In this document: positions 1 to 20,000 of the stretch, in pieces
How positions within the stretch are numbered: position 1 is the first letter of the stretch
Layout of the letters: each line of letters begins with the position of its first letter
DNA from: an uncultured virus (IMG/VR IMGVR_UViG_3300014204_000168)
Taxonomy: Duplodnaviria; Heunggongvirae; Uroviricota; Caudoviricetes
Virus record (IMG/VR): IMGVR_UViG_3300014204_000168
Coordinates: 55,189 to 75,188 of that record
Direction: 5' to 3' (one strand)
Length of the DNA: 20,000 bases
Translations under genes and position numbers: made by a program
The notes under the pieces: model-generated
Database searches by the model: none
Told to the model about the DNA's origin: nothing
What the model saw: only the letters and a program-made list of their open reading frames with translations

Positions 1-1
1 G

Positions 2-85
2 TTATTGGCTGGTAAAGACCTTACTCCAATATCAATGATGTTAGAGGTTGTTAACTCAGAACGTTACTCAAAAGTAACGATATAA
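2..85 (+). CDS. C-terminal fragment of a gene truncated by the window edge, probably DUF2828 family (TROVE/vWA, Ro60-like)
   Basis: Frame 2 reads LLAGKDLTPISMMLEVVNSERYSKVTI*. This resembles the TPxxMMLEVxNSERY C-terminus I recall for DUF2828 proteins. Only 27 aa are visible. Confidence 0.5.
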   Translation, partial: LLAGKDLTPISMMLEVVNSERYSKVTI

Positions 86-91
86 TTTTAA

Positions 92-115
92 GGTGGGTAT
101 CGAAAGATACCCCCC
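92..115 (+). other. GNRA-capped hairpin after the stop codon
   Basis: GGTGGGTATC-GAAA-GATACCCCCC. There is no U-tract, so it is more likely a stabilising or processing hairpin than a terminator. Confidence 0.6.
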
Positions 116-116
116 G

Positions 117-280
117 TATTTGTAGCTAAAGGATGCATACTGCAATCTTAAAAAAAAAGCAAATTAAATTAGTGAAACAGGTGGTTTAAAAATTGTGTAC
201 ACCCTTTGAAAAAAAACTAACAAAAACTCTCGTTAATGGTAAGAGAAGACAAAAAATGGCCCAGCATTCTGATACAAATA
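117..280 (+). ncRNA. Putative structured ncRNA, TWCNGCAA motif copy 1
   Basis: Outer stem TATTTGTA(117-124)/TACAAATA(273-280), inner stem AGGATGC(130-136)/GCATTCT(264-270), TACTGCAA just inside the 5' arm, internal hairpins. Confidence 0.55.
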
Positions 281-285
281 AAAAT

Positions 286-310
286 AAAAAGGGACTTCGG
301 TCCTTTTTTT
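286..310 (+). terminator. Intrinsic terminator
   Basis: AAAAAGGGAC-TTCG-GTCCTTTTTTT. Confidence 0.85.
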
Positions 311-321
311 GTTATAATAAC

Positions 322-352
322 TTGAAAGTGTTAATAATTTTTAGTATTTTTG
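322..352 (+). promoter_or_regulatory. Bacteroidota-type sigma70 promoter (-33 TTG / -7 TAnnTTTG)
   Basis: TTG 322-324, 20-nt spacer, TATTTTTG 345-352. Confidence 0.75.
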
Positions 353-368
353 AATAAATTTAAAATAT

Positions 369-1307
369 ATGAAAATACACGACAAACATTTTAGGAATTA
401 CTTTAATACGTATTCAAGTGATTACAAACAAGAAATGGAACTTTATTTGAGTAATAAATCAGTTATACTTACAAAACCAGATATAACTACTCGGATTACC
501 GAATTATATAATGCTATGGATAAACCATTACCACATATAACTTGGTACACACTTACCGATGTTAAAAATGAATTTTTTGAGGAAACTGAAATCATAACAA
601 CCATAGGTAACATAAATTGGGTGTATTTCTACACAACATTCATTAATTTATTAGCTCACGATGTAACCGAGGTAAATAAAACTATGTTTGAAATTTATGA
701 TTCTAAACATAAACAATTTGACTTACTTTATGATGTAATGTTTAATATATTTGGGTTTATTGAATTAGAAGATGAATTAATACTTATCGAAAAGCCTGAA
801 AAATTTTACGACATCGATGATAATTTAGAATTCCATTCTTTAACTGGTCCAGTAATCGAAATAGGTGATTTAAGAGAGTATTTCATCCATGGTGTTAACG
901 TAACACGCCTTGAGTGGTCAAAACGTCTTAGAATCGCTCTAATTGACTCTACAGATGAATTAATCAAAGAAATTGATTTAGATACATTAAATAAAATTCG
1001 TAATGAAGTATTTGCTATTGAAGGTAATAACGTAAAAAACATTAACGAGCCAAAAGTGATAGTATTTTATCTAGATAGAGAAATATTAAATAATCGTGAA
1101 ATTGTACATCAATTTGCTAAATCTGTTGATAAAGTATTTGATGAAAGACATTTTAATGCATTAGCTTTTTTCTTACCAACTGATGGTGATGAACATGTTG
1201 AATGTATTAATCCACAATTAATCAGTAAAGAAGATTACCAAAAAGTAATTGAAGTACTAGAAACATCTAAAAAATTATTTGATATCGGTAATATTAAGGA
1301 CGAGTAG
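369..1307 (+). CDS. Hypothetical protein with a DUF6745-like segment and a separate C-terminal domain
   Basis: 312-aa ORF behind a promoter. FHSLTGPVIEIGDLREYFIHGVNV resembles the LHxxxGPA...Y..HGV motif of DUF6745. Confidence 0.6.
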   Translation: MKIHDKHFRNYFNTYSSDYKQEMELYLSNKSVILTKPDITTRITELYNAMDKPLPHITWYTLTDVKNEFFEETEIITTIGNINWVYFYTTFINLLAHDVTEVNKTMFEIYDSKHKQFDLLYDVMFNIFGFIELEDELILIEKPEKFYDIDDNLEFHSLTGPVIEIGDLREYFIHGVNVTRLEWSKRLRIALIDSTDELIKEIDLDTLNKIRNEVFAIEGNNVKNINEPKVIVFYLDREILNNREIVHQFAKSVDKVFDERHFNALAFFLPTDGDEHVECINPQLISKEDYQKVIEVLETSKKLFDIGNIKDE

Positions 1308-1953
1308 TAGTTCTCCATATTTTTGTCATATTCCAGCCGGTTTTCTCTTTGATTAAGTCATAGATATCACCGGCTGTTTTTTCTGATGCTATACCTAAAA
1401 ATAGTAATTTATTAGTTTTACTATCTTTTGCTATTTCTTTTAGTTTATTATGTAATCTAAGACAGTCATCAGGGCATTTACAAATAATGAAATCTAATTC
1501 ATCACCACGAATAATTAATTTATTTTTAACTACAATAATTTCTTTAGTACCATTCTTGGTCCTAATACCCTTCATTAATATTTTTTTAATAATATCTCTT
1601 ACGGTGAATCGTTCAAATCTATTATCGTAACCATATACCCAAAATGTTTCTTCTAGTTGATACGGTGCCGAATCAATTATAACCCATTTAGGTGAATCAT
1701 TTTTTTCTTCTACTAACTTACCTAATTTATCACGAACAATTCTATTTTCATCAGTTTCACCACGTTCTTTAATTAATAATATTTCGTATTCAACTGGTAT
1801 TATATCTTTATAGTTAATATGTTTTTGGGGCATGTCAATTTTATTATCCTTTCGTAATTCTCTAAACATATTGTTAATGAATTCGAATGAACTTGATTTT
1901 AAAAGAACCTTCTTTTTAATTTTATTTTTAACTAATACAATTCTATACCTCAT
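1294..1953 (-). CDS. Hypothetical protein (basic)
   Basis: 219-aa ORF with ATG start, convergent with 369..1307 (14-nt overlap). Confidence 0.75.
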   Translation of the reverse strand: MRYRIVLVKNKIKKKVLLKSSSFEFINNMFRELRKDNKIDMPQKHINYKDIIPVEYEILLIKERGETDENRIVRDKLGKLVEEKNDSPKWVIIDSAPYQLEETFWVYGYDNRFERFTVRDIIKKILMKGIRTKNGTKEIIVVKNKLIIRGDELDFIICKCPDDCLRLHNKLKEIAKDSKTNKLLFLGIASEKTAGDIYDLIKEKTGWNMTKIWRTTTRP

Positions 1954-1957
1954 AAAC

Positions 1958-1988
1958 TTGAAAGTTTCATTTAATTTATGTATTTTTG
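1958..1988 (+). promoter_or_regulatory. Bacteroidota-type promoter
   Basis: TTG 1958-1960, N20, TATTTTTG 1981-1988. Confidence 0.75.
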
Positions 1989-2017
1989 TAAAATAATAAA
2001 TAGAAACATAAATAAAT

Positions 2018-2239
2018 ATGAAAAAATTATTGCAAGAGAGTGTTGAATTTTATTCAATGTTAGAATATTTCACCACTAGAAACGAAGATGATAGTAATGG
2101 GTTACCAACTATACCATCAAAGCCATTCGATGAGAATAGTAATCCAAATAATCAATTTATTGGTGTATTAAATAATAGATTTTTTGGTAATACAAAAATT
2201 AATTGTGTTTTATTAAAAAAAGATACTAATAATGTCTAA
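2018..2239 (+). CDS. Hypothetical protein
   Basis: 73-aa ORF after a promoter with an A-rich leader. Its end overlaps the dnaJ start. Confidence 0.65.
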   Translation: MKKLLQESVEFYSMLEYFTTRNEDDSNGLPTIPSKPFDENSNPNNQFIGVLNNRFFGNTKINCVLLKKDTNNV

Positions 2240-3245
2240 ACGAGATTATTATGAAGTGCTTGGACTTTAAAATGGTGCTTCAGATAAAGAAATTAAAAAA
2301 TCATACCGTAATTTAGCTAAAGAACACCACCCGGATAAAGGTGGTGATGCTAATGCCTTCAAAGAAATTAATGAAGCTTACGAAGTTTTAAAAGACCCTG
2401 ATAAAAAAGCTAATTACGATAAGTATGGACATCAGACAAATCGTGGTGGCTATAATGATGATTTTGTTAAATGGGGTGAACGATTCCGTCAACAATTTAA
2501 TCAACAAACTAGACCAGTCGGCCAAAATATTAGATTAAATATTAAATTAAGTTTAGAAGAAGCATTTAATGGTGTTAATAAAACTTTTAAATATAATAGA
2601 TATGATAGTTGTAATGATTGTAAAGGTGTTGGTGGTGAAGATGAAGTAACTTGTAATGTATGTCATGGTAGTGGTATCATTAGAGAAGTTTATAATACAC
2701 AAGTTGGTGTTGTTCAAAATGTATATCCTTGTAATCATTGTGGTGGTAATGGTAAAACGTATAAAACACAATGTAAAACCTGTAACGGTAATGGTGTTGT
2801 ACCAATCAATGATGAAGTAACTATTAATATACCAGCTGGTATTAGTGATGGTGATAGTATGATAAAATATAGTAAAGGTAATGCATGTAAAAATGGTGAT
2901 AGCGGTAATTTAATAATTGTTATTAATGTATTCAAACATGAAAAGTTTTTAAGGGTGTTATCGGATTTAAAATATATTAAAGAAATAAGTTATCCTGATG
3001 CTATTTTAGGTGTTAAAATTGAGATTCCAACAATTGAAGGTACCACAATTAAATTAGATGTACCACCTTATAGTGATAATGAAAGTATATTGCGTTTAAA
3101 AGGTAAAGGTATGACTATAGTTAATAATACAGAACGTGGGGATTATTTAATCCAAATTAATATATTAATGCCAAAGGAAATATCACCAGAAGAACGTCAA
3201 TTATTAGAAAAAATAAAAGAAATACAAGAAAAACTTGAAAATTAA
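2232..3245 (+). CDS. dnaJ: DnaJ (Hsp40) chaperone with one in-frame TAA at codon 13 (2268-2270): pseudogene, readthrough or sequence error
   Basis: [37 protein letters not shown] (J-domain HPD), four CxxCxGxG zinc-finger repeats and a C-terminal domain (ORF 2859..3245), all in one frame with no other stop. Confidence 0.9.
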
Positions 3246-3265
3246 AGATATTATATATATTTTTG
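3235..3265 (+). promoter_or_regulatory. Bacteroidota-type promoter
   Basis: TTG 3235-3237, N20, TATTTTTG 3258-3265. Confidence 0.75.
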
Positions 3266-3302
3266 CAATCTAAGTAAATAATAATAATTAAAATAGAAAA
3301 AA

Positions 3303-3746
3303 ATGGGACAAAAATTTGATGAATTAGAAAAGGATGTTGAAAAAATCTTTGATTTGGTAATTAACTGTACTGATTTAGAACAAAAAGTTAACATTAAAAT
3401 TGTTGGTAACGACAGACAAAAAGAAATAGGTAAAGTAGTTAAAACAAATGATTTGACTAAATACTTAAGTGATGATGTTGATGTGGTTGTAATATTAAAT
3501 CAACTTATATTCGAACAATTACCAGAAGATATGCAAGAAATGGTTGCAATCGAATTAATAACTTATATTGGTTATGATAGTGATAAAGAAAGAGTAGTTA
3601 TTGCTAAACCTGACGTAAATACATTTAGCACTATATTGAAAAAATATGGTTATGAGGCGTATGAAAGAACGGTTGAATCAATTAAATCACTATACGATAA
3701 AAAACAAAATGAAGAAAATGCTGGTGAAGCACCAGCAGAACAATAA
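3303..3746 (+). CDS. Hypothetical protein
   Basis: 147-aa acidic ORF, first gene after a promoter. Confidence 0.75.
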   Translation: MGQKFDELEKDVEKIFDLVINCTDLEQKVNIKIVGNDRQKEIGKVVKTNDLTKYLSDDVDVVVILNQLIFEQLPEDMQEMVAIELITYIGYDSDKERVVIAKPDVNTFSTILKKYGYEAYERTVESIKSLYDKKQNEENAGEAPAEQ

Positions 3747-3767
3747 CGTATCCGTAAAAAAATTAAA

Positions 3768-3989
3768 ATGGAAGACGAAAAAGCAATCTTTGAGAAAAAT
3801 TGGGATATATTTGTATTAACAGGTATGCCTTGGCACGAAATTAAATCACTAACTATTACTGATAGAGATTATATGTATGCTAAAGCTGTTGAAGCTAAAG
3901 AAAAAACGCTAGCACAATTGAAAGCTAGAGACGAATATTATGCTTCACAAGGTTTAGGTCCTGATGGTAAACCACAACAACAACAATAA
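3768..3989 (+). CDS. Hypothetical protein
   Basis: 73-aa ORF, coupled to the next gene through TAATG. Confidence 0.7.
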   Translation: MEDEKAIFEKNWDIFVLTGMPWHEIKSLTITDRDYMYAKAVEAKEKTLAQLKARDEYYASQGLGPDGKPQQQQ

Positions 3990-4243
3990 TGGATGTCGAA
4001 ACATTAGCAGAATTAAACCCAGATGCCTTAACGGCTGATGGGTTTGAAGATGCACTTATAGGTGCAGTGCAAAGATGTGGTTTAGGACCAATAGCTTTAT
4101 ACAGTCAAGCTAAATGTCTTTCTATTTTAGTTGAAAGAGACGGTATGAGTTTTGAAGAAGCTATGGAATACTTCGATTTTAACGTATTAGGTGCTTATAT
4201 GGGTGAAAACACCCCAATGTTTTTAATGGACGATGAAGAATAG
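3989..4243 (+). CDS. Small acidic phage hypothetical protein
   Basis: 84 aa. ADGFEDALIG...EEAMEYFDFNVLGAYMGENTPMF resembles a common small phage protein family. Ends in TAG. Confidence 0.75.
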   Translation: MDVETLAELNPDALTADGFEDALIGAVQRCGLGPIALYSQAKCLSILVERDGMSFEEAMEYFDFNVLGAYMGENTPMFLMDDEE

Positions 4244-4266
4244 TATTAACTTTAAATAAAAATTAA

Positions 4267-4971
4267 ATGGACAATTATAGTAATGTAGATTATTACGGAG
4301 AATTTAAAAACTACGCTTGTAGACATCTAGGTGTTTCTCAAATGCAATTTAGAGCTTGGGAACAACTTCAAACAAGATTGTATACACAAGCATCAATGAC
4401 ACCATATATTCTTGAAGAAAGAGAAATGCGTGTAACTCAAATGGATATCTTTTCACGTTTAATGATGGATAGAATTTTATGGATTGCTGGTGTTGTTAAT
4501 GACGCTATGAGTACTGTTGTACAAGCACAATTAATGTTTCTAGACAACGTAAATAATGAAGATATTACAATGCATATAGATACACCCGGAGGAAGTGTTA
4601 AATCTGGATTATCAATGGTTGATGTTATGGATTATATTAAATCAGATATTGCAACCATTAATACTGGTATGGCAGCATCAATGGGGTCTGTATTATTAGG
4701 TGCTGGAACTAAAGGTAAACGTTCTAGTTTACCATCAAGTAGAGTTATGTTACATCAAGTGTCTTCTGGTAGTGAAGGAAATATACAAGATATGAGAATA
4801 TCTATGATTGAAACTGAAAAAATTAACTTAGAACTTTTTTCAAAACTTGCATCGTATTGTGGTAAATCAGTTGAAGAAGTTATGTTAGATACAGAAAGAG
4901 ATAAATGGTTAACCAGTCAAGAAGCAGTTACTTATGGTATAATTGATTCGGTTATTACAAAACGTAAATAA
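4267..4971 (+). CDS. clpP: ATP-dependent Clp protease proteolytic subunit
   Basis: DIFSRLMMDRI, IDTPGGSV, GMAASMG (catalytic Ser), MLHQ (His), ERDKWL (Asp). Confidence 0.95.
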   Translation: MDNYSNVDYYGEFKNYACRHLGVSQMQFRAWEQLQTRLYTQASMTPYILEEREMRVTQMDIFSRLMMDRILWIAGVVNDAMSTVVQAQLMFLDNVNNEDITMHIDTPGGSVKSGLSMVDVMDYIKSDIATINTGMAASMGSVLLGAGTKGKRSSLPSSRVMLHQVSSGSEGNIQDMRISMIETEKINLELFSKLASYCGKSVEEVMLDTERDKWLTSQEAVTYGIIDSVITKRK

Positions 4972-4972
4972 T

Positions 4973-5410
4973 ATGAAAACGACAGTAAATCTTCAAAATA
5001 AAAAAGGTTCTTTTAATTATCAATTCTTAGATAAATATGTTGCTGGTATAATGTTAATAGGTACCGAAGTTAAAGCTATTAGGGATGGTAATGTTAGTTT
5101 TGTTGATAGTTACTGTGTATTCATTGATAATGAATTATGGCTCACCGGACTACATATTTCACAATATAAATTTGGTGATGCACACGAAGAAAAACGTCAT
5201 AGGAAACTATTATTAACAAAGAAAGAATTATCTAAACTTTCATATAATGTAAAACAATCTGGGTTAACAATAGTACCTGTACGTTTATTCACAACGGATA
5301 AGGGTTTATTAAAATTAGAAATTGCTTTAGCTAAAGGTAAAAAAAGTTACGATAAACGTGAAGATTTGAAACTTAAAGATGCTAAACGAGAAATGGAGAG
5401 GGTATTATAA
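4973..5410 (+). CDS. smpB: SsrA-binding protein SmpB
   Basis: NKKGSFNY..AGIMLIGTEVKAIR, RKLLL, GLTIVP, ALAKGKKSYDKRE. ATG at 4973 preferred over the 4943 start. The tmRNA gene lies just downstream. Confidence 0.95.
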   Translation: MKTTVNLQNKKGSFNYQFLDKYVAGIMLIGTEVKAIRDGNVSFVDSYCVFIDNELWLTGLHISQYKFGDAHEEKRHRKLLLTKKELSKLSYNVKQSGLTIVPVRLFTTDKGLLKLEIALAKGKKSYDKREDLKLKDAKREMERVL

Positions 5411-5622
5411 TGAGTGATTATAATATGAATGGATTAGTTGAAGGTTTGATTGGTATTGGTGTTGTTATAACAATAATTATATGTGGTTTTATCTGGTTAG
5501 GTATATGGTTATTTTCATCAGACGAAATAAAAGTAAAAGAACCACTTAAACCAATTCGAGTTGAATTAGTTATTGAAAAAAATAATAAAATTGATTCAGT
5601 TTACGTATATAAAATTGATTAA
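5410..5622 (+). CDS. Small single-TM membrane protein
   Basis: 70 aa with hydrophobic stretch LIGIGVVITIIICGFIWLGIWLF. TAATG coupling to smpB. Confidence 0.7.
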   Translation: MSDYNMNGLVEGLIGIGVVITIIICGFIWLGIWLFSSDEIKVKEPLKPIRVELVIEKNNKIDSVYVYKID

Positions 5623-5627
5623 AATAC

Positions 5628-5680
5628 TTGATTTTTTAATTTTTTAATAGTATCTTTGTATTTATAAAAGAGTTCATTAA
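5628..5680 (+). promoter_or_regulatory. tmRNA promoter region: Bacteroidota promoter, TATTTATA motif and boxA-like element
   Basis: TTG 5628-5630, TATCTTTG 5651-5658, TATTTATA 5659-5666, GTTCATTAA 5672-5680. Confidence 0.7.
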
Positions 5681-5685
5681 TTTAT

Positions 5686-6051
5686 GGGGCATAACTGGCT
5701 TTAGATTTTGTATAATCGTAAGTGGTAAGCATGTAGTGAAATAACTAAATTCACTTTAAACGAGTAGTTAAAAGTTCAAATGGCAATATGTTAAATATTT
5801 CCGAAAACTTCCTTGCTGAGGCTTCTTTTGAAGTGCTTGCTGGAGAGGCTGTAGCTGCCTAAGTATACGAAGCATACAACCAAGAACCCACTTTAAAATT
5901 GTTCCAAGTGGTTAATCTAGGGTCAATAGCGTAGGTATCAGTTGAAGCTATATTAAACTGAATATATTGGAAAGATAGAAATCTTTATCCTAAACATGTA
6001 GAAAGGTATTGAAGAATATGAAAGACCGGGGTTCGAATTCCCGATGCTCCA
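5686..6051 (+). ncRNA. ssrA: tmRNA (transfer-messenger RNA)
   Basis: Acceptor stem GGGGCAT/ATGCTCC-A with G3:U70, T-arm CGGGG-TTCGAAT-TCCCG, tag ORF 5782-5862 GNMLNISENFLAEASFEVLAGEAVAA*. Close to smpB. CCA not encoded. Confidence 0.93.
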
Positions 6052-6063
6052 CTAGAATAAACG

Positions 6064-6090
6064 AAAAAAGGGGTTTTATGACCCCTTTTT
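6064..6090. terminator. Bidirectional intrinsic terminator
   Basis: AAAAAAGGGGT-TTTATG-ACCCCTTTTT between the convergent tmRNA and microprotein ORF. Confidence 0.8.
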
Positions 6091-6114
6091 AGTTTTTAAT
6101 GATAAATAATTTAA

Positions 6115-6171
6115 TTATTTTTTAACCACTTTTACATTTGGTTTACCATTACCACCTTTACATCCACACAT
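6115..6171 (-). CDS. Putative 18-aa Cys-containing basic microprotein
   Basis: MCGCKGGNGKPNVKVVKK*, with its own TATTTATA motif (minus strand 6210-6217), A-rich leader and a downstream terminator. Confidence 0.5.
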   Translation of the reverse strand: MCGCKGGNGKPNVKVVKK

Positions 6172-6242
6172 AGTTTTATATTTTTAAATGATTGTTATTA
6201 TCTGTTATATATAAATATATCACAAATTAATTTAAAGTAAAT

Positions 6243-6273
6243 TTGCATTTCTTATTTTTTTGTTATATCTTTG
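6243..6273 (+). promoter_or_regulatory. Bacteroidota-type promoter (probably a leaderless transcript)
   Basis: TTG 6243-6245, N20, TATCTTTG 6266-6273, ATG 4 nt later. Confidence 0.7.
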
Positions 6274-6277
6274 TCAA

Positions 6278-7081
6278 ATGAATAAAGATAGATTTAAAGA
6301 ATTATTGTCATTACCGTCTTATACTGGTAGTGAACAATTAATAAGAGAGTTTATAGTAAACTTTGGATTCGATAATAACATTGTGGTCCATGTTGATGAT
6401 ATAGGTAATGTATATCTAATAAAAGGAACATTAGATGAGGGTGAATATTATCCATGTATTGCAGCACATATGGACACTGTGTACCAACATCATCTTCCAT
6501 TGATTGAAACTAATAATAGATTGGTTATTATGGAATCGCAAATACCAAATACATTTGATAACACTATTAAAACTATATTATATGCAGAAAATAATGGTAT
6601 TGGTGGTGATGATAAATGTGGTATTGCTATATGTTTAGAATTAATATTAAAATGTGATAAATTAATTGCCGCATTTTTCGTTGAAGAAGAGTTTGGTTGT
6701 AAAGGTTCTAAAAATGCTGATAAAACTATATTAGATAAGGTAGGGTATTTCATAGAATTTGATGCACCAACAGATAATTGGTGTAGTGAATTTTGTTCCG
6801 GTATTAAACTATATAATGATGAAATGTTTGATTTAGTTAAACCGGTGTTTCAAAAATATAATGTAGATAATTTTAGTAACGACCCTTATACAGATGTTGC
6901 AATATTAAGATGTAATTTTGATGTATGTTGTTTAAACGTATTTGCTGGTTATTATAACCAACACTCTAATAAACGTGAATTTATTTTCATTGAAGATGTT
7001 GAAAAATCAATTGATATGGGTTATGAATTATTAACAACCGTTGGAAATAATAAAATGTTCTTTGAAAGAGCTAAAAGATAA
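6278..7081 (+). CDS. Zinc-dependent peptidase (M20/M28/M42 clan)
   Basis: AAHMDTV, GIGGDDKCG, VEEEFGCKGS, IEFDAP, YYNQHS metal-ligand motifs. Confidence 0.85.
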   Translation: MNKDRFKELLSLPSYTGSEQLIREFIVNFGFDNNIVVHVDDIGNVYLIKGTLDEGEYYPCIAAHMDTVYQHHLPLIETNNRLVIMESQIPNTFDNTIKTILYAENNGIGGDDKCGIAICLELILKCDKLIAAFFVEEEFGCKGSKNADKTILDKVGYFIEFDAPTDNWCSEFCSGIKLYNDEMFDLVKPVFQKYNVDNFSNDPYTDVAILRCNFDVCCLNVFAGYYNQHSNKREFIFIEDVEKSIDMGYELLTTVGNNKMFFERAKR

Positions 7082-7082
7082 T

Positions 7083-7328
7083 ATGAAACTATTTTTATAT
7101 AAAATATATAAATTATTAACTGGTAATAAACCAATATTTCATCTTATAATACCAAATGAAGATAGTAAACCTATCATTGTAAAAGAATATGTTAAATTTA
7201 AAGTATCACCGGTAATAGATGATAAAATATACTTTGATGTTAATGGTCCTTTTTATAAAGTCACTGGTATTACACATAATATCAATACATTTCATGTTAT
7301 TTGGGTTTCAGTTGAAAAAATAATTTAA
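7083..7328 (+). CDS. Hypothetical protein
   Basis: 81-aa ORF starting at ATG 7083, right after the peptidase stop. Confidence 0.65.
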   Translation: MKLFLYKIYKLLTGNKPIFHLIIPNEDSKPIIVKEYVKFKVSPVIDDKIYFDVNGPFYKVTGITHNINTFHVIWVSVEKII

Positions 7329-7346
7329 AAATAATTACTAAAAACC

Positions 7347-7438
7347 TTGACAAGTTAAAAAATTTTTAGTAATTTTGCAGTGTACTTAGATTTTAACGAT
7401 TAATGTTATATTTATAAAGTACAAAAAGTTCATTGATT
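7347..7438 (+). promoter_or_regulatory. Promoter region of the first RNA array: Bacteroidota promoter, TATTTATA and boxA-like element
   Basis: TTG 7347-7349, TAATTTTG 7370-7377, TATTTATA 7409-7416, GTTCATTGATT 7428-7438. Confidence 0.7.
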
Positions 7439-7454
7439 AATAAAAAAGGTGTAA

Positions 7455-7711
7455 GGAATGATTACCGCAAATTAAAAATTACACAAATATGAAAAGCAAA
7501 TGAGAGGTTTGATTATAGTCCTCTTAACTATTAAGAAACAAGAAGGTTAAAAACTTCTCCTTAATATGAAGAAAAAAAAAGGTAATCTCACTATGAAAGT
7601 GGCTAAATATTCCCAGTTTAAAACATTGGTTAAATAGTTTGGTATTCAGATAGAGTTAATCCCAGTACTAGGTATATGAGAACTTAAATCGTAACGTTTA
7701 CCGTCATTCCG
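7455..7711 (+). ncRNA. Putative structured ncRNA, TWCNGCAA motif copy 2 (long, multi-hairpin)
   Basis: GGAATGA(7455-7461)/TCATTCC(7704-7710) closing stem, TACCGCAA, internal hairpins such as GAGAGG/CCTCTT, AGAAG/CTTCT, CACT/AGTG. No long ORF. Confidence 0.55.
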
Positions 7712-7728
7712 TCACAAAATATAAATAA

Positions 7729-7789
7729 AGGAAGAGTTCAGCAATTAAAAAAAATTAAAATTGAAAATTTAACTTAAAAGTTCTTCCTG
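7729..7789 (+). ncRNA. TWCNGCAA motif copy 3 (short)
   Basis: AGGAAGAG-TTCAGCAA...TTCTTCCT-G, arms identical to copy 4. Confidence 0.6.
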
Positions 7790-7795
7790 TTTTTT

Positions 7796-7860
7796 GCCCT
7801 TGTATTATTTGTATGTAACAATACGAGATAATATTGGTGATTCATTATCACCCAAGGGCA
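7796..7860 (+). ncRNA. D-armless tRNA-like RNA 1
   Basis: 7-bp acceptor GCCCTTG/CAAGGGC-A, T-arm GGTGA-TTCATTA-TCACC, one long hairpin in place of the D and anticodon arms. Confidence 0.6.
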
Positions 7861-7927
7861 CATATAAATCCTAACTGGTTCACTGGATATAAGTTATTAA
7901 CTTATGTTCACACAGTAGGTAAAAATT

Positions 7928-8001
7928 TGCGAGGTGGTAGCAGTTGGTAGCTCGTTAGGCTCATAACCTAAAGGTCAGTGGTTCGAGTCCACTCTTCGCT
8001 A
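7928..8001 (+). tRNA. tRNA-Met(CAT), initiator-like
   Basis: TGCGAGG/CTTCGCT with 1:72 mismatch, TTAGG-CTCATAA-CCTAA, AGTGG-TTCGAGT-CCACT. Confidence 0.9.
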
Positions 8002-8061
8002 CAACAATCCTCCCCATGCCTATCCTTTGGAAGCACACTTTGGGGAGCTTATAAAATATAT

Positions 8062-8145
8062 CGTGGGGTGGTGTAAGGGTAACATTCTTGGCTCATAACC
8101 AAGAGACAGTTAATGCTAGTATAGGTTCGAATCCTGTCTCCGCAA
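8062..8145 (+). tRNA. tRNA-Met(CAT) with C1:A72 mismatch and 17-nt variable region
   Basis: CGTGGGG/CTCCGCA-A, CTTGG-CTCATAA-CCAAG, ATAGG-TTCGAAT-CCTGT. Confidence 0.85.
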
Positions 8146-8150
8146 CAAAT

Positions 8151-8201
8151 GGAAGTGTACGTAGAGAGTACGTAATATTGGAGCAATACCAATCACTTCC
8201 A
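8151..8201 (+). ncRNA. D-armless tRNA-like RNA 2
   Basis: GGAAGTG/CACTTCC-A acceptor, TACGTA-GAGAG-TACGTA hairpin, ATTGG-AGCAATA-CCAAT arm with T-arm geometry (5 bp, 7-nt loop). Confidence 0.6.
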
Positions 8202-8209
8202 CAAAATAA

Positions 8210-8261
8210 AGGAAGAGTTCAGCAATTAAATTCTATGGTTAAGAAAAAAAAGTTCTTCCTG
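8210..8261 (+). ncRNA. TWCNGCAA motif copy 4 (short)
   Basis: AGGAAGAG-TTCAGCAA-...TTCT-ATGGTTA-AGAA...TTCTTCCT-G. Confidence 0.6.
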
Positions 8262-8278
8262 TTTTTTAAAATAAAAAT

Positions 8279-8365
8279 ATGACACCAGCTATTATAACGG
8301 GAATATGTATTGCAGCACCATATGTTATTGCATTTACAATATTGATAATAAATTCTAGACAATAA
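8279..8365 (+). CDS. 28-aa hydrophobic (single-TM) microprotein
   Basis: MTPAIITGICIAAPYVIAFTILIINSRQ*, A-rich leader. Confidence 0.5.
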   Translation: MTPAIITGICIAAPYVIAFTILIINSRQ

Positions 8366-8399
8366 TAACTGTATTAATAATTAATTAAAATTTCACCAA

Positions 8400-9078
8400 A
8401 TGAAAAAACTATTTTTAGAACTTAGAGATGCTGAAGGCGGTGCCGATGCAAAACTGCTTGTAGGTGAAATGAAAAATATCTACACAAAAGCAGCCAGTAT
8501 TAATAACTTTGATTGTTCAACAGTTGAAGAAAGAAGTGGATTTGTCATGCTTTGCCTTTAGCGGTAAAGATGTAGAAAAGTATTTCCAAGAAGAAATCGG
8601 GTCACATAGATGGCAAAGAATACCACCAACTGAAAAGAGGGGTAGGATTCAAACTAGTTGTATAACCGTTGCTTTAATTCCAGAAGAAGAATATAATTTT
8701 AAATTAAACCGTGATGAGGTTAATCGCAAATACACTCGTAGTAGTGGTAAAGGTGGTCAACATAGAAATAAGGTTGAAACTTGTGTTGTATTAACTCATA
8801 TACCTACAGGTATCATGGTTAGAATTGGTAATAATCGAGAAAGACATAGAAATGAAGAATTAGCTTGGGAAGAAATAGAAAAAAGAATTAGAGATATTTA
8901 TTTTAATAAGATAAATGACGAAGAAATAGAATTTAGAAAACAACAAATTGGTAATGGTGCTCGTTCTGACAAAAGAAGAACATATAGAGTTAAAGATGAT
9001 TTAGTTATCGACCATATTACTAATAAAAGAGCTAAATTAAAAGATATACTAAGAGGTAATATTCAATTATTACACTAA
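8400..9078 (+). CDS. Minimal class I peptide chain release factor, RF1-like (PxT), requiring a +1 frameshift at CTT TAG C (8556-8562)
   Basis: ORF1 8400-8561 MKKLFLELRDAEGGADAKLL... matches the LEIRxGxGGxEA start of RF domain 2. The +1 frame continues SGKDVEKYFQEEIGSHRWQRIPPTEKRGRIQTS...SSGKGGQHRNK...RSDKRRTY. Joined product is about 225 aa with no domain 1. Confidence 0.85.
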
Positions 9079-9085
9079 AATATCA

Positions 9086-9168
9086 CCGGCTATGGCAGAG
9101 TGGACAATCGCACTGGGCTCATATCCCACGTTCTTAGGAACCCGTAGGTTCGAATCCTACTAGCCGGA
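9086..9168 (+). tRNA. tRNA with CAT anticodon on a class II (Leu-like) body
   Basis: CCGGCTA/TAGCCGG-A, TGGG-CTCATAT-CCCA, variable arm GTTC-TTAG-GAAC, GTAGG-TTCGAAT-CCTAC. Confidence 0.85.
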
Positions 9169-9226
9169 GGTAACCAAAGTTAATTCACTTGCACGTAGTG
9201 GTTACTGCACACAAATTTATTGGTGA

Positions 9227-9913
9227 CTAAGAAATTAACAAACGCCCATCTAGTATCTTGATTATTATATCAAGATACTTCTTAGATGTACTTTCCTTTA
9301 CATAAGTTTGATTAGATGTATCTATTATACATAAATCAATCTTATTATCTATACAAGCTTTTGATTTACTTATATCATTGTTTTGTATCTGCCCTAACTT
9401 ATCAATACCAAATATTGGTTCATAATGAAAGATACCATTAAGTTCAAATGCTAGGTTTAAGGATGGTATATAGATATCTAATTCAGAACCTATTATAAAT
9501 TTATCATTATAAATAATAGTTAAATTAGGGTATAATAAAGCAAGTTGTTGCTCTAAGTATATTTCAAGTTTAGAGCGTCTATTACCAGTAGTTTTATGTT
9601 TATTATTATAAGAAGCTGAACAAGATTTAGAATAGAAATGATTACCTGTATTAGATTTATTAACTACGGAAATTATTTTACTAAATTCTTTATTACAATT
9701 AGTACAGTTTAATATAATATTATTAGTTTTAACTCTAAAATCATTATGACATTTATGTGAACAAAATCTATTTTCACCAATATTATGTTTATATACAAAA
9801 GTTATTTTCTTTTTATATTTATAAAAAGTATTACCGCAAGTATAACACTCTAATGGTAATAAATCCATAGATTTACTATTATTAAATTCTTCTTCAGTAT
9901 ATAATGGTTTCAT
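9227..9913 (-). CDS. Putative homing endonuclease: Cys-rich zinc-binding repeats plus PD-(D/E)XK (Vsr/DUF559-like) nuclease domain
   Basis: CYTC, CSHKC, CTNC repeats followed by SKLEIYLEQQL...ELDIYIPSLNLAFELNGIFHY. Confidence 0.75.
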   Translation of the reverse strand: MKPLYTEEEFNNSKSMDLLPLECYTCGNTFYKYKKKITFVYKHNIGENRFCSHKCHNDFRVKTNNIILNCTNCNKEFSKIISVVNKSNTGNHFYSKSCSASYNNKHKTTGNRRSKLEIYLEQQLALLYPNLTIIYNDKFIIGSELDIYIPSLNLAFELNGIFHYEPIFGIDKLGQIQNNDISKSKACIDNKIDLCIIDTSNQTYVKESTSKKYLDIIIKILDGRLLIS

Positions 9914-9957
9914 GATATTATTTATATGTAAATATCTTAAAATATTAAAAACCCATT

Positions 9958-9977
9958 TTCGAATCCAGTTGGCCGGA
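9958..9977 (+). pseudogene. Orphan tRNA 3' end (T-loop, 3' T-stem, acceptor 3' strand)
   Basis: TTCGAAT-CCAGT-TGGCCGG-A. TGGCCGG can pair with the 5' CCGGCTA of the tRNA at 9086. Confidence 0.65.
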
Positions 9978-9979
9978 CA

Positions 9980-10414
9980 CTATATTTCTTTTGGGCCGAA
10001 ATTTCTATTAGGTTGTCTCCAAAATTTTTCAGCTTTATCAGTATGTGGATAATCGGGGTATATAGTTTGTTTATTAAGTTGTTCAATAAATTTATACATA
10101 GCACTGGCAATACCATTTCTACGCATATCTGGTCTAACATCAACACTAGCTTTAAGTAATCCATGTACTACGGTATATGATGAATTACCAACTTCAGTAC
10201 CATCATATTTATCAAATACTTTAACAGAACCTAATAAATCATATAATTTTATTGTCTTTTCATCATACGGTACGTTTATCATGATAAAATTACCAAATTC
10301 AACTTTTTCTAAATTATTTGGGTATGAATCTAATTTAGGTGTTTTAGTCTTAGTATATTCAATACCAATATCTTCATAACCTTCACGTAATAACTGTTTT
10401 ATAATCTTTCTCAT
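9980..10414 (-). CDS. GNAT-like acetyltransferase with LLRE-type leader
   Basis: VDVRPDMRRNGIASAMY (acetyl-CoA motif A), AEKFW. N-terminus MRKIIKQLLREG. Confidence 0.7.
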   Translation of the reverse strand: MRKIIKQLLREGYEDIGIEYTKTKTPKLDSYPNNLEKVEFGNFIMINVPYDEKTIKLYDLLGSVKVFDKYDGTEVGNSSYTVVHGLLKASVDVRPDMRRNGIASAMYKFIEQLNKQTIYPDYPHTDKAEKFWRQPNRNFGPKEI

Positions 10415-10415
10415 A

Positions 10416-10871
10416 TTAATTACCCATTATAACACCATGAGAACCATTATCTTCAATTACTTTAAGTCCATAATGTTTAGATAGTGATTTAGCTAGATTA
10501 TCATTAACAACATTAACTCTCATTTTAAAATCTTCACCACGATACGATAACATTTGTTTATATTTAGTAAATAAATCGTCTAATAACAATTTACTATACC
10601 CTTTGTTTCGGTATTCTGGTTTAATTTGAATATGGAAACTAAATGTACCTGAAACATCGGCCCAAGTAGCACCAATTAATATAGAACCATCAACTAACGC
10701 ACCAAATAAATCTGCTTGCCCAAAGCTTATTTCACCAGATTTTAATAATTCTTTAGATTGTTTTATCAAACTATTATATGTATCATCATCATCTATGTCA
10801 TCAACTATTAAAGTTTCAATGTCTTCTCGCATTAAACCTTCTCGTAATAATATTTTAATTGAGTTTTTCAT
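10416..10871 (-). CDS. GNAT-like acetyltransferase with LLRE-type leader
   Basis: IQIKPEYRNKGYSKLLL motif A. N-terminus MKNSIKILLREG. Confidence 0.7.
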   Translation of the reverse strand: MKNSIKILLREGLMREDIETLIVDDIDDDDTYNSLIKQSKELLKSGEISFGQADLFGALVDGSILIGATWADVSGTFSFHIQIKPEYRNKGYSKLLLDDLFTKYKQMLSYRGEDFKMRVNVVNDNLAKSLSKHYGLKVIEDNGSHGVIMGN

Positions 10872-11914
10872 TAGTTAGTATAATAAGATAATAATCTATC
10901 AATTTCTTGTGGTGTAGTATTAAATTTACTAGCCACAAATTTTATTATTTTACTATTTTTAATAGCTTGTGAATTATTACCACCTGATTTAGATTGGATA
11001 CCATGTAATAATAAAGCAAAATCATTTTCACCAAATGCTGCTAAGAAATCGTTAACATCAATATTTAATTTACGTTTTATAGCCTCACCAGTATCTTTAA
11101 CTATCACAGCTTTCCTAAAACCTTCTTTACTAATCATTTCATCTGCTTTACCACCTTCAGATGCGATTAACCTTAAATTTCTAGGAATTTCATTTTTTCT
11201 ATCACCCCAAAAAGGTAATGATTTTGTGTAAGCATAAAATAATATATCTGGCATTGCTTTAGCTGCAGAAATCCAAGCATCAAAATATTCTTGAGAATAA
11301 AAGTCACCAGAATCATGAATTCGAAATAATCTTAGTTTACCTTCATTTGATTCATAATATCTAATTGATTTAACTAATAAATCTGTCATACCATTAATAC
11401 CTTTGTCGGTATAGGTGTCTTTTAATAAATCAAAATTCCTCCAACGACTATTTCTTACATTTGGTAATCTACTTTCACCACTAGCTGCAAAACACCTAGT
11501 ATCACCAAAATCTTTAATATTAGTTCCATGTTTAAATTTTTCACCACTTCTATTAACTAATGATTTACATTTATCAGCAAAAGGGCATGTATAACCAGCC
11601 GGTAATGCTAATGATGCAGCATTTATTTGACCTAATTTATCATTAGGTTTTGATATACTTAAAACACAATCATTTTCATCATCTATTTTACCAGTACCTT
11701 GTAAATGACTAAATGGGTCAAAATCATCTTCCTTTAATAGATTGTAGAATTCTTCAATATATAATGTATCCTCGATTAAATCTAACGTTAATTTATTATA
11801 TTCTCTAAATAATTTTACTAGGGTATTAGGACCTTCACCAACTGATTTGGTAAGTTTGGTTTCATAAAGGTTAATTATACCTTCATTTAATAGGTTTTTA
11901 ATGTCTTTTTTCAT
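10871..11914 (-). CDS. Phage GP88-like (radical-SAM-like Cys motif) protein with leader
   Basis: LPAGYTCPFADKC...CFAASGE, FRIHDSGDFYS, FYAYTKS, NLRLIAS. N-terminus MKKDIKNLLNEG. Confidence 0.7.
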   Translation of the reverse strand: MKKDIKNLLNEGIINLYETKLTKSVGEGPNTLVKLFREYNKLTLDLIEDTLYIEEFYNLLKEDDFDPFSHLQGTGKIDDENDCVLSISKPNDKLGQINAASLALPAGYTCPFADKCKSLVNRSGEKFKHGTNIKDFGDTRCFAASGESRLPNVRNSRWRNFDLLKDTYTDKGINGMTDLLVKSIRYYESNEGKLRLFRIHDSGDFYSQEYFDAWISAAKAMPDILFYAYTKSLPFWGDRKNEIPRNLRLIASEGGKADEMISKEGFRKAVIVKDTGEAIKRKLNIDVNDFLAAFGENDFALLLHGIQSKSGGNNSQAIKNSKIIKFVASKFNTTPQEIDRLLSYYTN

Positions 11915-11931
11915 ATTATATAAATATTAAC

Positions 11932-11962
11932 TTGAAATCTAAAGTTTCTTGATATATCTTTG
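11932..11962 (+). promoter_or_regulatory. Bacteroidota-type promoter
   Basis: TTG 11932-11934, N20, TATCTTTG 11955-11962. A divergent TATTTATA motif lies on the minus strand at 11919-11926. Confidence 0.75.
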
Positions 11963-11978
11963 TAAAAATATAAATATT

Positions 11979-12035
11979 ATGAAAAAAAGAATTTTATTAT
12001 TAGGGCACGGTAGACATGGGGTTGTAATTTTTTAA
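11979..12035 (+). pseudogene. Stranded original N-terminus of the P-loop kinase gene
   Basis: MKKRILLLGHGRHG|VVIF* is a Walker A up to the second Gly and aligns with MKKSPKLLIISHKRWG|KDT at 12841. Confidence 0.75.
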
Positions 12036-12065
12036 ATACTTGTGATATTTATAATAAAGAATAAT

Positions 12066-12839
12066 ATGAAAACAACAAATATTTACACATTAACTGACCC
12101 AATAACAAATGAGATTAGATATGTTGGTAAGGCAAATAGAATTGATGAACGATATAAGGCTCATCTAAATAGAGCTAGGAAACATCAAATACATAAAAAA
12201 AATTGGATTGAATCGTTAAGAAAAAAAGGTTTAAAACCTATAATAAGTATAGTTGATATAGTATTGATAAATGATTGGCAATTTTGGGAAACATATTGGA
12301 TTAGTCAAATGAAAACATGGGGTTTTAACCTTATTAATTATACAAATGGTGGTGATGGTGCTACATTTGGAAATCAAACCAGTTTTAAAAAAGGTCATAA
12401 ATGTAAACGAGTTATTGGTTACGATAAAGAATATAATTTAGTACATGACTTTGAATGTGCTGATGATGCAACAAAATTTTTTAAATTACATAGAAGTACA
12501 ATACCAAATTGTGCTTTAGGTAAACGTAAAACAAGTTTTGGGTTTGCTTGGTTTTATTATGATGATATTTCTAAATTAGATAAAATTGAAATAAATAATA
12601 AGATATCTGAACGTTTTAAAATAACATATAAACCTAATAGTGGGTCATTCACTAAAAATTGTGTTGGTATTAGAAGTAAACAAGTTTTAATGTATGATGA
12701 TAATTGGAATTTTATAACGGAATTTAAATCAGCTAAGGAAGCTGCTAACTATATAGGTGTTACAGGTGGTGCTATTCAGTATGCTTGTACAAAATCTATA
12801 AATAATAAATGTAGAAATAATAAATTTAAATATAAATAA
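12066..12839 (+). CDS. GIY-YIG homing endonuclease with two NUMOD1-like repeats
   Basis: NIYTLTDP...IRYVGKAN..ERYKAH, NLINYTNGGDG, two V..YD...F.S/C..A....I..C repeats. TATTTATA motif at 12046-12053. Confidence 0.85.
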   Translation: MKTTNIYTLTDPITNEIRYVGKANRIDERYKAHLNRARKHQIHKKNWIESLRKKGLKPIISIVDIVLINDWQFWETYWISQMKTWGFNLINYTNGGDGATFGNQTSFKKGHKCKRVIGYDKEYNLVHDFECADDATKFFKLHRSTIPNCALGKRKTSFGFAWFYYDDISKLDKIEINNKISERFKITYKPNSGSFTKNCVGIRSKQVLMYDDNWNFITEFKSAKEAANYIGVTGGAIQYACTKSINNKCRNNKFKYK

Positions 12840-12840
12840 A

Positions 12841-13347
12841 ATGAAAAAATCACCTAAATTATTAATTATTTCCCATAAGAGATGGGGAAAAGACACGTTT
12901 GCTGAGTTACTAGAAAAACATTACAGTTTAAAATTTAAATCATCATCATTAGAAGCATCAAATATTTTTATTTATGATGAACTTAAAGGTAAATATGGCT
13001 ATAAAACACCTGAAGAATGTTTTGAAGATAGAATGAATCATAGAGCTGAATGGTATAATATGATTTGTGAATATAATAAATACGATAGAGCTAGATTAGC
13101 TAAAAGTATTCTTGAAAATTCTGATTGTTATGTTGGTATGCGAGACCGTGATGAAATTAATGAATGTATTAAACAAAATTTATTTGATTTGATAATATGG
13201 GTTGATTCTTCAAAAAGATTACCACCAGAAAGTCCGGATTCGTTTAATATAGATATATCATGTGCTGATATTATAATAGATAATAATGGTACATTATCTG
13301 ACTTAGAAGAAAAAGTTAAGCGAATTGGTAAAATTATATTAAAATAA
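12841..13347 (+). CDS. Deoxynucleoside-monophosphate-kinase-like P-loop NTPase
   Basis: SHKRWGKDT (variant Walker A), YVGMR..E, IIWVD, ADIIIDNNGTL. Confidence 0.75.
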   Translation: MKKSPKLLIISHKRWGKDTFAELLEKHYSLKFKSSSLEASNIFIYDELKGKYGYKTPEECFEDRMNHRAEWYNMICEYNKYDRARLAKSILENSDCYVGMRDRDEINECIKQNLFDLIIWVDSSKRLPPESPDSFNIDISCADIIIDNNGTLSDLEEKVKRIGKIILK

Positions 13348-13351
13348 ATAT

Positions 13352-13380
13352 AAAGCCCTAAATTTTAGGGCTTTTTTTTT
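13352..13380 (+). terminator. Intrinsic terminator
   Basis: AAAGCCCTAAA-T-TTTAGGGCTTTTTTTTT inverted repeat with U-tract. Confidence 0.85.
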
Positions 13381-13417
13381 GATTTTTAAATATATTTATA
13401 GTAAATAGTTATTTATA

Positions 13418-14041
13418 ATGATTAATGGTTTACTAAGAAAATATTTAAAAGAATATATTGAAAATCAAGGTTTTTTGGTTTATCATGGTTCACCAACAAA
13501 AATTGCTAAATTTAGTGATGAATTTGTTAGTGGTGAAAAATCTAATGATGCTGAAGGTCCGGGCATCTACACAACAAATATATATAATGATGCCAGACAA
13601 TATGGTAATAATATATATACCTTAAAATTATCCCCAAGAAAATTACTAACTGAAGCTCCAATCAATAAATTAACATATAATATATCATCTGTATTAAAAA
13701 AACTTATTAAGATGATAGATGGGTGGGAATTAACTGCACAAAATTGGCATATGAACCCTAACATTGGTTTAGATATGGCGATTAAATCATTTATTGAATA
13801 TAATGATAATGAAAAAGATGTCTTTCTACAAGTTTGGGTTGATTTTTACGGGTATTCAAACGGTATATCATATATTAGAGATATGGTAACGTTAGGTATT
13901 GATGGTGTTTTGGTGGATAAGAAGGATTTTGAAAGATTTGAAGGTTTTAAAAATTGTAAACATATTATAATATATAACCCATCAATTATTGAGGTAAGAG
14001 ATGTCGAATTTAATACTGAAGAAAATGATAAAAAATTTTAA
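13418..14041 (+). CDS. ADP-ribosyltransferase-like protein with leader
   Basis: VYHGS...GPGIYTT..ARQYG...GIDGV..IIIYNP pattern of phage H-Y-type ART domains. TATTTATA at 13393-13400. Confidence 0.6.
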   Translation: MINGLLRKYLKEYIENQGFLVYHGSPTKIAKFSDEFVSGEKSNDAEGPGIYTTNIYNDARQYGNNIYTLKLSPRKLLTEAPINKLTYNISSVLKKLIKMIDGWELTAQNWHMNPNIGLDMAIKSFIEYNDNEKDVFLQVWVDFYGYSNGISYIRDMVTLGIDGVLVDKKDFERFEGFKNCKHIIIYNPSIIEVRDVEFNTEENDKKF

Positions 14042-14408
14042 TAAAAAAAATATATTACTAATTGATGATGATGATAATGTTCATACATTATTAAAACTTT
14101 ATTTAGAAGGGTCTAAAAGTAATTTAATTTCAGCTAAAAGTGGTTGTGATGGTATTACAAAATTCATAACTAATAAGATAGATTTAATTATTTTAGATGT
14201 TAATATGCCAAATATGAATGGTTTTGAAACGTTAGTTAAATTAAAAGAAATAAATTCCAACATTGATGTTATTATGTGTACTGGTAATACCGAATTCAAA
14301 GATAAAGTATATTCGGCTGGTGCCATAGCGTATATATTAAAACCAATAGAAAAGAATAAACTATTACATGTAATTGATATGGTATTTAAATTACAAAGTG
14401 TTGAATAA
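14025..14408 (+). CDS. Stand-alone response regulator receiver (CheY-like) protein
   Basis: ILLIDDD, LIILDVNMPNMNG (phospho-Asp), MCTG, YILKP. Confidence 0.9.
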   Translation: MIKNFNKKNILLIDDDDNVHTLLKLYLEGSKSNLISAKSGCDGITKFITNKIDLIILDVNMPNMNGFETLVKLKEINSNIDVIMCTGNTEFKDKVYSAGAIAYILKPIEKNKLLHVIDMVFKLQSVE

Positions 14409-15090
14409 AAATGATAAAGGGTTATTAAGGAATGGGTTATTAAATGAAGGTTATCATTTGAAAATTGATGAAGAATTGATTGATGAAATGGCGTACCCAT
14501 CAGAATTTAACCCTGAAGAATTTAAGAATTTAACATCATATTCTAGTAAAATTAAATATGCTAAAGATAAATTGCTAGGTAAACTTGGGTCTGGTTCATC
14601 AAGAGCTGTATTTAAAATAGATGATGAAAAAGTACTTAAAGTAGCGTTAAATAATAAAGGTATAGCACAAAATGAAGCTGAAGCTCAGGGTTATAAACAA
14701 AATTATGATGTTATCGCTAAAGTATTTGATGTTGATGATGATTACATGTGGGTTGAAATGGAATTAGCTAAAAAAATATCACCTAAAAGATTTGAACAAT
14801 TATCTGGTATGTGGTTTAAAGAATTAACCGATTTTTTACGTATGAGTAGAAGTTTAAAACCAATATTTTATTTATTAACACAAGAAAGGTTTGATTATTA
14901 TATTAACAATGAAGATGGGTGGCCTAGGAGTTTATCTGATTTTGTTAATGATTTTAATTACCCAGTACCGGGTGATTTTGCCAAAATATCTACTTATGGT
15001 GAAGTATTAAGAAATGGCGAACCAACAGTCGTTGTAATTGATTTTGGTGCCACAGATGATGTTTTAACAACATATTATAGACGTAAATAA
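14401..15090 (+). CDS. Protein-kinase-like fold protein (start codon uncertain)
   Basis: LGSGSSRAVF Gly-loop, VLKVA Lys, NEAE Glu, VVIDFG. The catalytic loop is divergent. Confidence 0.65.
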   Translation: MNKNDKGLLRNGLLNEGYHLKIDEELIDEMAYPSEFNPEEFKNLTSYSSKIKYAKDKLLGKLGSGSSRAVFKIDDEKVLKVALNNKGIAQNEAEAQGYKQNYDVIAKVFDVDDDYMWVEMELAKKISPKRFEQLSGMWFKELTDFLRMSRSLKPIFYLLTQERFDYYINNEDGWPRSLSDFVNDFNYPVPGDFAKISTYGEVLRNGEPTVVVIDFGATDDVLTTYYRRK

Positions 15091-15111
15091 CAAATTTAAA
15101 AAATAAAAAAA

Positions 15112-15462
15112 ATGTTAAATTTTATAAAATTTAATTATCTTAATAAAATATTAAATATAATTAAAATATCATGTGAAAAAAATAATAGTGTTAGTTCAAC
15201 TAGAATAATAGCTTATATAATAACAGTATTAGTTATAATAATAACAATATTATCTTTAGGTGCTGGTATATATATTGCAATATCAACTAAAGTAATTCCT
15301 AATGAAATCGTTATTATTTTAGGTATGTTATTAACACATCAATTAACTTTATTGGGTATTAATAAATACCATGAAACAAAACAAAAGGTTGCTGGTGTTG
15401 AACCAAAAAATAATGATGTAACGCAAGAAACCACTCAAATAGTAGATGAAACAGTTAATTAA
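15112..15462 (+). CDS. Two-TM membrane protein (holin-like)
   Basis: SSTR followed by two hydrophobic helices and a charged C-tail. Confidence 0.6.
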   Translation: MLNFIKFNYLNKILNIIKISCEKNNSVSSTRIIAYIITVLVIIITILSLGAGIYIAISTKVIPNEIVIILGMLLTHQLTLLGINKYHETKQKVAGVEPKNNDVTQETTQIVDETVN

Positions 15463-16147
15463 AACATTATTAAGGGAAAGTTTAATCAGAGAAATGTCTG
15501 ATGATTTAGAAGATTTATATTATAACATGACTAGAGAAGTGTTAAGTATGATTAAAGTTGGTGAAAAACTAGAATTTAAATTAATTCCTAAAACACAATA
15601 CCATAAGGCCTTACAAGATTTTACAAGAGGTAACGGTAAATTCCAACATTTTCCGGTTAAATATATAGAAGCTTGGAAGTATAGATGTTTAACAAATATT
15701 TTTAAGTTAAATGCAACAACTGAAATATTTGGTCATACAACACATTTCCCTATTGATGAATTCTTAGATGTTTTTGATTACAATCAAGAAACCGGTGAAG
15801 AACATAATGGTGAATTTTCTGCTTGGTTAAGACAAAGACATGAAGAAGAACCAGAAAATAAAGATTATATTAATAATCGTGATTTTTACGCAGCTTCAGA
15901 ATTTTTACATGATGTTAAAAATGTTGATGATGTTATACCTACCTTTAGTAATGGTCAATATATGATGTCAGACTATGGTTTAGAACCTTTATTAAAATTA
16001 GCCCATGAATTAGATGATAAGACTACCCCAGAAGAAATTATTGTCGTGATAAATAAAATATTAGATGTTGCACATCAACGTAGTGACTTAGCAGAGTTAT
16101 TCATTGAGGGTGGTTCATCATCTTTATCAGATATTTCTAACAAATAA
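15446..16147 (+). CDS. Hypothetical protein with LLRE-type leader
   Basis: 233 aa, N-terminus MKQLIKTLLRESLIRE. Confidence 0.75.
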   Translation: MKQLIKTLLRESLIREMSDDLEDLYYNMTREVLSMIKVGEKLEFKLIPKTQYHKALQDFTRGNGKFQHFPVKYIEAWKYRCLTNIFKLNATTEIFGHTTHFPIDEFLDVFDYNQETGEEHNGEFSAWLRQRHEEEPENKDYINNRDFYAASEFLHDVKNVDDVIPTFSNGQYMMSDYGLEPLLKLAHELDDKTTPEEIIVVINKILDVAHQRSDLAELFIEGGSSSLSDISNK

Positions 16148-16148
16148 T

Positions 16149-16179
16149 TTGTTTTTCTCATTTTATTGTGTTATCTTTG
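16149..16179 (+). promoter_or_regulatory. Bacteroidota-type promoter
   Basis: TTG 16149-16151, N20, TATCTTTG 16172-16179. Confidence 0.75.
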
Positions 16180-16204
16180 TATCCTAATTAAAAAGAACAA
16201 TAAA

Positions 16205-17335
16205 ATGGAAACAAGATTAGATTTTAAAATAGATTTACCAGAAGATGTTATAAAAATCAATAAAGTTTTTAAAACATTTGGGTTTGACTTATTCCTAGTC
16301 GGTGGTTCAGTTCGTGATGCATATTTAGGGTTAAAACCAAAAGATTGGGATTTAGCTACAAATGCAATACCAGATAAAATAATTGAAATTCTTAAAGGTC
16401 AACCATTTGTTACTAATATCTTGGAAACCGGTAAAGCATTTGGTGTTATTAATGTTATTACTGGTAATGACGAATATGAAATTGCGACATTCAGAGAAGA
16501 TGGTGATTATACCGACTCAAGAAGACCTGATGAAGTTATATTCTCAACTATAGAAAAGGATGTACTTAGAAGAGATTTAACAATCAATGCTTTATTCTAT
16601 GATATAGAAAAAAGTCAAATAGTTGACTTAGTTGATGGTATTTACGATTTACGTTTTAGCGAAATTAGAACTGTTGGTGAACCAATTGATAGATTTAATG
16701 AAGATAAACTTAGAAAATTAAGAGCTATTAGATTTTCAGCTAGATTTGGTTTTAATATGAACTCCAAAACAGCTGGTGCTATAACTAAAGATAATAACTT
16801 AATTGGTGTGTCACCAGAAAGAATTCGAGATGAATTTATTAAAGGTGTTAAAACAGCAAAATCAGTTAGACAATTTTTAAATAGTTTATTTGTTTATGAT
16901 ATGTTTAAACTTATTTTTCCCGGTTTAAACATTAGACATTTTAATTTAATTGAAGTTAAAAGTCCAATTGTTTTAATGGCCATAATATTTGAAGGTAATT
17001 CACCAGCACTCGTAAAAAAAGTGTTAGCTGAGTTAAAATATACTAGTGATGAAATAGGTAAAATATACTTCTTAATGTCATTCTTATATTTTGAACCAAA
17101 TTTAGTTTATAATGCGAAAAAATCACAAATTTTATCTAAAATTTCTAATGATGAAGTTATTAGATTCGCTGAATTAAACAATATGGACATCGAATTAATT
17201 GATAAATTCTTAGATTTTAAATTTACAGTTACCGGTGAAGATATAGAAAAATTAGGTATTAAACCCGGACCTGAAATGGGTAAAAAAATACATGAACTTG
17301 AATTAGAAAACTTTAATAAAATGTTAAATGAGTAA
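16205..17335 (+). CDS. cca: CCA tRNA nucleotidyltransferase (class II)
   Basis: LVGGSVRD...KDWDLAT, EIATFR, RRDLTINAL, RFNEDKLRKLRAIRF, VSPERIRDE. Confidence 0.92.
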   Translation: METRLDFKIDLPEDVIKINKVFKTFGFDLFLVGGSVRDAYLGLKPKDWDLATNAIPDKIIEILKGQPFVTNILETGKAFGVINVITGNDEYEIATFREDGDYTDSRRPDEVIFSTIEKDVLRRDLTINALFYDIEKSQIVDLVDGIYDLRFSEIRTVGEPIDRFNEDKLRKLRAIRFSARFGFNMNSKTAGAITKDNNLIGVSPERIRDEFIKGVKTAKSVRQFLNSLFVYDMFKLIFPGLNIRHFNLIEVKSPIVLMAIIFEGNSPALVKKVLAELKYTSDEIGKIYFLMSFLYFEPNLVYNAKKSQILSKISNDEVIRFAELNNMDIELIDKFLDFKFTVTGEDIEKLGIKPGPEMGKKIHELELENFNKMLNE

Positions 17336-17855
17336 CGATAATAGTAGGTTTTTAAGTCTTATATTAAGACATAAACCAGAAACAATAGGTTTAAAATTAG
17401 ATAATAGTGGTTGGGTAGAAGTTACCCAATTACTATTACAAATGAATAAAAATGGTAGAAAAATAGACATTGAAGAACTTGAGTTTATTGTTAGAACTAA
17501 TAATAAAAAAAGATTTGAGTTTAATAATGATAAATCAAAAATCAGAGCTAGTCAAGGCCATTCATTAGGTATTGACCTACAATATGAAAGTAAAACACCA
17601 CCTAATATATTATATCATGGTACTAGTATTGATAGTGTTAAATCGATTAATGAAAATGGATTACTAAAATTAAAAAGAGACTATGTTCATTTAAGTAATG
17701 ATATTGAAACGGCCACAAATGTCGGTAGTAGACATGGTAAACCAATTATATTTGAAGTATTAGCCGGTGAAATGTATAACGAAGGGTTTATTTTCTATCA
17801 ATCAACTAACGGTGTCTGGTTAACTGACCACGTACCAGCTAAATTTTTAAAATAA
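17328..17855 (+). CDS. kptA: RNA 2'-phosphotransferase (Tpt1/KptA)
   Basis: SRFLSLILRHKPE, KKRF, IRASQGHS, LYHGT, RDYVHLS, NGVWLTDHVP. Confidence 0.95.
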   Translation: MSNDNSRFLSLILRHKPETIGLKLDNSGWVEVTQLLLQMNKNGRKIDIEELEFIVRTNNKKRFEFNNDKSKIRASQGHSLGIDLQYESKTPPNILYHGTSIDSVKSINENGLLKLKRDYVHLSNDIETATNVGSRHGKPIIFEVLAGEMYNEGFIFYQSTNGVWLTDHVPAKFLK

Positions 17856-17911
17856 TAATTGTCTGATAATCAACAAATTAAAAAATAAATTGAAAATAAT
17901 TGCGAAAATAC

Positions 17912-17955
17912 TTGACTTGTATTGAAACTTTTCATATCTTTGCAGTATATTTATA
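17912..17955 (+). promoter_or_regulatory. Promoter of the leader/tRNA operon
   Basis: TTG 17912-17914, N20, TATCTTTG 17935-17942, TATTTATA 17948-17955. Confidence 0.75.
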
Positions 17956-17993
17956 AACAAACAATAGAATTAAACAATAAACAAATAGAAAAA

Positions 17994-18086
17994 ATGAGAA
18001 ATAATAATATACATAGTATTCATAGTAATTGGTCGAACATTAGACGTTCTATCCATTCCGAATCAGGTATGTTTAATTTCTTGTAA
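17994..18086 (+). CDS. Putative attenuator leader peptide (30 aa)
   Basis: MRNNNIHSIHSNWSNIRRSIHSESGMFNFL*. Contains the antiterminator strand at 18059-18068. Confidence 0.75.
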   Translation: MRNNNIHSIHSNWSNIRRSIHSESGMFNFL

Positions 18087-18154
18087 ACAAGATAAGATAT
18101 TAAAAATATTAAAAGCTTAAAAGCCTGATTCGTAAAAACGTTTCAGGCTTTTTT
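18059..18154 (+). promoter_or_regulatory. Attenuator: mutually exclusive antiterminator and terminator
   Basis: Terminator AAAAGCCTGA(18119-18128)/TCAGGCTTTT(18143-18152)+TT. CGAATCAGGT(18059-18068) is complementary to GCCTGATTCG(18123-18132). Confidence 0.8.
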
Positions 18155-18168
18155 ATTTTAAAATAATT

Positions 18169-18240
18169 GGACACGTAGCTCAGAGGCAGAGCGTCTGGCC
18201 GTTAACCAGAGGGTCGGGATTTCGAAATTCTCCTTGTCCG
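18169..18240 (+). tRNA. tRNA-Asn(GTT), C33 variant
   Basis: GGACACG/CTTGTCC-G, TCTGG-CCGTTAA-CCAGA. Confidence 0.88.
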
Positions 18241-18247
18241 CAACAAA

Positions 18248-18260
18248 GTTCTTTGACATA
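18248..18260 (+). promoter_or_regulatory. boxA-like antitermination element
   Basis: GTTCTTTGACATA, close to the rrn/nut boxA consensus (GCTCTTTAACA). Confidence 0.55.
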
Positions 18261-18271
18261 TTGGTAAATAC

Positions 18272-18360
18272 ACATCGGCTCATTAGGCGTGACTAGCTGG
18301 CTCCAACCCAGTCCTTAAGGGTCGTAAGATTAGATGAGGGTTCGAATCCCTACCGATGTG
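18272..18360 (+). tRNA. tRNA-Trp(CCA), atypical (weak D-arm, about 23-nt variable region)
   Basis: ACATCGG/CCGATGT-G, GCTGG-CTCCAAC-CCAGT, AGGG-TTCGAAT-CCCT. Confidence 0.75.
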
Positions 18361-18368
18361 CAAAATAT

Positions 18369-18439
18369 ACAGGTATAATGTAATGGTAGCATTAAGGTCT
18401 CCAAAACCTTCCGTGAGAGTTCGACCCTTTCTACCTGTG
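18369..18439 (+). tRNA. tRNA-Trp(CCA)
   Basis: ACAGGTA/TACCTGT-G, AAGGT-CTCCAAA-ACCTT. Confidence 0.9.
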
Positions 18440-18443
18440 CAAT

Positions 18444-18528
18444 GGAGGTGTGACAGAATGGTATTGTACCGGTCTTGAAAACCGTGGTCGGGGTAACACC
18501 CGTGTGGGTTCGAGCCCTACTACCTCCG
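18444..18528 (+). tRNA. tRNA-Ser(TGA)
   Basis: GGAGGTG/TACCTCC-G, CGGT-CTTGAAA-ACCG, long variable arm. Confidence 0.92.
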
Positions 18529-18537
18529 CAAATTTAT

Positions 18538-18619
18538 GGAAGGTACCGCCATCGGTGGCAAACTAGGCTTGAACCCTAGGGATACCTGTAGGTATGGAGT
18601 TCGATTCTTCTATCTTCCT
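18538..18619 (+). tRNA. tRNA-Ser(TGA) with 8/4 fold and U73
   Basis: 8-bp acceptor GGAAGGTA/TATCTTCC, 4-bp T-stem GGAG-TTCGATT-CTTC, D-arm GCCA-TCGG-TGGC, CTAGG-CTTGAAC-CCTAG, V-arm ATACC-TGTA-GGTAT. Confidence 0.8.
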
Positions 18620-18628
18620 CAAATATAT

Positions 18629-18700
18629 GGTGTTTGAAGCATTAAGGTGATGTGCGTGACTGTGAATCACGAGAACTCGGTTCGATACCGTGCTTACACC
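18629..18700 (+). tRNA. tRNA-His(GTG)
   Basis: G-1:C73, CGTGA-CTGTGAA-TCACG. Two U:U mismatches in the acceptor stem. Confidence 0.85.
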
Positions 18701-18752
18701 CACTTGACATTTTTGTACTTTACCTTATATTTATATAATAAACGATATAAAT

Positions 18753-19409
18753 ATGGGTAGAAGACAAAAACAATATCATTACATTTATAAAACAACAAAT
18801 GTAATAAACAATAAGTACTATATAGGAATGCATAGTACTAATAACCTAGAAGATGGTTATCTAGGTTCAGGTAAACGATTATGGTTTTCAATTAATTATT
18901 ATGGTAAAGAAAATTTCATTAAAGAGATATTAGAATTTTTACCAGATAGAGAATCATTAAAAGAGCGTGAAAAAGAGCTTGTAAATAAACAATTATTAAA
19001 GGAAGATTTATGTATGAATCTAATGATTGGTGGTGAAGGTGGAAGAGGTTTTACTTCAGAAGAACAAAGATTAAATGCGTTTAAATCTAATGAGAGACAA
19101 AAAGAACTTAGAGAAACAAACCCAGATTGGGTTAAAAAAAGAAGTGGAAAATTTGTTAAGACTATTAAGAAATTATATGATGATGAAGTTTTAGAACGAA
19201 AATATTTTTATAATTGGACAGATAAAAACCATTCAAATGAAACTAAACTAAAAATGTCTGAAATTAAAAGTGGTACTGGTGTTGGTGAAACTAATTCACA
19301 ATATGGTACCTGTTGGATTACTAAAGATAATATTAATAAGAAGATTAAAAACGAAGACTTATCTAACTGGGAAAATGAAGGTTGGATAAAAGGTCGATAT
19401 CTTGTGTAG
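18753..19409 (+). CDS. GIY-YIG homing endonuclease (Seg-like) inside the tRNA array
   Basis: YIYKTTNVINNKYYIGMH..DGYLGSG, NLMIGGEGG, NUMOD3-like HSNETKLKMS. Own TTGACA (18704-18709) and TATTTATA (18728-18735). Confidence 0.85.
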   Translation: MGRRQKQYHYIYKTTNVINNKYYIGMHSTNNLEDGYLGSGKRLWFSINYYGKENFIKEILEFLPDRESLKEREKELVNKQLLKEDLCMNLMIGGEGGRGFTSEEQRLNAFKSNERQKELRETNPDWVKKRSGKFVKTIKKLYDDEVLERKYFYNWTDKNHSNETKLKMSEIKSGTGVGETNSQYGTCWITKDNINKKIKNEDLSNWENEGWIKGRYLV

Positions 19410-19455
19410 TTTACTTAGACAACGTTCTGCCTAGAAAAAAATCGGAGTCTAACAT

Positions 19456-19540
19456 TGTCTGGTATTCGAGTGGTGGCAGAAAACAGCCTGATAAGCTGTG
19501 AGATTAATTCTCAACGTGAGTTCAAATCTCACCCAGACGA
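19456..19540 (+). tRNA. tRNA-Ile(GAT) with long variable arm
   Basis: TGTCTGG/CCAGACG-A, ACAGC-CTGATAA-GCTGT, V-arm GAGA-TTAAT-TCTC, GTGAG-TTCAAAT-CTCAC. Confidence 0.82.
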
Positions 19541-19545
19541 CAAAT

Positions 19546-19621
19546 GTACCTAGCCGGGATGGCACTGAGGCTTGTGGAGCCTTATACTAGTTAGTTTTTG
19601 GTTCGAGTCCAATTTAGGTAC
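19546..19621 (+). tRNA. tRNA-His(GTG), atypical (reduced D-arm, extended variable region)
   Basis: G-TACCTAG/TTAGGTA-C, GAGGC-TTGTGGA-GCCTT, TTGG-TTCGAGT-CCAA. Confidence 0.7.
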
Positions 19622-19637
19622 CTAAGAAATAATAAAT

Positions 19638-19711
19638 CCGCTTGTATATCAATTGGTTAGATTACTTCCCTGATACGGAAGAGGTTATAGGTTCAAGTCC
19701 TATCAAGCGGA
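19638..19711 (+). tRNA. tRNA-Ile(GAT)
   Basis: CCGCTTG/CAAGCGG-A, CTTCC-CTGATAC-GGAAG, ATAGG-TTCAAGT-CCTAT. Confidence 0.9.
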
Positions 19712-19737
19712 CAAATAAATTAAAAACAATTATTAAA

Positions 19738-20000
19738 ATGGAAAAATTAAATGTTCAAAAACAATTATTAAAATCTAAAGTAAGTGCTAAATTTTCACAT
19801 TATTGTTCTGGTAATTTATATTATACAGTAGAAATAGAAGAAGGTATTTTTCAATTTCCAATCGAAACTATTGAGACTGTTAAAGTAATTGGTAAACCTG
19901 AAGTTGAATTACCATTCATTAAATTATCAGCTGATTTAGGTACAACATCTTTTGAAAATCAAATTAAAGCATCTTTCTTAAATAGGTGGATTGGTAAAGC
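19738..20000 (+). CDS. Hypothetical protein, truncated by the window edge
   Basis: Open frame from ATG 19738: MEKLNVQKQLLKSKVSAKFSHYCSGNLYYTV... Confidence 0.7.
   Translation, partial: MEKLNVQKQLLKSKVSAKFSHYCSGNLYYTVEIEEGIFQFPIETIETVKVIGKPEVELPFIKLSADLGTTSFENQIKASFLNRWIGK

Follow-up and report, generated by a model that had tools for sequence, protein, structure and literature searches.

The arrangement of the elements listed in Table 1 strongly suggests that a phage tRNA operon is gated by a ribosome-mediated (leader-peptide) transcription attenuator, the regulatory codons of which correspond to the tRNAs encoded behind it. The operon was identified in a stretch of 20,000 nt (the window) lying in a 75-kb record of a giant phage. 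The analysis demonstrates the elements with their geometry, the conserved ORF, the fit of leader composition to array content and the joint change of antiterminator and terminator. From these we infer that the leader is translated, which way the switch turns and what triggers it physiologically.

Table 1. Features of the putative attenuator and of the tRNA array (positions within the window).
Feature	Position	Strand	Basis
Promoter, Bacteroidota type: TTG (17912-17914), -7 box TATCTTTG (17935-17942)	17912-17942	+	sequence read
Leader ORF, 30 codons plus TAA, MRNNNIHSIHSNWSNIRRSIHSESGMFNFL	17994-18086	+	sequence read, ORF list
Putative sensing block, codons 2-22, each residue R, N, I, H, S or W	17997-18059	+	translation
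Candidate antiterminator strand (segment 2), CGAATCAGGT	18059-18068	+	complement of terminator 5' arm
Intrinsic terminator, hairpin 18119-18152 (core GCCTGA/TCAGGC, inner CGT/ACG) plus T-run to about 18160	18119-18160	+	fold
tRNA-Asn (GTT)	18169-18241	+	ARAGORN; Rfam 48.5 bits
Conserved motif TTGACATATTGG, between tRNA-Asn and the next tRNA	18253-18264	+	recurs in related stretches
90-nt tRNA-like gene, anticodon CCA (Trp), long variable arm	18272-18361	+	ARAGORN only; fails Rfam gathering score
tRNA-Trp (CCA)	18369-18440	+	ARAGORN; Rfam 54 bits
tRNA-Ser (TGA)	18444-18529	+	ARAGORN; Rfam 47.8 bits
Second Ser(TGA)-type tRNA-like gene	18538-18620	+	ARAGORN
tRNA-His (GTG)	18630-18701	+	ARAGORN; Rfam 38.8 bits
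GIY-YIG homing-endonuclease-like ORF (SegB-like), inside the array	18753-19409	+	Pfam GIY-YIG and NUMOD3, both weak
86-nt tRNA, anticodon GAT (Ile), long variable arm	19456-19541	+	ARAGORN; Rfam 48.5 bits
Marginal tRNA-like gene, anticodon GTG (His)	19547-19622	+	relaxed ARAGORN threshold on twin record only
tRNA-Ile (GAT)	19638-19712	+	ARAGORN; Rfam 63.4 bits

An earlier note on this DNA had described a 30-residue open reading frame at 17994-18086 in which 18 of the first 22 residues are N, I, H, S or W, and both observations held upon reading of the sequence and inspection of the ORF list; the remaining four residues are M1, R2, R17 and R18. The ATG at 17994 has an A-rich upstream context, and the ORF is situated between the promoter and the first gene predicted to be regulated. 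The amino acids of the complete array (H, I, M, N, R, S and W) account for 24 of the 29 residues following Met1 (binomial probability 3e-8 at a proteome frequency of 0.32). When all 283 small ORFs starting with ATG and encoding 20-45 amino acids were compared across the six frames of the 75-kb record, the leader ranked first in the fraction of these residues (0.83, runner-up 0.68), and by its count of N, I, H, S and W it stood alone at the top of 210 small ORFs of the same record. At the codon level, the array tRNAs called by ARAGORN read 18 of the 29 leader codons strictly and 21 with extended wobble, which is needed for TCT and TCC.

Default ARAGORN predicted eight tRNAs within 18169-19712 (Asn, two Trp, two Ser, His and two Ile), six of which passed the Rfam gathering score. 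Of the nine tRNAs proposed earlier, these eight were thus recovered, whereas the ninth, a second His(GTG) gene at about 19547-19622, is marginal and gave no Rfam match at E <= 0.01. The copy of the second Ser-type gene in a 248-kb twin record was recognized by no model other than tRNA-Sec, with 33 bits, which is below the gathering score of that model. The endonuclease-like ORF within the array is about 70% identical at the nucleotide level to T4-type segB genes over a length of 267 nt; segB itself is located within the T4 tRNA cluster. The twin record, which differs from the window at two of 19,445 compared bases, shows that the array continues past the window end with Met(CAT), Ile(TAT)-like, Asn, two Arg(TCT), Arg(CCT) and Arg(ACG)-like genes. 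Because of this extension, all of the first 22 leader residues have a tRNA for the same amino acid in the operon. The earlier note had cautioned that the window holds no tRNA-Arg and that ATA and AGT are not read by the array; the former reservation and that on ATA are lifted by the twin genes, among them tRNA-like genes serving CGT and ATA, whereas the one on AGT stands, as no Ser(GCT) tRNA for the two AGT codons occurs in the operon as far as it is visible. The twin holds three leaders, between whose arrays the 20 amino acids are partitioned (ACDFLV, EGKPQTY and HIMNRSW), and these leaders match their own arrays at 0.59, 0.74 and 0.83 compared to 0.10-0.24 for the other arrays. No leader was found directly upstream of several array starts in the twin, including a Phe/Lys pair and a tRNA(CTA), and no Met-rich leader was found upstream of three CAT tRNAs at 7928-9168 of the window.

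The -7 box TATCTTTG is of the TAnnTTTG type, which appears to be characteristic of Bacteroidota promoters, and does not correspond to a sigma-70 -10 box. A TAnnTT[TC]G box was present 27-94 nt before the ATG of all 18 related leaders, in 15 of them within -90 to -30, compared to a background of 319 of 3816 windows of 61 nt. The intrinsic terminator proposed ahead of the array was verified; its hairpin folds at -17.6 kcal/mol and lies 17 nt ahead of tRNA-Asn. A simple terminator scan missed it because the loop is too long for that scan. Likewise, the 10-bp complementarity between CGAATCAGGT and the terminator 5' arm GCCTGATTCG (18123-18132) was confirmed, with the qualification that one of the ten pairs is G-U and nine are Watson-Crick (duplex -16.6 kcal/mol). 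When the 122-nt upstream stretch was shuffled 20,000 times, 18 of the shuffles contained an exact complement of at least 9 nt. The region 17960-18168 as a whole folds with z = -3.55 against shuffles. In the fold of the leader only, seven of the ten nucleotides of the antiterminator strand pair with leader nucleotides 17-28, forming a candidate 1:2 pairing, which in the window fold is outcompeted by the 2:3 pairing once the terminator 5' arm is present (0.97). At equilibrium, the terminator wins over the antiterminator.

To model the position of the ribosome, the nucleotides it would occupy were masked. The antiterminator pairing was predicted at 0.97 for A-site codons 2-18, dropped to 0.28, 0.00 and 0.00 at codons 19, 20 and 21 and did not exceed 0.01 from there to codon 29. 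According to this model, a ribosome stalled at codons 19-22 would cover the antiterminator and not free it. The same folds yielded 0.97 without a ribosome and 0.99 with a ribosome on the stop codon. As the antiterminator forms in both of these situations, the off state would have to rest on kinetics and sterics.

Based on these elements, we propose that host RNA polymerase would start at the TAnnTTTG promoter and transcribe the 30-codon leader. During fast decoding the ribosome would cover or adjoin the antiterminator strand, the terminator hairpin would then form, and transcription would end ahead of the first tRNA. Upon scarcity of a cognate charged tRNA, the ribosome would stall in the sensing block, and the freed antiterminator could pair with the emerging terminator 5' arm, allowing the polymerase to enter an array predicted to supply tRNAs for Asn, Trp, Ser, His, Ile, Met and Arg. 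The tRNA supply would by this means set tRNA transcription in a closed feedback loop. The trigger may be a gap in codon usage, the shut-off of the host or its tRNA nucleases. The earlier note gave host anticodon nucleases as an example; their role and a readthrough caused by stalling in vivo are both putative. No RNA data set with this DNA was found among the public runs listed.

The same translation-coupled attenuator might instead respond to amino-acid starvation or to general translation capacity, e.g., as a timing switch in the course of infection, and not to a nuclease-caused shortage of particular tRNAs. A stalled ribosome cannot distinguish a missing from an uncharged tRNA, and the masked-ribosome folds give readthrough also without a loaded ribosome, which would agree with a sensor of general capacity. 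We nevertheless regard this reading as unlikely, as extra tRNA does not cure amino-acid starvation and a general sensor has no need for each leader to list the isotypes of its own operon. In addition, the genes for Tpt1 and a CCA-adding enzyme, both involved in RNA repair, are located directly upstream of the attenuator region.

The leader ORF is conserved in relatives, as the earlier note had asked of its reading. The same 30-codon leader is present at 5176-5268 of locus L003, in a phage with a neighboring Tpt1 protein that is 70% identical, and homologues occur in L043, L066 and L065. All 19 leaders examined keep the ATG and an open frame of 22-42 codons, and the stop codon is positioned between 2 nt before and 23 nt after the antiterminator end. 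Homologues shuffle their residues and keep the composition, e.g., NWS as opposed to SNSW, or IHS encoded as ATT-CAT-AGT and as ATC-CAT-TCC. Two 15-nt leader stretches are identical between the window and L003 without any synonymous change. When the viral collection was scanned with the leader, the twin record and L003 were the only matches. Three further loci from a scan for the antiterminator/terminator pattern (L015, L017 and L018) are GC-rich, lack tRNAs and were taken as chance matches. Six loci (L004-L009), at which the Tpt1 relatives are 49-56% identical, lack tRNAs over a distance of 4 kb and were uninformative. The phage record collection contained nothing closely related to window positions 15400-20000; matches were confined to the Tpt1 and segB-like parts, at 66-70% identity.

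The two identical stretches point to a constraint at the RNA level, as would be expected if the ORF remained untranslated and the region acted as an RNA-only or protein-bound switch, or if codon-like triplets met anticodons in the manner of a T-box specifier. This appears very improbable, since no T-box was matched at the gathering score in the window or at E <= 10 in 17850-18200, and neither the Rfam Trp, His, Leu and Thr leader families nor any other Rfam family gave a match for this element, in the window or in 17850-18200. Furthermore, start codon, open frame and stop placement are kept in all 19 leaders, and the shuffling of residues under constant composition argues for the reading of codons.

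The composition of the leaders follows the tRNA content of the arrays. Leaders rich in other residues precede correspondingly different arrays in related phages: QPQPQQHPQ a Pro/His/Gln array, YYYGKKSYK a Tyr/Lys array and FDFAFEAAEAD a Phe/Glu/Asp/Ala array. To quantify this match, 18 leader/array pairs from five related giant-phage records were scored, 17 of which entered the permutation test; one pair was left out because the fetched stretch ends within its array. The leaders of these related phages share ancestry, and the pairs are not fully independent of each other. Within the five records, the true pairing was the sole best of 6, 24, 24, 6 and 6 permutations, and none of 100,000 global shuffles reached the true match. 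The leader richest in a given residue heads an array with the corresponding tRNA in 66 of 80 cases (23.6 expected), which include W, H, E, F and C, residues that switch arrays between phages and are followed by the leaders. The co-variation anticipated earlier was therefore borne out by the matching leaders elsewhere and by the permutation tests. The G005a leader at 2658 is a weak case, as no more than 6 of its 21 residues match the array (P = 0.16).

The antiterminator lies in the 3' part of the ORF in all 19 leaders, and the distance from its end to the terminator is 42-57 nt in 15 leaders and 28-33 nt in four. Leader-only MFE folds have the antiterminator strand mostly paired to the 5' sensing half in all 19. 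Since MAFFT placed the helix arms out of register when five homologous antiterminator-terminator stretches were aligned, an energy-based cross-pairing over the whole upstream region was used and not a column-wise count of compensatory changes. The pairing of an antiterminator with its own terminator arm averaged -14.5 kcal/mol compared to -9.0 kcal/mol with other arms. None of 20,000 re-pairings reached the energy of the own pairing, which was the unique best permutation in each record. Antiterminator and terminator hence change together in the relatives, the test for which the earlier note had called, with the own pairing favored in 19 of 19 leaders.

The motif TTGACATATTGG occurs five times in related stretches, always on the + strand, at 123-885 nt after the leader end and 18-861 nt ahead of the next tRNA (at most 99 nt in four of the five), and is also present in L003, L043 and L066; it might act as an internal promoter or mark a site of RNA processing, and in either case bypass the gate. 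The strength of the terminator and this conserved motif just downstream might indicate that the promoter, the small ORF and the terminator constitute a gene of their own for a peptide or short RNA, which always terminates, with the tRNAs starting elsewhere, e.g., at TTGACATATTGG, and the composition match as a by-product, but this is hardly credible, as a mere 17 nt lie between the hairpin and the first tRNA, the motif follows this tRNA, and a by-product accounts neither for a composition that tracks the arrays through several re-assortments nor for an antiterminator that changes along with each terminator.

For the clade as a whole, a ribosome-read attenuator of this kind may tentatively be extended to a modular tRNA supply, in which the complete tRNA set would be distributed over three to four operons, each headed by a leader composed of its own codons, and the phage would detect missing or nuclease-cut host tRNAs and switch on the matching set only; the twinned long-arm tRNAs, Tpt1 and the CCA-adding enzyme might then belong to the same counter-defense kit. 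The element touches on the control of tRNA genes in phages and on the reason for their presence there. If the gate operates as proposed, it would establish a direct feedback loop from the decoding speed of the served codons to tRNA synthesis, for which we found no precedent among tRNA genes. The gate would further be relevant to the question of whether phage tRNAs serve to fill codon-usage gaps or to counter host tRNA-cutting defenses, and would offer ready-made natural sensors for single tRNA species.

Phage tRNA clusters have been discussed as a means of counter-defense or codon compensation (PMC10264068; PMC11555353; PMC12409363). The present case shares with such clusters a large lytic phage with many tRNAs, a SegB-like endonuclease in the array and RNA-repair neighbors. 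Going by the abstracts, the studies address why phages carry tRNAs, and a codon-matched leader gate on the transcription of tRNAs is not among the subjects described. A search of the published literature yielded no account of a leader-gated tRNA array, and we classify the system as a new form of leader-peptide attenuation because the regulated genes are tRNAs.

To our knowledge, classical leader-peptide attenuators all regulate genes for amino-acid biosynthesis or synthetases. The enterobacterial examples comprise trpL, hisL, pheL and leuL as well as the multivalent leaders of ilvGMEDA (Ile, Leu and Val codons) and thr (Thr and Ile codons). The phage element shares with these a short leader rich in regulatory codons for multiple amino acids, here with predicted translation, a terminator with a mutually exclusive antiterminator, a candidate 1:2 pairing that spans the regulatory codons and the ribosome as proposed sensor of the charged-tRNA supply. 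It differs in that the putatively regulated genes are the tRNAs reading the leader's own codons and not biosynthetic enzymes, and in that the number of amino acids predicted to be sensed at once reaches seven or eight. Moreover, it is phage-borne, with several units sharing the tRNA set, carries a Bacteroidota-type promoter and lacks an Rfam leader match. The pheST aminoacyl-tRNA synthetase operon, attenuated by a Phe-rich leader, is similar in that a leader-peptide attenuator acts on part of the translation machinery, as opposed to a pathway for amino acids, but its target is a synthetase, a single amino acid is involved and the system is cellular. T-box riboswitches directly bind one uncharged tRNA via a specifier codon without participation of a ribosome. 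The proposed reading of tRNA status and the choice between terminator and antiterminator before translation-related genes are common to both systems, whereas the phage element, unlike the T-box, keeps an open reading frame.

The window forms the final 20 kb of a 75-kb viral record (completeness judged 21%; 27.5% G+C). The Tpt1 gene ends at 17855 and the first tRNA begins at 18169; the interval between them holds a promoter, a small ORF, a complementary stretch and a hairpin, which is the layout of a classical leader-peptide attenuator, applied to tRNA genes. On folding, the terminator hairpin reached -17.6 kcal/mol versus -16.6 kcal/mol for the alternative pairing with the antiterminator, and a complement of at least 9 nt arose by chance in 18 of 20,000 shuffles. 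Among the 283 ATG-initiated ORFs of 20-45 codons in the six frames of the 75-kb record, the fraction of H, I, M, N, R, S and W was 0.83 in the leader and 0.68 in the runner-up. By the measure of the earlier note, the count of N, I, H, S and W in residues 2-23, the leader was the sole top among 210 ORFs. An Rfam search of the leader region matched no family, neither T-box nor known leader.

Features of the leader region, its upstream genes and unusual tRNA genes
Feature	Position	Strand	Basis or remark
CCA-adding-enzyme gene	16166-17335		directly upstream of leader region
Tpt1 RNA 2'-phosphotransferase gene	17328-17855		directly upstream of leader region
Promoter	TTG 17912-17914 and TATCTTTG 17935-17942	+	sequence reading
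Leader ORF, 30 codons	17994-18086	+	peptide MRNNNIHSIHSNWSNIRRSIHSESGMFNFL
Antiterminator, 10 nt	18059-18068	+	complementary to 18123-18132
Terminator hairpin, then T-run	18119-18152	+	folding
Long-arm tRNA copies	window 8062-8146, 9086-9168, 18272-18361, 19456-19541		ARAGORN
Extra tRNA-like genes	G001 (twin record), reversed coordinates 19569-19649, 22730-22809 = L089 (viral locus) 8352-8432, 5192-5271	minus (L089)	Infernal

Downstream of the hairpin, default ARAGORN called eight tRNAs (Asn GTT, Trp CCA twice, Ser TGA twice, His GTG, Ile GAT twice), six of which also passed Rfam; the ninth of the array as first described, a second His (~19547-19622), appeared only with a relaxed threshold. 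All eight end in the discriminator base plus CA, and none encodes CCA. A near-identical 248-kb twin record, with 2 differences in 19,445 compared bases, continues the array beyond the window end with Met CAT, a long Asn GTT, Arg TCT twice and Arg CCT. Infernal added two tRNA-like genes missed by default ARAGORN; their D region is unusual and their variable region long, and their anticodon loops, read by eye, are TAT (Ile, reading ATA) and ACG (Arg, reading CGT). The operon thus supplies tRNAs for N, W, S, H, I, M and R, and each amino acid in leader residues 1-22 has a matching tRNA in it. The ARAGORN-called tRNAs read 18 of the 29 leader codons strictly and 21 with extended wobble. Thus, two reservations of the earlier note, the absence of tRNA-Arg and the unread ATA codon, are removed by genes past the window end (ATA and CGT via the extra pair); the third stands, as the two AGT codons of the leader have no covering tRNA in the operon.

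The window array also contains a homing-endonuclease-like ORF, SegB-like and of GIY-YIG type (18753-19409; ~70% DNA identity to T4-type segB over 267 nt), and relatives carry ORFs, HNH by eye, at similar positions inside or at the head of arrays (5671-6225 in L003, a locus found through Tpt1 similarity, and 3465-4103 in a stretch of the giant-phage record G002). Many tRNAs occur as pairs with the same anticodon, a standard-length copy and an 80-90-nt copy with a long variable arm, for amino acids apart from Leu, Ser and Tyr. Such long-arm copies made up 35 of 201 ARAGORN calls in five related records, the short form also being present for most of these anticodons, and a literature search for the phrase "long variable arm" alongside phage terms found no paper. 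A tRNA with anticodon CTA, reading TAG, is present in two related phages (the twin, G001a 28658; G002, G002a 48036), which hints that part of the genome may be subject to amber suppression or to recoding of stop codons.

The leader ORF is conserved in relatives, as the earlier note's proposal of an attenuator sensing tRNA shortage implied. L003, whose Tpt1 protein is 70% identical, carries a 30-codon leader (MKTINIHIHNSNSWNIRRSFGHESGMFCLS, 5176-5268) with the same antiterminator and with a terminator of its own; behind it come Trp, Trp, Ser, an ORF taken as HNH by eye, an unassigned tRNA and His. Two 15-nt stretches are unchanged between the two leaders, and elsewhere residue order is swapped (TGG-TCG versus TCG-TGG). 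The 5' part of tRNA-His, an anchor independent of the leader, retrieved 67 viral loci, of which L043, L066 and L065 hold further homologues (e.g., MRTINIHMISISNWRRNSIHNGQGMFNDIIEF) heading arrays of the same kind, and L059 and L054 a distinct leader (QPQPQQHPQ or QPQPQHQ) followed by Pro/His/Gln arrays. The hairpin and small-ORF detector described below gave putative, automatically called leaders with distinct peptides for at least 37 of the 67 loci, further loci that repeat an identical peptide being left out of the count. For near-complete arrays, covering almost all amino acids, a composition match is uninformative; small arrays are in agreement, e.g., TTHTQFTQFTQP followed by Pro, Phe, Thr and Gln (L020) and LLCLSFSYSL followed by Leu, Leu, Phe and Tyr (L063).

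To compare leader composition with array content, tRNA-rich stretches of the twin and four related giant-phage records (G002 and G003, 364 and 362 kb, complete with terminal repeats; G004; G005) were searched for a terminator-like hairpin at most 700 nt 5' of a tRNA with a small ORF upstream of the hairpin. This yielded 18 leader/array pairs from the five records, among them (each leader given by its sensing part) LALLDCTAVLFDAFDAL with Cys, Val, Leu, Asp, Phe, Ala; KTYTTYQGTKQPKGEGQ with Pro, Gln, Tyr, Glu, Lys, Gly, Thr; VLDILVAETLVALLWAVDED with Asp, Glu, Val, Leu, Ala, Trp; YYYGKKSYK with Tyr, Lys; FDFAFEAAEAD with Phe, Glu, Gln, Asp, Ala; and TISISTSISRNGNSIFCSNFGGRSRN with Cys, Asn, Ile, Ser, Phe, Gly, Thr, Arg. 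The three leaders of the twin head arrays for ACDFLV, EGKPQTY (plus a long CCA gene) and HIMNRSW, together all twenty amino acids. Seventeen pairs were tested; the remaining one was left out, as the boundary of the retrieved stretch truncates its array. Leader composition co-varied with tRNA content: the true pairing was the sole best of 6, 24, 24, 6 and 6 permutations in the five records, and none of 100,000 global shuffles equalled it. The leader richest in a residue headed the array with that tRNA in 66 of 80 record-by-amino-acid cases, versus 23.6 expected, with ties counted as misses. The weakest pair (G005a at 2658) matched in 6 of 21 residues (P = 0.16), and for some of the tRNAs in the phage of the window no leader could be recognised. 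Owing to the common ancestry of related leaders, the 18 pairs represent fewer than 18 independent events; despite this, W, H, E, F and C are placed in different arrays across phages and are tracked by the leaders, a re-assortment that requires several separate changes.

The pairing between antiterminator and terminator changes in concert as well. In all 19 leaders (the 18 and that of L003), the terminator 5' arm has its best partner within the 3' portion of the ORF, right after the sensing block. The end of this partner falls between 23 nt before the stop codon and 2 nt beyond the first position of that codon, and its distance to the hairpin is 42-57 nt in 15 leaders and 28-33 nt in four. The antiterminator sequences vary, each matching its own arm (GAATCAGGT/GCCTGATTC, GGATTGGGT/ACCCAATCC, GTTCAGTCGGGT/ACCCGACTGAAC, GAATGGGG/CCCCATTC). 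Over the whole upstream region, with no site preselected, pairing averaged -14.5 kcal/mol with the own arm and -9.0 kcal/mol with other arms, the own-arm energy was equalled in none of 20,000 re-pairings, and the own pairing was the unique best permutation in every record. When the leader was folded alone, the antiterminator strand was mostly paired to the sensing half; this was so for all 19 leaders. The window transcript was folded to just before the 3' arm with a 30-nt ribosome footprint masked at each codon. Antiterminator pairing was 0.97 with the A site at codons 2-18, 0.28 at codon 19 and at most 0.01 at codons 20-29; it was also 0.97 when no ribosome was placed and 0.99 when one occupied the stop codon, and the terminator was favoured at equilibrium. 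As the antiterminator thus forms without a ribosome too and the terminator wins at equilibrium, the off state would, in this model, have to rest on timing and ribosome bulk.

A TAnnTT[TC]G box was located 27-94 nt 5' of the ATG in 18 of 18 leaders, compared to 319 of 3816 background windows; parts of the literature mention this motif together with Bacteroidetes promoters. The A-rich stretch 5' of the leader ATG, devoid of a Shine-Dalgarno sequence, agrees with the lack of such sequences in Bacteroidetes members, as stated in the abstract of PMC6847099. We infer a host within the Bacteroidota. A conserved motif at window 18253-18264, TTGACATATTGG preceded by TTC(T/A)T, occurs five times in related stretches, always on the array strand, 123-885 nt past the leader end and 18-861 nt before the next tRNA (at most 99 nt in four of five). 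It recurs shortly after leader terminators and may act as an additional start or as a site of processing. ORF-free stretches of ~500 nt follow promoter boxes in the window (7345-7927, TAATTTTG at 7383-7390) and in L003 (4580-5060, terminating in a T-arm-like motif) and may be uncharacterised structured RNAs. Farther upstream, the window holds a translation island of a tmRNA, a release-factor-like ORF and three CAT tRNAs (5686-6052, 8509-9078 and 7928-9168, respectively); in its 189-aa ORF a class I release factor is represented by the C-terminal part alone (PCRF and RF-1 domains), and no Met-rich leader was found for the three CAT tRNAs. Two ORFs overlap at 13418-14408, one weakly matching ADP-ribosyltransferases (ART-PolyVal) and the other, overlapped at its start, carrying a response-regulator receiver domain.

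If the leader ORF is translated, as we infer, slow decoding of its codons would free the antiterminator and let the polymerase enter the array supplying those tRNAs, and upon fast decoding the terminator would form. The trigger proposed in the earlier note, host anticodon nucleases, is possible. Tpt1 and the CCA-adding enzyme are encoded directly upstream, and phage tRNAs have been argued, in the abstracts of PMC10264068, PMC11555353 and PMC12409363, to counter tRNA-targeting defences. Full-text searches, with subscription journals beyond their scope, found no leader-peptide attenuator described for tRNA genes, be it in phages or elsewhere. The proposed mechanism is that of classical leader-peptide attenuators; what departs from the classical case are the regulated genes, which here are tRNAs, and the closed loop between leader codons and the tRNAs.
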